Shown here: in pieces, positions 1 through 64,000 of the stretch | Position numbering within the stretch: position 1 is the first letter of the stretch | Layout: each line of letters begins with the position of its first letter | From: a virus | Taxonomy: Duplodnaviria; Caudoviricetes | DNA length: 64,000 nt | Reading direction: 5' to 3' (one strand) | IMG/VR virus record: IMGVR_UViG_3300049988_000286 | Coordinates: 384,001-448,000 of that record | Position numbers and translations under genes: made by a program | The notes under the pieces: generated by a model | What the model saw: the letters and a program-made list of their open reading frames with translations, nothing else | The model's database searches: none | What the model was told of the DNA's origin: nothing

Positions 1-32
1 ACAAGAAACCGCTTGCCCTGTCGGGCATGGGT

Positions 33-218
33 TTATTCGTCGGAATCTTCACTGCTCGCTCCGAGAAGAAGCGCGATGAGGAGGATGCCGCCAACGAGCG
101 TCATGTACGATCCTCCCTCGCGCAAACCGAAATCTTGCAGGAAGCCACCACCGATCAGCAGCGCGGCTCCCGCGACAAAGATTTTCCCCATGGCGCGGTG
201 ACGGGCCGAATCAGGCAT
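33..218 (-). CDS. small membrane protein
   Basis: Two hydrophobic stretches; overlaps the stop of the upstream gene in the same operon. Confidence 0.5.
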   Translation of the reverse strand: MPDSARHRAMGKIFVAGAALLIGGGFLQDFGLREGGSYMTLVGGILLIALLLGASSEDSDE

Positions 219-444
219 CGGGCGTGACCTTGACGCTGCTCGCGGGCACCCAACGACCGTTGACCTGTAGCTGGCACGAGTAAGTCACCCATGTATCGGT
301 TCCATTGGCGACTACCCGCCACTGAAAGCCGCTCTCGCCCCAATCAGTCCGACAGGCGGCAGCCGCCCGCTTCCTTGAGTATTCGATCTCCTCCTTTGTC
401 AGAGAACACCCCGAGAGGAGGAGGAGCGTGAGGAGATACCTCAC
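211..444 (-). CDS. putative lipoprotein
   Basis: Signal peptide with lipobox LLLLSGC; GTGA overlap with upstream gene. Confidence 0.65.
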   Translation of the reverse strand: MRYLLTLLLLSGCSLTKEEIEYSRKRAAAACRTDWGESGFQWRVVANGTDTWVTYSCQLQVNGRWVPASSVKVTPDA

Positions 445-2582
445 GCCACCCCTTCCTCGATCAGGACTGCGGCATCGGCGAGATCGAATACACGATCCGC
501 CTCTTCCCGCGTCCCCACCACCTCACCGCGCGCCCGCGCATGGAGCATCGCGACATCATAGGCGGTGGGCTTTCGCTCATTGAGCGTCATCACCGCCTCC
601 GTGATGGCTTTCTGCTTCTCGTTCTGACCCACCACCGCACCGTAGCGCGAGGTGCCGCCCGAGATGTCGGCGAAGATCACCTTTCGCTCCACGAGGTCGA
701 AGAACAGCGGCATGTGAGCCGTCACCGGGGCGTTGACCTCAAACTTGAGAGCAACGCTCTCCGGCTCATAGGTCTTGCCCGACGCCACCGCGTCACGCTC
801 CATGAATCCTGCGTGGCAGGGGAAAGTGCTGAACTTCTGTCCCGTGAAGGAATTGATGTTCATCGCCACATAGCGGGCCGTCGATTTCAGCTTGCCGAGA
901 TCGATATCGATGAACTCCGACGCCCCGTTGGGGGCATCCTGAATATCACCCGAGTGGACAACGGCACGATCACCCGAATACAGGTTAGTGTAGGCGACAT
1001 GGCCGCGCGGCGCGAACTCCTCATCCAAGTACACAGCCGAGAGATCGACATCGACGCGACCCGCCCCGCCATTCTCCCAGTAGATGAACAGGCGCACGAC
1101 ATCACCCGAGAAGGCGAAACGCGATCCCTTGTTGACCATCACGGATGCCGAAGAGTCGCCGCGACGGTTGAAGGGCAGGATGATGTCCTTGAGCGCGGGA
1201 TCGACGAATACGCGACCCAATGCCTCGCGATCACGGACACGGGACTGCAACTCCTCGTCGATGGTGACGAGAAGACGAACCTTCGCATCGGTGGGCAGCG
1301 GCGGACGCGTCTCCGCAACGATCTGCGCTTTGTTGACCTGACCCTTGGGGAAGAACACGCGCTGCTTGAGGGCGTCGCGCGATTCGAGATACTTGCGAAG
1401 CTCGAACAACATCTTCTCGGTAAGGCGCGGGGCCACCTGCTTGAACCCCGTGGTGACGATGCGGGAATCGTCCGCGCTGCGGAGCATGAAGTCCAGCTTG
1501 CGCGCAAATTCACCGGGGCGCTCCGCCATCAGGCGAACGAAATCGAAATCGATCGCGCGGGCACGAATCCCCTCCTCCATCTGACGCGTGAACGTCACGA
1601 TGTTCTTGGGATCGTTGCGCAGACGATCGAAGGCACGCGCCACATTGGGGAACGCCTTGCGGTTCTTCGCCGTGCCGGGATTGAGACGCTCACCAAGGCG
1701 CAGCCAGCGCTCGCGGCTGCGCATCATGTCTTCGGCGAGATTGGCGAGCGGCTCCAAGAGCGTGAGCATTCCACGACGCTGCGAGGTCGAAAGCTTGAAC
1801 TTGACGTTCGCCTTCAACGACAGATCGGCCTTGTCATCGCTCAAGAAGGTAGCGATGCGCATGACATCGGTGGCTCCGGAGAGACCATCCCGCACCGCGT
1901 CTGCGCCGAACAACTGGTAGGCGAACGGCAGCGTCTCCTTGAAAAGCGGACCCTCGAAGCGCAGCGCGACCTTGCGCGATACAAGATCACGCAGAACTGC
2001 CTTCTCGTCCTCGGACAACGATGACTGGCGTGCCAGCATCGCGTTGCCCTCCGTAGCGAAACCATCGCGCGACAGGCCAAGCGGCTTGAGCGGCGTCACC
2101 GCCGAGAAAGCCACACGCTCGGTCTCCGGCGAACCCAGTTCGGGCACCGCGCGCTGACAGATCGGGCACGCACCGAAATCCGACACATCGAAGAGCGCGG
2201 AGTCGATCACGTGGCCGCACGACAATGCCGTGAGTGTGTTGCCGCCAAGACGGATGTCGAGCGCCGATGCCATCCAGCCGATCACGCGCTTCTCCATGTA
2301 GTCGCGCTGATCCGGGGTATCGTAGGGGAAGCCGTTGAACAGCTTGGTGCGCTTCTTATCCGCGCCAGAGATGACCGAGAGATCGGAGACGATCTGGTCG
2401 CGCAGCGCGCGAAAACCGTTATTCCCCAGTCCACGCATGGCGTCGAGTAGCGGCGCGTCGGGGGCATAGCCCAACATGGCGACTTCGAGTGTGAAAGCGC
2501 TAACCAGACGCTCATCGGTCTTGGCTTCGATCGCGGGCTGCGTGACTGCAACCTTACCGTAAAGCTTGAGCGTCTCGATCAT
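441..2582 (-). CDS. RING-like Zn-finger / TerD-domain protein (MXAN_6230/SCO0854-like)
   Basis: N-terminal CGH...CPIC; C-terminal TerD-like RVDVDLSAV...VHSGDIQDAPNGASEFIDIDL; probable start ATG 2582 (MIETLK) after GGGGA. Confidence 0.75.
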   Translation of the reverse strand: MIETLKLYGKVAVTQPAIEAKTDERLVSAFTLEVAMLGYAPDAPLLDAMRGLGNNGFRALRDQIVSDLSVISGADKKRTKLFNGFPYDTPDQRDYMEKRVIGWMASALDIRLGGNTLTALSCGHVIDSALFDVSDFGACPICQRAVPELGSPETERVAFSAVTPLKPLGLSRDGFATEGNAMLARQSSLSEDEKAVLRDLVSRKVALRFEGPLFKETLPFAYQLFGADAVRDGLSGATDVMRIATFLSDDKADLSLKANVKFKLSTSQRRGMLTLLEPLANLAEDMMRSRERWLRLGERLNPGTAKNRKAFPNVARAFDRLRNDPKNIVTFTRQMEEGIRARAIDFDFVRLMAERPGEFARKLDFMLRSADDSRIVTTGFKQVAPRLTEKMLFELRKYLESRDALKQRVFFPKGQVNKAQIVAETRPPLPTDAKVRLLVTIDEELQSRVRDREALGRVFVDPALKDIILPFNRRGDSSASVMVNKGSRFAFSGDVVRLFIYWENGGAGRVDVDLSAVYLDEEFAPRGHVAYTNLYSGDRAVVHSGDIQDAPNGASEFIDIDLGKLKSTARYVAMNINSFTGQKFSTFPCHAGFMERDAVASGKTYEPESVALKFEVNAPVTAHMPLFFDLVERKVIFADISGGTSRYGAVVGQNEKQKAITEAVMTLNERKPTAYDVAMLHARARGEVVGTREEADRVFDLADAAVLIEEGVA

Positions 2583-2603
2583 TGCTGTTCCCCAAATAAA
2601 GGC

Positions 2604-2666
2604 GTCGGGCAAATCCGGCAGCTATTCAGTGCAGAGAAGAGAAGGAAGCGCACCGATGCGCCCGAC
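2604..2666 (-). promoter_or_regulatory. structured 5' leader hairpin of the TerD/RING gene
   Basis: GTCGGGC(2604-2610)/GCCCGAC(2660-2666) closing stem with further inner pairing and a pyrimidine-rich loop; starts at the predicted transcription start. Confidence 0.55.
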
Positions 2667-2673
2667 AGTTGTG

Positions 2674-2702
2674 TCTCTAGCCCGAGTTCGCTCTGGCGTC
2701 AA
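2674..2702 (-). promoter_or_regulatory. sigma70-type promoter with CGAACT box
   Basis: TTGACG-17-TAGAGA on minus strand with CGAACT in the spacer. Confidence 0.6.
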
Positions 2703-2953
2703 TTGAATTCCGCAAGTCGCTCGCGCAGGAATGCCACGGATTCCCGCGTAGGCACGGTGGCTCGAATCACACCGGGGTGGTGGATGGCGAAATGCACCAC
2801 ATCACCGAAGATGCGGATGATACCATGGCCGGGAAATCTCCCCCGCCCTGCGATCCTGTTATTCCAACGGTTTCGCCGCCCCCATGGGAAGGGCTGTCCC
2901 TCATGCTGGGTGCCCAGCAACGCGGCAAATTCCGCGTAAAGATCATTTTCCAT
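2699..2953 (-). CDS. hypothetical protein
   Basis: 84 aa ORF behind a TGGACA-18-TACAAT promoter. Confidence 0.6.
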   Translation of the reverse strand: MENDLYAEFAALLGTQHEGQPFPWGRRNRWNNRIAGRGRFPGHGIIRIFGDVVHFAIHHPGVIRATVPTRESVAFLRERLAEFN

Positions 2954-3042
2954 ATCGGGAGATTGTAGCGTAGTTCACTTTCACTTGTCCACCCCTGTGA
3001 GGATTATTGTCCCGAGCAGTTAGTTGCAAGTATTCTTGAGTA

Positions 3043-3777
3043 ATGTTCAACCAATCCATTCAAGAATTCGTCGAAGCAGTCAGTCCCCAGATGAATATCT
3101 GGCACAACACTACACGGAAGGGTGATACCGGCGCGGGACATACCTGTGAGACAATTATCTTCGGGAAGGAAGAAGACAACAAATCTCTCGCGGACTTCAT
3201 GGGTTTCGAGTGCAAGTCGGTCCTCGCCACATCGAAGAACGCGCGAGTCCGATTGCTCAATTTCGCAGGAGGGGCGGAGGCAGAATTGTGTAAGCGTTTT
3301 GGGAAGGTGAGCCCCACGCGAGGTTACAATTCCTTTACCCGCCAACTACGATGCAACAAGCCGATCCGGGCGAACGGCTCCTCGATTGCCCTCGTCATCG
3401 AAGATAATGAACTCTCCCTACTCGTCGATGGACAAGAGCGCGTCGGAGAATGGCTTGTTGATGCGCCGGGGCGCAGTATTGCAACCAAGGTCGCTGACAA
3501 GATCGCCGATATGGCGCTGATCCGCTACGAGAAGCGCATCCAAGATGGTTTGCAGCAATATCGCTATACGGGGGTGGACTTCCACACCGGTTTGTCTCTT
3601 CCGCGCCTCATCACCGCTTTCGGCGCACAACACATTGCGGTAGAATTCCGCTACACGGACAAGAAGGACTATGGCACGAGTTTCAACATGTCCATGCGCC
3701 ACATGGAGGGATACTGGCCCCATCATACGACGGTAACGTGGGGCGATGGTCCGCCGAGACTCACTGCTAGGCGATAA
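3043..3777 (+). CDS. MvaI/BcnI-family PD-(D/E)xK endonuclease
   Basis: RKGDTGAGHTCE...EDNKSLADFMGFECKS resembles the MvaI/BcnI catalytic region. Confidence 0.7.
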   Translation: MFNQSIQEFVEAVSPQMNIWHNTTRKGDTGAGHTCETIIFGKEEDNKSLADFMGFECKSVLATSKNARVRLLNFAGGAEAELCKRFGKVSPTRGYNSFTRQLRCNKPIRANGSSIALVIEDNELSLLVDGQERVGEWLVDAPGRSIATKVADKIADMALIRYEKRIQDGLQQYRYTGVDFHTGLSLPRLITAFGAQHIAVEFRYTDKKDYGTSFNMSMRHMEGYWPHHTTVTWGDGPPRLTARR

Positions 3778-3785
3778 ATAGCAGT

Positions 3786-4421
3786 ATGAGCACCGTCGAG
3801 TTTCGCAAGATCATCTTTCGCCAAGGGCCTACCCTCGACCTTCCCGGCGAGCCGTTGCGCCTCCTCCCGGCGATCTACCATTCACCGCTCGACATCGCCG
3901 AGATCGCTTTTGGAAATGATCAGGGCCGCATCTTTATCGGCCCTGATCTCTCCGCCAAGTTACCGCAAAGCGTTCGTGTTGCCTTTCCCTACCAGAACAT
4001 CGAGATCGTGGGTGAAAACAGCCGCGACGCCTTCGCCAACATGCACGGCGATCGTTTGCGCGAGGACGATGCGCGCGACCATTACGCCGCCGTCCTCGAT
4101 CCGAGCGCCAGCCTTGCGCCGGTGCTGGTCAACATGAACCCGTACGTGATCCCGGTTGCTCACACATGGAGTCAAATCGATTATCTGATCACTGATGAGA
4201 AACGCGTTGCACTTCGACAAGGACGTCTCACCGTGGTGCGAACCCCTGTCGCCACCACTGTCACGGACAATGCCCGGTTACCACGCGGAGCCGGAACGCT
4301 ACCCACGACGGCGTTCGCCGAGTATCGACTGACCGTCAACAACTCCGGCATGTTGGTCTATCGGAGCCTTGGCCTCAAGCCCGTCCTGCTGTGGTTCCGG
4401 CGATCGTCAGGCAAGCGCTAG
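3786..4421 (+). CDS. late virion protein with Mtd-N-like head motif
   Basis: TAAATA 5 nt before ATG; RQG..LDLP...EIAF..DQGRIFIG pattern of jumbo-phage tail/baseplate proteins. Confidence 0.5.
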   Translation: MSTVEFRKIIFRQGPTLDLPGEPLRLLPAIYHSPLDIAEIAFGNDQGRIFIGPDLSAKLPQSVRVAFPYQNIEIVGENSRDAFANMHGDRLREDDARDHYAAVLDPSASLAPVLVNMNPYVIPVAHTWSQIDYLITDEKRVALRQGRLTVVRTPVATTVTDNARLPRGAGTLPTTAFAEYRLTVNNSGMLVYRSLGLKPVLLWFRRSSGKR

Positions 4422-5071
4422 ATCGCGTAGTAGCGGATACGGTCGCTGTCATGGGCGAGGCGAATCATCATGGCCTCAACCTCATCCTCGAAGAACGTCC
4501 AGCCCGGCGCGCCCATAACGGACATAATAGGCTCCTCGTTGTGGAAGCCAAGTTTTAGCGGATAGAAAGAGCCGCGCTGGAGCTTCGGTAACCCGCACAT
4601 CACCGCCCGGTATTTGTCATCGAAGAACTCGCGCGAATAATAGGCGAGACGCTCCTCGATCGGTGCGACGCAGAGCGCGGGTAAACCGGCACGCTTGAGC
4701 GCCTCTCCGGTAAGATGCATGGCACCACCGGGTTCAGGACGCAGCATCGTGGTCTGGAAACCATGGATATCGTGAAGACCGAGATGGATGCGGATGGTGT
4801 TAAAATCGGCTTCCCCGATCTCCCTCGATCCTGCCTTCTTCAACATCCCTGCTACCTGACTACGGGGCGGCAGCGGACGATGAATGATTTCGCCCCCATA
4901 GTTGAGCGCGATCTCGATGTTCAATGACCTCGGGAGAGGTGTAGCTTCGCTCAAGAAACACGCCGCTCCGCGACGATAGGTTGAGAGCAGTGGGGAGCGG
5001 CGAGGATCACTCCGTCGCTGTGCCATCTGTCCAGAGACAAACACAGACATGATCTTCTCGGCTTTTTCCAT
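4418..5071 (-). CDS. hypothetical protein with family-A-like C-terminus
   Basis: Ends WTFFEDEVEAMMIRLAH; TTGACT promoter and GGAGGG SD upstream. Confidence 0.6.
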   Translation of the reverse strand: MEKAEKIMSVFVSGQMAQRRSDPRRSPLLSTYRRGAACFLSEATPLPRSLNIEIALNYGGEIIHRPLPPRSQVAGMLKKAGSREIGEADFNTIRIHLGLHDIHGFQTTMLRPEPGGAMHLTGEALKRAGLPALCVAPIEERLAYYSREFFDDKYRAVMCGLPKLQRGSFYPLKLGFHNEEPIMSVMGAPGWTFFEDEVEAMMIRLAHDSDRIRYYAI

Positions 5072-5160
5072 TCCCTCCCCCTATTCGATTAAGCCACAGG
5101 AGTCAATCAAAACCCCAGAGTGACTAAATAGCAGGTAATCTTTTATCGAGGTCGTTCAAC

Positions 5161-5538
5161 ATGCATCCCATTAACAAGAAGAATTTCGGCGCTGGCAAGA
5201 TCAAGGTCTGGTTCCACAACGGTACCGCTCTGGTCACGGGCTACATCGTGAAGCAGCTTGGCGTGTCGAAGTATGTTGTCACGGATGGCGCTGTCACCAA
5301 GACGCTCACCCTCGCTCCGACTGCGGCGCTGGCCGACATCCTCACCGGTGTTCAGGCGATCGACGCCACCCACACTGTTGCGATGATCGCCGATTATTGC
5401 ACCACCACCGTTACGGTTGGTGCGACCGCCCACTACGCGAAGCGCATCTTGAGCAAGACCGTGATCACCGTTGGTGGCACCACCTTCTCTTGGACGCTCG
5501 GTACGCCCGCTGGTACCGTGTACGCCATCGCGAAGTAA
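5161..5538 (+). CDS. late structural protein
   Basis: TAAATA at 5125-5130, GAGG SD, biased codons, T/V/G-rich; HPINKKNFG..IKVWFHNGT..GYIVKQ pattern; followed by terminator. Confidence 0.6.
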   Translation: MHPINKKNFGAGKIKVWFHNGTALVTGYIVKQLGVSKYVVTDGAVTKTLTLAPTAALADILTGVQAIDATHTVAMIADYCTTTVTVGATAHYAKRILSKTVITVGGTTFSWTLGTPAGTVYAIAK

Positions 5539-5561
5539 GACGACCCGAACGACTTATTGGA

Positions 5562-5591
5562 GGGGTCTGGCCGCAGGGTCAGGCCCCTTTT
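5562..5591 (+). terminator. intrinsic terminator
   Basis: GGGGTCTGGCC-GCAG-GGTCAGGCCCC followed by TTTT. Confidence 0.8.
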
Positions 5592-6089
5592 CTACATGGC
5601 GAGCGTGAAGAGCGTCCGGTCATGTTCGGTCTCGAACATGAGATCGATATCATCTTCTACCATCCAAGATTTATCAGTGGGCCGTTGGTTGATACCCAGT
5701 ATGTCCTCGACACCGGCGGCTTCCATAATATCGATGGTGACCAGAGATGGTACGATCGGGGTGAACGTCGCATCAAACTGGAACGGCGCAGAGTGGAAGT
5801 TGCCGTAACCCAAGGCACGATCCACCTTGAGGGCGTATCCCCGCGTGATCGGGAAGTGCACTGAACCTGTCGCGCAGAACAGCACACGCTCGCAGCTACG
5901 TGTCCCGGTCGTTCGAGCGATCATCAATGCCTCCCAGCAGCGCTCCATTTCTCGCAGCACGTTAGTGGTCACCCAAGGATCAACCTCGACATAGTAGAAG
6001 CGGTTCTCCGCTTTGACGCGCTTGAGCGGCAGCCCCTTCATCGGACCGTCGTGGTGAAGACGCCGCAAGTCATTGATGGAAAACTTCAT
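5592..6089 (-). CDS. paralogue family A protein
   Basis: C-terminal LMFETEHDRTLFTLAM. Confidence 0.6.
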   Translation of the reverse strand: MKFSINDLRRLHHDGPMKGLPLKRVKAENRFYYVEVDPWVTTNVLREMERCWEALMIARTTGTRSCERVLFCATGSVHFPITRGYALKVDRALGYGNFHSAPFQFDATFTPIVPSLVTIDIMEAAGVEDILGINQRPTDKSWMVEDDIDLMFETEHDRTLFTLAM

Positions 6090-6352
6090 GCGTGAGCCAG
6101 TAGGAACATGGTGAGATCATGTCGAGTAAGGAAATAGACCTCGAATCCGTAGGCCCCCAAGGGATTGCAGAAGTAATTTCTCGTGCAGTTGGTTGCCAAC
6201 CATTCTTCGACGCGAGCGGGATCGGGTCGCACCGAGTCCGACAGGTACGGTAGTTCGGCTACGTTGAGCAACATCGTGGCAAAAATGTTAGTACCACGAA
6301 TCGATTGCCAATCATCATTGGAGAGGCCGAGCCGATGAACGAACCCACTCAT
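6086..6352 (-). CDS. paralogue family A protein
   Basis: EEWLATNC...VYFLTRHDLTMFLLAHA. Confidence 0.65.
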   Translation of the reverse strand: MSGFVHRLGLSNDDWQSIRGTNIFATMLLNVAELPYLSDSVRPDPARVEEWLATNCTRNYFCNPLGAYGFEVYFLTRHDLTMFLLAHA

Positions 6353-6693
6353 AGCCGCAGGAACTTGATATCACGGGGATGGATGGCGCGAATCGCCGAC
6401 ATCTCTTGGTTGAAGTCCTTCACTGACGTGAACGCTCCATTATCGAGGCTGGGATCGGCCTCGAAGATGATGTACCGAAGAACACCTTGCTGGTCGCAGT
6501 GCTCGAAATACACGCTACCCGTCTTGGCATCGATCACGACGGGGCTGTAGACTTCGTTGTCGATGTCGAAAAGGAGGTAACCCTCCTGCTGCATGGCGAT
6601 CATCCGATGCGCGACGCGGTGTGCGTTGCGGAGCCGCGCCTGATAGAGGCGCTCGCCTACATGGGGCATTTTCTCACCTTTGGGCATTATCAT
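6349..6693 (-). CDS. hypothetical protein
   Basis: ATGA-coupled to both neighbours. Confidence 0.6.
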   Translation of the reverse strand: MIMPKGEKMPHVGERLYQARLRNAHRVAHRMIAMQQEGYLLFDIDNEVYSPVVIDAKTGSVYFEHCDQQGVLRYIIFEADPSLDNGAFTSVKDFNQEMSAIRAIHPRDIKFLRL

Positions 6694-6899
6694 CGTCCCG
6701 CAAAAATAAGGAAGAATTCGAGCGAGGATTGCTCATCCGGAAAGCCGTAGCGCCCGCCTTTGAACGCACAATTCAGCATGGTGGGATCACCGAAATACAG
6801 CCCAAGTTCAGCGACGTTGCGCGCCATCTCCGAGAAGGAGAGGCAGACGATCCACTCGCCGGGTGGATCATCCACCTCACCACCGGGGCGGCGTGTCAC
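6690..6899 (-). CDS. small protein, family-A-like C-terminus
   Basis: YGFPDEQSSLEFFLIF; GTGA coupling. Confidence 0.55.
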   Translation of the reverse strand: MTRRPGGEVDDPPGEWIVCLSFSEMARNVAELGLYFGDPTMLNCAFKGGRYGFPDEQSSLEFFLIFAGR

Positions 6900-7384
6900 G
6901 CGTAATAGCGCCGCGTCTCGAAACCTTCGGCTTCCATCATCCAGTGCCGCGCGGCGGTATCGAGCAACTGATGTGCGCGTTTGCCACCCTCGATATCGCC
7001 CTTGAGGAAGAGAACGGCGATCTTATGATGATCCACCGCATCCTCCTTATAGGTTCGGCTCAACTCCCCCTCCCCCTCATCGGCGCATTGGCTGCTCTCT
7101 TCGAGGAGGGTGTCGCGCGCCTTCTCGGCAAATCGCGCAAGTTCTTCGGCCGTATAGGGGATGGGCGGCGCACGCTGCACGTCGAACGCCCACGTGAAGA
7201 AGCGCTCGAACTTGTCGAGATCGGTGCCGCCGGTGGAGACGGTCCTGTCCTCGTTGATCTTGCGCGCCAGTACCGTCGTGAACACCGACATGAAGGCGGC
7301 GGGATGCGGGGCGTTGTCGCCTTGGAGCACCGCGAGCATTTCGAGCGCATTGTCACGCTCCAAGATTTCCTTCTCGTCTCGCAT
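6896..7384 (-). CDS. hypothetical protein
   Basis: GGAGG SD; TTGATC-16-TATTGA promoter with CGAACT box. Confidence 0.65.
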   Translation of the reverse strand: MRDEKEILERDNALEMLAVLQGDNAPHPAAFMSVFTTVLARKINEDRTVSTGGTDLDKFERFFTWAFDVQRAPPIPYTAEELARFAEKARDTLLEESSQCADEGEGELSRTYKEDAVDHHKIAVLFLKGDIEGGKRAHQLLDTAARHWMMEAEGFETRRYYA

Positions 7385-7442
7385 CGCTAATCTCCTCCGC
7401 GCCTCAATAGCACAGTTCGATCACCGATCAAGTAAATATCGA

Positions 7443-7691
7443 ATGCGAGACTTCATCGACATCATCGAGAACATGGCGCAGAGCGAGCGTGGTCCCTACT
7501 TCGACCGCGTATGGTCCGCGTATGAGAAAGTGCGCGACCGCTCGCAACCTGATGCGGTGGCGCTCCTAGACCCCAAGACGATCGAGCACGTTCGCCGTCG
7601 CCATCACATCAGCTCGAACCAGCGTCAGCGCGCCCGTTTGAAGACCGATACCGATACGGATAATTCGGTCTTCGATGGCGGACAGGATTAG
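7443..7691 (+). CDS. late protein with putative capsid-targeting N-terminus
   Basis: TAAATA(7433-7438)+4 nt+ATG; starts MRDFIDIIE. Confidence 0.6.
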   Translation: MRDFIDIIENMAQSERGPYFDRVWSAYEKVRDRSQPDAVALLDPKTIEHVRRRHHISSNQRQRARLKTDTDTDNSVFDGGQD

Positions 7692-7957
7692 AGCCAGACC
7701 TTCCGCCCCCGGCAATCCGCGCTATGCTCCACCGCTGCGATCTTGAACAAGGCGGCGTTGCCGTCGTCGCGGAAGTATAACAAGGCGGCGTTATTACGAT
7801 CAACGACGTGCCTCATATACTGGTCTTCGGGCACGTTCTCTTCACACCATGCCAATACAGCCTCGATCTTCTCCGCGATATTGTCTGGATAGCGGAGCCG
7901 GTGGAAGACGAATTTGGTCCACTCCTCGCCGGTGAGGAGTTCCCGTCGATACCTCAC
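7688..7957 (-). CDS. paralogue family A protein
   Basis: LAWCEENV...LYFRDDGNAALFKI. Confidence 0.65.
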   Translation of the reverse strand: MRYRRELLTGEEWTKFVFHRLRYPDNIAEKIEAVLAWCEENVPEDQYMRHVVDRNNAALLYFRDDGNAALFKIAAVEHSADCRGRKVWL

Positions 7958-8532
7958 GTCAGGGTCCGCAAACCCGTGACATCCTCGTCGAGATCGATCT
8001 CGTGAACGGGACCAAGACCAAGACAGGTGATCGTCGGCTTCGGGCTGCCGTCATCGTTCTTGAAGACCGTCAGACCCGCGTCCTTGACCAACGAGACGCC
8101 GCAACGCTCGCGATACTTGGCTTCCAAGGCGATCAACTCCGCCTCCGTGGGGACCACCAGCGTGATCTTGAAGGCGCGCTGACTACCCCGATACGAGGCT
8201 GCCACGAGGGGGAAACGCAGAAGGCTGTCCCAATACGCATGGACGTACCCGTGCCCCCCTTGCGTGATCATCTTGCCCCGCACCCCCTTCATCTGGTCCA
8301 AGGCTTCTTTGGAAAAGATGCAATATTGCTTCAGTTTGACGCCCCGATAGCGAGCCATCCACGCCCGTTGCAGCCGCCAGCGATCCATTCCATAGTAGAG
8401 GACGCCCCCTACGGCGAGCAGAATACCACCGAGATGGGAGAAATTGTCCCCGACGAGCGCGCCGGTGATGACGAGGCCAAGTAGCCACACCTGACCGCGC
8501 TTGCGCTGTTCCTGAAATTCACCTGCCATCAT
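7954..8532 (-). CDS. pth2: peptidyl-tRNA hydrolase type 2 with N-terminal membrane segments
   Basis: GKMITQGGHG, KITLVV...EAELIAL, VKDAGLTVF, TITCLGLGP match Pth2 motifs. Confidence 0.75.
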   Translation of the reverse strand: MMAGEFQEQRKRGQVWLLGLVITGALVGDNFSHLGGILLAVGGVLYYGMDRWRLQRAWMARYRGVKLKQYCIFSKEALDQMKGVRGKMITQGGHGYVHAYWDSLLRFPLVAASYRGSQRAFKITLVVPTEAELIALEAKYRERCGVSLVKDAGLTVFKNDDGSPKPTITCLGLGPVHEIDLDEDVTGLRTLT

Positions 8533-8536
8533 CGCC

Positions 8537-9019
8537 CTACCTTGTGAAATTTAGATCAAAGAGCACCCGGTCGCCATCATCGGCGAAGGAGAACATCTCC
8601 GCGACGATCCACCTACCCGATATCTGCTCGCAGCACCACCAATAAGCGTCGATGCAACGCTGATCGAAATAGTGGATAAAGTCGCTCGTGAACCAAGTGC
8701 CGGTCTTGAGATGCGAGTCGAAGTGCTCGGGATCGTAGAGGCCCATGCGGTCCAGCAGTGCACGGCTTGAACGATCTTGCTGCGCCTCGCTGAACCCGCG
8801 CCGCCATTCTTCATTATTGAGTCGCGTCGCCGCGCAGTAGCGGACCCAATCAGGGTCGGTGATACGTCCCGGCTGTTGCACATAGGGTCCGCCGGGATTG
8901 TAGTCCTTGGTCCATTTCTCGCCAGTCTTGTAGCCCTGCTCCCAGCTTTGCCGAGCCGTCACCTTGTAGCGACGGAACGGCGCATCCCGCGAGATCATGT
9001 TGGGCGACTTCAATGGCAT
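8537..9019 (-). CDS. two-domain protein with family A C-terminal domain
   Basis: YWWCCEQISGRW...FSFADDGDRVLFDLNF; promoter TTGACT-17-TACCTC with CGAACT. Confidence 0.6.
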   Translation of the reverse strand: MPLKSPNMISRDAPFRRYKVTARQSWEQGYKTGEKWTKDYNPGGPYVQQPGRITDPDWVRYCAATRLNNEEWRRGFSEAQQDRSSRALLDRMGLYDPEHFDSHLKTGTWFTSDFIHYFDQRCIDAYWWCCEQISGRWIVAEMFSFADDGDRVLFDLNFTR

Positions 9020-9054
9020 TCGGGGGAGGTATCATCGATAGTTCGATGAGTCAA

Positions 9055-9149
9055 TGGTACGCCCGGAGGGATTCGAACCCCCAACCGTTCCGCGATCTGC
9101 GGATCATGAGGTATAAGCTCACCGCTCTAACCAATTGAGCTACGGGCGC
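9055..9149 (-). tRNA. tRNA-Ile(UAU) with long variable arm
   Basis: Cloverleaf GCGCCCG/CGGGCGT, anticodon loop CT-TAT-AC, variable arm CCGC-AGATC-GCGG, encoded CCA. Confidence 0.85.
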
Positions 9150-9183
9150 ACGAGAGCCTTGTGGCTCGATCGTCGTCGTAGCT

Positions 9184-9201
9184 TCATATCAACTGGTGCA
9201 T
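9184..9201 (-). CDS. leader minigene MHQLI (sensor codon ATA)
   Basis: TAAATA(9207-9212)+5 nt+ATG CAC CAG TTG ATA TGA, 34 nt upstream of tRNA-Ile(UAU). Confidence 0.55.
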   Translation of the reverse strand: MHQLI

Positions 9202-9209
9202 GTCTCTAT

Positions 9210-9572
9210 TTAGCGCAACGCCGCGTGGCGCGCAATAAGGATCGAGGGTAACCCCCGGCCGCGCTGCTGGCATGACCAATCCCCATACCCATCATAAGTG
9301 AGCGCGGGTTCGAGAAGTTGCAGCAAGGGTACATCGCTCTCGTCAGCGACGAACGCGAGGAAATGATTGTGCTCGACGCCGTAGCGGAACATCGCCTCTT
9401 CGCTATTCAGCCGAAGCCAAGTATCTACCTTCTCGGCCATCAGGTAGAAGGGCGGCATATCGGCGACGCTCACCGTCTTCTTTTCGTTCCAGCCCCGAAT
9501 GTAGTAGGACAAACGATGCCAACTCCGGTTGATCAACCGAGTATAGGAAAAGCGTGTCGTATCTCGGTTCAT
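9210..9572 (-). CDS. hypothetical protein (family-A-like)
   Basis: DTWLRLN...FVADESDVPLL; ATGA coupling to upstream gene. Confidence 0.55.
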   Translation of the reverse strand: MNRDTTRFSYTRLINRSWHRLSYYIRGWNEKKTVSVADMPPFYLMAEKVDTWLRLNSEEAMFRYGVEHNHFLAFVADESDVPLLQLLEPALTYDGYGDWSCQQRGRGLPSILIARHAALR

Positions 9573-9781
9573 GCAAAACGCATGTAGCACAGACGAGCGT
9601 CATCTTCACGCAGGAATTTGGCATCATGAGCACCGACCATGAAGTCCGTGCCATAACTCCCCTCTACGTTGTCGCGCATCCAATATTCGATCGTGCGAGC
9701 AAATGCTGGATCATCGATTAACATCTCGGTGAAGATCACTCGCCATTCAGTCCAAAACTGCCCGACAGCGATTGCCCTCAT
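9569..9781 (-). CDS. paralogue family A protein
   Basis: EYWMRDNVEGSY...KFLREDDARLCYMRFA. Confidence 0.7.
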   Translation of the reverse strand: MRAIAVGQFWTEWRVIFTEMLIDDPAFARTIEYWMRDNVEGSYGTDFMVGAHDAKFLREDDARLCYMRFA

Positions 9782-9963
9782 GAAGCCAAGATGCACAGTT
9801 GAGCATCCCCCTCCTGTGAGAAGTGAACAAACCTCGCACCGTTGGATGTTGACCGCAAGTCGATATCGGCACCGTTAGCCTCTGACCAACAACGCACCCA
9901 ATCCTCCTCATACCCTGATCGTAATCGCAGATAAGTGCGGCCTTTTCTCTTCTCTATCTTCAT
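9778..9963 (-). CDS. paralogue family A protein
   Basis: Start MKIEKR (ATGA overlap); RCWSEANG...HFSQEGDAQLCILAS. Confidence 0.7.
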   Translation of the reverse strand: MKIEKRKGRTYLRLRSGYEEDWVRCWSEANGADIDLRSTSNGARFVHFSQEGDAQLCILAS

Positions 9964-10166
9964 CTGTGAGCCATATAGCAGAGGTCGGCGTCGATACGGT
10001 CTTGAAAGACGATCATATCCTGTGTGCGGATGATCCGCCAGCCTGATTGACAATTTTCCGCCAGCCACTGGGTAAGGACGCGACGATCTCGCGAATAGAG
10101 GATGAAGGAAGCATCGAAAGTCAATTGCCATCCATCCACCCCCGCTTCCATTGCGGAGACCTTCAT
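9960..10166 (-). CDS. paralogue family A protein
   Basis: TQWLAENCQSGW...VFQDRIDADLCYMAHR. Confidence 0.7.
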   Translation of the reverse strand: MKVSAMEAGVDGWQLTFDASFILYSRDRRVLTQWLAENCQSGWRIIRTQDMIVFQDRIDADLCYMAHR

Positions 10167-10393
10167 CGATGCGCCATGTAGGCGAGCAGCGCATCGCCTT
10201 CTTGCTCGAACATCACAACAGTGAAACGGAGCAATCGCTCTTCCACGAACCCTCCTGCCATGTTGGCGTGCAGCCACTCCGAGAATGCTCGACTAGCCCT
10301 CGTGGGCCATCCACCTTCTATCGGTGTCACGAAGCTGACACGCCAGCGGTATCGATCGAGGAATTGACCTTCGTCAATCCGCCGTGCCTTCAA
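10163..10393 (-). CDS. paralogue family A protein
   Basis: SEWLHANMAGGF...MFEQEGDALLAYMAHR. Confidence 0.7.
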   Translation of the reverse strand: MKARRIDEGQFLDRYRWRVSFVTPIEGGWPTRASRAFSEWLHANMAGGFVEERLLRFTVVMFEQEGDALLAYMAHR

Positions 10394-10485
10394 CCGCGAT
10401 CGGTATCAAGTCCGCCTCCGAGCGCGAGCACGAACAGGGCGGGGACGATGAGCGCCATCGAGAGCGCCAATTTAATTCTCTCCAT
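10390..10485 (-). CDS. 31-aa membrane peptide
   Basis: GGAGG SD, one hydrophobic helix. Confidence 0.5.
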   Translation of the reverse strand: MERIKLALSMALIVPALFVLALGGGLDTDRG

Positions 10486-10541
10486 ACGATCCTCCACGAA
10501 TATGAGGTATCGTAGCCGTGCCGATCGTCTTTGTGCAATAT

Positions 10542-10829
10542 CTATGAGAAGGCTAGATAGCAGAGTTCCGCATCGACGGGATCGGCGAAGCAAAGTAGAT
10601 TATGCGATCTGCCGTGTTGCCGCCAAAGCCCCGAATTGCTCGCACACCACTCGTGCACGCGCGTCGGCATACCGTCAAAGAGCACCTGTGTCCAAACCGT
10701 ATGCCCGGCGTGGACGCGTTGCGGTATGACTGCCAAGGCCTTGTATGTTCTTGGCTGGAGGAGGTCGATAGGACGCCACCCCCTCATTGCCGCTTTCGAT
10801 AGCCACGGCAACGGCATCAACTTCGTCAC
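10542..10829 (-). CDS. paralogue family A protein
   Basis: HEWCASNSGLW...CFADPVDAELCYLAFS. Confidence 0.7.
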   Translation of the reverse strand: MTKLMPLPWLSKAAMRGWRPIDLLQPRTYKALAVIPQRVHAGHTVWTQVLFDGMPTRVHEWCASNSGLWRQHGRSHNLLCFADPVDAELCYLAFS

Positions 10830-11041
10830 GAAACCGAAACCGTCTCCATGAAGACACGGAGCGCCGCATCGTAACTGTCCGCGTCCATCACGGCGAGACG
10901 CATCTCGGTGATGTCCTGCTGGCTCACCCCACCGCGCCTCATCGCTTCCGCGACCCTCCCCATCAGCGCGCCGGTGTTGCCGCTCGTGCCGGAGAGTTGC
11001 ACCTCAATGTCAGGGAAGCGGGGTTCCTTCATAGTCTCCAC
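10826..11041 (-). CDS. conserved small phage protein
   Basis: PRFPDIEVQLSG..GN..ALMGRV..AMRRGG pattern typical of a small phage protein family. Confidence 0.65.
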   Translation of the reverse strand: METMKEPRFPDIEVQLSGTSGNTGALMGRVAEAMRRGGVSQQDITEMRLAVMDADSYDAALRVFMETVSVS

Positions 11042-11385
11042 TCTCGCTCAAAAGCCTTGTTCTTGATCTGGTTGCGCCGATTCCCGGATCGCGTCAATGC
11101 TATTCCAAGCAACCCGGCGAGCAATCCCACAACGCCGATAATGTAGATGCGATCATGATGCACCCCGTAGCGATAGGCCGCGTATGCCATCATCGCGGCT
11201 GCCCCGAAGCCATAGAGCATCAGGACAAAGCCTAGCATCGTCAGGGGATGAGCGCCCGTGTTGCGCCGACGAGCAACATCATAGACGCTCTTCGCCTCCC
11301 AACCGCGCTGGAAGCTCTGCTGATCAACGGTAGCGTCGTTGAGACGCTCGTAGGCGCGCTGCAAGGCTTGCTGTTCGATGCTCAT
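11029..11385 (-). CDS. membrane protein (2 TM)
   Basis: Two hydrophobic helices. Confidence 0.6.
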   Translation of the reverse strand: MSIEQQALQRAYERLNDATVDQQSFQRGWEAKSVYDVARRRNTGAHPLTMLGFVLMLYGFGAAAMMAYAAYRYGVHHDRIYIIGVVGLLAGLLGIALTRSGNRRNQIKNKAFEREWRL

Positions 11386-11389
11386 GTGA

Positions 11390-11917
11390 TCACCCCACCG
11401 CGAATTGAAGTTCATCGTGAAGGCCGTCCTGTAGCTGCCGTGTCGATATCGTTCCTTCAGCCCACGGCTGAATCGATCCCGTCCATAGCGGCTGTTGCTG
11501 TACGTAGACACGATGATCGTACGTCAATTGTGTGAGCAATATTTTAAGCGTATCCCGATTTGTAATGCTGACAAACTCAACACGGTTCGACTCACCGTTA
11601 GAGACTAGGGACCATATCGAAAATGCTTTGATTGCGTCCTTGTGCCAGAATGGGAACCGCAGGGTCGCTACCAGCTTGAACGGTGGCTTCTTTGGTTTCT
11701 CTGGCTTCCGCCGCGATTGCGCGTCTCGTTGCAGCCGATCGTTCTTCAACTTATAGCGGCGCGCGATCTGGAGCAGCACCTCGCGCTCGTACTTTACCGT
11801 GGGATCAGGGAAGAGACGGTTGAGCACCCAGTCTGCGATACGGTCCCAGCGCGTCAACTGCACTGCGATCTCCTCGCCCGCCTCTGGTGCTGAACCGAAT
11901 TTTCCAAACGACATCAT
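11390..11917 (-). CDS. hypothetical protein
   Basis: AGGAG SD before MMSFGK; CGAACT-box promoter upstream. Confidence 0.6.
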   Translation of the reverse strand: MMSFGKFGSAPEAGEEIAVQLTRWDRIADWVLNRLFPDPTVKYEREVLLQIARRYKLKNDRLQRDAQSRRKPEKPKKPPFKLVATLRFPFWHKDAIKAFSIWSLVSNGESNRVEFVSITNRDTLKILLTQLTYDHRVYVQQQPLWTGSIQPWAEGTISTRQLQDGLHDELQFAVG

Positions 11918-11966
11918 GCCTGATCTCCTATCACGCCAGTGCCATAGTTCGCTATAAGCTGCAAGG

Positions 11967-12293
11967 CTATAACCAACCCACGCTCTGTTTCCAGAAGTAC
12001 CCCCACCCCTTCGTGAGACCGCCATGCTGGATGGCTGCGAGAACGAAGTCGCTTTCGCGCATCAACAACGCGTGCCTGATCTCGCGACCACGTAGTTGCG
12101 ATGCTGCCAAGGATTCGCAGATCGCGAGCATCGATCTGGAACCTCGACGCTCCACCACGGCGAGTTCACACGAGGCTGTCATATCGAGTTCACAACGCAC
12201 GACAGGTATGCGTTGATCTCTAGTCCAAAGGAGGAATTCACGACAATGGCGAAAATCGCGATGCAGGGCAGTGACCCCAATGGAGCCCCTCAT
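11967..12293 (-). CDS. paralogue family B protein
   Basis: LLWTRDQRIPV...LLMRESDFVL resembles family B (EWCR..VP...IVRDRDFDLL). Confidence 0.55.
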   Translation of the reverse strand: MRGSIGVTALHRDFRHCREFLLWTRDQRIPVVRCELDMTASCELAVVERRGSRSMLAICESLAASQLRGREIRHALLMRESDFVLAAIQHGGLTKGWGYFWKQSVGWL

Positions 12294-12463
12294 CGATCCG
12301 CTGTTGCTGATAGCTCAATTTGGCGGCGACCTTCCTTAATCTCCCGCGCCACCATTTCGGCGAATAGTTGTTTCAGGTGAATGCCACGGAAACGGGCGAT
12401 CTCCCGCAAGGCACGATTGTCGTCGCCGGAGACATAGAACTGCTTGGAGACGATCTCGCTCAT
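12290..12463 (-). CDS. ribbon-helix-helix DNA-binding protein (57 aa, below ORF-track cutoff)
   Basis: MSEIVSKQFYVSGDDNRALREIARFRGIHLKQLFAEMVAREIKEG; ATGA overlaps at both ends. Confidence 0.6.
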   Translation of the reverse strand: MSEIVSKQFYVSGDDNRALREIARFRGIHLKQLFAEMVAREIKEGRRQIELSATADR

Positions 12464-13233
12464 CGGGGCATCTCCGCAAATACCCGGTCACATGCCCGCA
12501 ACAGCGCGTTGACGCGGCGGAACGGCACATCGGGGTTGATGATGTCGGCACAGGGACTTGGACGATACGCCGCCATCGAGGCGCGGCTGATCTCCTCGTT
12601 ACAGAGGCGTCGAAGACCATCAACGGCGTCGCGCAGCCCGGTTTGCTCCGACCGGTTGATCTCCTCGATCTTCTTCGCAATTCCCCGCATGAGGATCATG
12701 CAATCCATTGCGGGATCAAGGGCTCCGATCTCTACGTTGTGCTCACCCTCTTTGGTGATGCTCGTCATCACTCGCGCGAGGATCGCTGTGACCTCATGCG
12801 CGGGCGTCCCCACTGGTGTTATGCAGAGCGATCGGTCTTCGCTGCTCCGCGTCAGCGCCTCTGCGCTTTCGGCCTCTACCTCCTGATCGGCGATAACGCC
12901 ATAGTGGTTCGCAGTGATGTGCCGCAGCCGCATGATCTTCTCCTCGCGCCCGTCCATGAAGGCAAAGCGGATTTTGGTCAACCCGCGCTTGACTCCATAG
13001 TCAATCGGCGGTAGCTCTACTGTATTCCGCCACCGAGCCGTTCCCGCGATGGGGAGTCTCCGGCAACGAAGCGGATACAAGATAGATGAGACAGGGGGAG
13101 AGACACCCTGACGCCAAGAAGACTTGGAGTGTTTCATCAGGGCTTTGCGGGGTATGCAGAACCCCGGCGGCATTCTAAAGCCGTGCGCAAGCCATTGGGG
13201 TTGGATTCCCCGGCCTGTGTTCTTGGGTACCAC
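12460..13233 (-). CDS. hypothetical protein (true start probably near 12960-13020)
   Basis: C-terminal part looks coding and helical; N-terminal extension doubtful. Confidence 0.5.
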   Translation of the reverse strand: MVPKNTGRGIQPQWLAHGFRMPPGFCIPRKALMKHSKSSWRQGVSPPVSSILYPLRCRRLPIAGTARWRNTVELPPIDYGVKRGLTKIRFAFMDGREEKIMRLRHITANHYGVIADQEVEAESAEALTRSSEDRSLCITPVGTPAHEVTAILARVMTSITKEGEHNVEIGALDPAMDCMILMRGIAKKIEEINRSEQTGLRDAVDGLRRLCNEEISRASMAAYRPSPCADIINPDVPFRRVNALLRACDRVFAEMPR

Positions 13234-13282
13234 AGTGGGGTGGCGAATAGAGGCATGACCTCAACCTCGCCGCCCCACAGTA

Positions 13283-13495
13283 TTAACCCGCGTGAGCAAG
13301 ATAGCAGAGTTGCGCATCCTCGACGCTGGTAAAATAGATATAGCGGGTGAAGCTATAAATCGGCGCGAGCGAGTGATCGTGCGCCCACGCGAGCACTGCC
13401 TCGAAGTTATCCGCAACCGTTACATGAGCTTTGACGGCTACCCGGCCATGACCGATCGTGTTTAACTCACGTTCTTCGATGTAGAGGCGTGTCAT
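13283..13495 (-). CDS. paralogue family A protein
   Basis: LAWAHDH...IYFTSVEDAQLCYLAHAG. Confidence 0.7.
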   Translation of the reverse strand: MTRLYIEERELNTIGHGRVAVKAHVTVADNFEAVLAWAHDHSLAPIYSFTRYIYFTSVEDAQLCYLAHAG

Positions 13496-13515
13496 AGAAT
13501 AAGGACGAGGCCTAT

Positions 13516-13544
13516 AAAAGAGGCCCGGAATTGCTTCCGGGCCT
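13516..13544 (-). terminator. intrinsic terminator
   Basis: AGGCCCGG-8nt-CCGGGCCT then CTTTT on minus strand. Confidence 0.7.
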
Positions 13545-13550
13545 AGCTGG

Positions 13551-13670
13551 TTATTCGGCGGGCCGGGGCTGCGGGGCGATCCTCGACGCCTCGGTGACGG
13601 GCAGACCCGCCTCCGTGGGGACGTAGATCAGCGTCGCCTTGCTGTTCTCGATCGCCTGAATCTCGCTCCA
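13551..13670 (-). pseudogene. C-terminal remnant of an SPFH/band-7-like phage membrane protein
   Basis: WSEIQAIENSKATLIYVPTEAGLPVTEASR; no start codon, in-frame TAG directly upstream. Confidence 0.5.
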
Positions 13671-13741
13671 CTAGCCCTCGTCTCTTTGGATATCGACCAT
13701 GAACCAGTTGATCTCCAAACAATCACCGCACAGACGATCGC

Positions 13742-14107
13742 TTAATCGTCCATCAGCGACATGCCAAGTCCGAGTAGCCCCACCGTCGTCGCGGTCCCGA
13801 GGACCGTTCCCGCCGCACCGGCGAAGAGATCATCGGTGGTGCCCCGTGATGGCTGCTGCATGATCTGGATGGCAGCCAACACCGCGTAGGGATTGTGGGG
13901 CGCGGGTTCACCACGCTGGGCTCGCTTCTCCTCCTCGATGAGCCGCCGCCCCCATGCGATGAGCTTCTCGTTCTGGATGCGGCGTTCCTCGTCGGTCATC
14001 GGCACCGGTTCGGGTCGGGGTTCGACTTTCGGCGAACGCAGACCGAAGTAGAGCATGACGCCAACGCAACCGAGAAACGCGAGTGTGAACCAGTGTAGAA
14101 GGGACAT
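13742..14107 (-). CDS. membrane-anchored hypothetical protein
   Basis: N-terminal TM, AGGAG SD, TTGACC promoter with CGAACT. Confidence 0.6.
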   Translation of the reverse strand: MSLLHWFTLAFLGCVGVMLYFGLRSPKVEPRPEPVPMTDEERRIQNEKLIAWGRRLIEEEKRAQRGEPAPHNPYAVLAAIQIMQQPSRGTTDDLFAGAAGTVLGTATTVGLLGLGMSLMDD

Positions 14108-14150
14108 AATCTTCTCCTTTACGTCCCTTTACACCATCGTTATAGTTCGG

Positions 14151-14408
14151 TCAACGCCAATCGCCCATGTCGAACACGCGACCGAGATAGATACGGACAA
14201 TCTCGTAATCACGCTCACGGATGATCACGCAATAAAGACCGGGCGCGTTTCCGAGATCATCATCCCGAAGCTTTCCTAGAATCGCACGACTGCCCTTGAG
14301 CCAAGATGGTAGACCGCCTTTCCACAACATCCCAACATCGTTGGCGCGGCACCATCGGGCGAACGGGACGATCCCCGCCTTGATCATGATTCTTCGGTTC
14401 ACACGCAC
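14151..14408 (-). CDS. paralogue family B protein
   Basis: ARWCRAN...GSR...VIIRERDYEIVRIYLG. Confidence 0.65.
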   Translation of the reverse strand: MRVNRRIMIKAGIVPFARWCRANDVGMLWKGGLPSWLKGSRAILGKLRDDDLGNAPGLYCVIIRERDYEIVRIYLGRVFDMGDWR

Positions 14409-14638
14409 ACCAGATTGCCACCAAGGTATTCCCGCACGGCTTTGAGGTCACGATCCCGGATGATATAAGCACGGATGAGCAACACGTGACCCGCAAATTC
14501 GTAACCGTGCCAGCGACGCGATCCTACGCGGGTCACCACGAACGGATCAAGGGTTTTATATTCCCAGAGGATTGGTATGCGCATCGCCCGGCACCAAACC
14601 ATCAAGGACGGTGGCCGCGCTTGCGTGATGACCCTCAT
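14399..14638 (-). CDS. paralogue family B protein
   Basis: MVWCRAMRIP...GSR...IIRDRDLKAVREYLG. Confidence 0.65.
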   Translation of the reverse strand: MRVITQARPPSLMVWCRAMRIPILWEYKTLDPFVVTRVGSRRWHGYEFAGHVLLIRAYIIRDRDLKAVREYLGGNLVCV

Positions 14639-15182
14639 CGAAGCACCCTCAAATTACACAGATAGAGGGTAAGGAGGTCGATCCGTGATTGCCTTGAATT
14701 ATATTGCACCGAAGAGGAGGATGCGGCACTGATCAAGCTGGCTTTCGAGGGTATGTAATGTTCTGGGTTCTTTGCGAGAACGACGACGATCAGGACGACC
14801 CGAACGTCGTGTTCGACACAGATGGCAGTTTGGCTGTCTTTACAGATGCGGAGGCCTGATGAAGCTATGTTGGATGGGGATTCATCGCTACATGACATGG
14901 TGGCCCCCATATCTAGATCATAAGGTTGTTCAGCAGCCACAATGGACTTCATGTCGTTATTGCGGCAAATGGAAAAGACGCTACACGGTAAAGTGAACGG
15001 CATGGCGTCAAAGCCGTCCCCACCACCGCCCTCCTTTGTCATGCGATTGTTCTGTGAATACGCGAAAAATCTCCATTGATGTGCTGTCCCGCTCGCACAA
15101 TCATGCAGATGGGAACTGCATTACGCCGCCCCCATTCGAGCACATCTATGAGCGAACAATCGACTTCGATGATCCGGTTCAT
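14635..15182 (-). pseudogene. split family B paralogue (5' half 15039-15182, 3' half about 14635-14700)
   Basis: MNRIIEVD..LEWGRRNAVP stops at 15039; ...RIDLLTLYLCN appears about 340 nt further on. Confidence 0.5.
14859..14996 (+). CDS. 45-aa Zn-binding peptide (DUF1660-like)
   Basis: GGAGG SD; MKLCWMGIHRY...CRYCGKWK. Confidence 0.55.
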   Translation: MKLCWMGIHRYMTWWPPYLDHKVVQQPQWTSCRYCGKWKRRYTVK

Positions 15183-15430
15183 CGCACCACCTCCACTGAT
15201 CCCACATACAGGGTAAGTAGGTCGAAGTCACGATCGCGGACGATGATCCGGTAGGAACGTGATATCCGCGAGAACTTACTATAGCGAGCGAGGATGCGCC
15301 GCGACCCAATCGTCTTCAATTCCGGATTATAATTTAGACGCGGCACATAGAGCAATGCCGGAACGCCAGCGCTGCGGCACCATTCCATCAGGGTGACGAG
15401 GGGAGCGTGGACCTTGATGAGACGGTTCAT
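15179..15430 (-). CDS. paralogue family B protein
   Basis: MNRLIKV..MEWCRSAGVP...GSR...IIVRDRDFDLLTLYVG. Confidence 0.65.
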   Translation of the reverse strand: MNRLIKVHAPLVTLMEWCRSAGVPALLYVPRLNYNPELKTIGSRRILARYSKFSRISRSYRIIVRDRDFDLLTLYVGSVEVVR

Positions 15431-15759
15431 CCATCCATCCCGTTCAACCGTAGAGCGACCTCCTCCGGGGTTCCCAACACGTTGTAGTCCTCCCCCACCT
15501 CCATGACGATCTGGGTAACGCCCGCATCGTATTCCAAGATGGATACGACATGCCGGGGATTGACCCAAACGTTGCCCACGCCCTGCCACGCACCCCACTG
15601 CGCACCGGCCTGCGGCAGTGTAGTGGGGAGACGCTGACGAGCGGCTCGTATGAACGGTATGAACATCCCCCGTGTATGCGCGCGCGGAGACGGGGGTGCA
15701 ATAAAGGCTTCCGGGGATCGATAGTTTGGGGAGGGTGGTGCCCACTGACCGACTTGCAC
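15427..15759 (-). CDS. hypothetical protein with FlbD-like C-terminus
   Basis: WVNPRHVVSILE...TQIVM...VLGTPEEV. Confidence 0.5.
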   Translation of the reverse strand: MQVGQWAPPSPNYRSPEAFIAPPSPRAHTRGMFIPFIRAARQRLPTTLPQAGAQWGAWQGVGNVWVNPRHVVSILEYDAGVTQIVMEVGEDYNVLGTPEEVALRLNGMDG

Positions 15760-15819
15760 GGTCCATCTCCGGGTTACAAATCCGGCACAGCGCTATCTCT
15801 GTTTAGCGGGCAGAAGCAA

Positions 15820-15907
15820 TGGCGGGCGAGGTGGGATTCGAACCCACGGAACCTTGCGGTTCGTCACGTTAGCAGTGTGGTGGTTTCGGCCTCTCACCCA
15901 CTCGCCC
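15820..15907 (-). tRNA. tRNA-Ser(GCU)
   Basis: Class II cloverleaf, loop CT-GCT-AA, G73, CCA; anticodon stem has 27:43 and 31:39 mismatches. Confidence 0.85.
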
Positions 15908-15922
15908 GTATTCTATAGCTGA

Positions 15923-16010
15923 TGGTGGAATCGGTGGGATTCGAACCCACGGAACCTTGCGGTTCACTCGCTTTCCAAGCGAGCCCGATCGGCCACTCTG
16001 GCACGATTCC
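15923..16010 (-). tRNA. tRNA-Ser(GGA)
   Basis: Class II cloverleaf, loop TT-GGA-AA, CCA. Confidence 0.9.
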
Positions 16011-16023
16011 ATATCAGAAACTC

Positions 16024-16113
16024 TGGAGGAGCCGACCCGATTCGAACGGGTGAGACCTTGCGGTCTGCTCGTTTTCAAGACGAGTGCGTTAAACCGGGCT
16101 CCGCCACGGCTCC
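16024..16113 (-). tRNA. tRNA-Ser(UGA)
   Basis: Class II cloverleaf, loop CT-TGA-AA, CCA. Confidence 0.9.
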
Positions 16114-16114
16114 T

Positions 16115-16483
16115 TTATGTCAGACCAAGTTCCTGCATGTCAACCGAAGGAACGGTCCAATTCTTTATCCTTTTACCCCAGATGGCCTTCATCCTCGGTA
16201 AAGTGAGGGGCTCGATCCGAAGAGCGCCGCAATCAGCACCCAAGTAGTCCGCAAGAAACTCATCTCGCGACTGGCGTAATCCTCGTGCATCACCGAAAAC
16301 ATCCTCGCCGAACATGACACCAACATGTCGCGGAACAGTGTCCCAAACATCGTCGAAGATTCCTACTAGGGTTCCGCCATGAAGATCGTGCAGCGTCGCC
16401 GCCATCACCATGCATTCACCGCGTTGATAACGCTCTAGCGCCGACCTGTCATCATCGAAAGCGTCGATCTCAAAAATTCGCAT
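16115..16483 (-). CDS. late protein with putative papain-like Cys-His-Asp triad
   Basis: TAAATA+4 nt+ATG (MRIFEID); GECMVMA...PRHVGV...FGDARG. Confidence 0.55.
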   Translation of the reverse strand: MRIFEIDAFDDDRSALERYQRGECMVMAATLHDLHGGTLVGIFDDVWDTVPRHVGVMFGEDVFGDARGLRQSRDEFLADYLGADCGALRIEPLTLPRMKAIWGKRIKNWTVPSVDMQELGLT

Positions 16484-16494
16484 CTGGTATTTAG

Positions 16495-16569
16495 TGGTGC
16501 CCTCGGAAGGAATCAAACCTTACGTTTCCGACGTACCAAGTCGGCGTTCTATCATTGAACTACGAGGGC
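16495..16569 (-). tRNA. tRNA-Thr(GGU)
   Basis: GCCCTCG/CGAGGGC, stem CCGAC/GTCGG, loop TT-GGT-AC, CCA. Confidence 0.85.
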
Positions 16570-16582
16570 GTAGTTGTTAAAC

Positions 16583-16741
16583 CTATAAATCGATTGAAGG
16601 GTCGATCGTCCCCGCACGGGCGAGCAGATCATCTACCCACCGTCGCTCCTCAATCTCACGCTTGATCTCTTCGATCGCTACGCGTGCGGTCTCGGCATCC
16701 ATGTCGCCGACATCGATGTAATGGATTGTGCGCTCGGTCAC
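16583..16741 (-). CDS. 52-aa hypothetical protein
   Basis: GTG start coupled to upstream stop; MTERTIHYIDVGDMDAE. Confidence 0.45.
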   Translation of the reverse strand: MTERTIHYIDVGDMDAETARVAIEEIKREIEERRWVDDLLARAGTIDPSIDL

Positions 16742-16941
16742 GGGTTCTTCTTCAACTGGCGCTGCAACTGTTCGCCGATGCCGCGAATGGTATCCGCGCC
16801 GGAATAGAGGATCGTCGTCTGCTCACCATTGCTGTGCAGCCAAGTCACCAGTGTAGAGTCCTCGGTGACGAAGTTGGCGTTCTCGATGTAGGCGTCTTCC
16901 AGCGCCTCGAAGACGGTCTTGGTAGGGGCGATATTTGTCAT
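16738..16941 (-). CDS. hypothetical protein
   Basis: GGGGG SD, TTGCCG-18-TATAAG promoter. Confidence 0.55.
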   Translation of the reverse strand: MTNIAPTKTVFEALEDAYIENANFVTEDSTLVTWLHSNGEQTTILYSGADTIRGIGEQLQRQLKKNP

Positions 16942-16978
16942 CCCCCCTTATACCTCGACGGGTCGCCGCGCGGCAATA

Positions 16979-17281
16979 TTAAGCCGTGGTGCGACCAGCG
17001 AACATCGTTGAGCAGAGGACGAAACCGGTCTCGTCATCCAGCATAACGGCGATGCGATCATGCTCAACCACAACGACCGAGTGGAAGATCGCATTCTCGT
17101 GGCACCACCGCTCCATCTCTACGGAGAGGGGCGTGGCACCATCGCCAGTAAGGCCGATCATCAGGCGCTCCGCGTTGAACGTGATCTCGACCGACAGAGG
17201 AGTGTAGAAAGCCCTTGCCGACAACATCTTGTTGATCACCGCATCGACGCTTTGATTCCAGAGATGCGCTTTCGATTTCAT
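16979..17281 (-). CDS. family-A-like protein
   Basis: ERWCHEN...VMLDDETGFVL; TTGACA-17-TACCAA promoter with AGTTCG. Confidence 0.55.
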   Translation of the reverse strand: MKSKAHLWNQSVDAVINKMLSARAFYTPLSVEITFNAERLMIGLTGDGATPLSVEMERWCHENAIFHSVVVVEHDRIAVMLDDETGFVLCSTMFAGRTTA

Positions 17282-17305
17282 CCCCGGTTGGTAATCATGC
17301 GCGAA

Positions 17306-17812
17306 CTATTTGTCAAGGTTTTTCCGGCGGTGCCAATGCTCCTCCATGTGGCAAGTTGGACAAAGGAATTCGAGGTTTGCCATTTCATCAGAACCACCCT
17401 TCGATCGCTCTACAATGTGGTGAACCTGAACAATCTCCGGAATCTTCTCATAGGAACAACGTTCGCATCGTTCCGCACCTTTGAACTCAATCAGCCTAGA
17501 CCTTATTGAGGCGTGTTTTACAACGGCGCTCTTCAGGGGTTTACCTGTCTGTTTATAGTTTATACCGGCACGATGTTTGTTTGAACAGCGTTTGGAGCAG
17601 GTGACACGACTAGCCGCCCCCATGAAGGTCTCTTGGCACACAGGGCAGAGTTTTGGCTTTGAACAGTGTTGTCCAAAGCACGCTCGACTACAGAATACAC
17701 CCACTTTGTCGGTGCCCATACGAGATGGTCGGCGATAAATCGCTTTGCTGCAAACAGAACATTCCGTGTTTGGTGGCGATATGTAACCGGGCTTACTAGG
17801 CATACTCTGCAA
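17306..17812 (-). CDS. HNH endonuclease with N-terminal Zn-ribbon repeats
   Basis: CERC...VHHIVERSKGGSDEMANLEFLCPTCH; several CxxC/CS..C repeats; sits among tRNA genes. Confidence 0.85.
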   Translation of the reverse strand: MQSMPSKPGYISPPNTECSVCSKAIYRRPSRMGTDKVGVFCSRACFGQHCSKPKLCPVCQETFMGAASRVTCSKRCSNKHRAGINYKQTGKPLKSAVVKHASIRSRLIEFKGAERCERCSYEKIPEIVQVHHIVERSKGGSDEMANLEFLCPTCHMEEHWHRRKNLDK

Positions 17813-17851
17813 GGTATGCTAATTTCGCCCGGCAGAGCGATATTAAAATGA

Positions 17852-17941
17852 TGGCGGAGGGCCGAGGACATGCTCCCCACACGATTGCCCGTGCGTTCGG
17901 TTTTCGAGGCCGACCCAGCGCGCTTGTCTGGTTGACCCTCC
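17852..17941 (-). tRNA. tRNA-Ser(CGA) with 8/4 acceptor/T-stem fold
   Basis: 8-bp acceptor GGAGGGTC/GGCCCTCC, 4-bp D stem CCAG/CTGG, loop CT-CGA-AA, V arm, 4-bp T stem GGGG/CCTC, G73, CCA. Confidence 0.8.
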
Positions 17942-17954
17942 GTAACTGTAATCT

Positions 17955-18305
17955 CTATGCCATATTCGGCAAGTTAGGCGCAATCGGGCACCGCGATATC
18001 CTTACCAGAAAGTATCGCGCAGCCACCAAAGCTTTGAGCCGAACCTTGATCGGGACATCCGTCTTCTTGGCGACGCGGAGGCATCGAGCCACGAAATGAA
18101 TATCGGCGATATGTTGGCGACGACGCTTGTCCGCTGCATCGCCGCGATAACTCTTGTCATACTCGCAGTCATGCTTGAAGCACGCTTTGTCGAGTTCATC
18201 GATGGGAGCGCCGCCGCAATTACCCGGCCCGCAATAGTTGCCATGGAAGCGGATGAAGCGCTTCGTTGGTGCTAATGGGGCTTCGAACAGATGGCGGCTG
18301 CGCAT
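17955..18305 (-). CDS. secretory/parvoviral-type phospholipase A2
   Basis: Ca-loop HGNYCGPG and catalytic DKACFKHDCEY; TAAATA+4 nt+ATG. Confidence 0.8.
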   Translation of the reverse strand: MRSRHLFEAPLAPTKRFIRFHGNYCGPGNCGGAPIDELDKACFKHDCEYDKSYRGDAADKRRRQHIADIHFVARCLRVAKKTDVPIKVRLKALVAARYFLVRISRCPIAPNLPNMA

Positions 18306-18413
18306 CTGTTATTTACACTGGCTTGACGGAGTTTGCACCGCAAGGTGTTGGCGTACCGTGGCACCCAGATCGTCGTGAAGAGACCTCCTCTTACCGGAGC
18401 CGACGATCAACCA

Positions 18414-18590
18414 TTACATTTCGTATAGGACTACCGTCCAATCTCGATCATCGAAGTGGTAGCGGCGGTAGTGGACTTGTCCGAAGAGTCCATCGATCCC
18501 GTCGATGTAATCACCGCTATTGGGAACGGTGGGCATGTCGCGCTCACCAAGTATGCGATTGTCGGCATCGCGGAAGATGACGCGGTTCAA
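18414..18590 (-). CDS. 58-aa hypothetical protein
   Basis: TTG start overlapping the bS21 stop; MNRVIFRDADNRILGERDMPTVP. Confidence 0.5.
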   Translation of the reverse strand: MNRVIFRDADNRILGERDMPTVPNSGDYIDGIDGLFGQVHYRRYHFDDRDWTVVLYEM

Positions 18591-18787
18591 CGATCGCGTT
18601 CCGCTCGCTGACGATCGGCTTTCCTCGATCGCTTGACCGCAGCGGCGCGAGCCTTGGCCTTAACTTCGCTGGGCTTCATGTAGTGGGCGCGCTGTTTCAT
18701 TTCACGCAGGATGCCCTCGCGCTGCATCTTGCGCTTCAAGACCTTCAAGGCCTTGTCCATATTCCCGTCCTGAACCGCTACCCGCAT
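18587..18787 (-). CDS. rpsU: ribosomal protein bS21
   Basis: VQDGNMDKALKVLKRKMQREGILREMKQRAHYMKPSE, alphaproteobacterial-type. Confidence 0.92.
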   Translation of the reverse strand: MRVAVQDGNMDKALKVLKRKMQREGILREMKQRAHYMKPSEVKAKARAAAVKRSRKADRQRAERDR

Positions 18788-18807
18788 TGTGTGATCCTTT
18801 CGGAGAC

Positions 18808-18836
18808 GGGCTAGCTGGGAGTTCGGACGAGGGCAA
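18808..18836 (-). promoter_or_regulatory. rpsU promoter with CGAACT box
   Basis: TTGCCC-17-TAGCCC with CGAACT in the spacer. Confidence 0.5.
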
Positions 18837-18844
18837 GAGGGAAG

Positions 18845-18920
18845 TGGAGCCCGAGGTCGGGATTGAACCGACGACCTGTCCCTTACGAGGGGACTGCAAC
18901 TACCACTGTGCTACTCGGGC
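18845..18920 (-). tRNA. tRNA-Thr(CGU)
   Basis: GCCCGAG/CTCGGGC, loop CT-CGT-AA, CCA. Confidence 0.9.
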
Positions 18921-18969
18921 GTGTGAAGGGTTGACAGGGGCTATGCCCCTAGAAGAAAAAATCGGTGAC

Positions 18970-19045
18970 TGGCAGGAGCGCCGAGACTCGAACTCGGAAC
19001 CTACGGGATTGGAAGCCGGTGCTCTACCAATTGAGCTACACTCCT
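18970..19045 (-). tRNA. tRNA-Trp(CCA)
   Basis: AGGAGTG/CGCTCCT, G73, loop TT-CCA-AT; only 3 paired positions in the anticodon stem. Confidence 0.8.
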
Positions 19046-19052
19046 ACAGTCA

Positions 19053-19126
19053 TGGTTGGCACGGGTGGTAATGCTCCACCGTCTCGGCTTTATCAGAACC
19101 TTGCTCTACTTTTGAGCTACGCGCCA
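19053..19126 (-). tRNA. tRNA-Ile(GAU), atypical T-loop AGCATTA
   Basis: TGGCGCG/CGTGCCA, loop CT-GAT-AA, T stem GGTGG/CCACC, CCA. Confidence 0.8.
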
Positions 19127-19156
19127 TCAGTGACAGACAACCGGTCTGTCAGCGGG

Positions 19157-19232
19157 TGGTGGTGACGGCTGGGCTCGAACCAGCGACATACGCGTCATCA
19201 ACACGTCGTTCTTCCAACTGAACTACGCCACC
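19157..19232 (-). tRNA. tRNA-Ile(GAU) with G37
   Basis: GGTGGCG/CGTCACC, stem ACGTG/CGCGT, loop TT-GAT-GA, CCA. Confidence 0.85.
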
Positions 19233-19240
19233 ACATTGAG

Positions 19241-19481
19241 CGTCGCCCGAGACTCATCGACGATGTGCGCACCGCTCCCGTGGGATGTGCGATCTCGTCG
19301 GGTCGTACGTCGGGCGACGACTCCAAACTATCAATCCGGGGAAGCTGCTTCCAAGCGCGTGCTTCATGTCAAAGAGCCCCTGTGGAGGGCGCTTCGGCAG
19401 ATGTTGCTTGGAGAAGGGGACTTCAGGTGTCCCGAACCTCAACCAATACCCGCCTAGAACGGGTATGGCAAACCACCCCGC
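19241..19481 (-). ncRNA. structured RNA between leader peptide and tRNA array (attenuator platform or ncRNA)
   Basis: Hairpins at 19446-19466, 19417-19433, 19349-19414 and a 10-bp stem 19241-19250/19310-19319. Confidence 0.5.
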
Positions 19482-19535
19482 TCACCCGAAGGTGATCGAC
19501 CAACTAATCGTGGTTGAGGAGGTTGTCGTGTTCAT
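19482..19535 (-). CDS. leader peptide MNTTTSSTTISWSITFG
   Basis: 13 consecutive Thr/Ser/Ile/Trp codons matching the downstream tRNA set; ATG 5 nt after TATAAATA. Confidence 0.8.
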   Translation of the reverse strand: MNTTTSSTTISWSITFG

Positions 19536-19540
19536 GCTTT

Positions 19541-19572
19541 TATTTATACCGAAGGGGTCGCCGGGCTGTCAA
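19541..19572 (-). promoter_or_regulatory. hybrid promoter of tRNA operon (TTGACA-18-TATAAA overlapping TATAAATA)
   Basis: Read directly on minus strand; predicted +1 at or next to the leader ATG. Confidence 0.7.
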
Positions 19573-19586
19573 CACCTAAATACAGC

Positions 19587-20909
19587 ATGGCTAGAAAAAT
19601 CACCGACCTTCCGCAGTCTACCCTTTCGGCGACCGATCTCGGTGCTGCCTCCATCCCCGTTTCCAATGTGGGCAGCAACGCCTCGGTGCTGGAACGCGTG
19701 TTGGCGCGCGACTTCATGTCGTTGCTCGGTGGGAGCTATCGCGGCACGTGGAGCGCGTCGCCTTCGCGGCCGTATAACTTCGGCGACATCGTGACTGTCC
19801 TCTCAATCATCACTCCAATCTACTATGTCTGCCTTATCGCGGGCACTACCTCCAATCCCTCTGCGAACACGGGCTGGCAACTGATCAATTCCGTGGTGCG
19901 TGGTACCGATGCTGGACCACCTACAGTCGGGGTAGATGGCCAATTGATCATTCAGGATGGCTTGCTGTATTTCAATAGCAACGGCGCGCGTATTCCGCTG
20001 CTTCGTGGCGACGCCCCGCTATTGTCGAACCAGATCGCGCGTGAGCCGGGGACGATCAACATTCTGGATGATCCAACCTTCGCCAGTGGAAGCACATGGA
20101 CGGTGGTGGGTTTCAATCGGGTGGCGTCAACTAATGACTTCGGTAACGGTTTTGCCTATCAGACTAGCGGCACGGGCAGTTTCAGCCTCAAGTCGAAAAT
20201 GACCATCCCTTACACAAGCGGAGAGCAACAGTACGTACGTTATTTTATAACGAAGACCGCTGATTTCGCGGGTACGATCTCGCTCACGTACATAAAGGCT
20301 AATAAAGACGGCAGCAATGCATCAGCGCAGACGGCTGCCACGATCAACCCGACAACGCTTAATACTTTTAGCTTCGGGCTAGATACTAACTTTTCCAACT
20401 TTGGAAGTGGTAACATTACTGCTTTCGGTGTAGAGGCGACGGTTACGGCAGGATCGATCACCGTATTGAGGCTAGAATATTACAAACCTCTAAATCTCCG
20501 GTATCTACCTACGACGACATCCACGTCGGTGTTCTACTACGGTAACAGCACTTTGCTTACGCCACCGGACACGCTGATCAACGCCAGTAAACCCACTGAT
20601 ATGGGTAGTCTTTCTGGCAACATCACGCTCAACTTCTATGCCTATCGAAGTGCAAATTTCACGCTCACTGGCAACAGCACATTGGTCAATCCATCTGGCG
20701 TCGCGTTCTCCGGTTTCGGTGGACGCATCCGCATTACTCAAGACCCTGCTAACTCTGGCGCGCCTTACACTCTAGCCTATGGGTCGGCGTGGAAGTTTCC
20801 CGGCGGCGCGCCGACGCTCTCTACGACACCGGGGGCGGTTGATCTCTTGGTCTATTTCGTCAACACCGACCTGACCTTTGAGTGCACGCTCGTCAAGGAT
20901 GTGAAGTAA
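19587..20909 (+). CDS. tail fibre / receptor-binding protein
   Basis: TAAATA+4 nt+ATG; MARKITDLP start, CBM5/12-like GTWS..YNFGDIV..YVC..P..WQ, C-terminal TQD..G..TLAY..AWKFPGG.PTLST..GAVDLL. Confidence 0.7.
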   Translation: MARKITDLPQSTLSATDLGAASIPVSNVGSNASVLERVLARDFMSLLGGSYRGTWSASPSRPYNFGDIVTVLSIITPIYYVCLIAGTTSNPSANTGWQLINSVVRGTDAGPPTVGVDGQLIIQDGLLYFNSNGARIPLLRGDAPLLSNQIAREPGTINILDDPTFASGSTWTVVGFNRVASTNDFGNGFAYQTSGTGSFSLKSKMTIPYTSGEQQYVRYFITKTADFAGTISLTYIKANKDGSNASAQTAATINPTTLNTFSFGLDTNFSNFGSGNITAFGVEATVTAGSITVLRLEYYKPLNLRYLPTTTSTSVFYYGNSTLLTPPDTLINASKPTDMGSLSGNITLNFYAYRSANFTLTGNSTLVNPSGVAFSGFGGRIRITQDPANSGAPYTLAYGSAWKFPGGAPTLSTTPGAVDLLVYFVNTDLTFECTLVKDVK

Positions 20910-21427
20910 TGTTCTTCGTCCATCCTTTGTTTGGGAAAGGCGGGGTGTCGCTCAATCCAATTGTGAGCCCCACCGTTGTCGAATCCTCCAATAGTTGGAT
21001 AAACCCCGGCAACGGTCTTTCGCCCAACGGAACCTACACCACCTATAATAGCAATGGCGGGACTACCAATTATTCGGCGGGTAGCTTCCCTGCGACGATT
21101 GTTCCCACTGGAAGTGCCATTAAGGGTATTGAGTTGTACGTTACTGGATACTCAAGCACAGCGAATGTCTGGACGACCGGTCAAATCTATCTTGGTAAAA
21201 CACCGGGAACACGCACAGGGAACAACAAGGGTGATAATGGTTCGGGAGGCAACTTCTGGTCCACGACACCCGAGACGAAAATATTCGGTGGCCCGACCGA
21301 TCTTTGGGGAGAGACGTGGACCGTGGCGGAAGTTCGGGCGCTTTCCATATTTACCGCACCCTCGAACTACCCGTTCGTCAGCGCAACTTTCTACCTCGAT
21401 GGTTACGCGGTTCGCGTTTATACATGA
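20909..21427 (+). CDS. tail-associated beta-rich protein
   Basis: TAATG coupling; S/T/G/N-rich. Confidence 0.6.
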   Translation: MFFVHPLFGKGGVSLNPIVSPTVVESSNSWINPGNGLSPNGTYTTYNSNGGTTNYSAGSFPATIVPTGSAIKGIELYVTGYSSTANVWTTGQIYLGKTPGTRTGNNKGDNGSGGNFWSTTPETKIFGGPTDLWGETWTVAEVRALSIFTAPSNYPFVSATFYLDGYAVRVYT

Positions 21428-21467
21428 TTGTGCTCGATTGCTGTCGATCAACTAATCTAAATACCGT

Positions 21468-22163
21468 ATGATCTACGCGCGCAAAATTGACGACCAATGG
21501 GTCGAACTCTACGGTGGCTTCGAAGCTGATCGCGACTACGAGGTTGAGGTCGAGTACGAGAACGAAGACGGTCGTCCAATGACGCGCACGGAGACGCGCC
21601 GCGACACCTTCCAATATCCCGCCAACTGGTGCGAGGCTGCGACAGAGGAAGAGCGTACCGCACTCGGCATCTTCCCCGTCGTGGACGCCCCCTATCCCAC
21701 GGGGCGCTACGCCTCGATCGTGCCCGCACTCGACGATACGGCCGATCGTCCCCTCCGCATCTACACGACGATGCCCTATAGCGCAGAAGAAGCAGCGGAG
21801 ATGGTGTGGCGCGAGATCAAGCAGCATCGCCTCGTAGTTCTTGCGATCGGTGCCCCTACCCCGAGCGGGCTCGCGGATTGCGACGATGCTGCGCGTATCA
21901 ACGTCGCGGGTGGTGTCCAGATGGCCACGATTGCCAAGATGAACCAGCAACCCTTCGAAGTGCCGTGGACGATGCGCGACAATTCAGTAGTGATGCTGAC
22001 CGCCGACGCCATGATCGCCATGGGGTTGGCGGTAGGGCAGCACACCTCACGGGTGTTCGGCTATTCGCAGTATCTCCGCAACGCCGTGGCCGATCTGGTA
22101 GCAGATGGTGCGAGCAGCGAAGCCATCTTCGCTCTCGACATCAAGCAGGGCTGGCCCTCATAA
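21468..22163 (+). CDS. tail fibre assembly protein (DUF4376-like C-terminus)
   Basis: TAAATA+4 nt+ATG; D.AARINVAG...WTMRDNSVVMLTADAMIAM. Confidence 0.65.
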   Translation: MIYARKIDDQWVELYGGFEADRDYEVEVEYENEDGRPMTRTETRRDTFQYPANWCEAATEEERTALGIFPVVDAPYPTGRYASIVPALDDTADRPLRIYTTMPYSAEEAAEMVWREIKQHRLVVLAIGAPTPSGLADCDDAARINVAGGVQMATIAKMNQQPFEVPWTMRDNSVVMLTADAMIAMGLAVGQHTSRVFGYSQYLRNAVADLVADGASSEAIFALDIKQGWPS

Positions 22164-22898
22164 CAGATAGGGGATGCGCTGCTTGAAGCCGTTAACCCTC
22201 CGGGTATCGGCGATGTAATCGTACAGGGTGTCGAGCAGCACCGGATCATGGGCGCTTGGCCGGATTGTCGAGCGGAGGATTTGGTCGATGACCTCGATGT
22301 TCGCGGACGCGATCTCGTCCCGGCCGCAGAGACAGTCGGGGAGACGCGCGTTCTCGACCGCGATTTCCGGGACACCCAGATGCTCGCATAGCGCGATGAT
22401 CTCTGATTTCCAGAAGGTCTGGACGAGTTGAACGCTCACCGCATTGGCGAGCATCGAGTAGGTGCCGAGTGCCTTCTCGGTCGCATTGACGGTGCCACAC
22501 AGCCAGTAGTTCTCACCCTCTGCGTAGAGGGGGCCGGGCTTGCCATCGATGATCGGGTGCAGGGCTCGCGTATGGAGATCGCCCCAGCGCTGCTGATCGT
22601 TGTTGCCACCAAGGGCAGACTCGACAAGGATCGTCGCGGAGGGGGCGGCAGCGCGCAGCCACGGGATCATATGCTCTTCGAACCAACCTTTGCGGCGGCG
22701 CTCTGGATGGACATAGTGAATGCCCAGCAGACGATCGGCCATGCCCATCTTGGCCAACGCCGCCTTGGTGAGCAAGAAGGCCACGGTGGAATCGGTGCCG
22801 CTCAACCCCATGATGAAGCCCGGCACCCTCGCCTGTGACAATCCCATCTTGGCGACGAGGCGGTCCACGGTCGAATTGAATTTGCTCTCGATAGCCAC
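22158..22898 (-). CDS. nadE: NAD+ synthetase-like PP-loop ATPase
   Basis: GLSGTDST PP-loop; GTVNATEKALGTYS; WKSEIIALCEHLGVP. Confidence 0.7.
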   Translation of the reverse strand: MAIESKFNSTVDRLVAKMGLSQARVPGFIMGLSGTDSTVAFLLTKAALAKMGMADRLLGIHYVHPERRRKGWFEEHMIPWLRAAAPSATILVESALGGNNDQQRWGDLHTRALHPIIDGKPGPLYAEGENYWLCGTVNATEKALGTYSMLANAVSVQLVQTFWKSEIIALCEHLGVPEIAVENARLPDCLCGRDEIASANIEVIDQILRSTIRPSAHDPVLLDTLYDYIADTRRVNGFKQRIPYLL

Positions 22899-22986
22899 AC
22901 TGCTTTCCCTTCACCCATCCCTCTAGCGACATCGGGATAGAAAGACAACGATTGACTTGCCGAACTACTCTCCATATAGGCCGGGC

Positions 22987-23412
22987 ATGAAAGACACCCT
23001 CGTAGATTATGTCCGTGATGCCATCGCTGACGGCAAGCTGGATTCCTCGATCGATTTTTTGATCAGCGAGCGCGACAGTATGCGCGACATCGAGCCCCGC
23101 TATGGCGAGGAAGCCGATCAATCGCGAGAGTTGATCCGCGTCTGGCGAGAAGAACGTGCGCGTCGCGTGGCGGAAGGACCGTCCTTTGAGGTGGGCCAGC
23201 GCGTTAAGGTGATCGAGGTGGTGCCGATGGGCTACCGGGGTATCGCCGAACCTGAACTCGGGACCACCGGCGTCGTAGTCGGTGACGGACACGAGGACGG
23301 CCTTCTCATGGTGCAAATCCACATGCATGATCTGGGCTACGATGCCGATCCCGCTGATGAGGATGATGTTCGTGCCCTACCGCTGTTCAACTACGCCTTG
23401 GAAGCCTTGTGA
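22987..23412 (+). CDS. hypothetical protein with SH3/KOW-like domain
   Basis: FEVGQRVKV...GTTGVVV; TTGACT-17-TATAGG promoter with CGAACT. Confidence 0.6.
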   Translation: MKDTLVDYVRDAIADGKLDSSIDFLISERDSMRDIEPRYGEEADQSRELIRVWREERARRVAEGPSFEVGQRVKVIEVVPMGYRGIAEPELGTTGVVVGDGHEDGLLMVQIHMHDLGYDADPADEDDVRALPLFNYALEAL

Positions 23413-23672
23413 TCTTCTACACCATCATCGTAGCCCTGATCATCGATGCGGCCCTCCTGCTTGGTGATCGATCCGTGCTCCTCACCATCATGGGTGTGGT
23501 CGCCGGATCGGCAGTCGTCGTAGGAACCATCGTCGCGATGTGGTTGTCGCGCGCTCTCGGGGGCAAGTTGCAGTGGACGGAATGGTTTACCGTCACGGTC
23601 CTATCCCTCCTCGGAGGCTCTACCATCTATCTGGCGCTTACCCACTCGCCGGTGGAACTAATTATCAGATAA
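23409..23672 (+). CDS. membrane protein (3 TM)
   Basis: Hydrophobic throughout; GTGA coupling. Confidence 0.6.
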   Translation: MIFYTIIVALIIDAALLLGDRSVLLTIMGVVAGSAVVVGTIVAMWLSRALGGKLQWTEWFTVTVLSLLGGSTIYLALTHSPVELIIR

Positions 23673-23740
23673 CGCCGTCGAATTAAGATTGACACGTCTG
23701 ACCGAACTCGCTCTACAGAGTTCGATTGAAGGAAGAGCTT

Positions 23741-23920
23741 ATGACGACTTGGCTTTGCATCATCTTTACGCTCATGGTGGGCGATGGCGGCTATGCGTTG
23801 GATGGGGTATCTTCGTCCACCGTCGTCACCGTGAAGACCCGCGCGGATTGCATCCGTGTCATGCGTCAGGTGACGGCTGTCAAGTATGTGAAGGCCCGTT
23901 GCGTCGAGGTTAGCCGGTGA
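23741..23920 (+). CDS. small secreted protein
   Basis: Hydrophobic N-terminus, two Cys; promoter flanked by inverted CGAACT/AGTTCG. Confidence 0.55.
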   Translation: MTTWLCIIFTLMVGDGGYALDGVSSSTVVTVKTRADCIRVMRQVTAVKYVKARCVEVSR

Positions 23921-24417
23921 GCGTTTACGAACGGACGCGCTCGGAAGACGGGCGGCTGTTCGCGACGCTCTGCTACATGTTCGCTCCGCAGATATTCGCA
24001 GAGTGGGAGAGCAATGGCGAGTACGTCTATGACGCTTCATTCCAGCATGATGATGCCCCGCACGTCACTGCGGTGTTGCAAGTCGAAGGAGCGAGAGCGC
24101 AAATCGCTTTCGAGATCAACCACCCCGATGGTAAATGGGAGTTGGGCGGTCGTGTCCTGATGAATAAGGATCGCGATGCAGACGAGGGTATTCGCTTCCT
24201 CATTCGCGAGCAGGGGTTCGGCCTCCTCGCCGAATACTGCACCTACATGGAGGAGCAGGACTTCGATCGTTACGGCGAGGCCGCTCTTGAGGACGATGCC
24301 GCGTTCGATCGCGCCTATGATGAATGGGAACGCGACGATGCAGCTAGGCAGGTTCGCCTTGCTGCATGGATGAAACAAATCGACGAGGCGGGTGTCCTTG
24401 CTCGCCTCGCCATATAG
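23917..24417 (+). CDS. hypothetical acidic protein
   Basis: GTGA coupling, coding-like composition. Confidence 0.6.
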   Translation: MSVYERTRSEDGRLFATLCYMFAPQIFAEWESNGEYVYDASFQHDDAPHVTAVLQVEGARAQIAFEINHPDGKWELGGRVLMNKDRDADEGIRFLIREQGFGLLAEYCTYMEEQDFDRYGEAALEDDAAFDRAYDEWERDDAARQVRLAAWMKQIDEAGVLARLAI

Positions 24418-24426
24418 GAGAATAGC

Positions 24427-25098
24427 ATGAAGCACTTTTCGTTCGACTTCTGGAACACGATCGGCAAGCCCAACAAGGATTACGCGCGCGGTCGCGCCGC
24501 TTTGCTTGCCGATGTTTTCGGCACCGATACCGCCACCGCGAAGGCACGCTACACTTCGGTCAAGAACGCGCTCGATCATGCCGCCGAAACGGAGGGTTGC
24601 GACCATGGTCGCGACTACAATCTGGCTCGTCTCTGCGAAGCGTTCGAACGCGAGGACGATCGCGACTTCCGGGATACGCTGGGGCGGCATCTCGACGATC
24701 TGTTCGCCGAGCATCCGCCGATGATCGACCCTGCGCTCCGGGAGCAGCTTCACCGCGCGCATGATCAGGGCATCACGCTCTCGATCGGCTCCAACACCAA
24801 TTTCATCACCGGTCGTGTCATCATGGAGCACGCGATTGGTCGGCTTCCCTTTGCCTTCACGGTGTTCTCTGATGAAGTCGCGTCCTCGAAGCCCAATCCG
24901 GCGTTCTTCGCGATCATCGCGGAGAAGGCACGCGCGGCAAACCCACTCGTCATGGAGAATACCGATATCGTCCATATCGGCGATAGCCGCGCGTGCGACA
25001 TCGCGGGCGGGGCGCGCGCGGGGATGCAGGTCCACTACACCACGAACGCGGACGCTACTGCGGCAGAAGTCGCGGTGTTGCTCGGAGGGCAAGTCTGA
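24427..25098 (+). CDS. HAD-family phosphatase
   Basis: Motif I DFWNT, II GSN, III KP, IV HIGDS..CD; AGGAG SD. Confidence 0.85.
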   Translation: MKHFSFDFWNTIGKPNKDYARGRAALLADVFGTDTATAKARYTSVKNALDHAAETEGCDHGRDYNLARLCEAFEREDDRDFRDTLGRHLDDLFAEHPPMIDPALREQLHRAHDQGITLSIGSNTNFITGRVIMEHAIGRLPFAFTVFSDEVASSKPNPAFFAIIAEKARAANPLVMENTDIVHIGDSRACDIAGGARAGMQVHYTTNADATAAEVAVLLGGQV

Positions 25099-25298
25099 TG
25101 GCTGACGAAACACCCCTCGCCGACTCCCTCGATCTGTTTCTCGGCAAGACGATCAAGAAGATGGACGCTAGTGCGTGCAACAACATCGTCTTCCTGTTCA
25201 CCGATGGCAGCAAGGTGGCACTCCACATCGAGATGGATGCCATCGGGCTGCCGGATGTCCTCGCTTGCACACATTGTGCGGAGATCACCAATGATTGA
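25098..25298 (+). CDS. small hypothetical protein
   Basis: TGATG coupling; MADETPLADSL...CTHC. Confidence 0.55.
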   Translation: MADETPLADSLDLFLGKTIKKMDASACNNIVFLFTDGSKVALHIEMDAIGLPDVLACTHCAEITND

Positions 25299-26127
25299 CC
25301 ACGCCATCATCACCGCCAAGCACTGCTTCACCGCGCAGGACTTCGACGATCGTCGTCTGCCCTTCGAGCCTAACGAATACGCCCGGCTCAAATACGGTGA
25401 CGACAGCATCGCGCGCAAGTTCGGCTTCGAACTCGCGGATCACTTCTTCGCGCAGCACCACGGTGCGCTGCTCGTGGAATCGGTGGTGGTCATTCCCTCG
25501 CCGTACAACTACGTCGAGAACGCCGCGACGATCATGAGCCGTCATTTCGTGCGGCGGCTCAACCATCTGCTCGTCGGCGCATCGGGGCTTCACGTCGATT
25601 TCGCTACCATCCAGCGCAAGGTCAACTACACCGGTGACTTCGGCCTCCTCGACGCAAAGGCGCGTCGCGAGTTGATCGGCGGCGATGTCTTCTACGTCCA
25701 CGAGGGATATTTCGAGGGCAGGACGATGCTGTTCCTCGACGACATTCGCATCACCGGCGCGCACGAGCATCGCCTCATGGGGCTGATGGCGGAGCGGCCC
25801 AAGCTCGCAGGGGCGAACATCCATTTCCTCTACTATGGGCAGCTTTGCGGGGACGAGACGCGAAGCGACGTGGAGGCCTACCTCAACTCGGCAGAGATGA
25901 CGCTCGATCAATATCTCGGCATGTTGCGCGATTCCGATAACCATGTCATTGTCCGCCCGATCAAGTGGCTGATGCGGATGGCTCCGGAGGAGTTCGAACG
26001 CTTCCTCCGGGAAGCGGACTATCGCTCCATCTGGCGTCTCTACGATGGCTGCCTCGGCGAGGGCTATTACAAGGTTCCCGATTATCTCGTGAACTTCCTC
26101 GCCTTGAAGAAGAAAATCGACGGCTGA
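25291..26127 (+). CDS. phosphoribosyltransferase, Ter-associated PRTase_2-like
   Basis: RLKYGD...FG.ELA...PSPYN...LFLDDIRITGAHE. Confidence 0.75.
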   Translation: MIDHAIITAKHCFTAQDFDDRRLPFEPNEYARLKYGDDSIARKFGFELADHFFAQHHGALLVESVVVIPSPYNYVENAATIMSRHFVRRLNHLLVGASGLHVDFATIQRKVNYTGDFGLLDAKARRELIGGDVFYVHEGYFEGRTMLFLDDIRITGAHEHRLMGLMAERPKLAGANIHFLYYGQLCGDETRSDVEAYLNSAEMTLDQYLGMLRDSDNHVIVRPIKWLMRMAPEEFERFLREADYRSIWRLYDGCLGEGYYKVPDYLVNFLALKKKIDG

Positions 26128-26153
26128 ACAGCGGGAGTGCTAGCACAGTGGAT

Positions 26154-26951
26154 ATGAAAGTAGTCTTTGCTAGCGACCTCCACGCTGATTTCAACCAACC
26201 CAAGATTGAGTGGCCCGCCGGTGATGTATGTGTCATCGGCGGCGACACAGGTAATTCCATCGGCACCGAGTTGAAGGTCTTGGGTAAGCTGGCGAAGAAG
26301 TATCGCCACGTCGTCACCACGGATGGCAACCACACCCATTACTCCAATGCGCCACAGAAGCGGACCGTCGAGGAGACGATTCGTCGCATCCGTGCGCAGC
26401 TTCCGGCAAACGTCCATTTCCTCGGTCACGGCAATCCCTCTGTGGAGATCGAGGGTGTGTGGTTCGTCGGTTGCATGGGCTGGTATAGCTTCGATGTTGT
26501 TGGCGATGTGGAGACCAACAAACAGCGCTGGCGGCGCGTCATGAACGATTGTCGCTGGATCGGTTTCGACGAGATCGAGCAGCGCCAGCCGTGGGATCGT
26601 GCCCGTGATGATGCCGATTTGGTGCGTGACACGCTCCGAGACATCAAGGCGAAGGCTGGTGCAACCTTGCCGCCCATCGTCGTTATGACCCACACCGCCC
26701 CGCATCGCGACATGATCACGTGGAAGGACCACGATCCCGAGTGGAACGCCAGCAACCCCTTCTACGTCAACTCCCATATGCAAGCCGTGCTGGAAAGCCC
26801 GGATGCTCAAGGCGTGACGATCTGGGTCAACGGCCACACCCACCACCGGCGCGAGAAGATGATCAATGGCATCTACTGTATCTGCAATCCTCGCGGCTAT
26901 CCGAGCGAGAATCCCGGTTGGGAGCCGGTCGTTCTTCCAGTCATTCTTTGA
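26154..26951 (+). CDS. calcineurin-like metallophosphoesterase
   Basis: SDLH, GGD, GNH, THTAP, GHTH motifs. Confidence 0.88.
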   Translation: MKVVFASDLHADFNQPKIEWPAGDVCVIGGDTGNSIGTELKVLGKLAKKYRHVVTTDGNHTHYSNAPQKRTVEETIRRIRAQLPANVHFLGHGNPSVEIEGVWFVGCMGWYSFDVVGDVETNKQRWRRVMNDCRWIGFDEIEQRQPWDRARDDADLVRDTLRDIKAKAGATLPPIVVMTHTAPHRDMITWKDHDPEWNASNPFYVNSHMQAVLESPDAQGVTIWVNGHTHHRREKMINGIYCICNPRGYPSENPGWEPVVLPVIL

Positions 26952-26961
26952 AGGATCAGAC

Positions 26962-27285
26962 ATGAACCGCATCACCATCAATGGCGTGACAATCGAGGGC
27001 GGACGCGATATCCGCGTCGTTGGACGAAGCGTGCTCATCGACGGGCAGAAAATCGATATCGGCTCGATCGAGGGCTCAACACTCCGCGTCGTCGTAGAGG
27101 GCGATCTCGCCTCACTGACCTGTGATGGATCGGCAGAAGTCACGGGCGGGGTTCAGGGGAGCGTCTCGGCTGGTGGGAGTGTCAAGTGCGGTGACATCAC
27201 GGGCGCGGTTAATGCGGGAGGCTCGGTCAAAGGCGCGGCGATCTCCGGACCCGTTAATGCCGGGGGATCAGTCAAGTTGCGTTGA
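26962..27285 (+). CDS. small beta-helix protein
   Basis: Repeats GSV.(A/C)G..ITGAVNAGGSV. Confidence 0.6.
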   Translation: MNRITINGVTIEGGRDIRVVGRSVLIDGQKIDIGSIEGSTLRVVVEGDLASLTCDGSAEVTGGVQGSVSAGGSVKCGDITGAVNAGGSVKGAAISGPVNAGGSVKLR

Positions 27286-27316
27286 CGCCTTGGTAGAGTT
27301 CGGATAGATGTAGGGG

Positions 27317-27895
27317 ATGATCGATACTTCGTTCTCCACCATAGCCGGGCTGGCGCTTCGCGTCATGGCCGATTACGCGGAGCAACCGGGTATGAGCGGC
27401 GCGACCGGATACACGTTGCACCAAGCGTTATTCAAGGTGTGCGAGACCCGCGAGAGCATCACTTCGGCGAGTGACAACTACCCCTCCTATATCTGGTGGT
27501 ACCTTGGCACCGACGAACACGGTGAGGTCATTCCCATTCTCGATCTTGGCAAGCTGGCGTGCGTGCCCTTGCGCGATCAACCCCGCCGCCATCGCTATGT
27601 ATGGCCGCGTGAGATCAATGATGATGATGGTCCATGGGCGGTTGCTGTTTCAGAACCACCGTGGTCTATCCTCTATCCCAGTGCCACCTATGCGATGATG
27701 ACCATGGGGATCAGCATTGGCACGCGCGTCTGCACGAGGCTTGTAGCGGAGCATTACCGGTGCAGTTACGAGTATGACGACTGGGACACCCGCATCGAGC
27801 ACGAGATAGTCTTCATCGATCGCAGCCCGGTGATCGATGTTCCGCTCACGTTCGAGAACCGAGGTCCAGAATTCCGAGGATTGCGTTTTGAATAA
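27317..27895 (+). CDS. hypothetical protein
   Basis: TTGACG-17-TAGATG promoter with AGTTCG; AGGGG SD. Confidence 0.6.
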   Translation: MIDTSFSTIAGLALRVMADYAEQPGMSGATGYTLHQALFKVCETRESITSASDNYPSYIWWYLGTDEHGEVIPILDLGKLACVPLRDQPRRHRYVWPREINDDDGPWAVAVSEPPWSILYPSATYAMMTMGISIGTRVCTRLVAEHYRCSYEYDDWDTRIEHEIVFIDRSPVIDVPLTFENRGPEFRGLRFE

Positions 27896-28385
27896 GATCG
27901 TGTCGCACCTTGATGGTGATACCTTCCGGATCGAGGTTCCGGAGGATTTCCTCGTGCTCAAAGGCATCGATTGCGAGGTGGGCAAATATACGGGGTCACC
28001 GAGAACAACTACGCCGACTTATCAGTTGTCGGCGTTCATGGAGGACTATCTCCGGACTCTACTCAATCACATACCTCCGATGAGCTTCGACAAGGGTGCG
28101 ATCTCTAGCGACGCCACGACGGTGGAGGCATTGTTGGAGATCATGGGCTACAACCATACGGTGCGAGTCAAGGCGCGCCCGAGCGACGACGATCTCGGGG
28201 AGATCGGTGATGACGTAGAGATGCTCTGGCCGCACATGAACCAATTCGTGCTTAAATGTCGATCAGAGGAGACCGCCATGTTGCTCGCGGTGCGCTTCGA
28301 TATGATTGATGGCGGGGCGGCTCGTCGCAGCGTCAACGATATGATCGAACTCGCCGCAGAGATACACCGGGCACGGAGCCGTTAG
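27888..28385 (+). CDS. hypothetical protein (family-A-like tail)
   Basis: FVLKCRSEETAMLLAVRF. Confidence 0.55.
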   Translation: MNKIVSHLDGDTFRIEVPEDFLVLKGIDCEVGKYTGSPRTTTPTYQLSAFMEDYLRTLLNHIPPMSFDKGAISSDATTVEALLEIMGYNHTVRVKARPSDDDLGEIGDDVEMLWPHMNQFVLKCRSEETAMLLAVRFDMIDGGAARRSVNDMIELAAEIHRARSR

Positions 28386-29143
28386 CCGGAGCGATCGAGA
28401 CTATTGAGGTAATCGCAGTAGAGAGCGTCGAGTGACTTATCGCTGCGAAGATGCTTTGAACCGTTTGCCTTACGATCGATGATCCGAAGGTTCGTCCAAT
28501 GTCCTACAAGGCTGGCTGGAAGAGAGAGACGCCATCCGTCGTAAACACTGAAAATGTGGTCGATCGGTGTTTCAGCAGAACGTGTCTGATTCGGTGCAAA
28601 TATATGGCCGTGCTCGCGATAGTTTCGTAGTGTATATCTCATAACATCGGCTCGATAGCGCCGCATCGCCGACCGATCTCTTCCGTCAACGTTCAGTTTG
28701 GCATCCCAAGTAGCTTTGATCTTGGCGTGCCACTCCAAGCTTCGTTTATAACCTCGTTGTGGCGCGGCATTTCGCTTTTCGGCAATTTGTGCACGAACCT
28801 CTGGGTTGCTTGACCAGTGACCAAGGTGTCCAGTCCTATCCTCGTACGTCTTTTGCATCCTCATTTGTACCTCGGGGCATCGACGCTGCGCAGATAAGGA
28901 CGAGTAAGTAAGGTAACGATTCTCAAACCATCGGACCGGAACATGGTCAACTGGGCATTGAGGAACAGACCACACATCGTTCAAAATATGCCAGCATCGT
29001 TGCTTCGGAACGGCATCGGAGGGGAGAAAAGAAGTAGCCGACACAATGTCAGCCCACAGTGATGGCTCACGGTTACATAGCCACCGGCAGTTGTTCCTTG
29101 GATCGGGATATCGCTGAAGGTATTCTTGAAGGAGAGTTTTCAT
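28382..29143 (-). CDS. putative HNH-like homing endonuclease
   Basis: C-terminal IDHIFSV..G...GHWTNLRII...NGSK; late promoter 4 nt before ATG. Confidence 0.6.
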   Translation of the reverse strand: MKTLLQEYLQRYPDPRNNCRWLCNREPSLWADIVSATSFLPSDAVPKQRCWHILNDVWSVPQCPVDHVPVRWFENRYLTYSSLSAQRRCPEVQMRMQKTYEDRTGHLGHWSSNPEVRAQIAEKRNAAPQRGYKRSLEWHAKIKATWDAKLNVDGRDRSAMRRYRADVMRYTLRNYREHGHIFAPNQTRSAETPIDHIFSVYDGWRLSLPASLVGHWTNLRIIDRKANGSKHLRSDKSLDALYCDYLNSLDRSG

Positions 29144-29175
29144 CTCCTATTTAGCTAGCCAATACTAAAGCCGAA

Positions 29176-29952
29176 TCAACCGATACAGAATCCTAGTCCC
29201 ATCGAGGCTTCAACACCGTCCTTCAATTCCTGCAACAGCTTCTCGATCTCGGTAGCGGCTTCCTGCTTCAACTCTGCGCCGTTAAGGGTGACACCACCCT
29301 GCGGACCAGCCAATGCGGAGAACTTGCCGCGACCCTGACCGAGCATCTGCTTGCACTGCGCGGTGGCCATCTCCTCGATCCACGGGCGAGCGTAGGGATC
29401 GATGCAGAGGCTTTCCTCGGAGCGCGCAACATAGACGTGGAGGCCGATCTCCTCACCGCCTATGAACCGACGATGGAAGGTGATGCGCTTGGTCGCGGGA
29501 TCGAAGGTGAACTGGATATCGCGACCGAACATGCGCCCAGTCAGCTTCTGAAAGCCCATGGCGAGATCGTAGGTGGCAAGGGTGCCCACACCGCTACCAG
29601 AGAGACCGCTACCGCCGGTGTTCTGGAGCATGAAGATGTTGTTGGTGAACGACATCGAGAAGGGGTCGATGCCGCCGCCGCCCAACCCCGTGCTTGACAT
29701 GCTCTGCCGATATACGGCGCGCACTTCCTGAACCTCTTGCGGGAGCGAGTAGGTGGGAACATCGGCCTGAACCTCCAAGAAGGCGAAGCCTTCGAGTTGC
29801 GCGTTGGTGGAACGCTGACGATAGTAGCGCACAGCGATATTGACGGCAGCCGAATAATGCTCGGGATCGAGTTCGACATCGACCATTCCGTAGCCGAGAC
29901 GAAGCTTGATCTCGTCGATCATCTCGGCGCGATGGGTGGTCACGTCGCTCAT
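29176..29952 (-). CDS. neck protein (T4 gp13-like)
   Basis: EIKLRLG..MVDVELDPEHY...AQCKQMLG..RGKF..LAGPQGGVTLNG.EL..EA. Confidence 0.8.
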   Translation of the reverse strand: MSDVTTHRAEMIDEIKLRLGYGMVDVELDPEHYSAAVNIAVRYYRQRSTNAQLEGFAFLEVQADVPTYSLPQEVQEVRAVYRQSMSSTGLGGGGIDPFSMSFTNNIFMLQNTGGSGLSGSGVGTLATYDLAMGFQKLTGRMFGRDIQFTFDPATKRITFHRRFIGGEEIGLHVYVARSEESLCIDPYARPWIEEMATAQCKQMLGQGRGKFSALAGPQGGVTLNGAELKQEAATEIEKLLQELKDGVEASMGLGFCIG

Positions 29953-30302
29953 TTCATGTTCACCGCTTTCTTAGCTTGCGCCGTTGCCTTGTCGCTGATC
30001 TTCTTCTCTTGCTTCTCCTTGGTCTCGGGGTTTGATTTACTCGTCATCGCAGCAGCAACGTTGAGGTAAATCTTGTCCCCCTCGACTTTCTTGATCAGCT
30101 TCATTTTCGTGGGATCGAGGATTTGCATGATGAGTCCACGGTCAACCGACAGGCCGGTGCGATAGCTGCGCACCGCCTGTTCGATATCCTGAATCGGCAC
30201 GGAGTCCTGATCCCGAGAAACCATCGGGGTCAAATAATCCATGATCTGCTGACGCAGATCATCGATCATGTCTCCGGAACCGAACAACTCACACAGCAAC
30301 AT
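29949..30302 (-). CDS. virion-associated protein
   Basis: Within late head/neck cluster; MLLCELF start. Confidence 0.55.
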   Translation of the reverse strand: MLLCELFGSGDMIDDLRQQIMDYLTPMVSRDQDSVPIQDIEQAVRSYRTGLSVDRGLIMQILDPTKMKLIKKVEGDKIYLNVAAAMTSKSNPETKEKQEKKISDKATAQAKKAVNMK

Positions 30303-30306
30303 CGTC

Positions 30307-30984
30307 TTACTTCTTCTGCGAGGTAACGATATCGATGAGGGTGTCGAGCGAGAGGCCGTAGGTCTCCGTCAAGGCCGTGGCGGCAACCAGCGGCAGTGCG
30401 CCTTCGCGGATCATGCGGACATACTCACCAGCGATGATACGGTCAGGATCGAAGCCTTCCAGCATCGGTTTGCGAATCTCGACACTTTCCTTGCGAGCGC
30501 GGCCAGCCGCCTTCGTGTCAGCGTCGCCCATCTGATCGGCATCAAAGCGCGGGGCGGGAGCAGCAGGGGCCTCGGTGGGCTCCTCGTCAGCCGCAGGAGC
30601 ATCAAGGTTGAGGTCGGGCATATTCTCGCCATCGCTGCCCTCACTGGCGTCGAGAGCATCGTCGTCCATGGTAGCGAGATCGTTGGTGGGCGTTCCGTCC
30701 AACTCACCCTGCATACGGGCGATCTCATCGCTGATCGCGTTCTTCGTCGCGCTCAAAGTGGCGGTGAGTTCGCGCAGCTTGCCCGCGACCGCTTCCGCAA
30801 AGGCAGCGGCGGCATCAGGACCGAAGTGCTCACGGATCGGATCGTTGAGCGGCATCACGTCCTCTGCTTCCATCTTAGCGGCAGTCTCTGCCATCTTCTG
30901 AATAGCGTCGGTGATCGACTTGGCGGCAAGAACGACTTCTGCCTTCTCCAACTCACCCTCGATCAAGTATGAAAGACCCTTCAT
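30307..30984 (-). CDS. prohead core/scaffold-like protein
   Basis: LIEGELEKAEVVLAAK..D.IQKMAE; acidic, helical. Confidence 0.55.
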   Translation of the reverse strand: MKGLSYLIEGELEKAEVVLAAKSITDAIQKMAETAAKMEAEDVMPLNDPIREHFGPDAAAAFAEAVAGKLRELTATLSATKNAISDEIARMQGELDGTPTNDLATMDDDALDASEGSDGENMPDLNLDAPAADEEPTEAPAAPAPRFDADQMGDADTKAAGRARKESVEIRKPMLEGFDPDRIIAGEYVRMIREGALPLVAATALTETYGLSLDTLIDIVTSQKK

Positions 30985-31244
30985 TGTACTCCCTTCTTCT
31001 TTTTGGTTCGCTTCGGAGCAATCTCACGAAGGATCATCAACGCAGCTTCTGAAATCAGATAAGCTTTGTTGTATTGCAGAGATGACGACATGACGCTCTC
31101 ACCGAGATGCTGACGCAGGTTCTTCTGCTGCGCGCGATAGTGCTCAACGACGGCGCGCAGATGCTCATGATCCAACGACCCTTCGAGCAAGTCGATGTCG
31201 TAACGATCAATCAGTATCTGGTTCAGTTGTTGGTATGATTTCAT
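30981..31244 (-). CDS. late hypothetical protein
   Basis: TAAATA at 31272-31277 and AAGGA SD. Confidence 0.6.
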   Translation of the reverse strand: MKSYQQLNQILIDRYDIDLLEGSLDHEHLRAVVEHYRAQQKNLRQHLGESVMSSSLQYNKAYLISEAALMILREIAPKRTKKKKGVQ

Positions 31245-31283
31245 GTCTTGCCGTATCCTTACACGCAAGACTATTTAGTCAAC

Positions 31284-31868
31284 CTAGAAGAGATCATTCA
31301 CAGCGTTGAGGGCCTTCTTCGCCTGAATGGCTTTACGCTTGGCTTCGGAGTAGCGCGCCTCGGCGATATCGCGCTGTGCACCCTCCGTCATCTTGACGCG
31401 AGCCGCGAACCCCACCGCGTCGGTGAGCGCACGGGCATAGTCGCCCTCGATGTTGAGGATCGTCTTCACCTTCATCGACGTGATCCCCTGACCTTCGTTC
31501 AAGGCATTGACCAAGGTCAGTGCCGCCTCATAGAGGCGGAGGTCGGAAGCGATCGGTTCGTTGGTCAACGCGTGCACGACATCGTAGAACTTGCCCGCGC
31601 CATCGACATCTCGTAGGTCGATCTTCCACGAACCAACGCGCGTCCCCGTCGAAGTCACCTCGGTGACCAGCGCTTTCTTCAATTCCGGGTAGGCATCTGT
31701 GTGAGAGACCAAATCCTCCGACATCGAGGAGAAGGCCTCCATGATCTTCGACATCGATCCAGTGTCGGCGGTCTTCGGTGCCACGGGCACCGCACCAGCA
31801 ACACCCTCGTTGAACAGCGACATGATGTCGCCCATTGCTTGTCCCTGCTCCGGCGTGATCATGATCAA
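31284..31868 (-). CDS. hypothetical protein of the head cluster
   Basis: ATGA coupling, biased codons. Confidence 0.65.
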   Translation of the reverse strand: MIMITPEQGQAMGDIMSLFNEGVAGAVPVAPKTADTGSMSKIMEAFSSMSEDLVSHTDAYPELKKALVTEVTSTGTRVGSWKIDLRDVDGAGKFYDVVHALTNEPIASDLRLYEAALTLVNALNEGQGITSMKVKTILNIEGDYARALTDAVGFAARVKMTEGAQRDIAEARYSEAKRKAIQAKKALNAVNDLF

Positions 31869-32089
31869 TCTCTCTCAAGTTTCTGTTTGTTAAGCCGGAA
31901 GAAGACCTTCTTCTCGGCATCAGTGCGTCTGACGAGCAAACCTCGCGTTACCATCTGGCGAGCCACTTCCTGATCCCGTTCGTCCAGCGTAGACCGATAC
32001 AGGCGAGCAGTAGTCGCCTTATCGATAATGGTCTGTTCCTCACTCGAAATCGGGAGACGAACACCAGACGTGATTTCAAAATAGCGCAT
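31865..32089 (-). CDS. late small protein
   Basis: TAAATA+4 nt+ATG (MRYFEIT). Confidence 0.65.
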   Translation of the reverse strand: MRYFEITSGVRLPISSEEQTIIDKATTARLYRSTLDERDQEVARQMVTRGLLVRRTDAEKKVFFRLNKQKLERD

Positions 32090-32092
32090 CGA

Positions 32093-32425
32093 TTATTTAG
32101 AGAGTTCGTGGAGTCGAGCGAAGCACTCTGCCAAGCATTCTATATCGTCTTCATCGATAAGACCATATTTCCCGTCCACGGAAATTCCCAACATATTGAG
32201 CGGTCCGTTAGGATTCTTGATCATTCCTTCTTTACCGTTTTTCAGCTTGACGGTATCGCCGATCTGATAGCTCTCATCCATGGCTTCGCCACGATTCTTG
32301 TACTTGCCGTTGCGGCTCCACTGATCGCGCTGATCCTCGCGTTCCTCTGTGGACTTCGCGCGCTTCGGTTTGAACGCCCCGTTGGTGCGAAGCTGATAGG
32401 CGGCTAAATTACGCTTCTTCATCAC
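32093..32425 (-). CDS. hypothetical protein with KOW/SH3-like C-terminus
   Basis: YQIGDTVKLKNGKEGMI. Confidence 0.6.
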   Translation of the reverse strand: MMKKRNLAAYQLRTNGAFKPKRAKSTEEREDQRDQWSRNGKYKNRGEAMDESYQIGDTVKLKNGKEGMIKNPNGPLNMLGISVDGKYGLIDEDDIECLAECFARLHELSK

Positions 32426-32552
32426 TCTTCCTCAAGGTCAAACGATTGTTGAACACCGGTCGAGGTGTCTCGTCCTCGTGGATGCGCTCAACAATGGGGC
32501 CAGAACGACGCCACAGCTTTGTTTTGCTCTTACAGGGGGGCAGCTTACTCAT
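32409..32552 (-). CDS. 47-aa basic late protein (below ORF-track cutoff)
   Basis: TAAATA(32557-32562)+4 nt+ATG; MSKLPPCKSKTKLWRR. Confidence 0.5.
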   Translation of the reverse strand: MSKLPPCKSKTKLWRRSGPIVERIHEDETPRPVFNNRLTLRKSDEEA

Positions 32553-32555
32553 CGT

Positions 32556-33404
32556 CTATTTAGCGCGTTTGCGCACCTTCCCCAGAGGCTTTACCAATGG
32601 GGCAATATCGGCGCTCGTTGTGGCGATCGGAGCAGCGTCACCGCCACCACCATCATCCTCTACAATCTTCTTGCCCGCCCATAGCCCTACCGCACCCCCG
32701 GCGGCAAGCGCGGCCACCTTGGCGAGCGTAGACAAGCCGCGAGGTTGCGACCGCGTGGGTGAACCCGCCATGGAACCACATCCTTCACCAGTCTCGGGAT
32801 CGCACACGTCGGCGAGTTCGAAATGGTGGTGCTTCGCCAGCGCGGATAGCTGACCAAAGACATCGCTCTGCATCGAGCGGGCACGCATCAACTGCAAGAG
32901 CCGCGTTACCGAAAGCTGTTTCTCACGACGCGTCAATTTAGGCCAGTCGAGAACAAGGCGGCGAATCGCTTTCAACGACGTGTCCTTGATCCGAAACTGA
33001 TAGTCGATCATTGTAAAGAGACGACGCGCGGCGCTCTCTTGCGCGCTCGTGCCATGGGCGAGTGCATTCAACCATGAGCGCACCTTAGGCTCATCGAGGT
33101 AGAGGTCGTGAAGATGCTCCGCGCTCGCGTCAGGGAGGCGAAATTCGACGCCATCGGTGAGCAGTGCGTGCATGAGGAGGTAGAGATCGGTCGCGGTGCT
33201 TGACCACTGGTCAAAGTGACCGCCTCGAATTGTCTTGGCGGCATAGTCATGCGCCCACCGGTATGAGGTAGCCTCACCAGCGAGAATGCGAAGTGCAAGA
33301 AGATGCATGTAGGCGAGTTCCGATACCTGCTTCGAGGTGAAGCGACGGTATGCAGTTTTACTCGGCAGCATTTTGCTCTCTGCGAGACTGGTGATCACCT
33401 TCAT
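32556..33404 (-). CDS. probable virion protein
   Basis: MKVITSLAES start; long ORF in late cluster. Confidence 0.65.
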   Translation of the reverse strand: MKVITSLAESKMLPSKTAYRRFTSKQVSELAYMHLLALRILAGEATSYRWAHDYAAKTIRGGHFDQWSSTATDLYLLMHALLTDGVEFRLPDASAEHLHDLYLDEPKVRSWLNALAHGTSAQESAARRLFTMIDYQFRIKDTSLKAIRRLVLDWPKLTRREKQLSVTRLLQLMRARSMQSDVFGQLSALAKHHHFELADVCDPETGEGCGSMAGSPTRSQPRGLSTLAKVAALAAGGAVGLWAGKKIVEDDGGGGDAAPIATTSADIAPLVKPLGKVRKRAK

Positions 33405-34615
33405 GCCGCCTCTCCCTCATCGGCAGCGGGCTGCCCACCAGCAAGTTTCTCCTTGCGCCGGAGGCCTTCGAACCGAAGGAGAACGAGCATGATTAGACCC
33501 GCCTTTTCAGGGTTTTTGAGAAAGCGGTTCAACTCGGGGGCGACTAGATTCGCGTCACCGCCTTTACGAACGAAATCATAGGCGGCGCGGTAGTAACGCT
33601 CCGGCCACCAATTGTTACCGTTCTGAACTTCCATCATCAAGGCGTGGAAGTTTGGATACGGTTGACGCACGGCAAACTGCATCGCGAGGGCAGTGACGGC
33701 ATTCATCGTCTCGACCTTCATTCGCGACTTGATATCATCCGGCTGGATTGTTTCTTTGTCTGCGGCAATATTCTTGAAATACTGATCGAGTTGAGCGGTA
33801 GCGAATAGAGGGGTCACTTGCGCGATCTGGCGCGCTACCACGGCGACATCGGCAATCTGTTTACGCTCGCTGGGCGGCTGAAGCGGTCCGGTGTTGCCCG
33901 GCTCCTTCGCACCACCATCCACCGCCGCGTCGCTCTCCGGTGCAGCACTGGTCTCTTGCCCATCCTGTGCGGCCATCTGCTGCTTGAGGAGGATTTTCGC
34001 GATACCGGTGAAGAGTTGCTGCATCTGCTCCTTCGAGAGCAGTCCGCCATGAGCGTAGTCGTGCAAGGGCTTCATCGACGGACGCTTGAGCGTCTGCGGT
34101 GCCTTCGCGCCAATGAAGTTCATCCACGAGGACACGTAAGCGGCAATGGCCTGATCCTGCTGCGCCTCCTTCGCGATCCCGTTCGCGAGTTCGCTCACCT
34201 TCGCGTCGAGTGTCTTCGGATTGACGAGTTTGCGAAATGCGTTGGCGATCGTCTTCTGCTTGTCATCAGCGGGACGGGGTGGCTTGTTCACCGTCTCGGC
34301 GGCGGTGCCATAGATGGCACGGAAGGCCTGATCCTCGTCCATGGTGATGCCGATCGAGGTGCGGAAGAATTCTACCACCCCGGATACCGTGGGTCGGGCT
34401 TGCTGTTGCGCGGCGAAATACTTCCACTCGTCCATGACCTCTCTCGCCGTTGCGGCAAGGTCATAGCGACCCGCTGCGGAATGGCTCCCGAGGTCGGCGA
34501 GCATGTCGTTGCCGAATTGCTTCAAGGCGTGCTTGGTGCGATCTTTGGCACTGCTGGCTACGCCCTTGAGGAAAGAGGCGATGTCCTCGTTGAGCATTTG
34601 TTCAAAGGTATCCAC
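33401..34615 (-). CDS. probable virion/internal protein
   Basis: GTG start after AGGGGG SD; Ala/Gln-rich helical. Confidence 0.65.
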   Translation of the reverse strand: MDTFEQMLNEDIASFLKGVASSAKDRTKHALKQFGNDMLADLGSHSAAGRYDLAATAREVMDEWKYFAAQQQARPTVSGVVEFFRTSIGITMDEDQAFRAIYGTAAETVNKPPRPADDKQKTIANAFRKLVNPKTLDAKVSELANGIAKEAQQDQAIAAYVSSWMNFIGAKAPQTLKRPSMKPLHDYAHGGLLSKEQMQQLFTGIAKILLKQQMAAQDGQETSAAPESDAAVDGGAKEPGNTGPLQPPSERKQIADVAVVARQIAQVTPLFATAQLDQYFKNIAADKETIQPDDIKSRMKVETMNAVTALAMQFAVRQPYPNFHALMMEVQNGNNWWPERYYRAAYDFVRKGGDANLVAPELNRFLKNPEKAGLIMLVLLRFEGLRRKEKLAGGQPAADEGEAA

Positions 34616-34616
34616 C

Positions 34617-34865
34617 TTAATCCCCCTTCTTCTTCGTGGCCTTGACGCCGCGCTTAAATTTTTCAGCATCACCGGTACGAATACCATTGATCAGACGCTT
34701 GCATAGATCGGTAGCCACCTCTTCGGGGTAACTCTCACGAAGCAGCTTCATGAGATTTACCACCGAGGCGATACATTGCTCCCCGCGATGCTCAATGAAC
34801 GCGCTCTTGTCCCGGATCGGTGAATGTGAAAGTTCGTCTAAAAGACTGGTGAATTTACGATCCAT
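34617..34865 (-). CDS. conserved jumbo-phage small protein
   Basis: SLLDELS...IE.RG...IAS.VNL...L.KRLIN.IRTGD..KF.RG. Confidence 0.65.
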   Translation of the reverse strand: MDRKFTSLLDELSHSPIRDKSAFIEHRGEQCIASVVNLMKLLRESYPEEVATDLCKRLINGIRTGDAEKFKRGVKATKKKGD

Positions 34866-35124
34866 GGTTCTCGCTCATTTGACGCTTGATGTTCTCCAGC
34901 ATGGTAGCTGCCATTTCTAGACCTTGTTCGAACCCCAAGGAGTAATCACCCCCGGTGGGATCAAGATGGGATCGTAGCTTGAAAATGGCGTTGGTGAGCG
35001 CGGCCCCGACATCAAAGTCCTCTACCACCTCTTCGATAATGACAGGGGCGGGCTCCGCCTCTGCATCCTCCATGAGGTCGAGATAATGTCTGATAATCGA
35101 GTTGTAATCCACGCACACCACCAT
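34855..35124 (-). CDS. late hypothetical protein
   Basis: TAAATA at 35135-35140. Confidence 0.55.
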   Translation of the reverse strand: MVVCVDYNSIIRHYLDLMEDAEAEPAPVIIEEVVEDFDVGAALTNAIFKLRSHLDPTGGDYSLGFEQGLEMAATMLENIKRQMSENHGS

Positions 35125-35150
35125 GAAATTCTTCTATTTAGTCGTTTTGA

Positions 35151-36557
35151 TTAGGTGGGCTTCTTGAACTTGGCCAGCATGTCGTTGATGTCATTGCGAT
35201 GGTTGGCACCAGCCGTGGGCGGGGGAGCCGCCGTCTGCGCAGCGGAGTGTCCCGCCGCCGCTGATGCGCTATTATCAACGGGATCGCTGCTATCGTATTC
35301 CTCTTCTACGATGTCGGACAATCGCATACAGTTGAAGTCGTAGCCGAGATCAAGTTTCTGCCCCACGGCGGCAGCCGATCGGGTCTTCAAGAACTGGATT
35401 TGATAGCGCCCCTTTTCCCGCATCGTCAGCGAAGTAAAGATACCGAAGACGTTATCCGCCGTGTTGATCTTGGAAATACCACCCGCGATATGGCTGTGAT
35501 CAAACTCGGTTGCCTCTACTGACTGGCGATTAAGCTGCGACGCGGAGACCACCGGGATATCCCACTCACCCCCGATCGCGCGCATCTCTTCCGAGACATA
35601 CTTGTCCTTAGTGAACAAATTGGAGACATCGATCTTGGCATTGTTGGGGAACATCAGGTCGAGGTAGTCAATCACCACCGCGTCGGGGCGACGGCCCGTC
35701 TTGATCTGATACTCTTTTAGGTAAGCCTTGATCGCGTTCGCGTTCGTCCCTGCCTCCGGCATCTTCTTGACCATCAGGTCACCGGCTCGCTGGCCATTGA
35801 CGCCGCGCTGAACCTTCGCAACCTTGAGACAAACATCGCTCGCGTTGCGGAGCAACTCGCTCGTCTTGAACTGTGTCACCATCGCGTCAAGGCGATTATT
35901 TACCAAGTCTTCGGAAAGTTCGAGCGAGATATAGACGACGTTCATGCCCATCAGTGCCCAGTTGAGCGCGATGTTCTGCAAGAAGATCGACTTACCCGAG
36001 CCCGAGCCGCCCGCGAAAACATTAAGGGAGCCGCGTGTGAAACCACCACCAAGTCGGCGATCCATCGTGGTCCAGCCGGTCGAGACATAGTTGGAGCGAT
36101 CCTTCATCCGCTCCAATCGACCCTTCACATCATCGAAGTAGTTGGAGCCCAGATCGCTGATCAGGGAGATGGTCATCGCTTCCTTGATCATCCGCTCAAG
36201 GTCGCCGCCCTGTCCCTTCGCGAGGATATCAGGACCGGATAGAACGACGTTCTCGATTGCGCGGTGGCGACAGAAACCCTCCGTGGAATGGAGGAACCAG
36301 TCCACATGCTCGGCAGAGATGTCGGGGATCACCGCAACCTCAAAGCCGGTCATCGCCTTCACCTGCTGGGGCGAGGGGATGGCCTTGAACTGGTCGGTAT
36401 GTTCCTTGATCATTCGCACGACGGGGCGGAGATTGTCTGCGAAGTAGGCATCATCAATGATGTTCTGAACGCGGGTATAACTGGTCTGATCGCTCACCAT
36501 GAAGTTGATCAGCGTCGATTGAAAGTCACTTGTATTATATAGAGTAGTATCTTGCAA
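35151..36557 (-). CDS. replicative DnaB-like helicase (T4 gp41-like)
   Basis: Walker A GGSGSGKS, VIDYLDLM, SASQLNR, KTR. Confidence 0.92.
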   Translation of the reverse strand: MQDTTLYNTSDFQSTLINFMVSDQTSYTRVQNIIDDAYFADNLRPVVRMIKEHTDQFKAIPSPQQVKAMTGFEVAVIPDISAEHVDWFLHSTEGFCRHRAIENVVLSGPDILAKGQGGDLERMIKEAMTISLISDLGSNYFDDVKGRLERMKDRSNYVSTGWTTMDRRLGGGFTRGSLNVFAGGSGSGKSIFLQNIALNWALMGMNVVYISLELSEDLVNNRLDAMVTQFKTSELLRNASDVCLKVAKVQRGVNGQRAGDLMVKKMPEAGTNANAIKAYLKEYQIKTGRRPDAVVIDYLDLMFPNNAKIDVSNLFTKDKYVSEEMRAIGGEWDIPVVSASQLNRQSVEATEFDHSHIAGGISKINTADNVFGIFTSLTMREKGRYQIQFLKTRSAAAVGQKLDLGYDFNCMRLSDIVEEEYDSSDPVDNSASAAAGHSAAQTAAPPPTAGANHRNDINDMLAKFKKPT

Positions 36558-36569
36558 AATAATAACCTC

Positions 36570-37637
36570 TCATATTAGCCATTTACGACGAACCTCGATC
36601 TCCAATCTACTCGCCGACGCAGTTTCGATAATAGAGCGCAGCGTATATAGACGCCCATATCTCTTTACCGCTTCCGCGCAGTCCTTGCAGTCTTCCTCCC
36701 ACCAGTTGTTCCCACCTCGCGACAAGCGCGGGAAGGCGACGTGCCATCCATGCTCAAGAGCAGAATCAATCAGGCGTTGGCCAGATTTATCCCGGTCGGG
36801 GATGACGATTACCGTCTTTCCCGAATCCTTGATCCATCTCGCCTGACGGGGAGATAGTTTAGCACCGAGAGGTGAAATACCATCGACCGCATCAGCGTCG
36901 AGGACACCTTCTGGCATGAGGAGGAAGCGACGATCACGGAGGTCCATTACTCGGTTGTTGTACAGGAAGTCGGTCGGAACCTGCGACATGTACTTGGGTT
37001 CAGCCTCGGTTGCTTCGTGGATGAAGCGCCCAGTCCACCCCACGACACTATCGCGGAAGTGGAACGGGATGATCATTCGCTGACGCCATTCCGGTTCGGG
37101 GGTCCACATCGCCTTGTCAGCGATGCCTTGACCACGATCGAGCGCGTATCCCACCACAGCGATGAAGTCGGGATCGTCACACCCGGCGTCCGCCCAATCC
37201 ATCAGGGGAAGGGTATCCGGCGGGAGCGACACCGGCGGGAAAGCCGGGGCAAAGGCGGCTTCCCCGCGATACTGGGGCTCCGTATTGCTGTCCTCGACTA
37301 CTCGCGACAACATGAAGGCTTTGTGATTTAGCCGACTGACCTCAAGGTCAGGCATACCCAATGCTCGCATGAAGTTCTTGAAGTTGTTCGAGAGAAGCTG
37401 GCCGGGCACATAGCGGCTCGCGAAGCCGCAGTTGAAGCATGAGATGCCCAACCCTTCGCTCGACCGCTTCGCGCCGCCACGATTCTTTTTGTCCATTGTC
37501 TCGCCACGAGTGACGCACATCGGACAGTTGAACTTGAGAAAGTCGGTGTTGGAGCGACGAGAACCCGTAGGCAGATAGGAGACAACTGCGTCCCAGACGA
37601 AATCGTCGTTGAGTAGTTTTGAGACGAAGGGGTTCAT
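36570..37637 (-). CDS. DNA primase (T4 gp61-like)
   Basis: Zn finger CPMC...CFNC; TOPRIM EGVLDA and PDRD. Confidence 0.9.
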   Translation of the reverse strand: MNPFVSKLLNDDFVWDAVVSYLPTGSRRSNTDFLKFNCPMCVTRGETMDKKNRGGAKRSSEGLGISCFNCGFASRYVPGQLLSNNFKNFMRALGMPDLEVSRLNHKAFMLSRVVEDSNTEPQYRGEAAFAPAFPPVSLPPDTLPLMDWADAGCDDPDFIAVVGYALDRGQGIADKAMWTPEPEWRQRMIIPFHFRDSVVGWTGRFIHEATEAEPKYMSQVPTDFLYNNRVMDLRDRRFLLMPEGVLDADAVDGISPLGAKLSPRQARWIKDSGKTVIVIPDRDKSGQRLIDSALEHGWHVAFPRLSRGGNNWWEEDCKDCAEAVKRYGRLYTLRSIIETASASRLEIEVRRKWLI

Positions 37638-37669
37638 CTCATGACTATAGCGAGTCTAGTCGATTCGCT

Positions 37670-38434
37670 TCAATTTCTATAAACGAGTTTTTCCACCCCA
37701 TCGACATCAGTGAAGCGAAAGCGCACGTAGGTGTAATTACCATCAAAGTTCAACACGACGGGTCCGGTGCGCGTAGAGAGAGTTTCGCGCGCGACCTCGG
37801 CCCAATCCTGCGAGGTGGGCGTTGAGAGATCAAGGCTGGCCTCGACGATGATATCGCCGGTGTAGGCGAGCAGATGTGCCACCAATGTGTGATTACCAGA
37901 GGGATTGTCGGCACGTGCCGCGCCCGCGAGCGCACCGGTTTGTAGCTGCCCCGCCAAGGGGGTGAGGTCGTCCGCCATGATGATGATAGGCTCATCAGCG
38001 GGAGTGATGATCCCTTCCGAGACCTCGGCGATCCCCTTGGTCTCATAGTCGGTGTTGGTGTAAAGGAGGGCGGGCGTGTCGTTGGTGCTTGAGGAAACCG
38101 ACCACACGTAAATACCTAGTGTCAGTCCGATGGTGGAGGCGGCTGATAGGGTAAGGCGATAATGGCCGCGTGCGGCGTTGACGACAGCGAGGGGCTGCTC
38201 CACCAACGAATTACCCTTGCTGTCCCACAGGTGGAAGGTCAACACGCCATCGAGAACGACTGGCTGGCGGTCAATATCACGAAGGAGGAAGTCCAGATTA
38301 TTGGCAGCGCGACGGAAGATTTTGAAAGTCGAGCGATTGTAGGCAGAATGCGTGATCATCTTGGCTCCCGAATGCACGCCAGCGACGGTCAATTGTGCGA
38401 CTTGAGGGACCGAGTAGATACTAATGGCTGACAT
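37670..38434 (-). CDS. late structural protein (BppU-like Ig domain possible)
   Basis: TAAATA+5 nt+ATG; beta-rich. Confidence 0.55.
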   Translation of the reverse strand: MSAISIYSVPQVAQLTVAGVHSGAKMITHSAYNRSTFKIFRRAANNLDFLLRDIDRQPVVLDGVLTFHLWDSKGNSLVEQPLAVVNAARGHYRLTLSAASTIGLTLGIYVWSVSSSTNDTPALLYTNTDYETKGIAEVSEGIITPADEPIIIMADDLTPLAGQLQTGALAGAARADNPSGNHTLVAHLLAYTGDIIVEASLDLSTPTSQDWAEVARETLSTRTGPVVLNFDGNYTYVRFRFTDVDGVEKLVYRN

Positions 38435-38471
38435 ACGACTATTTAGCCGAAATCACCTTACTAAATAGCCT

Positions 38472-38867
38472 GTGACCACTTCACCACATCTTGACGCTCG
38501 TATGCTCGCCGTCCTTGAGAAATTCCCTTTCTTGAGCCTCGGCGTCATGCAGGACACCCCCTATCTGGGCATTGTGCAGAATTGCGACAACCAGTTCACG
38601 TCCATCTACATCCTCGATCTCATCCCGGATGAGAATGCGCGCCGCGTCTTCCTCGAACTCGGTGATCGTTGGTGGTGGGAGTCGAACCGCAAAATTCCGA
38701 TCAACGTCTTCATCAAGGATCAGCGCTTCAAGCAATTCCGCTCGGCACTGCGCATGTTCTCGACCAAGGATTGTGAGATCGTCGCTGGTCCGCGTGTTTC
38801 ACTCGCGGAGACGATGAACCGTCGTATCCGCAAGCGTCAGGTCACGCTTGTTCGCAAGATGGACTGA
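38472..38867 (+). CDS. conserved jumbo-phage protein
   Basis: TAAATA+4 nt+GTG; KFPFLS...GIVQN...WWWESNRKIPINVF. Confidence 0.7.
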   Translation: MTTSPHLDARMLAVLEKFPFLSLGVMQDTPYLGIVQNCDNQFTSIYILDLIPDENARRVFLELGDRWWWESNRKIPINVFIKDQRFKQFRSALRMFSTKDCEIVAGPRVSLAETMNRRIRKRQVTLVRKMD

Positions 38868-39216
38868 CTATTAGAGCGCTGGCTGGGAACATGAGCGCAA
38901 CGAGGGTGAAGTCTTCTTTACTGACATGGAAGGCGACACTCCGCACTTTGTGCTCCCTTCGGAAGGTGCAATAGAACCCGAAGATACCGCGTAGATCGGC
39001 GCGCTCCCATCCCGAAGAGACTTCTATCTCATTCTCGATCATCCACTTGAGAACATCGAGGAACTCCCCAACTTCGCAATCGAAGGAGAACTCAACCCTC
39101 GATGGTAAAAGCGTCATGTCCGGTCCAGCGCAGTCGGAAAAGTGTAGCATCACCGGGTTCCTTGAAGAAGTATTCGATTCTGACGCCACCCTGTGCGGTG
39201 TAGTCATAGAGGTCAT
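38842..39216 (-). CDS. family-A-like protein (start probably near 39117-39150)
   Basis: KWMIENE...FHVSKEDFTLVALMF. Confidence 0.5.
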   Translation of the reverse strand: MTSMTTPHRVASESNTSSRNPVMLHFSDCAGPDMTLLPSRVEFSFDCEVGEFLDVLKWMIENEIEVSSGWERADLRGIFGFYCTFRREHKVRSVAFHVSKEDFTLVALMFPASALIVSPSCEQA

Positions 39217-39655
39217 GCTGTCCCTCGATATTATCCCTCACCCACTCCTTCAACGTGGAACTAATAAGCGCATCCCCGCTGCCCCGAATAAGAGTTTCTT
39301 TGACCGCCGTGAACGCTTGCCCAAACCGCATACAGTCGTCTGGGTTAAAGCTAGCGTAGTGTAGCGAACCACTGTCGTAGCTAGCAAAGATATCGTCTTG
39401 ACACATAGCCTCTACCCATGCCTCTAACCCCCTCCGGGACCAGAACGCTCTTTGGACCTGACTTTTCACTACCGACGATCGGGTCAAACTTTCTCCCCAC
39501 GGTGTTCCCGCTGCTGCGATGTGGGCAAAGCAATCGATGAATTGCACACTGTGATAGGGCATCCGGTGATCGATCATGCCGTGTATGCGCGTATCTTGCT
39601 CATGCTGGTGGTGCGTGGTTGAACGCGACTCTGGTAGGTAGATGATCTTGGCCAT
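39092..39655 (-). CDS. two-domain protein with family A C-terminus
   Basis: KEWVRDNIEGQH...YFFKEPGDATLFRLRW. Confidence 0.65.
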   Translation of the reverse strand: MAKIIYLPESRSTTHHQHEQDTRIHGMIDHRMPYHSVQFIDCFAHIAAAGTPWGESLTRSSVVKSQVQRAFWSRRGLEAWVEAMCQDDIFASYDSGSLHYASFNPDDCMRFGQAFTAVKETLIRGSGDALISSTLKEWVRDNIEGQHDLYDYTAQGGVRIEYFFKEPGDATLFRLRWTGHDAFTIEG

Positions 39656-39656
39656 A

Positions 39657-40055
39657 TCAGGTCCGCGTAATGCTCATCAGAAAAAGAGCCGCATCAGTCG
39701 CATCCTCGAACGAGAAACGCAAGTGAAACCGGCTACCAGCGATGGTGGAGATCGACGTGAAGAAGATCGACCAACGCTGCACCGTATGCTCGGCGATCCA
39801 CGCCAGACATGCCGCCATAGTGCTCCTTATGTCACGCGGGAGCACAGAACCGATATCAGCGGTGTTGGGCCAGTCCGCCTTGGTGAACCGTTCGAACCTG
39901 CCTCCGGAGAGCGTTTGTTCGCCTATCCACAACGGGATCACCAGCGTGGCGACCTCTCGTAACGATTCCCGGATCGTCACCATGACATTGGTCGCAGACG
40001 GCTGATGCCACTCGTTAGATTGAGATGCCATCATCGTCCGCGAGGAGTGCCTCAA
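39657..40055 (-). CDS. paralogue family A protein
   Basis: LAWIAEHTVQRW...FSFEDATDAALFLMS. Confidence 0.6.
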   Translation of the reverse strand: MRHSSRTMMASQSNEWHQPSATNVMVTIRESLREVATLVIPLWIGEQTLSGGRFERFTKADWPNTADIGSVLPRDIRSTMAACLAWIAEHTVQRWSIFFTSISTIAGSRFHLRFSFEDATDAALFLMSITRT

Positions 40056-40611
40056 CGATCAGGTTCATCTGCACGACGATCAGGGCCGCGTAGGAAAGAG
40101 CGTGCGCCTTCTTGAACTGATAGCCCTCTTCGATACCCGACGTGTTCCAGATCAATCGGTCGATCTCTGCGCGAGGACGGCCAAGAAGCTGTCGCTTTCC
40201 CGGTCGAATCAACGCCAGCACAACGGCGAGATCGATGATTGATTTTGGCCGGATAGCTTGAACGACATCGAAGTGCTTGTGGATGTGCGGAAGTTGTTCA
40301 ACCATCCCCGCCTCATCGAGCAATTCCCAAGGAGGCGTTCGTGCCAAAAGTTCATCGAGGTGCTCTTCATCCCTCACCGCCTGATAGACAGACTGATTGA
40401 GAAAATCTACCTTGAAGTAACCCCTATCCTCGGCTTCCTCATAATCGAACGCGCACAACTGATTGAGGGGATTGACCGGCACATCTTGGAAGTAGACGCC
40501 ACTTGGATGGCGCGAGGTTGCCCCGTGTTTGTTCGTCAAGGCTGCCGCGACGCAGTGTAGGTTCTGCAACGCAGCATCGCGGTTCGCGAAATCGATATCA
40601 ACGTCAAACAT
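40015..40611 (-). CDS. minimal DNA polymerase III alpha (DnaE)-like protein
   Basis: DVDID, HPSGV, GYFKVDFL, ALIRPG, FKKAHALSYA. Confidence 0.8.
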   Translation of the reverse strand: MFDVDIDFANRDAALQNLHCVAAALTNKHGATSRHPSGVYFQDVPVNPLNQLCAFDYEEAEDRGYFKVDFLNQSVYQAVRDEEHLDELLARTPPWELLDEAGMVEQLPHIHKHFDVVQAIRPKSIIDLAVVLALIRPGKRQLLGRPRAEIDRLIWNTSGIEEGYQFKKAHALSYAALIVVQMNLIVEALLADDDGISI

Positions 40612-41081
40612 CAGACGATCTTGAACGATGGTGTAGCAACGGGCTCAACTACCGCTGGTAGCGGTCGATCATATTCGACATCATAGCTGCCCGAATAATC
40701 GAATGTCACATTGTTGTCATCGAAGCGGTTGATGCGAAAATGCTCAATCTCGGATTGTGTCCGCTGTTCGAGCACCAGCATAAAAGTCAGGAGGATGAAA
40801 TTCGTAGCCGAGACTTCTGCCTCGTCGGGGTTAACTCGATCCTCTACCGATAGGCGCGACAAGGCATTGAGGCCACGCGTGATCAGCACCCGGTAATGGT
40901 TGGGCGACAGTTCCGACCAGCGCGTGTAGCCGCGAAACTCGGCCAAGGTCTGGAGATTATCCAGCCGGGGATCGGGCTTGTCCCAGATGGCCATTACCTT
41001 GGCGATGTCGGAACGATCATAGGAGATCGTTGACTTCACGTTAGCGGCATAATCGTTTAGGATGACGGTGATCTTATTCAT
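40611..41081 (-). CDS. hypothetical protein
   Basis: TGATG coupling in replication operon. Confidence 0.65.
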   Translation of the reverse strand: MNKITVILNDYAANVKSTISYDRSDIAKVMAIWDKPDPRLDNLQTLAEFRGYTRWSELSPNHYRVLITRGLNALSRLSVEDRVNPDEAEVSATNFILLTFMLVLEQRTQSEIEHFRINRFDDNNVTFDYSGSYDVEYDRPLPAVVEPVATPSFKIV

Positions 41082-41341
41082 CGTAGTCGCGCCTCAATCT
41101 TCTTGAGCGCGGCGGCGGTCCGCCGGGACTGTGCCTCCATGCGCTCGATCATGGCATCCCTTGTAGTCGCTTCTGCACGCAAGGCCAATATTTCTCGTTC
41201 AAGTTTAGCCACGTAGGACATCAGTGGTAAGTCCTGAACCACTCCAGTCGAATCTGTGATCTTCACATATCGACGATCTATCGAGACTGTCTTGGTGGTA
41301 TTTGCGCCGCGATACATACCACGACCGACTACATCATTCAT
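41078..41341 (-). CDS. coiled-coil protein
   Basis: Heptad-rich C-terminus. Confidence 0.6.
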   Translation of the reverse strand: MNDVVGRGMYRGANTTKTVSIDRRYVKITDSTGVVQDLPLMSYVAKLEREILALRAEATTRDAMIERMEAQSRRTAAALKKIEARLR

Positions 41342-42045
41342 AATCCTTCACTTTCCAATGTTGATTGTATATCAGCGACCGCCTCCGTGTGACGAGAGAA
41401 CTTACCGTTCCAGAACCGCACGTTGATCGCTGGTTTGATCAAGGTCATCTGCTCATCCGTCAAGCGACCCAAGAGGGCTTGTCCGGTTGAGCAGTTAAGC
41501 ATCACCCACGGTGAGATACGACCAGAAATCAGCCACCTGACTGCCAAGCCCGGAGAAACCTCTCGGAAGAAGTCCTGCCACCGTGCCTTCTGACTAACCG
41601 CCCATTCTTCCATGAGGATGATCGAGCGTTCGAAAGCGCGGTCTGGGCTTTCCTTGGCGGTCAGGTTGGCGACGTATTTCTCATACTCGGCATCGCGGCA
41701 CCACCGGTCGATTGGAATGCCACTTCGCACCATATAATCGATATAGGATCGAGGATCGATCGCATCGATGTCGAGGATATACTTACCGAAGTCGAGGAAG
41801 GCATCGTAGAGCGTGCTTTGCATGAACTTGTCATGGGTTGGCGGGATACGGCCCCGATAGTGCACCTCGTGGAAGTGGACAAAGGCATGAAGGGCTAGAC
41901 GCGCCGCCTTGGTATCTTTTTCGAAGAAACGACGCTTCTGCCGACAGACATGCGCGGCGAAGGCTTTCTCACGCTTGAAGACCTTTGCACAGAATGTGCA
42001 AGTGAATTCAGTCGGCGAAGAGTTTGGTGACACGTTTGACTTCAT
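41338..42045 (-). CDS. C2H2 Zn-finger replication-associated protein
   Basis: CTFCAKVFKREKAFAAHVC; ...GRISPWV. Confidence 0.65.
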   Translation of the reverse strand: MKSNVSPNSSPTEFTCTFCAKVFKREKAFAAHVCRQKRRFFEKDTKAARLALHAFVHFHEVHYRGRIPPTHDKFMQSTLYDAFLDFGKYILDIDAIDPRSYIDYMVRSGIPIDRWCRDAEYEKYVANLTAKESPDRAFERSIILMEEWAVSQKARWQDFFREVSPGLAVRWLISGRISPWVMLNCSTGQALLGRLTDEQMTLIKPAINVRFWNGKFSRHTEAVADIQSTLESEGL

Positions 42046-42484
42046 CTGCTCCTAGGCCCGTCCCTGCGAGGAATTCTTTCAGATTAGAGCCATGGCGGAG
42101 GCGCTGCAATATTGTCGCCATACCAAGCTCGTCAGCATCGGGCCAGTATTGCTCAAGGAACTCCGTAAGGGCACGGCTGCTCTTTGATTTTGTGCCCGCG
42201 ATCCAGTCATGGCGGGTTCGCATCCCTAGCCCCACACTGGCGAGAAGTCGATATTGGAGGTCGGTGTAATCATAGAGGTCGTAGAGGTGGCGGTTTGCCC
42301 GCTCGTTCGTGGCGATCAGGTTCCAATCATCGAGGTCACCGCTCGCGCTACTGACGAACCTGACGACCACGGTGGGGTGGAAACCCTTCTGTTCCTCTGG
42401 CGTCAACCCGTCGTAATAGTTGAGATCGTGCTGATCGATCGCTGAAAGGGTTCTACCAATATCGAGTGCGTGTCTTTTAGCCAC
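42008..42484 (-). CDS. clamp-loader small subunit (T4 gp62-like)
   Basis: YYDGLT.EEQKGF.PTVVVRFVSS...N.R.N pattern; position in replication cluster. Confidence 0.55.
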   Translation of the reverse strand: MAKRHALDIGRTLSAIDQHDLNYYDGLTPEEQKGFHPTVVVRFVSSASGDLDDWNLIATNERANRHLYDLYDYTDLQYRLLASVGLGMRTRHDWIAGTKSKSSRALTEFLEQYWPDADELGMATILQRLRHGSNLKEFLAGTGLGADEVKRVTKLFAD

Positions 42485-42589
42485 TATTCCGCCATATCGT
42501 ATCGGCACCACTAAATATTGGTGCAGTTTCTGTGGTCTGTTCGACCTGCTCAAGGCGAGGCTACCCCGAGGGGTAGCCTCGTTTTAAGC

Positions 42590-42934
42590 TTAGAGCGTGA
42601 TATTGCCCGGCGCAGCAGCGATGTCACCGGACTTGGTGCCCGCCGCGCGCTTCTTCTTGGGCTTTGGTGCCTCCTCGGTCAACATCTGCTTGCCGGTCGC
42701 AACCGGGGCCTCTTCGGTGACGGTCGCGTCGGCCTCCGGAGTGTCCGCCACGGGATCACCGGTCTCCATCAGGATTTGACGCTGACCCGGCTCGGGCACG
42801 GCAACAGCGGTGTCTAGGCGCTCGGTGATCTGCTCCAACAGGGTGAGGACACCCGACAGAGCGTGGTTGAGACGACCGCGCGTAAGATCAGAGCGGACGG
42901 TTTCCAAAAGGGTCTTCGTGGTTGTGTCAGTCAT
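42590..42934 (-). CDS. hypothetical protein
   Basis: AAGGA SD; low-complexity tail. Confidence 0.55.
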   Translation of the reverse strand: MTDTTTKTLLETVRSDLTRGRLNHALSGVLTLLEQITERLDTAVAVPEPGQRQILMETGDPVADTPEADATVTEEAPVATGKQMLTEEAPKPKKKRAAGTKSGDIAAAPGNITL

Positions 42935-42943
42935 GGTGTTCCT

Positions 42944-43450
42944 TTAATGAATGATCTTGGTGATGTCTAAACAATCAGGCAGCTTGTTTGTATCCTTGAC
43001 AAACAACGCGCACAATGGCTCCCGCCCCATTGTAATCGGGACCGCCAAGATATGCCCGTTATCAAGCTTCGGTACCGACCATGACACATCCGGGAAGATG
43101 TTTTCAATTTCAATGTCGGGGAAACTTGGCATGTATCCCGAGATCGGATTGAAGCAAAATACCTGAAAGTCGCGGTCGTTGATGTGCTTGATGTCGATCA
43201 GTTCCATGCTGCCCATATTCTTGTCAGCAATGACCACCGACCAATCCAGCGGGACTTGGACATGGTAATTACCAATGCGCAAGTCCGCAGCGGGCCGAGT
43301 AAATTGATCAATGAAAACAACGGGAGGAAAGACAAAATCAACATCTTGCTGGTTGCTATAATCGAGGACGCAGTAGCGGAGGTCGTTCTCGATCAATTCT
43401 GGGAGGATGGCCAAATCCATCGTCTGGTTTTCGGTAGTGAGGATTCTCAT
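42944..43450 (-). CDS. conserved protein downstream of UvsW
   Basis: MRILTTEN..LRYCVLD..DF.F.P.VF; beta-rich. Confidence 0.65.
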   Translation of the reverse strand: MRILTTENQTMDLAILPELIENDLRYCVLDYSNQQDVDFVFPPVVFIDQFTRPAADLRIGNYHVQVPLDWSVVIADKNMGSMELIDIKHINDRDFQVFCFNPISGYMPSFPDIEIENIFPDVSWSVPKLDNGHILAVPITMGREPLCALFVKDTNKLPDCLDITKIIH

Positions 43451-43477
43451 GCTCTACTTATCTTCAATCTCTATGTT

Positions 43478-44914
43478 TTATCGGTACTTTAATTTCTCTA
43501 CCTTAAACTGATAGTTGGCATCTTTGTAATATTCTTTTCGCTTCGTGAGATGACGCTTCGAGAACTTCGCCGTGGAGCAGATGTCATAGATATCGACGAA
43601 ATCCTTGTCCTTTGCTGTGCGGAGACCACGCCCGATCGACTGGATGACGCGAACGAACGACTTCCCCGGTTCAATCAGGATGAGGTTGAAGATGCGCGGG
43701 ATGTTAATACCCGTTGACGCAACACCGAAGGTGGCGACGAGCAACTGATTATCGGTATAGTTGATACCCGCGTATTCGGTAGCGCGCTTACTGGTTTTTA
43801 CCCCACCGTAGATGAACGGCACACCAAGTATTTCCTCGATCGCTTTGCCCAATTCAATACTGTTGACGAGCACCAGTGTGTTGCCCGTCTCGGCGATCTT
43901 GCGGCAATGCTCTGCGATCCATGCGACACGTTTACGGTCGGTGGCGAGATATTGCTTCTCGGCATCGTAGGTCGCGTAATCGACTTCATCGACGGTCTGC
44001 TGGATGTGGATATGACAGTTGGATAGGATACCCTTCTCCTGCAACTCGTCGGCGCGGATTTCACCTACCTTGGGACCAATCGAGCACAAGAGCGACAGGA
44101 ATTCGAAGTCATCCTTCGGGATCGTACCAGTCAATCCCCAGCGCAACGGGATGTGTGCCATCGGGCCGGTGAGCATTTCCTTCAACTCCGCGCCTTTGAT
44201 CGAATGAGCTTCATCGACCATCACGCACACACAACCATCGAGGATGCGAGCCAGCATTTCGGGATTGTTCTTCTTCAATGCAGAAAGGCTCTGCCATGTC
44301 GCGATCGTGTGTTTATGATCGGGTTCCTTGAAGTCACCGAAGTAGCGTCCGGTATCTAGGCCGATATTGATGTAATCCTTGCACGTCTGTAGCACGAGGT
44401 CTTTACCGGGAACGATCACTAGCGATCGTCCATAAGGTTCTATGGCTTTGGACAGACACCCGGTGATGATGGTCTTACCCGCCGATGTAGAGATGCTCTG
44501 CAACGACTGCGGGTTTTCAAGATAGCGGTTGATCGCTTCCACCTGATGCTCGCGCAACATGATGGGCTCGCCCTCCATCGGGTGACCTTCCGGCCACCGG
44601 GTAGCGGCGAGAAAGTCGAGCGTCATCTCCGGGAAGGTGAAGTTGAACTCTGGGCGACGATCGTCGATGTCGATGTCGTAACCCGCCTCCTCCACGATCG
44701 GGAAGATACGATCGAGGACGTTGAAGTATGACTGTCCCCCCACGGTCGCGAAGGCCACCTTGCCATCCCAGCGTCCCAATTTGAACTGCGGGGTGTGACG
44801 AGCGGTAGGAATGAGGAACTTCAGCTTCTCGACTATTTTCCGACGCGTCAGCGCGTCGAGACCGTCCCACTTAATATTAACCTGATCTAGTATGATGAGT
44901 TTGCAAGTTTCCAT
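43478..44914 (-). CDS. uvsW: UvsW-like SF2 helicase
   Basis: LREHQ, TSAGKT, VDEAH, GLTGT, QSIGRGLR. Confidence 0.9.
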   Translation of the reverse strand: METCKLIILDQVNIKWDGLDALTRRKIVEKLKFLIPTARHTPQFKLGRWDGKVAFATVGGQSYFNVLDRIFPIVEEAGYDIDIDDRRPEFNFTFPEMTLDFLAATRWPEGHPMEGEPIMLREHQVEAINRYLENPQSLQSISTSAGKTIITGCLSKAIEPYGRSLVIVPGKDLVLQTCKDYINIGLDTGRYFGDFKEPDHKHTIATWQSLSALKKNNPEMLARILDGCVCVMVDEAHSIKGAELKEMLTGPMAHIPLRWGLTGTIPKDDFEFLSLLCSIGPKVGEIRADELQEKGILSNCHIHIQQTVDEVDYATYDAEKQYLATDRKRVAWIAEHCRKIAETGNTLVLVNSIELGKAIEEILGVPFIYGGVKTSKRATEYAGINYTDNQLLVATFGVASTGINIPRIFNLILIEPGKSFVRVIQSIGRGLRTAKDKDFVDIYDICSTAKFSKRHLTKRKEYYKDANYQFKVEKLKYR

Positions 44915-44950
44915 CCAAGGATCATAAATGATCCCGAGCCAGTTTGGCTA

Positions 44951-45628
44951 TTATGTATTATCGTTCAACAGTCGATCACGCAAAGACAATTGTGCGGCAC
45001 CTACCCTCATCAATCCAGCGAAGGTTCCCATCAGGGCAAAGCGCGCGAGACTATCTCGTTTGAGGTTGCGATCGGTCCGCATCGCTTTTACAACAGCGGG
45101 GAAGAGGATTGACGCCGCATGGTGGGGAGCCGATGTGCTCGCCATACCGGAAAGCCGAAAGGTGTATTGCCGCGACGAAGATGTGTAGATGATCATCCGG
45201 GGAAAGACGCGCCCCAGCCACTCGTAGCCGAGATCATCCGCCGTGATCTCCACAACAGCGACATGATCGCGCATTTCGAGCGCCTCTTTGGGCGAGAACT
45301 CCGACAGGCGGCGGGTGACGCTACTGTCGCCTCCGAGAAGCGGACAACCACCGTGAAGATCGAGGATTGGCGTATCGGGGAGAACATCCCTTACTGCTCG
45401 CGCCACAAGGTCGATTGCGTCGTCATGAGGGATCACGCAGCGGAAATCATGATCGAGGATGAACTGCCGCAACGATAGGGTATCGGCATCACCGCCTTGG
45501 AGACGATCACGAGCAGCGATCTCCTCGATGGGGGCTCGATCCACCTCGCACGACGTGGCGGGGAGGGCGGCTAGAAGTTTGCGCGCCCCGGATGGTGTTA
45601 GGGCGGGGAGGTAGAAGTCACGGTTCAC
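44951..45628 (-). CDS. hypothetical protein
   Basis: GTGA coupling. Confidence 0.6.
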   Translation of the reverse strand: MNRDFYLPALTPSGARKLLAALPATSCEVDRAPIEEIAARDRLQGGDADTLSLRQFILDHDFRCVIPHDDAIDLVARAVRDVLPDTPILDLHGGCPLLGGDSSVTRRLSEFSPKEALEMRDHVAVVEITADDLGYEWLGRVFPRMIIYTSSSRQYTFRLSGMASTSAPHHAASILFPAVVKAMRTDRNLKRDSLARFALMGTFAGLMRVGAAQLSLRDRLLNDNT

Positions 45629-46281
45629 AGTCTCTCGGCTCCCATGATTTGTTGCAGGAAAGCCGCCAAGGTTTCGCTGTCCCGGATGTTCCCAACCAGC
45701 GCCCCCTCATGCATGACCATCTCGCTCACCGCCTTGCGCGAATCCAAGCACAACGCCAAAAAGCGCTCTAGATCATCATCGATCTCGAAGCCGAAGCGAC
45801 CAAGAAAGTCGATCAGGGGATCAAGGGTCAACTCCGTCACCGCCATGACGCAGACTTCGCCCCGGCGTTGTTGCCGAAGGGACGGGATGTAGAGGGTCAT
45901 GTCAGCGCTGGGAGAGTAAGATAGTGCCACAATATTGTCACCGAGGTAGCGTGCCTCGCTTCTCTTCTCTGTCCTGACTACCGGCTGGTTCTTCCACAAG
46001 CCTTGATCAATGGTGGCGCGAAAGGTCGTTAGATCGTAGGAGGGGCAAAGGATGTTTTGCCTTTGTGCGTTGGCGAGTTCGCGGTATTGGTTCAGCACCG
46101 TCTTGGCTTTGTAGCATTGCCGCGTCGTCAAGGGCTGATCGCGCGCTATCCGGAGATGGATGCTTTGAAAGAAATCACGCTCCTGTGCCGGTAGGTTGCG
46201 GAAACCTGACCGTGCCATGTCGTTGATAAGATCGTCGATGAACATTCCCGCACCATGCACGGGCGAGCAACCTCCTCGCAT
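45625..46281 (-). CDS. hypothetical protein
   Basis: GAGGAGG SD; divergent promoter region. Confidence 0.6.
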   Translation of the reverse strand: MRGGCSPVHGAGMFIDDLINDMARSGFRNLPAQERDFFQSIHLRIARDQPLTTRQCYKAKTVLNQYRELANAQRQNILCPSYDLTTFRATIDQGLWKNQPVVRTEKRSEARYLGDNIVALSYSPSADMTLYIPSLRQQRRGEVCVMAVTELTLDPLIDFLGRFGFEIDDDLERFLALCLDSRKAVSEMVMHEGALVGNIRDSETLAAFLQQIMGAERL

Positions 46282-46336
46282 TATTTGATTTGACTCTTCG
46301 CCATAGTTCGATATAGCGACGGGGAGGAGCTAGACC

Positions 46337-46732
46337 ATGATCATGACCGACATCGAGTTTCAGGTAAATCGTCAGGCGATGGACAAAGCCGCGCGTGGCA
46401 TTTTGATGTCGAGCGATGCGCTCGATCTCCTCCAGCGGATCACCGATGCCGATCTCGCAACGGTGTTGCAGAACATTTCCGGCTACGCGACGTCGATCAA
46501 GGTCACGGAACTGGAATTTGTTTTCGCCACCGACCCCCGCCGACCGGGCACGGACAGCTTCTCGCTGCTAGGCGTCTTCTGCAATCCCGCCGCTGGCACC
46601 CGCTACGTGTCGTGGGAACGACAGCAGAGCCCCGACGTGCGGTTCCGCATCCTCCGGGTGTCGGGAAACCGTTTCGCGTCCTATACCGCCTACGAGAGCG
46701 TCAACGAGGCTAAGGCGGAGTCGGTCGATTGA
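46337..46732 (+). CDS. hypothetical protein
   Basis: TTGACT-16-TATAGC promoter with AGTTCG; GGAGGAG SD. Confidence 0.65.
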   Translation: MIMTDIEFQVNRQAMDKAARGILMSSDALDLLQRITDADLATVLQNISGYATSIKVTELEFVFATDPRRPGTDSFSLLGVFCNPAAGTRYVSWERQQSPDVRFRILRVSGNRFASYTAYESVNEAKAESVD

Positions 46733-47109
46733 GCGCGAGCGCGCGGGCGGATCGCGGGCGTCTTTGTTGGCTGTGTGGGAAGCCCGGAGGCACTGGGTTT
46801 CCTGCGAGTGTCCTATCATCGTTGGGCACAGGCGCTAGCGATCGTTCCTCACGACACGCACACGGTCCATGCGTCAGCAAGGCACAGCAACGCGCTGCCA
46901 TCGGCTCACCTCCCTCCCCGGCGATCGTGAAGGAGCCCTTTTGGAAAGAATCCCGTGAGGATTTGGCCCGCGAGATCGCCACAGACTGGGCCGAGCGTGA
47001 CAACGAGGCGGACAGCCACTGTGGTCCACGCGGGACTGAAACGGCGGATGACCACATGGAAGCTGCGCTCGCGTTCGTCGATCGCATCCGTGCACGAGGT
47101 GACTTCTGA
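46729..47109 (+). CDS. hypothetical protein
   Basis: Coupled to both neighbours; CWLC. Confidence 0.5.
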   Translation: MSASARADRGRLCWLCGKPGGTGFPASVLSSLGTGASDRSSRHAHGPCVSKAQQRAAIGSPPSPAIVKEPFWKESREDLAREIATDWAERDNEADSHCGPRGTETADDHMEAALAFVDRIRARGDF

Positions 47110-47339
47110 TGCTCAAGCCTAATCTTGCCGATCCCACGCCGGAGGATGTGCGTCAGTTCGTCGTCGCTGTCACGGGCCTCGCGCTCGAAGATTGGCGCGC
47201 GGGCTCGAAGCAATACGGTCGAACCGGCAAAGAGATCGTCCGCATGTGTGCGCGTGAATGGCGCATTCTTCATGTCAAGATGGCGAGTGAAATCTACAAC
47301 AAGACCATCTGGACGATGGAATCGGCAGGGAAGTATTAA
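47109..47339 (+). CDS. hypothetical protein
   Basis: GAGG SD, TGATG coupling. Confidence 0.6.
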   Translation: MLKPNLADPTPEDVRQFVVAVTGLALEDWRAGSKQYGRTGKEIVRMCAREWRILHVKMASEIYNKTIWTMESAGKY

Positions 47340-47341
47340 TC

Positions 47342-48073
47342 ATGGACCCCATCTACATCCCAGCCTTTGTCGATCGCGACATCGCCGATCAGGAGTTCAC
47401 GCGGCTGTGGGACACGCTCGATTGGGAGCGTCGCCCGGATGCACCGCGTCGCGAATACTGGCAGAACAACTACGGCGTCCCGTACACCTACGGTCGCGGC
47501 GCTGGTCTGCGCACCTACGAGGCGCGTCCGTGGGACGGCATGGTCGAGGCGTGGATGCAGCGCCTCAATACCGAGCATGGCTTCGCGCTCGACTGCTGCT
47601 TCATCAACGGTTACGAGACCAAGCGCGACTCGCTCGGCTGGCACGCTGATGACAGCCCGGAGATGCGTGTCGATCAGCCCGTTATCTCCTTGTCGCTGGG
47701 TGGCGAGCGCGACATCGAGGTCAGGGAGAATGCGACGGGCGAGACGCAGCGATTTCGGCTCGGTCACGGCAGCGTGTTCATCATGCCGCCGGGATTTCAG
47801 CAAACGCATCAGCACCGCATTCCCAAGGCGGGATACGATGTTCCGCCGCGCATCTCCCTTACCTACCGCGCGCTCGATCTCGCGGTCATCGCTCCCGCGC
47901 GTCTGGCGCTGTTGGGCTGGGACGTGAGCCCGGCCGTTCTCTATGACGAAGAGGGCGTCGAGGGTTGGCGTTGGGAGCGCGACGGTCGCGAGATCACCGA
48001 GATCGGGTCGCATGACGAGCCGCTGGTCGTCCCGGATGAACTCATGGAATTGTTGGAGAAATCGAATGGGTAA
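47342..48073 (+). CDS. alkB: AlkB-family 2OG-Fe(II) dioxygenase with C-terminal extension
   Basis: GWHADD (HxD), HQHRIP, RISLTYR. Confidence 0.85.
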   Translation: MDPIYIPAFVDRDIADQEFTRLWDTLDWERRPDAPRREYWQNNYGVPYTYGRGAGLRTYEARPWDGMVEAWMQRLNTEHGFALDCCFINGYETKRDSLGWHADDSPEMRVDQPVISLSLGGERDIEVRENATGETQRFRLGHGSVFIMPPGFQQTHQHRIPKAGYDVPPRISLTYRALDLAVIAPARLALLGWDVSPAVLYDEEGVEGWRWERDGREITEIGSHDEPLVVPDELMELLEKSNG

Positions 48074-48461
48074 GACGATTTGGATCGACCGTGTGGCGCT
48101 CCCATCGAAGATGGGCTTCGGATTGGTATCTCGCCGCGACGACATCAAATACGACTACAGCGTCCATGCCGTCGAGGATGGTGAGGAGATCGGCGATGAT
48201 AACGTCGTTCAGACCTTCCCCGAGCAGTTGAGCGGCGGCTACGGCTACCACAGCGCGGAGGAGTTGGCGAAGCGCCTGTCCAAGCTCTGGGAAGCGCCGG
48301 TCAAGATGGCGTGGCTGGAAGGTCGCATCTGGTACCGGGTGTCCATGTTCATTCCGGTAGTGGCAGCATCGCGCGAGGAGGCGCAGGATATGGTCTATGA
48401 GGCCATGCGGACCAATGTCCTTTGCGAGCGGTCGCGCTTCCACACCGAGGAGGGGCGCTAA
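48066..48461 (+). CDS. hypothetical protein
   Basis: Start MGKTIW after GGAG; coupled. Confidence 0.55.
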   Translation: MGKTIWIDRVALPSKMGFGLVSRRDDIKYDYSVHAVEDGEEIGDDNVVQTFPEQLSGGYGYHSAEELAKRLSKLWEAPVKMAWLEGRIWYRVSMFIPVVAASREEAQDMVYEAMRTNVLCERSRFHTEEGR

Positions 48462-48625
48462 TGTTCGGCGTCATCCTCCGCACCGCAGCGGTCTTCGTTG
48501 TCGTCGCCACGCTGACGCTCCTCGCCGCCGCCGTGTTCCAGTTCGGCAACTTCGACATCATGGCTTGGGAGGCCAAGGATCGGCAAGTGCTGTTGGTCTT
48601 CCCCTTGATGGCGACGGTGCTATGA
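48461..48625 (+). CDS. small membrane protein
   Basis: Two hydrophobic helices; GAGGAGG SD. Confidence 0.55.
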   Translation: MFGVILRTAAVFVVVATLTLLAAAVFQFGNFDIMAWEAKDRQVLLVFPLMATVL

Positions 48626-48807
48626 CCGTCATGGTCATTCGCACGCTCGACGTTGATCGAGTGCGAGCGTTCCTTGAAGGCATGGGACTTGCCTTCGTGG
48701 AGGAGAAGCACGGTAGCGGGCCTGTCCACCATGCATGTCAGGTCGGCGACACTGTTCTGGAAATCTACCCCACGAAGAAGAACGAGAGCGTTCGTTTCAT
48801 CGAATAG
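48622..48807 (+). CDS. VOC/glyoxalase-like half domain
   Basis: IRTLDVDRVRAFLEGMG..F..EKHG.GP.H....G..VLEIYP. Confidence 0.65.
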   Translation: MTVMVIRTLDVDRVRAFLEGMGLAFVEEKHGSGPVHHACQVGDTVLEIYPTKKNESVRFIE

Positions 48808-48841
48808 TGCAGCGGGTGTGAGGGGTAAGGTATCATCCCTC

Positions 48842-49372
48842 ATGCTTGTCGTAAATCTATTTGGCCCGCCATCGTCGGGCAAAACTACCGTGCAGTGTGA
48901 TGTCTTCCGCCGTTTGAAACAGGCGGGTGTGAATTGCGAAATGCTTCCAGAGGTGGCAAAGAAACTGACGTGGGAGCGTCGTTGGCCAACCCTGCGATGC
49001 CAGCCCTACATTTTCGGCAAGACGCTGCACGATATGCAGACGCTGCGTGAACAAGTAGATGTCTTGGTGCTCGACTCACCCTTGATGCTCTGCGCCGTCT
49101 ATAATTCGCTGCTCGAAGAGCCAGCGGGCCACTTTACCCCGATGGTTGCTGACGCTCACGCGCGCTTCACCAACGTCAACTACATGCTGCGACGGACCTT
49201 TGATTACGCCTCGGAGGGGCGGCGGCAGAACGAGGAGGAAGCAGAAAGGGTCGCACGGACGATCCGCACGACCCTTGATGAAACGGGTATCCGCTACCTC
49301 GATCTCGACAGCGACGATGAGACCGGCTGGGTGATCGCCGATCTGGTGTTGTCGCGCCTCAAGGTCGGTTGA
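48842..49372 (+). CDS. NadR/Ttd14-type AAA nucleotide kinase
   Basis: NLFGPPSSGKTT, EVAK, LDSPLML, GRRQNEEEA. Confidence 0.75.
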   Translation: MLVVNLFGPPSSGKTTVQCDVFRRLKQAGVNCEMLPEVAKKLTWERRWPTLRCQPYIFGKTLHDMQTLREQVDVLVLDSPLMLCAVYNSLLEEPAGHFTPMVADAHARFTNVNYMLRRTFDYASEGRRQNEEEAERVARTIRTTLDETGIRYLDLDSDDETGWVIADLVLSRLKVG

Positions 49373-49499
49373 GGAACGCCGACACCACGATTGCCACGAT
49401 GGCGGGGATGATGACGCTCCCCACCAGCCACTCGACGAAGGGCGTGTCGCTCAAGGCGAACAACAGACCCAACACCGCCACGACTCCGAGCAGCTTCAC
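49359..49499 (-). CDS. 46-aa membrane peptide
   Basis: GTG start coupled to upstream stop; two hydrophobic helices. Confidence 0.45.
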   Translation of the reverse strand: MKLLGVVAVLGLLFALSDTPFVEWLVGSVIIPAIVAIVVSAFLNRP

Positions 49500-49888
49500 G
49501 TATCCGACTTCCACGGCGACTCGGCGGCGAGCGTGCGAAGATGCTGGGCCACGCCCTTGTCACCGTCGCCGAAGCGATCGAACCAGTCTGCAAGAGCGGC
49601 GATGTCAACGTATCCCGTGCGACCGTAGGCGGGCTCGTCATCGAAGCCGATCAGCGAGAGTTGACCTTCCTGATCACGGGCGATGATCGAAACATCCCCT
49701 GCTTCCGCGTCGTGTCGCCACCAGAGAATTTGGAGACCGTCGAGGGGATTGCCGCCCCTCGTATATTCCTCGTGAAAGGCGGTCATCGCGGTGACGATTG
49801 AGGGCGTGATCGGCACAGTGGCCCCGACCAGAGCCAGCAGTGCTGGATGGTCGGGACGAACCACCTGTGCGTCCATGCGGCTCCTCAC
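49496..49888 (-). CDS. hypothetical protein
   Basis: Coupled to upstream gene. Confidence 0.55.
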   Translation of the reverse strand: MRSRMDAQVVRPDHPALLALVGATVPITPSIVTAMTAFHEEYTRGGNPLDGLQILWWRHDAEAGDVSIIARDQEGQLSLIGFDDEPAYGRTGYVDIAALADWFDRFGDGDKGVAQHLRTLAAESPWKSDT

Positions 49889-50448
49889 GCCGCCTCGGCG
49901 GCGCGCCGCTCCGCGAGTTCCTCGGCCTCCTCGCGGCGCTTCTTGGCGACATCGAGGTAGTAGTTGTTGATCATGTCGTCGAGGACCGCCTTCTCCTCCT
50001 TCTTGAGGCGCGGACGGCGCAGCTTGCCGTCACGGACGATCTTCTCATCGGTGACATCGCCGAATTCGAGGGTGAAGAGGACGCGCTCGTCGTCGGTCAT
50101 CTTCTCCAGCAGGATGTAATCGACGAAGACGCCGTTGGCCGTGGTGTACTTGCGCACCTCGTAACGCGCGCCGTGATTGCGACCGCCCTTCGAGCAGATA
50201 TAACGCTCGCGCAGCCACTCCAGCACGCGGTCGATCGGCACCGCGCCGTCCTTCATGTAGAGCTTGATGGGATAGATGTACTTGTGGGGCTCGTCACGGA
50301 GGACGCGGCCGAAGTCCATGAGGACGGTATTGCCCTTGGGGCGGAGCGCGCGCAGCGCCGATTCGGTCGCATCGCGGCGGCGCTTGGCGACGGTACCAAG
50401 CGCGGGCTTGGGCTTGCGGGTGCGGGTCTGGGGGGCTGCGGTGGCCAT
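49885..50448 (-). CDS. basic hypothetical protein
   Basis: Strongly biased codons; GAGGA SD; TTGACT-17-TAGTTG promoter. Confidence 0.7.
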   Translation of the reverse strand: MATAAPQTRTRKPKPALGTVAKRRRDATESALRALRPKGNTVLMDFGRVLRDEPHKYIYPIKLYMKDGAVPIDRVLEWLRERYICSKGGRNHGARYEVRKYTTANGVFVDYILLEKMTDDERVLFTLEFGDVTDEKIVRDGKLRRPRLKKEEKAVLDDMINNYYLDVAKKRREEAEELAERRAAEAA

Positions 50449-50529
50449 CTGCGTGTTCCTCGTTGCACGGCAACAGCGCCGTTAAACGATCAACTAGCCG
50501 GGGAACTGCGCGGAGTCAAGCTTATTCGT

Positions 50530-50973
50530 TTAATCGAGCCGGTGCATGTTGATTGAGCATTCCTGCAAGATCACCGCCGCTTCGGCGAGGCTCTCCGCCC
50601 ACCGCTGGTTGAAATCCTCGTGGTAGAGCCACCAGACATCCGTGATGCCGCTACTCGCAATAGCGAGGGCACATGCCGAACAGGGATGGCGCGTCACGAA
50701 GAGATGGTACCCCTCGGTGGTATCGTCGCGATTGAAGGCAAGACAATTCATCTCCGCGTGCACGGTGCGCTTCAGCTTTTCAGCGCGGTTCGCGGGATCG
50801 TTGAGGAACACGGGATTGTCCGCCATGCGGCGAGGGAATCCGTTGAACCCCAGCGACGCTACCGTCTTGTCGGGACGGACGAGCACCGCCCCGACTTTGC
50901 TCGACGGGTCTTTGGACTTCCCCGCAGCGGCTTGTGCGATGTTGAGGAAGGTGCGCTGCCAATCAGGCGACAT
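50530..50973 (-). CDS. dCMP deaminase
   Basis: KSKDPSSKVGAV, GFNGFP, HAEMN, PCSAC. Confidence 0.9.
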   Translation of the reverse strand: MSPDWQRTFLNIAQAAAGKSKDPSSKVGAVLVRPDKTVASLGFNGFPRRMADNPVFLNDPANRAEKLKRTVHAEMNCLAFNRDDTTEGYHLFVTRHPCSACALAIASSGITDVWWLYHEDFNQRWAESLAEAAVILQECSINMHRLD

Positions 50974-51093
50974 CCTCCAACTCCTGTTCGACCATTTGCT
51001 CGATGGCTTCCTGTTCGAGCCAAGATTGGATCATGAACCGTGTCTCTGGACAAGCCAAGGTCATGACTACTAGGTTGAAGAAACTGTCAATCA

Positions 51094-51570
51094 TCAGAAT
51101 GTTGCATCCTCTAGGCCCACGGCCTTCAATTTCGTAACGTTGCTCAACTGAAAGTGCATGACTTCCAGCCCCTTCGAGATACCGAGAAACTCGTTCCGGA
51201 CGCTCGCGACACGGTTACGGATGGAGCGAATAGCTTGAACTTCATCACTGACATCGGCGTAGTTCTTCGCCTGTGTATCCGAGAGCGCACGCTGATAGTG
51301 TTCTAGATACCAGATCACCTTCTGGCCTTTCACCCGGTTCTCGTAATTGGTCACATGTTCGAGCATGATCTCCAAATCGGTCATGCGTGAATAGTTCTCG
51401 GCGGTGATACCGGGCATCATCATGGCCACCTTGGTGATCAAGCCATCCGGGGGTGATAGAAAGGCCTTCGCATCTGGAACCATCGCCTCATAGTAGAGGC
51501 AAGCGTGCACCACGATGTCGAGTTGTTTCAGATCATCCGTCTCATCGAATACGCGGCGATACCAAAGCAT
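51094..51570 (-). CDS. uvsY: recombination mediator UvsY-like
   Basis: YLEHY.RALSD..AK.Y....D...N.FLGI.KGLE...FQL; next to uvsX. Confidence 0.75.
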   Translation of the reverse strand: MLWYRRVFDETDDLKQLDIVVHACLYYEAMVPDAKAFLSPPDGLITKVAMMMPGITAENYSRMTDLEIMLEHVTNYENRVKGQKVIWYLEHYQRALSDTQAKNYADVSDEVQAIRSIRNRVASVRNEFLGISKGLEVMHFQLSNVTKLKAVGLEDATF

Positions 51571-51813
51571 TTAGCGCTCGATCTCTTCTATCTCGTCGAT
51601 CTCTTCCTCTTCATCCTGCTCGGCTGAAACTTCGGCAAGCGCGCGGTCGAGATGAACGTCCTCACCCTCGGCGTCGTGGAGGAGATGGATGTCGTTGCCC
51701 TGTTCGAGCAAAACGCGGATCATCTGCGCGGCGGCATCCTGCCTGTCACCCATCGGGATGAACTCGTAAACTGCCTCCCAGAGGAGGTATAGGAATCGTG
51801 CTTCGTCGTTCAT
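51571..51813 (-). CDS. acidic small protein
   Basis: LW..VYEFIP..DR.DAA; lies between uvsX and uvsY. Confidence 0.6.
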   Translation of the reverse strand: MNDEARFLYLLWEAVYEFIPMGDRQDAAAQMIRVLLEQGNDIHLLHDAEGEDVHLDRALAEVSAEQDEEEEIDEIEEIER

Positions 51814-51869
51814 GATTGTTTTTCCAAGTTTGCTAATCAGATATACAGAGGTGCCGAGCACGCTCTCAA

Positions 51870-51897
51870 TAAAAAACGGGGAGGTCTTGCCTCCCCG
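51870..51897 (-). terminator. intrinsic terminator after uvsX
   Basis: CGGGGAGG-loop-CCTCCCCG with U-tract on minus strand. Confidence 0.75.
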
Positions 51898-51903
51898 CCC
51901 CTT

Positions 51904-53019
51904 TTATTCCTCGTCCGAGATTGCGACGGCGACGGTATCGTCGTCGGGCTCATCACCCTCGCCACTGACGACAGCGGCAATCTCCGCGTTTTCCCAGTGA
52001 TGCCAATCCTCAATGATCTGATCGAGGATGCCCTTCGGGCGGAAATCCTTGCGCCATTCCTTGATGATCTCGCCCGTCTCTGGCGAGGTATAGGTCCAAC
52101 GCTGGCCATCCTTCTGGATCACGCCCTTTGCTACGAACAGATCGAACAGGCCCGAATAGGGGTTCATACCTTCCTGATAAGGGATGTCGATCTTGATCTT
52201 CTCGAAGGGTTTCGCGTAACGAGACTTGCGCACCACCGCAGTTGAGCGGATACCACGCACAACGCCGCCGACGAGCTTCTTGCCCTCGTCATCCTCTTTG
52301 AGGAGATATTTGTTCATCTGGACGATGACCGACGAAGCGAATTCGAGCATCTTGCCGCCGGGAATCTTATCCGGCTGATACTGATCCTGCGAGTCCATCA
52401 CGTGGTTGGTCGCGAGAAGTCCGATCGGCTCGCTGGCGATCTTGGCCATGGTGACGCGCAACATCGCGGTCATCTGCTTGGCCTTGATACCCATGTCGCC
52501 CTTCTGATCACCCTCCTCATACTGACGAATCTGGTTCGGCGTGATCAACATGCCGAGCGAATCGATGATGATCAGGATACGGGGACGATCCGCATAAGGC
52601 TTGCTTGAATGCTCCGCCTTGTAGGCATCGATGATCGTCGAAATGCCTTGCGACACATCGTCGATCGTAGCGCCGCTTACCTTCTCCATGAAGGAAACAT
52701 CGACACCGAGCGAGGTCATCCAGCTTTCATCGAGAGCGTTCTCGGTGTCGAAGACGAACGGGAACACATTCTGTGCCTGACAGCTTTTGACGATGTTCGC
52801 GGATGTGATGTACGACTTACCCGAGCCGGAGTCACCGGCGAACATAGTGAACTTCCCTTCAAGCGGCACACCACCTTTGAAGTCGCCACAGATCAGGTAG
52901 TTCAGTGCATAGCAGCCCGTGCTCAACCAAGTCGTAGGATCATTGAAGCCGGTAGACAGACCGGGGATCGACTTAGCGACGGACTTACGAAATTTTGATA
53001 GATCGATTGGTGTCTTCAT
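51904..53019 (-). CDS. uvsX: RecA-like recombinase UvsX
   Basis: FAGDSGSGKS, DTENAL, IDSLGML, GG..LEFASS. Confidence 0.92.
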   Translation of the reverse strand: MKTPIDLSKFRKSVAKSIPGLSTGFNDPTTWLSTGCYALNYLICGDFKGGVPLEGKFTMFAGDSGSGKSYITSANIVKSCQAQNVFPFVFDTENALDESWMTSLGVDVSFMEKVSGATIDDVSQGISTIIDAYKAEHSSKPYADRPRILIIIDSLGMLITPNQIRQYEEGDQKGDMGIKAKQMTAMLRVTMAKIASEPIGLLATNHVMDSQDQYQPDKIPGGKMLEFASSVIVQMNKYLLKEDDEGKKLVGGVVRGIRSTAVVRKSRYAKPFEKIKIDIPYQEGMNPYSGLFDLFVAKGVIQKDGQRWTYTSPETGEIIKEWRKDFRPKGILDQIIEDWHHWENAEIAAVVSGEGDEPDDDTVAVAISDEE

Positions 53020-53040
53020 TACTCCACCTAGTTTAGAGAC

Positions 53041-53070
53041 AAAAACGGAGAGGAGGGTTAGTCCTCTCCG
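53041..53070 (-). terminator. intrinsic terminator after ssb
   Basis: CGGAGAGG...CCTCTCCG with U-tract on minus strand. Confidence 0.7.
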
Positions 53071-53095
53071 CCAAGTTTAGGAGTTATCCGTCAGA

Positions 53096-54076
53096 TTACT
53101 CGGTCGGAGCGCGGCTGGTGCCGAGGCGGAGACGGTCGAGGACCGCCTTTGCGCCTTCCTTGCCGCCCGTGCCCGTGGTCAGCGCTGCCGCCGTGGCGAC
53201 CTGTGCCGTCGAGGCAGCCGCACTCGGGGCACCACCACCCGTGGCCGGAGCCTTCGTAGCGCCATTGCTGTCGCTGCGAGCGCCGTAGGGGCGGAAATAC
53301 TGGCCATACGACTCCATGTCGTAGGGGAGGCCGTCCATCGAATCCTTGAGCATCGACTTCAGAGCCTCGATCGCGTCAGCCGAAGGGACTGCACCGAGCG
53401 CGTCCTTGAGGTTGAAGAGACCGTGGGTGTCGATCGCCGAACGCTCTACCTCGTTGAGCGAGCGCGAGTTCATCGAGAACTTCGAAGACGAGTAGTTGGC
53501 CCACTCACCCTTCTGGGTCTTCTTGATGGTGAAATCGCGACCACCGTCATAGTCGGTCGGCATGTCGGCGAGATCGGGATCGAGCAGCGCCTCATACACG
53601 ATGTCGTAGATCGACTTGTTGATGACGAAGCGGCGGATCGGGTTCTCGGGGGCGTTCTCCTCCTGAAGGGGAGAGTTGGTCACGAGACCCTGAAAGATGA
53701 ACGAACGCTTCTTGTAATAGACGCGCGCCAAGTCCTTGGTCTCTTCCTTGTCCCACAGGTGCTTGGTAGCAGCGACGATCGGGCACTTCATGCCGAACAT
53801 GTCGATGCAGGGAACCGTAACGGTCACGTCCTTGTCGGTGGGGAAATCACCCCCGACGACACCCGAGAACGGAAGCTTGATGACTTCACGCTTGACCCAG
53901 AAATAGTCGTTGGTGGTATCGGCATCCGGGAGGAACCGGATCGTGGCGCTCTGGTTGGTGGGAATGTCCCAGAAGGGGTAGCTGGCGTTATCGCCGCCGG
54001 TGCCCTTGGAACGGGTCTGCTGGTCGCCCTTCGAGGCGGTTTCGCGCAGCTTTGCGCGCAGTGCTTCCATGCTCAT
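53096..54076 (-). CDS. single-stranded DNA-binding protein (T4 gp32-like)
   Basis: TIRFLPDAD, VPCIDMFG..CPI, YYKKRSFIFQG, PTDY..GRDF.IKKTQKG.WANY. Confidence 0.88.
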   Translation of the reverse strand: MSMEALRAKLRETASKGDQQTRSKGTGGDNASYPFWDIPTNQSATIRFLPDADTTNDYFWVKREVIKLPFSGVVGGDFPTDKDVTVTVPCIDMFGMKCPIVAATKHLWDKEETKDLARVYYKKRSFIFQGLVTNSPLQEENAPENPIRRFVINKSIYDIVYEALLDPDLADMPTDYDGGRDFTIKKTQKGEWANYSSSKFSMNSRSLNEVERSAIDTHGLFNLKDALGAVPSADAIEALKSMLKDSMDGLPYDMESYGQYFRPYGARSDSNGATKAPATGGGAPSAAASTAQVATAAALTTGTGGKEGAKAVLDRLRLGTSRAPTE

Positions 54077-54237
54077 TCTATACTTGCCTTTTATATGCCT
54101 TTGGCTGGTGCCACAGGTCTTTGCCTTGATTTTGTTACTATGCCATGCGGGGTGGAGAAGGTTCAATTTCTTTTCCCAGCATTCTATTTATCTTCGCGAA
54201 CTTGATCCAAGGGGACTTTTATTCAAAACGCGCAAAT

Positions 54238-54274
54238 AAAAAGGGGCGGTAACCCAATAAGGATTACCACCCCG
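54238..54274 (-). terminator. intrinsic terminator
   Basis: GGGGTGGTAA...TTACCGCCCC followed by U-tract on minus strand. Confidence 0.7.
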
Positions 54275-54297
54275 AAGGTCGGTCTGCGATATTTACT

Positions 54298-55689
54298 TTA
54301 GCGCATTGGACGCTGGTTTGTCTGACGGCTGCTGTGCGCGAGGCCTACGATGCGATCAACATCGGCTTCCGAGGTGTCACTGACTACCTCGTGGGCGAAA
54401 TCGTCCTCGGGATCGCTCGGGAGGAGCACGTCCTCGGTGGTGAGATCGTCTTCTGCCTCGATGATCGGCTCCTCTGTGGGAACCATGTCGTCAAGCGGCT
54501 CATCGGTCATCTCGTCGCTCTCCGGCACCTCGACGTTCCAGCCCGCATCGGTCATGGTCACGATCACGTCGCTGATTACCTCATCGGCGATCGTCGATGC
54601 ATCTTTCTCGTTCGGGTATTCGGTTCCGTCGAGAGCATCCTCGATCTCCTGACGGAGGTAGGAGACCAGTGATCCGCGCAGGGTCTCGAAGTCGAGCACG
54701 CGATCTTCGTCGGCCAGCGTGTCGTCGTTGTAGTTGAAGTCATCACCGGAATCGGTCAGGAACGCGTCTGCGGAGAAATTGTCACGCACCGTTGAGAGAG
54801 CGATGTCGGTCGCCTGATCGAAGTCTCCGGTGTGCTCGTAGCCGGGCTGATGCTGACGGCGCAGGAGGCGCTCGACACGCTCGTCCTCGAAGATCGCAAC
54901 ACTGGACAGGCTGTCGAACCAGCGCCCAAATCCACGCATGGATTCCGTCATGATCACGCCGCCCTCGTTGTAGGTTTCCCAGATGTCCTTGGGCGCGACC
55001 GTTTCCTCAACCGCAACGGCATCAGCCTTATATGCGAGTTCAACAGCGCGCTTGGCGACGTTCTTGAGCAGCTTGCTCTCCGAACCATGCGAGAGCGCAT
55101 CGGCGACGCGCGACAGCATGTTGGACATACCATCGGCGCGGACCTTGCTCACAAGGGCCATCAAACGACGCATCATCTCATCCGGGATACGCTCGTTCTC
55201 GACGGGAGGGGAAACGAGGTGAAGGTACTGCCCGTTCTTGAACGCTTCCCAGTCAGCGGCTTCAACGCTGCATCCCAGCGCAGGAAGCTCGATCATCGGG
55301 ATTTCCTTCTTCTCATTCAGTGTCGTCATCGTCTCATCTCCTGTGTGGTTCTCTTCGATCGCGTTGGGGGCCAAGTCCTTCGGTTTCAGCACGCGATCCT
55401 GCTGACGAACATTGAAGCGGACATTGAATTTGCTCACGGTGACACGCATGGTTGCGATCAATCCCGTGATGGTGCGAGCGCTCGTTCCCTTCGAAAGGAA
55501 CATCATCACCTTGCTGTTCTCGCCATCTTCATGGATCGACACCGTGATGTTGTTGGGCTGTGCGAAGAAACGTCGGGCTTCAGTAGGCTCATAGACCTGA
55601 TTACCGTCGAAGTCGAAGATGTCTACGGTGTAGTCATAGCTACGCAGAATCTTGAACACCTCGGTAGCAAGGATTGCGGGATTGAACAT
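54298..55689 (-). CDS. large acidic late/virion protein
   Basis: TAAATA at 55717-55722; VFKILRSY...FD.DGN....P.EARRFF. Confidence 0.7.
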   Translation of the reverse strand: MFNPAILATEVFKILRSYDYTVDIFDFDGNQVYEPTEARRFFAQPNNITVSIHEDGENSKVMMFLSKGTSARTITGLIATMRVTVSKFNVRFNVRQQDRVLKPKDLAPNAIEENHTGDETMTTLNEKKEIPMIELPALGCSVEAADWEAFKNGQYLHLVSPPVENERIPDEMMRRLMALVSKVRADGMSNMLSRVADALSHGSESKLLKNVAKRAVELAYKADAVAVEETVAPKDIWETYNEGGVIMTESMRGFGRWFDSLSSVAIFEDERVERLLRRQHQPGYEHTGDFDQATDIALSTVRDNFSADAFLTDSGDDFNYNDDTLADEDRVLDFETLRGSLVSYLRQEIEDALDGTEYPNEKDASTIADEVISDVIVTMTDAGWNVEVPESDEMTDEPLDDMVPTEEPIIEAEDDLTTEDVLLPSDPEDDFAHEVVSDTSEADVDRIVGLAHSSRQTNQRPMR

Positions 55690-56522
55690 CAATGAGCCTC
55701 TTGTGATTTATCGGTGTATTTAGCCATTTCCGTCCAGAACAAATCGAACAGTTGCTTCAAGCGTGAAATTGCTCGGCGGCGATTACGCTCGTTCAGTTTG
55801 GACCAATGCTGCTTCACGACGGCATGATCACTCCATTGCGCGACATGCTTTGCCATATAGTCTCGGAAGTCGCGGGGCAGATCATCGAAAAACTCGATTG
55901 CGGCAGAGTCGCGCTTCAACCAGCGAAGACGATCAAGCAGTGGCTCGGCAAGATTGTGGAAGAAAGCGTTCGTCTCCAAGGCGTCATTATGGTACAGGGT
56001 CGCTTGTGCATCGCGGTGGAGGCGCAACTCGGCGTCATCCATCTTCGATGTGTCGGTCTTCTTCATGGCGACAATTGCCCGATTGGCGATCCCGGCTTTG
56101 TCCTTAAAGCGAGTGTAGTCGAGGATGTGTTGAAGTTCATGACGAAGTGTGGTGCGGACGTTGGTCGAGGTCACAGAGAAGGACAATGACTGGAGAGTTG
56201 AGCAATCCGCCTGAACAGTCACGACGTAGCGCGCCCTGCCGATTGGCGTTTGCAGCACGGCGGCGGTTCCACTGACATCAGGGTACTGGCTATCGATGAA
56301 GATGAGAAGGAAACTCTTGAGTATTGCAGGGACATCAAGAGCCTCACTCGCAATGCAATAATGGTCATTGCCATTGTACTCTGCGGTGGCGAGATGCTTG
56401 AGCGAACCGCCCGACTTTGACAATTTGAACAAGTAACTGGACAAAGCTTGGATGAACTCATTAGCGAGATCGCTTCGGCGAAGATCACTCGCGGCGTCTT
56501 CGTAGAGGTTGGTGAGGCGCAT
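55689..56522 (-). CDS. HExxH zincin-motif protein, putative capsid-targeted
   Basis: RHELQHILDY and downstream ETNAFF; start MRLTNLYE after CTAAAATA+4 nt. Confidence 0.6.
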   Translation of the reverse strand: MRLTNLYEDAASDLRRSDLANEFIQALSSYLFKLSKSGGSLKHLATAEYNGNDHYCIASEALDVPAILKSFLLIFIDSQYPDVSGTAAVLQTPIGRARYVVTVQADCSTLQSLSFSVTSTNVRTTLRHELQHILDYTRFKDKAGIANRAIVAMKKTDTSKMDDAELRLHRDAQATLYHNDALETNAFFHNLAEPLLDRLRWLKRDSAAIEFFDDLPRDFRDYMAKHVAQWSDHAVVKQHWSKLNERNRRRAISRLKQLFDLFWTEMAKYTDKSQEAH

Positions 56523-56575
56523 CCAATATTTAGGGTAAATACCCGGCATTGATCCGCGTCAGTAAAGGATTGTAT

Positions 56576-57115
56576 ATGAACGACTTTTCATCAATCCCTA
56601 CGCTTTCCGAGGTGCGTCTCCTCCCCGATACCCATGCCATGCTCGCCGAACGACAGCCGGTCTTCGATTTCACCCAAGACGGCAAAGATGCAGCAAAGCT
56701 GGCCGATCTTCTCACCGCCGCAATGCTGCGCTTCGGCGGAATCGGTCTTGCCGCCAACCAGATCGGTATTCCCACTCGCGCGTTCGCGATGATGATGCAC
56801 GATCGCCCGGTTGTCCTGTTCAACCCTGTTTTGCTTGAACTCGACGCAGAGACGGTATCGTTAGAGGAGGGCTGCTTGACCTTCCCTGATCTCTTCCTCA
56901 ACATCGCGCGGCCACGGGGTTGTCGCGTCATCTACCACGATCCCACTGGTCAACGCACCAACGATGTCCTTGACGGCTGGGATGCACGCGTCGCCATGCA
57001 TGAGATCGATCATCTTGATGGCGTGGTATTTACGAGCAAGGCCTCCCGCCTTCATCTCCAGATGCAACGAGAGCGTCTTCGCAAGGCGAAGAAGAAGGCT
57101 GCGCGTCGCAAATGA
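56576..57115 (+). CDS. def: peptide deformylase
   Basis: GIGLAANQIG, EGCLT, HEIDHLDG. Confidence 0.93.
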   Translation: MNDFSSIPTLSEVRLLPDTHAMLAERQPVFDFTQDGKDAAKLADLLTAAMLRFGGIGLAANQIGIPTRAFAMMMHDRPVVLFNPVLLELDAETVSLEEGCLTFPDLFLNIARPRGCRVIYHDPTGQRTNDVLDGWDARVAMHEIDHLDGVVFTSKASRLHLQMQRERLRKAKKKAARRK

Positions 57116-57151
57116 ATTGACACGGTGAGTTCGCTCCAGTAGTGGATTGCG

Positions 57152-57352
57152 ATGGATGCAAGTGAACTCAACGATCGCATGGTCGAGATCGTCTCGGGGG
57201 AATTTTCGGGCTTCGTCGGCTTGGCCGAGGATCGCAACGAGCATGGCTGGATCGGCGTCGTGCTCGATGCCGTTGATCCCGAGGACGATCGCGTCGTATA
57301 TCCGGTCCTGCCGGAGGACGTGATCATCCGGCCTGACTTGGAAGGAAACTGA
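57152..57352 (+). CDS. small SH3-like protein
   Basis: TTGACA-17-TAGTGG promoter with AGTTCG; VEIVSGEFSGFVG. Confidence 0.55.
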   Translation: MDASELNDRMVEIVSGEFSGFVGLAEDRNEHGWIGVVLDAVDPEDDRVVYPVLPEDVIIRPDLEGN

Positions 57353-57740
57353 AATGCCTTGGCCTTTGGTGCAGAGCGGTCCGAACAAGAACCAGCCTCG
57401 TTCGCGCAACGCAAAGACCGGTCGCATCCGGAAAAAGCACGTTTTCACAGCCCCGTCGCCGCCGCCGAGCGATCCCAAATCGTCCTGATTTTACGCTTGC
57501 CTCGCGGGATCGGGCGCGGCAATTAGGCCGCGTTATCAACGAATCAGGATCGAGCATGGCACAGCGTGACGGGTGGTATTGGGTTCGTCTCAAGCCGCGT
57601 GAGTGGACGGTGGCGCGTTTCAGCAATGGCCTTTGGAACCACGGCAATAGATCGATTACCGCTTCGACGATCATCGATCTTGGACCCTATTATATGCCTT
57701 TAGCGGCCTGACCCACGGGAGGGCGGGCGCTAAATACAGG

Positions 57741-58277
57741 ATGCGCCTTGCCCTCCTCGCCATTCTGCTACTCACGGGTTGCACCACCACTAGGGTGACT
57801 CTTCCCCAGCGTAGTGCCACCGAACAACTCCTCATCAGCGAAGCCGCCGAAGCTGCTGCTGTCGCGATCCACCTCAATCTCGGCTCTCGCAAAGCTTTCC
57901 TCGATACCACCAACTTCGAGGGGGTGGATGCCCGCTACGCCATGTCGGCGATCCGGGAATCCCTGCTACGGCAGGGTAATGCGATCGTTGACAACCGTGA
58001 CCTCGCCGATACCATCATTGAGGTGAGGGCAGGAGCGCTATCGATAGACAGTGCCACAAAGGTGCTCGGTATTCCGAGCGTCGATGTCCCTCGCTTCTTT
58101 ATCCCCGGCCTCAACATCGTTTCGCGCACCCGCAACACCGGCGTGGCCCGCTTCTCACTCTTTGCCTACGATCGCGCTACCGGGAAACTGGTAGCCTTGG
58201 TGGCACCGGTGACCGGTTACAGCCGCCGTGACACCAAATCGTTTGGGAGCGTCATCGCGTGGAGCGCGCAGCGGTGA
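57741..58277 (+). CDS. late lipoprotein (DUF6655-like)
   Basis: Lipobox LTGC; RSATEQLLISEA; TAAATA+4 nt+ATG. Confidence 0.7.
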   Translation: MRLALLAILLLTGCTTTRVTLPQRSATEQLLISEAAEAAAVAIHLNLGSRKAFLDTTNFEGVDARYAMSAIRESLLRQGNAIVDNRDLADTIIEVRAGALSIDSATKVLGIPSVDVPRFFIPGLNIVSRTRNTGVARFSLFAYDRATGKLVALVAPVTGYSRRDTKSFGSVIAWSAQR

Positions 58278-59095
58278 TGCGTGACCTCATCAATCTGATC
58301 GAGGGGGCGGGCGTCACCTACCGGGTTTCACAAGGACCAGACACCTACCGCTTCATTTACGATAATCATCCCAGCGTCTTCCATGACAAGAGGATCAAGT
58401 ACTTTGATCCCAAGGAGAGCGTGAGGGAGATTCACGTGATCGCAGAAATGGGTGATCTCGTAATCGGCATGGCGGGAATGCAAGTCAATCCGCATGATAC
58501 GGAGCAACTCTGGATTAAGTTCATTTCGGTCGATCCCGCCTATCAAGGGCGCGGCATCGGCAAGACTCTCCTGCGCCACATCTACCTCTATGCTGATGAG
58601 CATGGCTTCAAGATGGCACCGGGGAGTTTCTCACCGGAGGGAGAGCGTTTACGCCATCTTCATGATGAATGGGATAAGGAATTCCCACGCGTCGCCTATG
58701 ACCGTGACAAGAACGGTAACTACATGAACTCCAAGGGTCAGATCGTCCGCATGAACGAGGGTCATTCGTGGAGCCAGTGGGTGCGGCCCGGCGACGAGAT
58801 GGTCACCATCGATGTCGAGAAGGTCAGGGCATCATGGGCGCTCGACCGAGACTTCTATTTCGATGATGGTGACCACCCCAACGCGATCCGGGGACGGGTG
58901 TCTCGTTTCAACCAATGGCTGGAGCGCGGCGAAGCAATCGGCTTGCCTGAACTGTGCCTCAATCCATCCGGGGAGATTACCTTCATCAACGGTCGCCATC
59001 GGTTCGTGGCGCTGATGCAACGCGGCGTCGAGAGTCTCCCCGTCGCGGTTCCGGTAGATCAGGCTGACGAGTTTCGTCTGCGGTTCGGAAAATAG
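58277..59095 (+). CDS. GNAT acetyltransferase fused to ParB/Srx-like domain
   Basis: ISVDPAYQGRGIGKTLL (motif A); FINGRHRF; MRDLINLIE start. Confidence 0.75.
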   Translation: MRDLINLIEGAGVTYRVSQGPDTYRFIYDNHPSVFHDKRIKYFDPKESVREIHVIAEMGDLVIGMAGMQVNPHDTEQLWIKFISVDPAYQGRGIGKTLLRHIYLYADEHGFKMAPGSFSPEGERLRHLHDEWDKEFPRVAYDRDKNGNYMNSKGQIVRMNEGHSWSQWVRPGDEMVTIDVEKVRASWALDRDFYFDDGDHPNAIRGRVSRFNQWLERGEAIGLPELCLNPSGEITFINGRHRFVALMQRGVESLPVAVPVDQADEFRLRFGK

Positions 59096-59098
59096 TTG

Positions 59099-59129
59099 TT
59101 GACACCCAAAAGCTCGTGTGAGATAAATA
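59099..59129 (+). promoter_or_regulatory. hybrid promoter of Tyr/His tRNA operon
   Basis: TTGACA(59099-59104) and GATAAATA(59122-59129). Confidence 0.65.
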
Positions 59130-59134
59130 CTCCT

Positions 59135-59179
59135 ATGAACACGCAGAGCCATCACACCTATTATCATTACCACGCGTAA
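59135..59179 (+). CDS. leader peptide MNTQSHHTYYHYHA
   Basis: 7 of 8 consecutive codons His/Tyr; upstream of Tyr and His tRNAs; ATG 5 nt after TAAATA. Confidence 0.8.
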   Translation: MNTQSHHTYYHYHA

Positions 59180-59241
59180 GCGGGGTCGTGGTAACGCGTC
59201 CTCGTTTCGGGGACGATGAAGGTGTGAAAGAGCCAGCGTGG
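59167..59241 (+). promoter_or_regulatory. attenuator-like alternative RNA structures
   Basis: TTACCACG(59167-74)/CGTGGTAA(59187-94); CGTCCTC/GGGGACG(59197-59215); competing CCACGC/GCGTGG(59236-41). Confidence 0.6.
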
Positions 59242-59300
59242 CACTCTCCCCATAGTTGAACCCGCGAAGACGCAGATGATTTGCGTATCATGTTGCTAGT

Positions 59301-59384
59301 GGGTCGGCTGGACACGAGTGAGTCCACCTGACTGTAAATCAGACGCTTTGGCTGTGAGGGTGCAAATTCCTTCCCGGCCCACCA
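59301..59384 (+). tRNA. tRNA-Tyr(GUA), atypical D/T loops
   Basis: GGGTCGG/CCGGCCC, A73, loop CT-GTA-AA, V arm, CCA. Confidence 0.8.
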
Positions 59385-59409
59385 AGCAACCAAAGAACAG
59401 TGATCAGGT

Positions 59410-59483
59410 GCGGCCGAGGCTGACTTGGATGAGGCGCGCGGTTGTGATCCGCGAGATAGTGAGTTCGAACCTCACCGGTCGCC
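59410..59483 (+). tRNA. tRNA-His(GUG), no encoded G-1 or CCA
   Basis: GCGGCCG/CGGTCGC, stem CGCGG/CCGCG, loop TT-GTG-AT, canonical T arm, C73. Confidence 0.75.
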
Positions 59484-59502
59484 CCTGAACACTGTTCACC
59501 TT

Positions 59503-59596
59503 GGGAGGTGCCCCCGCTCGCCGGTTGTAACCCGGTGGTCTCTAATAAGGGTGGGAAGCATTGAGGCGATGGGTGCAATTCCTACACCTCCCACCA
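59503..59596 (+). ncRNA. D-armless tRNA-like RNA with GUA anticodon
   Basis: 8-bp acceptor GGGAGGTG/CACCTCCC, A-CCA end, anticodon arm GCCGG-TTGTAAC-CCGGT, 4-bp T stem; no D arm, 33-nt extra region. Confidence 0.65.
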
Positions 59597-59599
59597 CGT

Positions 59600-59674
59600 G
59601 GCGTTGGTAGCTCAATGGTAGAGCGCTCGATTGTGGATCGAGATACGCGGGTTCGATCCCCGTCCTTCGCCCCA
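59600..59674 (+). tRNA. tRNA-His(GUG) with G-1:C73
   Basis: G-1, GCGTTGG/CCTTCGC, loop TT-GTG-GA, CCA. Confidence 0.9.
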
Positions 59675-59702
59675 GACCTTCTAACAAGTCCCTAAATATG
59701 TC

Positions 59703-60080
59703 ATGCGCAACTTCATCGATATCGTCAACGAAACTGTTATGTCGGATTCCGACACCTACTATTATGTTGTTGGGAAGGTGCGCGACCTCTATACGATGAG
59801 GGCAACAATCGACGGCTATTGCGAAGATGGCGTGATCTACCTCGATCTTATTTCGGTAGACGATGCCGGTAACGGTGTCGGCACAGAGATGATGAAGGAA
59901 ATATGCTTCAACGCGGATGATCACCACATCGCCATAGAGCTTGAAGCGGGATCACACGGTCGAGGCAATATCAGTCAGAGAAAGCTGGAAGATTGGTATG
60001 GCCGGTTTGGTTTCAAGAAAACTGGCGCGGTCTCAAGCGAAGACCATCCCTATATGCGCAGAGAACCCTCTGCTACTTAA
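59703..60080 (+). CDS. GNAT-family acetyltransferase, late, putative capsid-targeted
   Basis: ISVDDAGNGVGTEMM, LEDWYGRFGFK; TAAATA+4 nt+ATG; MRNFIDIVNE. Confidence 0.75.
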   Translation: MRNFIDIVNETVMSDSDTYYYVVGKVRDLYTMRATIDGYCEDGVIYLDLISVDDAGNGVGTEMMKEICFNADDHHIAIELEAGSHGRGNISQRKLEDWYGRFGFKKTGAVSSEDHPYMRREPSAT

Positions 60081-60168
60081 ACATTACAACAACACAACAA
60101 GTTGTTGTTTTACATTCATGCAACTCTGATCTCTCCTGATAGTTATTACATCACATTAGGAGATAGTT

Positions 60169-60516
60169 ATGAAACGACTTGCACTTACCTTGGCCGCATT
60201 GGCTACCCTCGCCCCCGTCACTGCATCCGCGCAGCGCTACGACAATCGCTACGAGTTTCGCGGCTACGATCGCGGCGGCAATCCCGTCTACAGCTACCAC
60301 GATCGGCGATACAATCGGGACTGGCGAAATGATCGTCGTGACTACCGTAGAGATCGCCAGTGCCGTGACGGCACTACCGGAACGGTGATCGGCGCTATCG
60401 CGGGTGGACTATTGGGCAGAACCGTTGACACCCGTGGTGACCGAACGCTCGGTACGGTCGTCGGAGCCGGAGGTGGAGCCTTGGCGGGGCGGGCGCTGGA
60501 TCGTAATTGCCGATGA
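60169..60516 (+). CDS. glycine-zipper 2TM secreted protein
   Basis: Signal peptide; GTVIGAIAGGLLG...GTVVGAGGGALAG. Confidence 0.8.
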   Translation: MKRLALTLAALATLAPVTASAQRYDNRYEFRGYDRGGNPVYSYHDRRYNRDWRNDRRDYRRDRQCRDGTTGTVIGAIAGGLLGRTVDTRGDRTLGTVVGAGGGALAGRALDRNCR

Positions 60517-60614
60517 AGGATGGCGAATGCTCGCTGCGGATTAAGTAGATCGCCTCATCGGTTGAATTATATCCATGCCGAGGGGCGATCGTCATGCGTG
60601 AGATCGCGGATCGG

Positions 60615-60797
60615 TCAAAGCGGCTCGATGTCGAGGGCGAGATCGGCACAACTGGAATGGGTCAAGATCGCGACCGAAGTTGACCGCTCGTTGATTACTG
60701 CTTGCCCCTCTCCATGCTGCACAGGCTTTGCGCAGAAGGGGCAAACAGTGGCTGCGAGTGTCACCTCTTTGACTCGGTGGACGGTGAAGATGTTCAA
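60615..60797 (-). CDS. small Zn-ribbon protein
   Basis: TTG start coupled to upstream stop; CPFC...HSSC. Confidence 0.4.
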   Translation of the reverse strand: MNIFTVHRVKEVTLAATVCPFCAKPVQHGEGQAVINERSTSVAILTHSSCADLALDIEPL

Positions 60798-61066
60798 TGC
60801 GCGTCTCCCCAAGACGATCCAAATTCGCCGCAGTTGCGGTTGATTGAATCCATTACGCCATCTACCTCTGTCATGAAGTGTTCTTGATCGGTCTGGTCGA
60901 GACCACGATACATCCTTACATTTGCTGCAATAATAGCGCGACAGTTTTTCGGAAGACCGCTGCTGCCATAAATTGGTTTGCTGTTGTCCAGCAGTTCGGC
61001 GTCCGCTGAAACACATCCCGTCACGAGCAACACACCCATCAGCACACCCATCAGCATCTTCTTCAA
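60794..61066 (-). CDS. putative lipoprotein
   Basis: Lipobox VTGC; GGAG SD; TTGACA promoter with AGTTCG. Confidence 0.65.
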   Translation of the reverse strand: MKKMLMGVLMGVLLVTGCVSADAELLDNSKPIYGSSGLPKNCRAIIAANVRMYRGLDQTDQEHFMTEVDGVMDSINRNCGEFGSSWGDAH

Positions 61067-61165
61067 GTCGGCATCTCCCTACGCGTTCTATCAACGAACT
61101 ATCACACAGGTACGACTCCTTGTCAAAGCGCCTTCGTGCTGGCACCACCGCGTGAGGAGACGCCG

Positions 61166-61423
61166 ATGACCCGATATCAATTTGAATGCTCGATGCCCGA
61201 GTTGGCCGATGGTCGCGAGATCGACATCGAGGACGGCGGTCAGGCCGTGATCTTCCATCCCACGCCGGAATTCGAACAGGGCGGTGACGGCTTTTTCCAC
61301 GTCCGGCTACAGAGTTGGGAAGACGGAGCCGCGAAACGCGAGGAATCGTTTGCAAAGGCGCACTCCTTGATGCGCGAGTTTTCGGGTCGTCGTCTCCGGG
61401 TCACTGTTGAAACCATTGACTGA
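61166..61423 (+). CDS. hypothetical protein
   Basis: GAGGAG SD. Confidence 0.6.
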   Translation: MTRYQFECSMPELADGREIDIEDGGQAVIFHPTPEFEQGGDGFFHVRLQSWEDGAAKREESFAKAHSLMREFSGRRLRVTVETID

Positions 61424-61509
61424 TCATCATAAGAAAGAGGCTCGCTTCAACCTCGTCATCATGGTAGCGAGCTTGATCTTCTCTGCACTGGCGCTTGGAA
61501 TGTGGTTCT

Positions 61510-61794
61510 ATGATTGATGGCATCGTTATCGCCGACCGAGTTCTAGCCGGGTCGGTGAAGGTCTGGCTCGACGAGGAATGCCAGCGCTGCTACGAACACG
61601 TAGATTGCGATTACGATGATCTCGACAGGCTCATCTTGCGGCTCACCGATCAGCGGCTGGGTCACAATGTAGCGGTCGATGTCCTTGATCTCGATAACGA
61701 CGATCGAGGCGTTTACGGCATCGTTTTGATCGAGGCCGCGCCGATAATCATGAATGAAGTGCTGGGGAAGCTGAATGCAAACAATGAAGGTTGA
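61510..61794 (+). CDS. acidic hypothetical protein
   Basis: Operon context. Confidence 0.55.
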   Translation: MIDGIVIADRVLAGSVKVWLDEECQRCYEHVDCDYDDLDRLILRLTDQRLGHNVAVDVLDLDNDDRGVYGIVLIEAAPIIMNEVLGKLNANNEG

Positions 61795-62029
61795 GCGCCT
61801 CGGCGAGGTGCGAGTCACCGCGCGGAGAGGCGATGGAAGTGAGTTCAGCTTCATGACCGCGACGCCTGATCGCTACATGGCTCCGGAACCGTTTAATCGT
61901 CGAGCGTGGCTACTGGAGCGTGAACAGCGCTACCTTCGCCTCCTAGACAACGATCTTACGAACGGCGCTCGGGCGCGTCTGGTCGAGGCTCTCGAATGGA
62001 TCAGGAGTGAACTTGCTTCGCGCCATTGA
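61775..62029 (+). CDS. hypothetical protein
   Basis: Overlap-coupled. Confidence 0.5.
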   Translation: MQTMKVERLGEVRVTARRGDGSEFSFMTATPDRYMAPEPFNRRAWLLEREQRYLRLLDNDLTNGARARLVEALEWIRSELASRH

Positions 62030-62510
62030 GGCTATCCGGCTGGTGGGTTTCCGGCTCGGATTGTGGCGTGGTTTTCACGGACCCACGCTGCCGTGGAACC
62101 TACAAGAGCGCGTCTCTACCCTCTTCATCATCTGGCGCGATAGTCGGTTTGAGCGTCCCGTGCCCGCCGCTCGCGCCTTCTTCCTCCGCCATGGGATCGA
62201 GGTTCGTTTCAGTCATAAAGCGAAGGCGCGCCTTGCTCGCAAGCGCGATGTCACGGCCTACCAAGCCTTCGTCGATGCTGCCAAGAAAACCTTCCAGATC
62301 GACGATCATCTCCTCCCGATCTTCATCGATTGGTGCCGTGAGAATGAGTGTGAGATAGCTGTCCAGACGCCGGACCAGTATCACCCCCAGCATCGACCGT
62401 GGTCCAAAGTCACAGCGCTGGGTCAGGATAGTTTCACCCTGATCATGCTCGGTTGTGACATCTCGCCTAACCGATACACGGATGAAGCAACAATAAGGCG
62501 CGTCCACTAA
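62007..62510 (+). CDS. hypothetical protein
   Basis: AGGAG SD; IDWCREN motif. Confidence 0.55.
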   Translation: MNLLRAIEAIRLVGFRLGLWRGFHGPTLPWNLQERVSTLFIIWRDSRFERPVPAARAFFLRHGIEVRFSHKAKARLARKRDVTAYQAFVDAAKKTFQIDDHLLPIFIDWCRENECEIAVQTPDQYHPQHRPWSKVTALGQDSFTLIMLGCDISPNRYTDEATIRRVH

Positions 62511-62552
62511 ACCCGTGATAGGGTCATGTCTCCTCACTACTAGGAGATTATT

Positions 62553-62882
62553 ATGTCAATCGATCAAGATACACGCTTTTTCGCCGGAGCATCTTCACGC
62601 AGCTTTAGCGACGCTTCTGGTCCGAAGGCAAGCCGTGAGGACACCCCCGGCTTCGTCAACGCCTCGGATCACCAGTTCACCGACATTTCATCGGAGGCCG
62701 AACGTGTCTACAATTTCGGGCAGAAGGGTTTCGTCCGCATCAATCGTCCGCTGCAACTCGCGGTGAGCGACTCGGGTGGCCACCGTATTTTCTCCGCCGA
62801 TGGCCGCTCCCACTACATTCCCGCTGGCTGGATCGAGATCACATGGACGACGCGACCGGGTTCTCCGCACTTCGTTAAGTGA
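62553..62882 (+). CDS. conserved phage protein
   Basis: F.N.S...F.DISSE..R.Y.F...I..P..L.VS.SGGHR...G.SHYIP.GW pattern. Confidence 0.7.
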   Translation: MSIDQDTRFFAGASSRSFSDASGPKASREDTPGFVNASDHQFTDISSEAERVYNFGQKGFVRINRPLQLAVSDSGGHRIFSADGRSHYIPAGWIEITWTTRPGSPHFVK

Positions 62883-62940
62883 CGGGGTATTGACGGGGTG
62901 GTGGTGCGCGCCTATCTCGCCGCCTCCACCCTTTAAGGAG

Positions 62941-63342
62941 ATGGCTGCTATGCATCCTGTCGATGCCACAAGTCCGAAATGGCGGATCGCCAACAATTCG
63001 ATCCGCATCCTGTACACGCACCCAACGACCCATTGGTCCTTGGCCTCCATGACCTACGACGACATCCCGGATCGTATCGGGATACGTTGGAACGGCGATG
63101 TTACCGATCGTGGCGATCTCGGTTACCCGAGCGCTCGCGGCAATGGTGCGTGGTTCATCCTTCCCGATCCCCTTGACGGTCTCGTCCGCGCCATGATCCC
63201 GATCTGGAACGGCAACCATGGTGGGGTCGACGTTGCCCCACCCGCGTCGGCATTCGAGAAGATCATGGAAGGGATGCAGGACGCCATCGCACACGCGGGT
63301 GGTGATCACACCCGAGGCCGCATCGCCAATCAGAGCGCGTAA
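62941..63342 (+). CDS. hypothetical protein
   Basis: TTGACG-17-TATCTC promoter, AAGGAG SD; IGIRWNG...GYP..RGNGAWFILP. Confidence 0.65.
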   Translation: MAAMHPVDATSPKWRIANNSIRILYTHPTTHWSLASMTYDDIPDRIGIRWNGDVTDRGDLGYPSARGNGAWFILPDPLDGLVRAMIPIWNGNHGGVDVAPPASAFEKIMEGMQDAIAHAGGDHTRGRIANQSA

Positions 63343-64000
63343 ATCGAACCCTTCGCCGTGTTGATCAGCGTGGCGAAGATTTCGTTCAACTCCTGTTCGA
63401 ATTCTTCCACAATGCGGTGCTCGTCGATGTGGTTCAGTCGAACCGCTCCGCGAAGCATGTATTGAGCGAAGCATTCCGGCAGGAGTTCGAATTGCGAGTT
63501 GAGCGTGCCGTCTCGGCAAGACTTGGACGTGCCGATCATACACGCCAGCGATTTTGGATTCTCATCCCAGAACACACCACCGAGACGTGATAGCGTGCGC
63601 GCTAGAGCCGCGCTCGCTTCCCCGGACAACCTGTATGCCCCACTCGACACCGCGTTGTGGAACGGTCCTGAACGGCCATTCTGGAAGGCGTGATACATGC
63701 GGTGGGCGATGATCCAACCCGTGAGTGGTTTGCGGGCGCTGCCTTCGTTCTGGGTGAAGATCACGCCGATGTTTTGGGGCTTCGGCTCGATCATTCCTTC
63801 AAGGAACGACAGAGAGGCGAGGACACCCTGCCGACCGTCATAGTCGCCCCCAATCGCGATCGAGAGCGCCGACGTGGGATCGATCTTGAGATCGACGAGG
63901 TAGAGGTTGACATCGCAGACGCTGGACTGCCATAGCCGATGAATCTTCTCCAAGGCTTTTTTGTTCTGCACCAAGCGAACATCATCGGGACGAAACGACG
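63330..64000 (-). CDS. 5'-truncated protein with HRxxH zincin-like motif
   Basis: Frame open to the window edge; LTGWIIAHRMYHAF ... ELLPECFAQY. Confidence 0.6.
   Translation of the reverse strand, partial: SFRPDDVRLVQNKKALEKIHRLWQSSVCDVNLYLVDLKIDPTSALSIAIGGDYDGRQGVLASLSFLEGMIEPKPQNIGVIFTQNEGSARKPLTGWIIAHRMYHAFQNGRSGPFHNAVSSGAYRLSGEASAALARTLSRLGGVFWDENPKSLACMIGTSKSCRDGTLNSQFELLPECFAQYMLRGAVRLNHIDEHRIVEEFEQELNEIFATLINTAKGSIYAL

Follow-up and report, generated by a model that had tools for sequence, protein, structure and literature searches.

The Tyr/His tRNA cluster in the window analysed here (64,000 nt, bases 384001-448000 of a 499,572-bp IMG/VR virus record; 57% G+C) is headed by a 14-codon leader ORF in which seven of eight consecutive codons specify His or Tyr. 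It is likely that the element uses the ribosome to sense His/Tyr decoding capacity and so controls the phage's own genes for tRNA-Tyr and tRNA-His. The observation of a codon-matched His/Tyr leader is real and far beyond chance, and its reading as a codon-matched sensing module, proposed in an earlier sequence-only reading of this DNA, is supported. The DNA comes from a leaf metagenome, and among the listed runs that contain it none is recorded as RNA. Since the phage's tRNAs are similar to those found in Caulobacter, Brevundimonas, Sphingobium and Erythrobacter phages, its host is probably an alphaproteobacterium.

The leader ORF and its promoter

All features of the His/Tyr cassette lie on the plus strand. 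The predicted promoter consists of a -35 box, TTGACA, at 59099-59104, common to all eight tRNA/tmRNA cassettes in the genome, and, after 17 nt, a -10 box, GATAAATA (the TAAATA box of this phage), at 59122-59129. The genome has 49 ATAAATA sites, and at 31 an ATG or GTG follows after 3-8 nt; many of these start codons open long ORFs with the same geometry as the His/Tyr leader, so that transcripts starting at or adjoining the start codon seem to be usual in this phage. A TTGACA box is added to an ATAAATA-type start only in the tRNA cassettes. With its ATG only 5 nt past the -10 box, the His/Tyr leader mRNA should be leaderless or nearly so, judging from the predicted start site, and no Shine-Dalgarno sequence was found before that ATG.

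The leader ORF, MNTQSHHTYYHYHA plus stop codon, occupies 59135-59179 (ATG at 59135, TAA at 59177-59179), a short frame whose ATG lies at the predicted +1 of the transcript. Codons 6-13 (59150-59173) read CAT CAC ACC TAT TAT CAT TAC CAC, that is His, His, Thr, Tyr, Tyr, His, Tyr, His, and include both His codons and both Tyr codons. The positions first assigned to TTGACA, GATAAATA, ATG 59135 and the TAA all proved correct when the sequence was read again, and the chance of seven His/Tyr codons in eight under uniform codon choice, earlier put at ~4e-8, was recalculated as about 3-4e-8. A six-frame scan of the 499,572-bp genome for at least six His/Tyr in eight codons returned exactly one locus, namely this leader, which lies on the same strand as, and less than 170 nt from, the only Tyr/His tRNAs of the genome. 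Antisense ORFs at the locus have no Pfam match. The Thr codon at leader position 8 is invariant in the orthologues, yet the cluster contains no tRNA-Thr.

The Tyr/His tRNA cluster

The leader ORF lies 122 nt upstream of a tRNA-Tyr(GUA) at 59301-59384, behind which come a tRNA-His(GUG) at 59410-59485 (ARAGORN; Rfam 43.1 bits), a tRNA-like RNA at 59503-59596 that has GUA in its anticodon loop and in which the variable region is very long, and a second copy of tRNA-His(GUG) at 59601-59674 (ARAGORN; Rfam 61.3 bits). The first of these has an unusual T-loop, UGCAAAU, and its arms were read by eye; its Rfam call, over 59301-59381, is borderline (29.2 bits against a 29-bit cut-off), and the anticodon loop, CUGUAAA, makes it Tyr(GUA). 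The same type of tRNA heads clusters in Caulobacter, Brevundimonas and Sphingobium phages too. The third element has an acceptor stem and a T arm, and is labelled tRNA-like because no tool calls it as a tRNA, its best match being to the Rfam model for tRNA-Sec (16 bits, E 2.6). In contigs of runs X2 and X3 the match covers exactly 59502/3-59596, that element alone, and the flanks are different, so it appears to behave as a conserved module. ARAGORN, Rfam and the reading of the arms agree with the order first proposed -- Tyr, His, GUA tRNA-like RNA, His, and no other specificities -- and no other His or Tyr tRNAs were found in the whole genome. As in a trp/his-type attenuator, the leader codons are cognate to what is supplied downstream.

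Conservation of the leader in related phages

Relatives were reached through homologues of the GNAT-like protein encoded upstream and then through contigs of related megaphages. This protein-homologue route to contigs succeeded; a search of viral contigs for the GNAT neighbour protein gave no relatives, and one for the exact promoter-plus-start string gave no match. The orthologous leaders are MTNTVHHTYTTYHA in L124-L127 (a 542-kb record and Logan contigs), before Tyr, Tyr, a HisRS-like gene, His and His; MTNKVHHTYYHYHA in L129, before His and Tyr; and MNTQSHHTYTHYTIA in L130, before Tyr-type tRNAs and His. They retain 5-7 His/Tyr codons, with Tyr and His as the sole tRNAs behind them, and keep those codons while other positions vary; at His7 the CAC of the window is CAT in the orthologues, a synonymous change. 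It had been asked at the outset whether relatives keep the tRNAs while losing the His/Tyr ORF, and three independent relatives keep both.

A closer relative, a 141,820-bp contig of run X5, shows 50 differences over 58916-59601, at least 29 of them in the neighbouring gene at 58948-59079 and six in the promoter spacer (59108-59117), with none in the two promoter boxes, TTGACA included. Across 59118-59300 it differs from the window by one change (59255), as against the 29 or more in the neighbouring gene, which indicates that the whole His/Tyr leader is under strong constraint. A contig of run X4 is more divergent.

A family of codon-matched cassettes

The tRNA genes of this phage are grouped into clusters by amino acid. 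The motif TTGACN-N15-19-NTAAATW has 10 sites in 500 kb; eight of these directly precede tRNA or tmRNA genes, and seven of the eight open a short ORF with codons matching the tRNAs behind it. Besides MNTQSHHTYYHYHA before the Tyr/His tRNAs, there is MNTNTTFVAGRGVVANRANRG, which stands ahead of tRNA-Met and then of tRNAs for Gly/Val/Arg/Asn/Ala. Three Lys tRNAs are preceded by a Lys leader with RKRKR in it, and seven Leu/Pro tRNAs by a 47-codon ORF in which 12 Leu/Pro codons stand in a row. MNTTTSSTTISWSITFG precedes Ile, Ile, Trp and Thr tRNAs and, after these, one for Thr and three for Ser; MNTTYTLMERERSIG precedes two Glu tRNAs; and an ORF that starts with GTG and ends QRQQR precedes two Gln tRNAs. 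In a permutation test on the seven leaders, the true leader-to-cluster pairing alone among 5040 reaches the observed match. The 12-codon Leu/Pro run is a single locus in a six-frame scan of the genome, placed before the Pro/Leu tRNA cluster, and its leader represents each of the seven downstream anticodons by one codon; TTA is omitted, and the tRNA for TTA lies outside that cluster, 1 kb away. The His/Tyr leader is, as the sequence-only reading held, one more instance of a single sensing module, whose amino-acid set differs and again matches, and the unique six-frame locus, the matched cassette family and the orthologous leaders make coincidence very unlikely.

The design extends to other phages. 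A promoter-plus-start pattern search of viral and metagenome contigs yielded MNTNFTSIRLDEREEDTFQR, ahead of Asp, Glu, Glu; an FWRF-containing leader ahead of Trp and Phe; a leader reading MNTKRKF... ahead of Lys; one with Ile/Ser/Thr/Trp codons ahead of tRNAs for Ile, Ser, Trp and Thr; one with Val/Ile/Ala codons ahead of Val and Ile; and MNTNFTSGSSSFKGSSSFFHYYGRKS ahead of Tyr, Phe, Ser, Gly. A canonical terminator was present in all four of these that were read downstream (Asp/Glu, Trp/Phe, Lys and Tyr/Phe/Ser/Gly). Codon-matched leaders also stand ahead of tRNA clusters in cultured phages of Caulobacter, Brevundimonas and Sphingobium. The CcrColossus leader, with the codons YRNNVRQIRVRQ, is followed by an annotated terminator and then by tRNAs for Tyr, Val, Ile, Gln, Asn and Arg; variants of the leader occur in CcrSC, CcrPW and Brevundimonas phage Kabachok, the Kabachok ORF being annotated as a hypothetical protein; and in Sphingobium phage Lacusarx MFTQTTLLTQCHYWQLLSSSSL precedes Ser, Tyr, Leu, Leu, Thr, His, Gln, Ser, Cys and Trp. 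Terminators were found in three of the three cultured-phage cassettes studied closely.

The predicted RNA switch

Transcript nucleotides 1-84 (59135-59218) were folded with ViennaRNA, masking -15 to +14 around the first base of the A-site codon. Three mutually exclusive helices, set by the position of the ribosome, are predicted. Segment 1, inside the ORF (59161-59175), pairs in the minimum-energy structures with segment 2, which starts in the stop codon (59178-59194), when no ribosome sits on segment 1; segment 2 can instead pair with segment 3 (59178-85 with 59200-07, plus 59187-90 with 59195-98); and segments 3 and 4 form the hairpin CGUCCUCG-UUU-CGGGGACG at 59197-59215 (dG -10.9 kcal/mol), which is without a U-tract. 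This predicted geometry is that of the trp and his attenuators, as long established for those systems. The 8-bp hairpin noticed earlier at 59167-74/59187-94 (TTACCACG/CGTGGTAA) is present, as is GCGTGG at 59236-41, but the CCACGC/GCGTGG helix that had been put forward as its competitor is absent from every predicted state, and the 1:2, 2:3 and 3:4 set is better supported.

Masked folding is an equilibrium model with an assumed ribosome footprint, and within it the probability of the 3:4 hairpin is 0.97 with no ribosome (59161-75 pairing with 59180-94), 0.98 with a ribosome at the stop codon, about 0.6-0.7 with the A site at His6 or His7, and 0.0-0.2 when one of codons 8-11 (Thr, Tyr, Tyr, His) occupies the A site, where the hairpin is lost because 59178-85 then pairs with 59200-07. 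When the 17-nt spacer from stop codon to hairpin was shuffled, a switch appeared in 7 of 300 trials. GCGGGG directly follows the stop in all orthologues (one base later in L124/L127). The three-state switch is predicted also in L129 and L130, despite different loops and, in L130, a different part of the stem, and in a weaker version in L124 and L127; RNAalifold on four orthologues recovered the 2:3 helix, plus a pairing of segment 4 with the C-rich tract described below. A switch in the His/Tyr leader is on these predictions plausible and conserved. A long-range fold of the full 166-nt leader, in which the 5' end of the ORF pairs with the 3' end (z -2.65), was set aside, as a translating ribosome excludes it.

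Applied to the other cassettes, masked folding gave a switch on cognate codons in several of those from other phages, not all. Among terminator-bearing cassettes it did so for Pro/Leu, Trp/Phe (G004), L078, Kabachok and CcrSC, and for the Glu cassette, with its canonical terminator, the predicted switch extends to the first of the two Glu codons only. None was predicted for CcrColossus, the Lys cassette or Asp/Glu (G001), so masked folding alone is not a reliable test.

The output step

The 3:4 hairpin is not followed by the U-tract of an intrinsic terminator. Its tail, AUGAAGGUGU, has no U run, the longest T runs between hairpin and first tRNA are 2-4 in all four orthologues, and a terminator scan of 58900-59900 returned no site, so a plain intrinsic terminator in the His/Tyr copy was dropped. 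This copy and its three orthologues are without a canonical terminator. Hairpin-plus-U-tract terminators occupy the equivalent place in the Pro/Leu and Glu cassettes of the same phage and in G001, G004, L078, CcrSC, Kabachok and CcrColossus, which points to termination of transcription as the usual output of the cassette family. Two other candidate signals after the hairpin were also rejected: GGTGTGA, which follows the hairpins of both the His/Tyr and Lys leaders, has 70 sites in the genome against about 65 expected and for the most part does not follow hairpins, and a mini-ORF, ATG AAG GTG TGA, is not conserved, being ATA in L129.

The rest of the leader, from 59216 to the first tRNA at 59300, is strongly conserved, these 85 nt being held to the same degree as the tRNAs themselves. 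The conserved features past the hairpin are a purine-rich stretch, a C-rich tract and, just before the first tRNA, the motif GUUGCU (in the window, L129 and L124; UUUGCU in L130). At 59220-59253 a purine-rich arm, an apical GCCA/UGGC pairing and a C-rich arm, CUCUCCCC, can be made out, and the C-rich arm can pair with segment 4 (GGGGA with UCCCC). In four orthologues C locally outnumbers G over about 30-40 nt, 15-50 nt past the hairpin, and folding predicts this tract to be paired in both states; one possibility is that the C-rich tract is a Rho loading site. The attenuation model does not explain the strong conservation of the 85 nt.

The candidate outputs are termination that depends on Rho, termination at the hairpin by itself and control over how the precursor is processed; premature termination is ranked first because the sister cassettes carry plain terminators in the same place. 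The best guess is that the hairpin lowers tRNA output by premature termination without a canonical intrinsic terminator, for example by Rho acting on the C-rich tract. An output after transcription, in which the same sensor would decide through its folds how the precursor is cut or how long it lives (RNase E, RNase P, removal of the 5' leader), is rated as unlikely: the absence of a U-tract after the hairpin in every orthologue, the tRNA-like conservation of the 85 nt, and the GUUGCU or UUUGCU just before the first tRNA in four orthologues would all suit it, and against these stand the plain hairpin-plus-U-tract terminators that sister and relative cassettes carry in the equivalent place.

How the leader would act

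With premature termination as the preferred output, the element is envisaged to work as follows. From the strong promoter, transcription would start at or adjoining the ATG, and a ribosome would load on the leaderless mRNA and translate the 14 codons. With charged tRNA-His and tRNA-Tyr plentiful, it would reach the stop and cover segment 2, the 3:4 hairpin would form and tRNA output would be low; were no ribosome loaded, 1:2 and 3:4 would both form and output would likewise be kept low. With slow decoding of His or Tyr the ribosome would linger on codons 8-11, covering segment 1, so that 2:3 would pair, 3:4 would be blocked and transcription or maturation of the tRNAs would proceed. Slow decoding could arise from a host tRNA pool too small for the demand of the phage or from a defence system that cleaves host tRNAs, before enough phage tRNA accumulates, and the rising phage tRNA would close the loop. 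The codon match, its single occurrence in the genome, the cassette family, the orthologues and the conserved alternative pairings are observed; translation of the ORF, the site of the stall and this sign of the response are inferred.

A stalled ribosome cannot distinguish a missing tRNA from an uncharged one, and the mechanism is formally identical to that of the amino-acid attenuators known from trp and his, so that the leader might instead report starvation for free His or Tyr, as in hisL, the tRNAs being merely co-regulated. We consider this distinctly improbable. Feedback of that kind would be purposeless, because more tRNA does not cure a shortage of amino acid, and the match of the Pro/Leu leader to single anticodons would fit the sensing of tRNA species. 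That the ORF is a chance frame, or a His/Tyr-rich micropeptide with a function of its own, the promoter simply driving the tRNAs, is very improbable indeed, for all that it has just 14 codons and its translation is a prediction, given the single His/Tyr locus in the genome, the seven matched cassettes with their 1-in-5040 pairing, the orthologues that hold His/Tyr codons while other positions change, the recurrence of codon-matched leaders with quite different peptides in unrelated phages, and antisense ORFs without a Pfam match.

Implications for phage tRNA genes

The reason why phages carry tRNA genes is described in PMC10264068 as having been debated for more than 50 years. An infection in which host tRNAs are cut can be rescued by tRNAs of the phage, as by tRNA-Tyr against retron-Eco7 PtuAB (PMC11555353). 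On balance we favour the wider view that ribosome-mediated attenuation governs the tRNA genes of phages in several lineages through modular cassettes (promoter, codon-matched test ORF, RNA switch), each measuring decoding capacity for precisely those tRNA species whose genes lie behind it and turned on when host tRNAs are scarce or destroyed by anticodon-nuclease defences.

A full-text search of incomplete coverage found no published leader-peptide control of tRNA genes, which is absence of evidence only. Such control is also absent from a 2026 computational survey of phage tRNAs and from papers on phage tRNAs and defence, and the phiCbK genome paper, which reports no Tyr tRNA, makes no mention of attenuators or leaders. 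If the wider view is true, these would be the first tRNA genes under leader-peptide control and would give a direct read-out of why phages carry tRNAs, the His/Tyr copy adding a variant that works without an intrinsic terminator. A sensor of slow codons would show that the supply of tRNA is, for the phage, a need under regulation and would reveal which tRNAs each phage expects to run short, and leader-peptide attenuation, a textbook mechanism, would be extended to a new class of target. The cassettes would also be compact, reprogrammable parts, in which a swap of codons should alter what is sensed. Since the design is present in the cultured phages CcrColossus, CcrSC, CcrPW, Kabachok and Lacusarx, it can be tested at the bench.

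Comparison with known systems

One close likeness is to the leaders of the enterobacterial his operon (hisL) and to trpL, pheL, leuL and thrL, in which a short leader ORF likewise carries a run of cognate codons. With the hisL/trpL type the His/Tyr leader also shares the predicted exclusive helices 1:2, 2:3 and 3:4, and a stop codon that would place the terminating ribosome over segment 2. Unlike the hisL type, it would control tRNAs and not biosynthetic enzymes and would sense two amino acids, and it is borne by a phage; its mRNA, moreover, is predicted to be leaderless, and its 3:4 hairpin is without a U-tract. The multivalent leaders of ilvGMEDA and ilvBN resemble it in their mixed codons, shortage of any one of which relieves attenuation, but their codon set reflects a shared biosynthetic pathway, whereas that of the His/Tyr leader reflects the tRNA genes downstream. 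In pheM, the leader of pheST (the phenylalanyl-tRNA synthetase operon), a gene of the translation apparatus is similarly controlled by the speed of the ribosome on cognate codons; there the product is a synthetase protein, in the His/Tyr cassette the tRNA itself.

T-box riboswitches are alike in reading the state of one tRNA species and adjusting translation-supply genes through a choice of terminator or antiterminator. Unlike the His/Tyr leader, a T-box binds the tRNA itself and operates with neither ribosome nor ORF, and in an Rfam search neither the T-box nor any other family matched the leader, only tRNA models being above threshold and the matches within the leader being at chance level. 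In Salmonella mgtL/mgtA and mgtCBR and in E. coli tnaC, translation of the leader controls transcription through a C-rich Rho loading site, without an intrinsic terminator. Control of this mgtL/tnaC type may apply to the His/Tyr leader too, because its U-tract is absent and its C-rich tract conserved, with the difference that the signal sensed and the genes controlled are not the same.

Unusual tRNAs and putative tRNA modules

In the GUA-anticodon tRNA-like RNA of the His/Tyr cluster (window 59503-59596), the variable region spans about 32 nt and a normal D arm is missing. This RNA is matched exactly, end to end, by contigs from runs X2 and X3, with different flanks; in the X2 contig, 109 other bases take the place of the preceding Tyr and His tRNAs (window 59279-59501). 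It appears that tRNA units are exchanged as modules.

The tRNA-Tyr of the cluster (window 59301-59384), with its T-loop UGCAAAU, was missed by ARAGORN in the window. The same type is found in the cultured Caulobacter and Brevundimonas phage loci L002 (1501-1587), L003 (2501-2584) and L004 (3001-3085), where it carries no annotation in CcrColossus, CcrSC or Kabachok, and the phiCbK genome paper reports finding no Tyr tRNA in these phages (PMC3556154). Many tRNAs, at several genome-wide sites and at window 9055-9149, are unusually long -- 95 nt for Ile-TAT and 91 nt for Met, Arg and Cys -- and may carry introns or extra arms. Outside the window, two clear tRNAs with the amber suppressor-type anticodon CTA (G000:C1:102238-102314 and 106351-106425) and an odd third (73547-73625) have been identified; TAG may be read as a residue by the phage at some stage.

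Genes near the tRNAs in related phages

Histidyl-tRNA-synthetase domains (PF13393, PF00587) occur in a 172-residue protein that the 542-kb relative encodes between its Tyr and His tRNAs. Some variants have a PDDEXK_5 nuclease gene, possibly a mobile endonuclease, inserted next to the tRNAs; these entries lie at L124 8591-9109, L125-L127 8508-8882 and L129 5934-6317 among the related megaphage contigs. In L124 (6001-6999, protein P0008), the GNAT-like gene's homologue in the syntenic position has an ADP-ribosyltransferase toxin-type domain (PF03496) replacing the GNAT domain, and it adjoins the same DUF6655 gene. The GNAT-like gene itself, upstream of the His/Tyr leader, ends in TAG (window 59093-59095).

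Leader ORFs and tmRNA

The single-amino-acid Lys, Glu and Gln leaders of the sister cassettes (G000:C1:267650-267694, 453674-453627 and 68422-68369, respectively) and that of G004 L023, from a relative, alternate Arg codons with their sensor codons (RKRKR, ERER, QRQQR, KRK), despite the absence of an Arg tRNA downstream. After the terminator and before the first tRNA, the Caulobacter and Brevundimonas phages have a second mini-ORF (MNNGG, MTGGD), preceded by a good Shine-Dalgarno sequence (L002 1466-1483; L004 about 2971-2988). A phage-encoded tmRNA with the tag VNDNDIRMAIAA (G000:C1:15527-15913, outside the window) begins 29 nt downstream of a TTGACA/TATAAATA promoter, as in the tRNA cassettes, and has no leader ORF.

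A putative general promoter

ATAAATA with an ATG 4-5 nt later occurs at 31 sites genome-wide (G000:C1; counted from 49 ATAAATA sites as those with ATG or GTG 3-8 nt downstream), as at window 59703-60080. It looks like a general promoter of the phage, and would yield leaderless mRNAs. Many of the ORFs behind these sites share the start MRxxIxLxE and look like a single paralogous family, which would include the gene directly 3' of the His/Tyr cluster. The box in this putative promoter is of the TATAAATA type, resembling the late promoters of T4.

Follow-up and report, generated by a model that had tools for sequence, protein, structure and literature searches.

The genome analyzed here is an IMG/VR virus record of 499,572 bp (57% G+C) in which ARAGORN predicted 41 tRNAs and a permuted tmRNA. 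Its positions 384001 to 448000 constitute the window, that is, the whole stretch of 64,000 nucleotides that was analyzed. A small array in the window carries, all on the plus strand, a leader ORF followed by a tRNA-Tyr, a tRNA-His, the candidate RNA gene and a second tRNA-His. The leader ORF, MNTQSHHTYYHYHA, whose Tyr codons an earlier sequence-only reading of this DNA had related to the GUA anticodon of the candidate, was verified at positions 59135 to 59179. A promoter-like site at 59136 to 59164 overlaps the coordinates of this ORF. The gene that opens the array (59301 to 59384) is a four-armed but atypical tRNA-Tyr(GUA) that scored 29.2 bits with the Rfam tRNA model and was missed by ARAGORN; homologues of it were recovered too. 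Two tRNA-His(GUG) genes, identified with ARAGORN and Rfam at 59410 to 59485 and 59600 to 59675, flank the candidate, and the second, which shows G-1, C73 and CCA, begins 4 nucleotides past the candidate's own CCA. Since a four-armed tRNA-Tyr is already present in the array, the candidate copy is dispensable as the sole Tyr decoder in this phage.

The candidate, a putative pseudoknotted tRNA-Tyr gene of 94 bases (59503 to 59596, plus strand), occurs once in the phage's own genome, based on a search with covariance model R1. Its acceptor stem is made of GGGAGGTG (59503 to 59510) and CACCTCCC (59585 to 59592), which pair by Watson-Crick rules at eight of eight positions, and is followed by the discriminator A73 (59593) and an encoded CCA (59594 to 59596), both read from the sequence. 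Only 9 nucleotides, the C-rich connector CCCCCGCTC (59511 to 59519), separate the acceptor stem from the anticodon stem. The first two of them, CC (59511 to 59512), stand in the place of U8/N9, where the consensus of the family described below is UU or UC (TT in 30, TC in 19 and CC in 3 of 60 members), and the remaining CCCGCTC (59513 to 59519) forms the 5' strand of a helix called P. The anticodon arm GCCGG/TTGTAAC/CCGGT (59520 to 59536, with stem strands at 59520 to 59524 and 59532 to 59536) shows the anticodon GTA at 59527 to 59529 together with U33 and A37. The next 33 nucleotides (59537 to 59569) are an insert that includes GGGTGGG (59549 to 59555), the 3' strand of P, situated within the loop of the variable arm. 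The stem of this arm, V, pairs GTCTC (59538 to 59542) with GAGGC (59563 to 59567) and crosses P, which creates a pseudoknot; the 3' strands of both helices were placed from pairing and covariation. An A/U-rich linker, TAATAA (59543 to 59548; A/U-rich and 6 to 13 nucleotides long in the family), leads from V to the 3' strand of P, and the motif AAG (59556 to 59558; UGG in the family consensus) comes right after that strand. The T arm (59570 to 59584) consists of a 4-bp stem, TGGG/CCTA, and a 7-nucleotide loop, TGCAATT, with G at the U55 position and C56 kept. The acceptor with A73-CCA, the short connector, the clean anticodon arm with its TT-GTA-AC loop, the insert with its G-rich run and the T arm had all been described in the sequence-only reading, and all were recovered as described.

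All 29 pairs proposed for the candidate are standard (8 in the acceptor stem, 7 in P where the family model has 6, 5 in the anticodon stem, 5 in V and 4 in the T stem). Starting from a frame of acceptor, anticodon and T stems at -23.8 kcal/mol, the addition of P lowered the computed energy by 9.7 to -33.5 kcal/mol and the addition of V lowered it by 5.9 to -29.7 kcal/mol. A nested, non-tRNA minimum free energy fold of the candidate alone, unremarkable at z = -1.47, was set aside because the program cannot model pseudoknots. Among the canonical tRNA features, the acceptor with discriminator and CCA, a 7-nucleotide anticodon loop with U33 and a purine at 37, and a T arm of atypical loop are present, but the 9 nucleotides between the acceptor and anticodon stems hold no local hairpin, as a cloverleaf would require. 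The family layout was defined as an 8-bp acceptor stem, a 2-nucleotide linker, P of at least 6 bp, a 5-bp anticodon stem, V crossing P and a 4-bp T stem. Every one of these elements is found in the candidate, with standard pairs throughout, as is the combination of GUA, A73 and G1-C72 that marks the family; it departs from the consensus by the C at the U8-like site and by G for U55 in the T loop.

The sequence-only reading had pointed to phage tRNA arrays as the place to look for homologues. At least 60 distinct family members of 87 to 96 nucleotides were collected from viral contigs, MAG contigs, metagenomes and five cultured phages, and their setting was mostly of that kind: of 40 loci examined on viral contigs, 32 have it within a group of tRNA genes of the same strand, with tRNA-like spacing. 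A first IMG/VR pattern (TGTAA, gap, T arm, CCA) retrieved two further sequences of the same layout; a second one (CCCC, TGTAA and T arm), which left the G-rich strand unconstrained, retrieved about 36 distinct sequences, and three members whose genes do not encode CCA came from later searches. The MAG contigs contributed at least 14 members among the matches listed, under labels that include Hyphomicrobiaceae, Hyphomicrobiales, Hyphomonas, Amphiplicatus and Planctomycetota; the metagenomes contributed three, and the isolate chromosomes none among the matches listed. Two of the MAG contigs agree in length with IMG/VR phage contigs. The cultured carriers are Pseudomonas phages Lyrsu01-03 and Rembedalsseter and Rhizobium phage RHph_N3_2. 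No annotation was found for any family member, and the GenBank records of the cultured phages show no feature at the gene. A covariance model, R3, was built from 14 MAG-contig homologues, leaving the candidate and its closest subfamily out of the seed. In the 64-kb window it found the candidate at 63.5 bits (E=3e-15) over model positions 1 to 90, with ends exactly at 59503 and 59596, whereas the runner-up was an ordinary tRNA with 18.6 bits. Searches of viral contigs with the flanking proteins of 278 and 125 amino acids gave no relatives. Nothing meaningful came from blastn comparisons of the candidate and of members L147 and L132 with cultured phages, the candidate giving only chance matches of 25 nucleotides to Propionibacterium phages. 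A 68-nucleotide GUA match in L171/L153, considered as a smaller armless form, was rejected, as, read from its true 5' end, it is a tRNA-Tyr with all four arms, the D stem having 6 bp.

Covariation was evaluated on 42 distinct sequences. In the alignment obtained from the model that includes P, the nested helices were 97.5% paired and the covariation score was 0.646, compared with 0.174 for shuffles (0 of 500 reached 0.646) and at most 0.119 for slid partners in the same P-fitted alignment. In alignment A4, P was replaced by V in the model, the sequences were realigned and both helices were counted with pseudoknot brackets. Here 97.3% of the cells were paired and 23 of 27 pairs changed on both sides. 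The covariation score of A4 was 0.622 against 0.167 for shuffled alignments (0 of 500 reached it) and, for slid partners, no more than 0.105, shuffle statistics that overstate independence because the family sequences share ancestry. Helix P, although A4 was fitted to a model without it, was 99.2% paired (columns 11-16 with 53-58) and four of its six pairs changed on both sides; pair 15:54, for instance, was AU in 23, CG in 9, GC in 5 and UA in 3 sequences. Across 60 members, P takes 24 distinct sequence forms, including CCCCAC/GTGGGG, CCCCGC/GCGGGG, CCCCTC/GAGGGG, CCCTAC/GTAGGG, CCACTT/AAGTGG and CCTGTC/GACAGG, so the pairing of the C-run with the G-rich insert, noted earlier as possible in the candidate, is borne out. 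Pairs 1 to 3 of stem V were essentially always paired in A4, and V pair 37:70 was CG in 26, GC in 6, UA in 5, AU in 2, UG in 2 and GU in 1. Every pair of the acceptor stem (8 of 8) and of the anticodon stem (5 of 5) covaries as well, as do 2 of 4 pairs in the T stem, which is 95.8% paired. The resulting consensus has an acceptor/T branch of 8+4 bp and, in the other limb, a 6-bp P, one nucleotide and the 5-bp anticodon stem; all 42 A4 members align to it over their full length. Judged on these alignments, five helices are supported by covariation, P and the crossing V among them, and the connector-insert pseudoknot is, on the same comparative evidence, a well-supported helix that crosses a second supported helix.

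The sequence elements that would specify tyrosine are nearly invariant. A GUA anticodon together with A73 was found in 59 of the 60 members and G1-C72 in 58, and in 53 the anticodon loop is CUGUAAA or CUGUAAC; CUGUAAA is the anticodon loop of E. coli tRNA-Tyr. CCA is encoded in 57 members, the other three lacking it as many ordinary tRNA genes do. A pattern that was agnostic about the anticodon gave GUA members and no other anticodon. The lone member of Trp type (L169:3512-3603), from a phage of 524 kb, combines a CCA anticodon with G73, the bacterial Trp discriminator, and this match of anticodon and discriminator agrees with synthetase identity rules; further Trp-type (CCA) members were sought and none found, so this member stands as a single observation. 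A second pattern of joint change concerns the T loop. Six distinct members with very different stems, the candidate included, share the loop TGCRATT with G55, and in all six AAG replaces UGG, although the search pattern did not require AAG; one member with C55 carries UAG. Overall, A at the first-G site of the UGG motif occurs only with a non-U55 (7 of 7), and G goes with U55 in 48 of 49 cases. This is suggestive of UGG/AAG being the counterpart of the D-loop G18-G19 that contacts the T loop, a co-variation that may also reflect shared ancestry.

As the sequence-only reading had anticipated, standard finders miss the gene: ARAGORN called 0 of 60 family members, the candidate included, Rfam model RF00005 gave no match to the candidate even at E<=10, and none of three cultured-phage copies checked reached the RF00005 threshold. 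Phage tRNA inventories are consequently under-counted, with 60 of 60 members missed by finders and the gene unannotated in five cultured-phage GenBank records. The best Rfam match of the candidate was tRNA-Sec (RF01852) at 16.2 bits, far under the gathering score of 47, and this identity was rejected also because the anticodon is GUA instead of UCA and there is no 6-bp D stem; YrlA was rejected at 15.2 bits against a threshold of 69. These weak matches, along with the TyrRS encoded by the carrier phage (tyrS equivalog, 304 bits, with a C-terminal S4-like domain), could be taken to mean that the RNA is of some other structured kind, such as a processing or punctuation signal, a primer, a TyrRS regulator or a Y-RNA/tmRNA-like molecule, with only an incidental likeness to tRNA. 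We regard this as extremely improbable, since both matches fall far below threshold, the anticodon loop and the discriminator are the most conserved parts of a family that is specific for one anticodon, and none of the ten other large carrier contigs, six of which are rated complete, has a TyrRS. A general link of the gene to a phage-encoded TyrRS was discarded on that last count, and the host TyrRS must normally serve.

Close relatives of the locus, that is, DNA contigs from other samples with 95-99% identity, bear on whether this particular copy is still maintained. They show changes at 2 of 94 nucleotides in the gene, compared with 10 substitutions and one 1-nucleotide gap per 385 nucleotides of adjacent array, a density in the gene that is no lower than in the adjacent array and therefore says little about selection. 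A decaying duplicate, redundant with the four-armed tRNA-Tyr 200 nucleotides upstream, might be expected to look somewhat like the candidate, which has the deviant C at the U8-like site, G55 and AAG for UGG, scores lower with R1 (72.6 bits) than any other G55-type member and has a near relative in which G59508>A leaves an uncompensated A.C mismatch at acceptor pair 6. The other of the two substitutions, C59542>T, turns a C-G pair of V into U.G and preserves pairing, however, and the 29 pairs of the candidate itself are intact. Moreover, a rearranged relative in which the upstream Tyr and His genes are replaced by 109 other bases kept the candidate gene with one pair-preserving change. The G55 loop is accompanied by AAG in six distinct sequences whose stems differ greatly, which points to a maintained subfamily and not to decay. 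Degeneration of this copy is thus very unlikely in our estimation.

In complete genomes the gene often has no ordinary equivalent. It is the only Tyr-anticodon gene in five of seven complete genomes checked and the sole GUA-hairpin gene in the complete genomes G006 (175 kb), G007 (178 kb) and G010 (195 kb); in complete genomes with 25 to 28 further tRNAs it occupies a Tyr slot that would otherwise be vacant, and in a 14.5-kb contig with 36 tRNAs for 19 amino acids it supplies the twentieth. Its occurrence in small cultured phages is of another kind: it is the only tRNA-like gene in Rembedalsseter and in RHph_N3_2, and in Lyrsu02 it lies 4 nucleotides upstream of a tRNA-Pro, the only other tRNA-like gene. 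The sequence-only reading had offered a decoy as one of two options, and a mimic that absorbs a tRNA-Tyr nuclease, or binds TyrRS or a modification enzyme, and goes unused on the ribosome would suit these small phages, where simple codon supplementation is a poor fit. It would also suit the carrier phage and several other genomes, where a four-armed tRNA-Tyr is kept alongside. Defences that cut tRNA-Tyr do exist: the tRNA-Tyr of the host is a target of Retron-Eco7 PtuAB, whose mapped cleavage site lies in the variable loop (PMC12673091), and phage T5 evades this defence by means of a tRNA-Tyr of its own (PMC11555353). Yet the known counter-measure of T5 is a working tRNA. To divert a nuclease that cuts the anticodon or the variable loop, a decoy could do without a constant 12-bp acceptor/T branch, G1-C72, A73, a CCA that is encoded or can be added and an anticodon limb of fixed length, all of which are conserved. 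Two further points against a decoy are that the gene fills empty Tyr slots and that anticodon and discriminator changed in concert in the Trp member, which points to recognition by a synthetase; we hold a decoy to be unlikely.

The other option of the sequence-only reading, a re-engineered tRNA-Tyr, fits best with the tRNA arrays, G1-C72, A73, the bacterial GUA loop, the 8+4 branch, the Trp/G73 variant and the genomes where the gene is the sole one for Tyr. The candidate is probably a working tRNA-Tyr of a conserved, non-cloverleaf design with rewired connectivity. In this design the D hairpin is absent and the connector pairs with the G-rich strand in the enlarged loop of the variable arm, giving helix P, which closes directly on the anticodon stem and crosses V in the manner of an H-type pseudoknot core. 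Followed by strand polarity, the molecule can be read as a class II tRNA-Tyr in which the 5' strand of the D stem and the GG of the D loop have been relocated to the variable loop. The 5' strand of P would lead straight into the anticodon stem, in the way that nucleotides 22-25 and 26 of an ordinary tRNA do; its 3' strand, followed by U-G-G, would correspond to the 5' strand of the D stem followed by the D loop with G18-G19, and V would occupy the position of the long variable arm of bacterial tRNA-Tyr. The earlier description of the RNA as D-armless therefore holds for the missing D hairpin and fails for the rest, as a D-stem-like helix on the anticodon stem and a GG/AG elbow motif appear to be retained with other wiring. 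We infer the three-dimensional equivalence to a D arm from topology. Functionally, the RNA would be transcribed with the Tyr/His array and excised like a tRNA, ending in its encoded CCA. TyrRS, the phage's own in this case and the host's in most carriers, would charge it through G1-C72, A73, G34-U35-A36 and the variable stem, and EF-Tu would deliver it through the 12-bp (8+4) acceptor/T branch for the decoding of UAY. A 12-bp acceptor/T branch is what EF-Tu reads (PMC5389517). The absence of the whole D-arm from a synthetic tRNA is tolerated by the HisRS, EF-Tu and ribosome of E. coli with no adaptation needed, the obstacle for such a tRNA being decay by PNPase (PMC11551756).

Comparison with known systems sets this design apart from each of them. 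Class II tRNA-Tyr(GUA) (RF00005), as represented by E. coli tyrT/tyrU and by the copy at 59301 to 59384, shares with the family G1-C72, A73, CCA, the loop YUGUAAM, a variable arm that forms a stem and follows the anticodon arm, the T arm and the location in arrays. The family differs from it in having no D hairpin, a pseudoknot between connector and variable loop and a branch of 8+4 instead of 7+5, and it goes undetected by RF00005 and ARAGORN. The candidate resembles tRNA-Sec (RF01852) in its 8-bp acceptor, its long variable region and its size of about 90 nucleotides, but has GUA and not UCA, lacks the 6-bp D hairpin and has a T stem of 4 and not 5 bp. In the 3' tRNA-like structures of BMV and TYMV, a pseudoknot builds the acceptor stem; these structures can be charged (Tyr/Val) and act as cis elements with no role in decoding. 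Viral mimicry of tRNA aided by a pseudoknot is what they have in common with the family, whose members are, in contrast, free genes in tRNA arrays and not cis elements of RNA genomes.

Two further parallels are the (8/4) tRNAs and the D-armless tRNAs. The former (allo-tRNAs and the tRNA-His/-Ser of alpha-proteobacterial phages, PMC5389517) also combine an 8-bp acceptor with a 4-bp T stem and also occur in phage clusters, and the candidate agrees with them in these stem lengths. However, those tRNAs are cloverleaves with no reported loss of the D arm and are known for Ser, His, Cys and Sec but not for Tyr (PMC5389517), whereas the candidate has no D-arm cloverleaf. Metazoan mitochondrial tRNA-Ser and the synthetic E. 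coli mini HisT (PMC7609411, PMC9427863, PMC11551756) likewise have no D hairpin between the two stems, but their connector is short and unpaired, and they adopt a flexible Y-like shape without a D/T elbow. In the family, found in phages of bacteria, the connector instead forms one strand of a covarying helix, and a motif of GG type persists; neither the unpaired connector nor the lost elbow of the mitochondrial type was found, as P covaries and the GG/AG motif varies with the T loop. Phages go unmentioned in a 2020 review of non-canonical tRNAs, where the D-armless examples are mitochondrial; according to a 2024 paper, the bacterial tRNAs known so far are all cloverleaves. A full-text literature search of incomplete coverage, which leaves prior publication possible, found no published description of the rewired pseudoknot design. 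A conserved, covarying tRNA-Tyr family with a pseudoknot core in place of the D hairpin would be a natural counter-example outside mitochondria and would offer a scaffold, already tried out in nature, on which orthogonal or engineered tRNAs could be built.

As to the purpose of the design, resistance to host defences that cut or deplete tRNA-Tyr is the idea that appeals most. We speculate that the remodelled, paired variable loop and the missing D hairpin could resist tRNA-Tyr-directed defences, and that the sole-tRNA status in small phages might fit defence resistance better than codon supplementation. A wider proposal is that Proteobacteria phages carry a natural and fully functional class of non-cloverleaf tRNA, derived by transfer of the D-stem 5' strand and the D-loop to the variable loop, whose L-shape is kept by a pseudoknot, which is charged by ordinary TyrRS and read by the ribosome and which is maintained because the rewired core and variable loop confer resistance to such defences. 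From the sequences at hand this is a tentative idea that we consider rather doubtful as a whole. Were it true, it would explain both the phages of 43 to 47 kb that have this gene as their only tRNA gene and the reuse of the wiring for Trp, and the family may show a route of phage escape from tRNA-directed immunity. The cultured Pseudomonas and Rhizobium phage carriers make these claims testable at the bench; the copies of Rembedalsseter, RHph_N3_2 and Lyrsu02 scored 83.8, 82.3 and 73 bits, respectively.

The tRNA array that holds the rewired tRNA-Tyr, which lacks the D hairpin and is pseudoknotted, also contains a second atypical tRNA-Tyr(GUA) of four arms (59301-59384, + strand; Rfam tRNA, 29.2 bits). 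Its D-loop, ACGAGUGA, is without GG, its T loop has 8 nt (UGCAAAUU), and ARAGORN made no call on this gene. Homologues with 76-81% identity, all unannotated, were located within the tRNA arrays of Caulobacter phages CcrColossus, CcrPW and CcrSC, of Brevundimonas jumbo phages and of Sphingobium phage Lacusarx, and dozens of IMG/VR contigs carry others. In a close relative, the anticodon stem shows a triple compensatory change (59329-59331 with 59339-59341). The Lacusarx array also contains an ORF (L002:830-1195) ending in the Cys/His-rich motif CANCHRRK.

A leader ORF with a verified translation, MNTQSHHTYYHYHA, lies at 59135-59179 (+ strand). It has four His and three Tyr codons, and the array located 3' of it consists of Tyr and His tRNAs only. 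X4, a contig of a relative from a phyllosphere metagenome, retains the rewired tRNA-Tyr as well as the leader region, but has 109 other bases in place of the upstream Tyr and His genes (window 59279-59501). Since the tRNA genes downstream also vary among relatives, the array is undergoing reshuffling. The rewired tRNA-Tyr of Rhizobium phage RHph_N3_2 (L340:1491-1579) is the only tRNA-like gene of that phage. It is located some 100 nt downstream from a gene annotated as an HNH endonuclease (L340:797-1387).

The full genome of the phage, G000 (contig C1), encodes a permuted, two-piece type tmRNA (C1:15556-15913) with the tag VNDNDIRMAIAA. This gene and the homologues of the four-armed tRNA-Tyr that Caulobacter, Brevundimonas and Sphingobium phages carry together point towards a host among the Alphaproteobacteria. 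A leaf metagenome gave the best DNA match. Outside the window, G000 also encodes a tyrosyl-tRNA synthetase of 396 aa (C1 about 477546-478736; L192:1429-2619, + strand; TIGR00234, 304 bits) with a Pfam tRNA-synt_1b domain and an S4-like C-terminal domain. A gene for this enzyme was absent from 10 other large contigs carrying the rewired tRNA-Tyr.

Further variants were found in carrier arrays. One copy of the rewired tRNA-Tyr shares its array with a tRNA-Tyr(GUA) whose D arm is tRNA-Sec-like, with a 6-bp stem and a 4-nt loop (L171:1296-1385, - strand; also in L153), for which ARAGORN makes no call. In IMGVR_UViG_3300037418_001546 (524 kb), a tRNA of the rewired architecture has CCA (Trp) as its anticodon and G73 as its discriminator (L169:3512-3603, + strand), and its array includes a GUA copy 2.4 kb away; a search of IMG/VR for a second one with this anticodon found none.

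Elsewhere in G000, many normally class I tRNAs (Met, Arg-ACG, Asn, Cys, Gln-CUG, Ile-UAU and both Glu) have long stem-forming variable arms and lengths of 84-95 nt, for example at C1:25686-25776, 26983-27073, 27717-27803, 52274-52364 and 68172-68259, and at window 9055-9149. Often a copy of normal length that shares the anticodon lies next to them. ARAGORN also reported a tRNA whose 8-nt loop contains a four-base anticodon, tcca (window 18970-19045, - strand; Rfam tRNA, 59 bits) and two tRNAs with the amber-reading CUA anticodon (C1:102238-102314 and 106351-106425).
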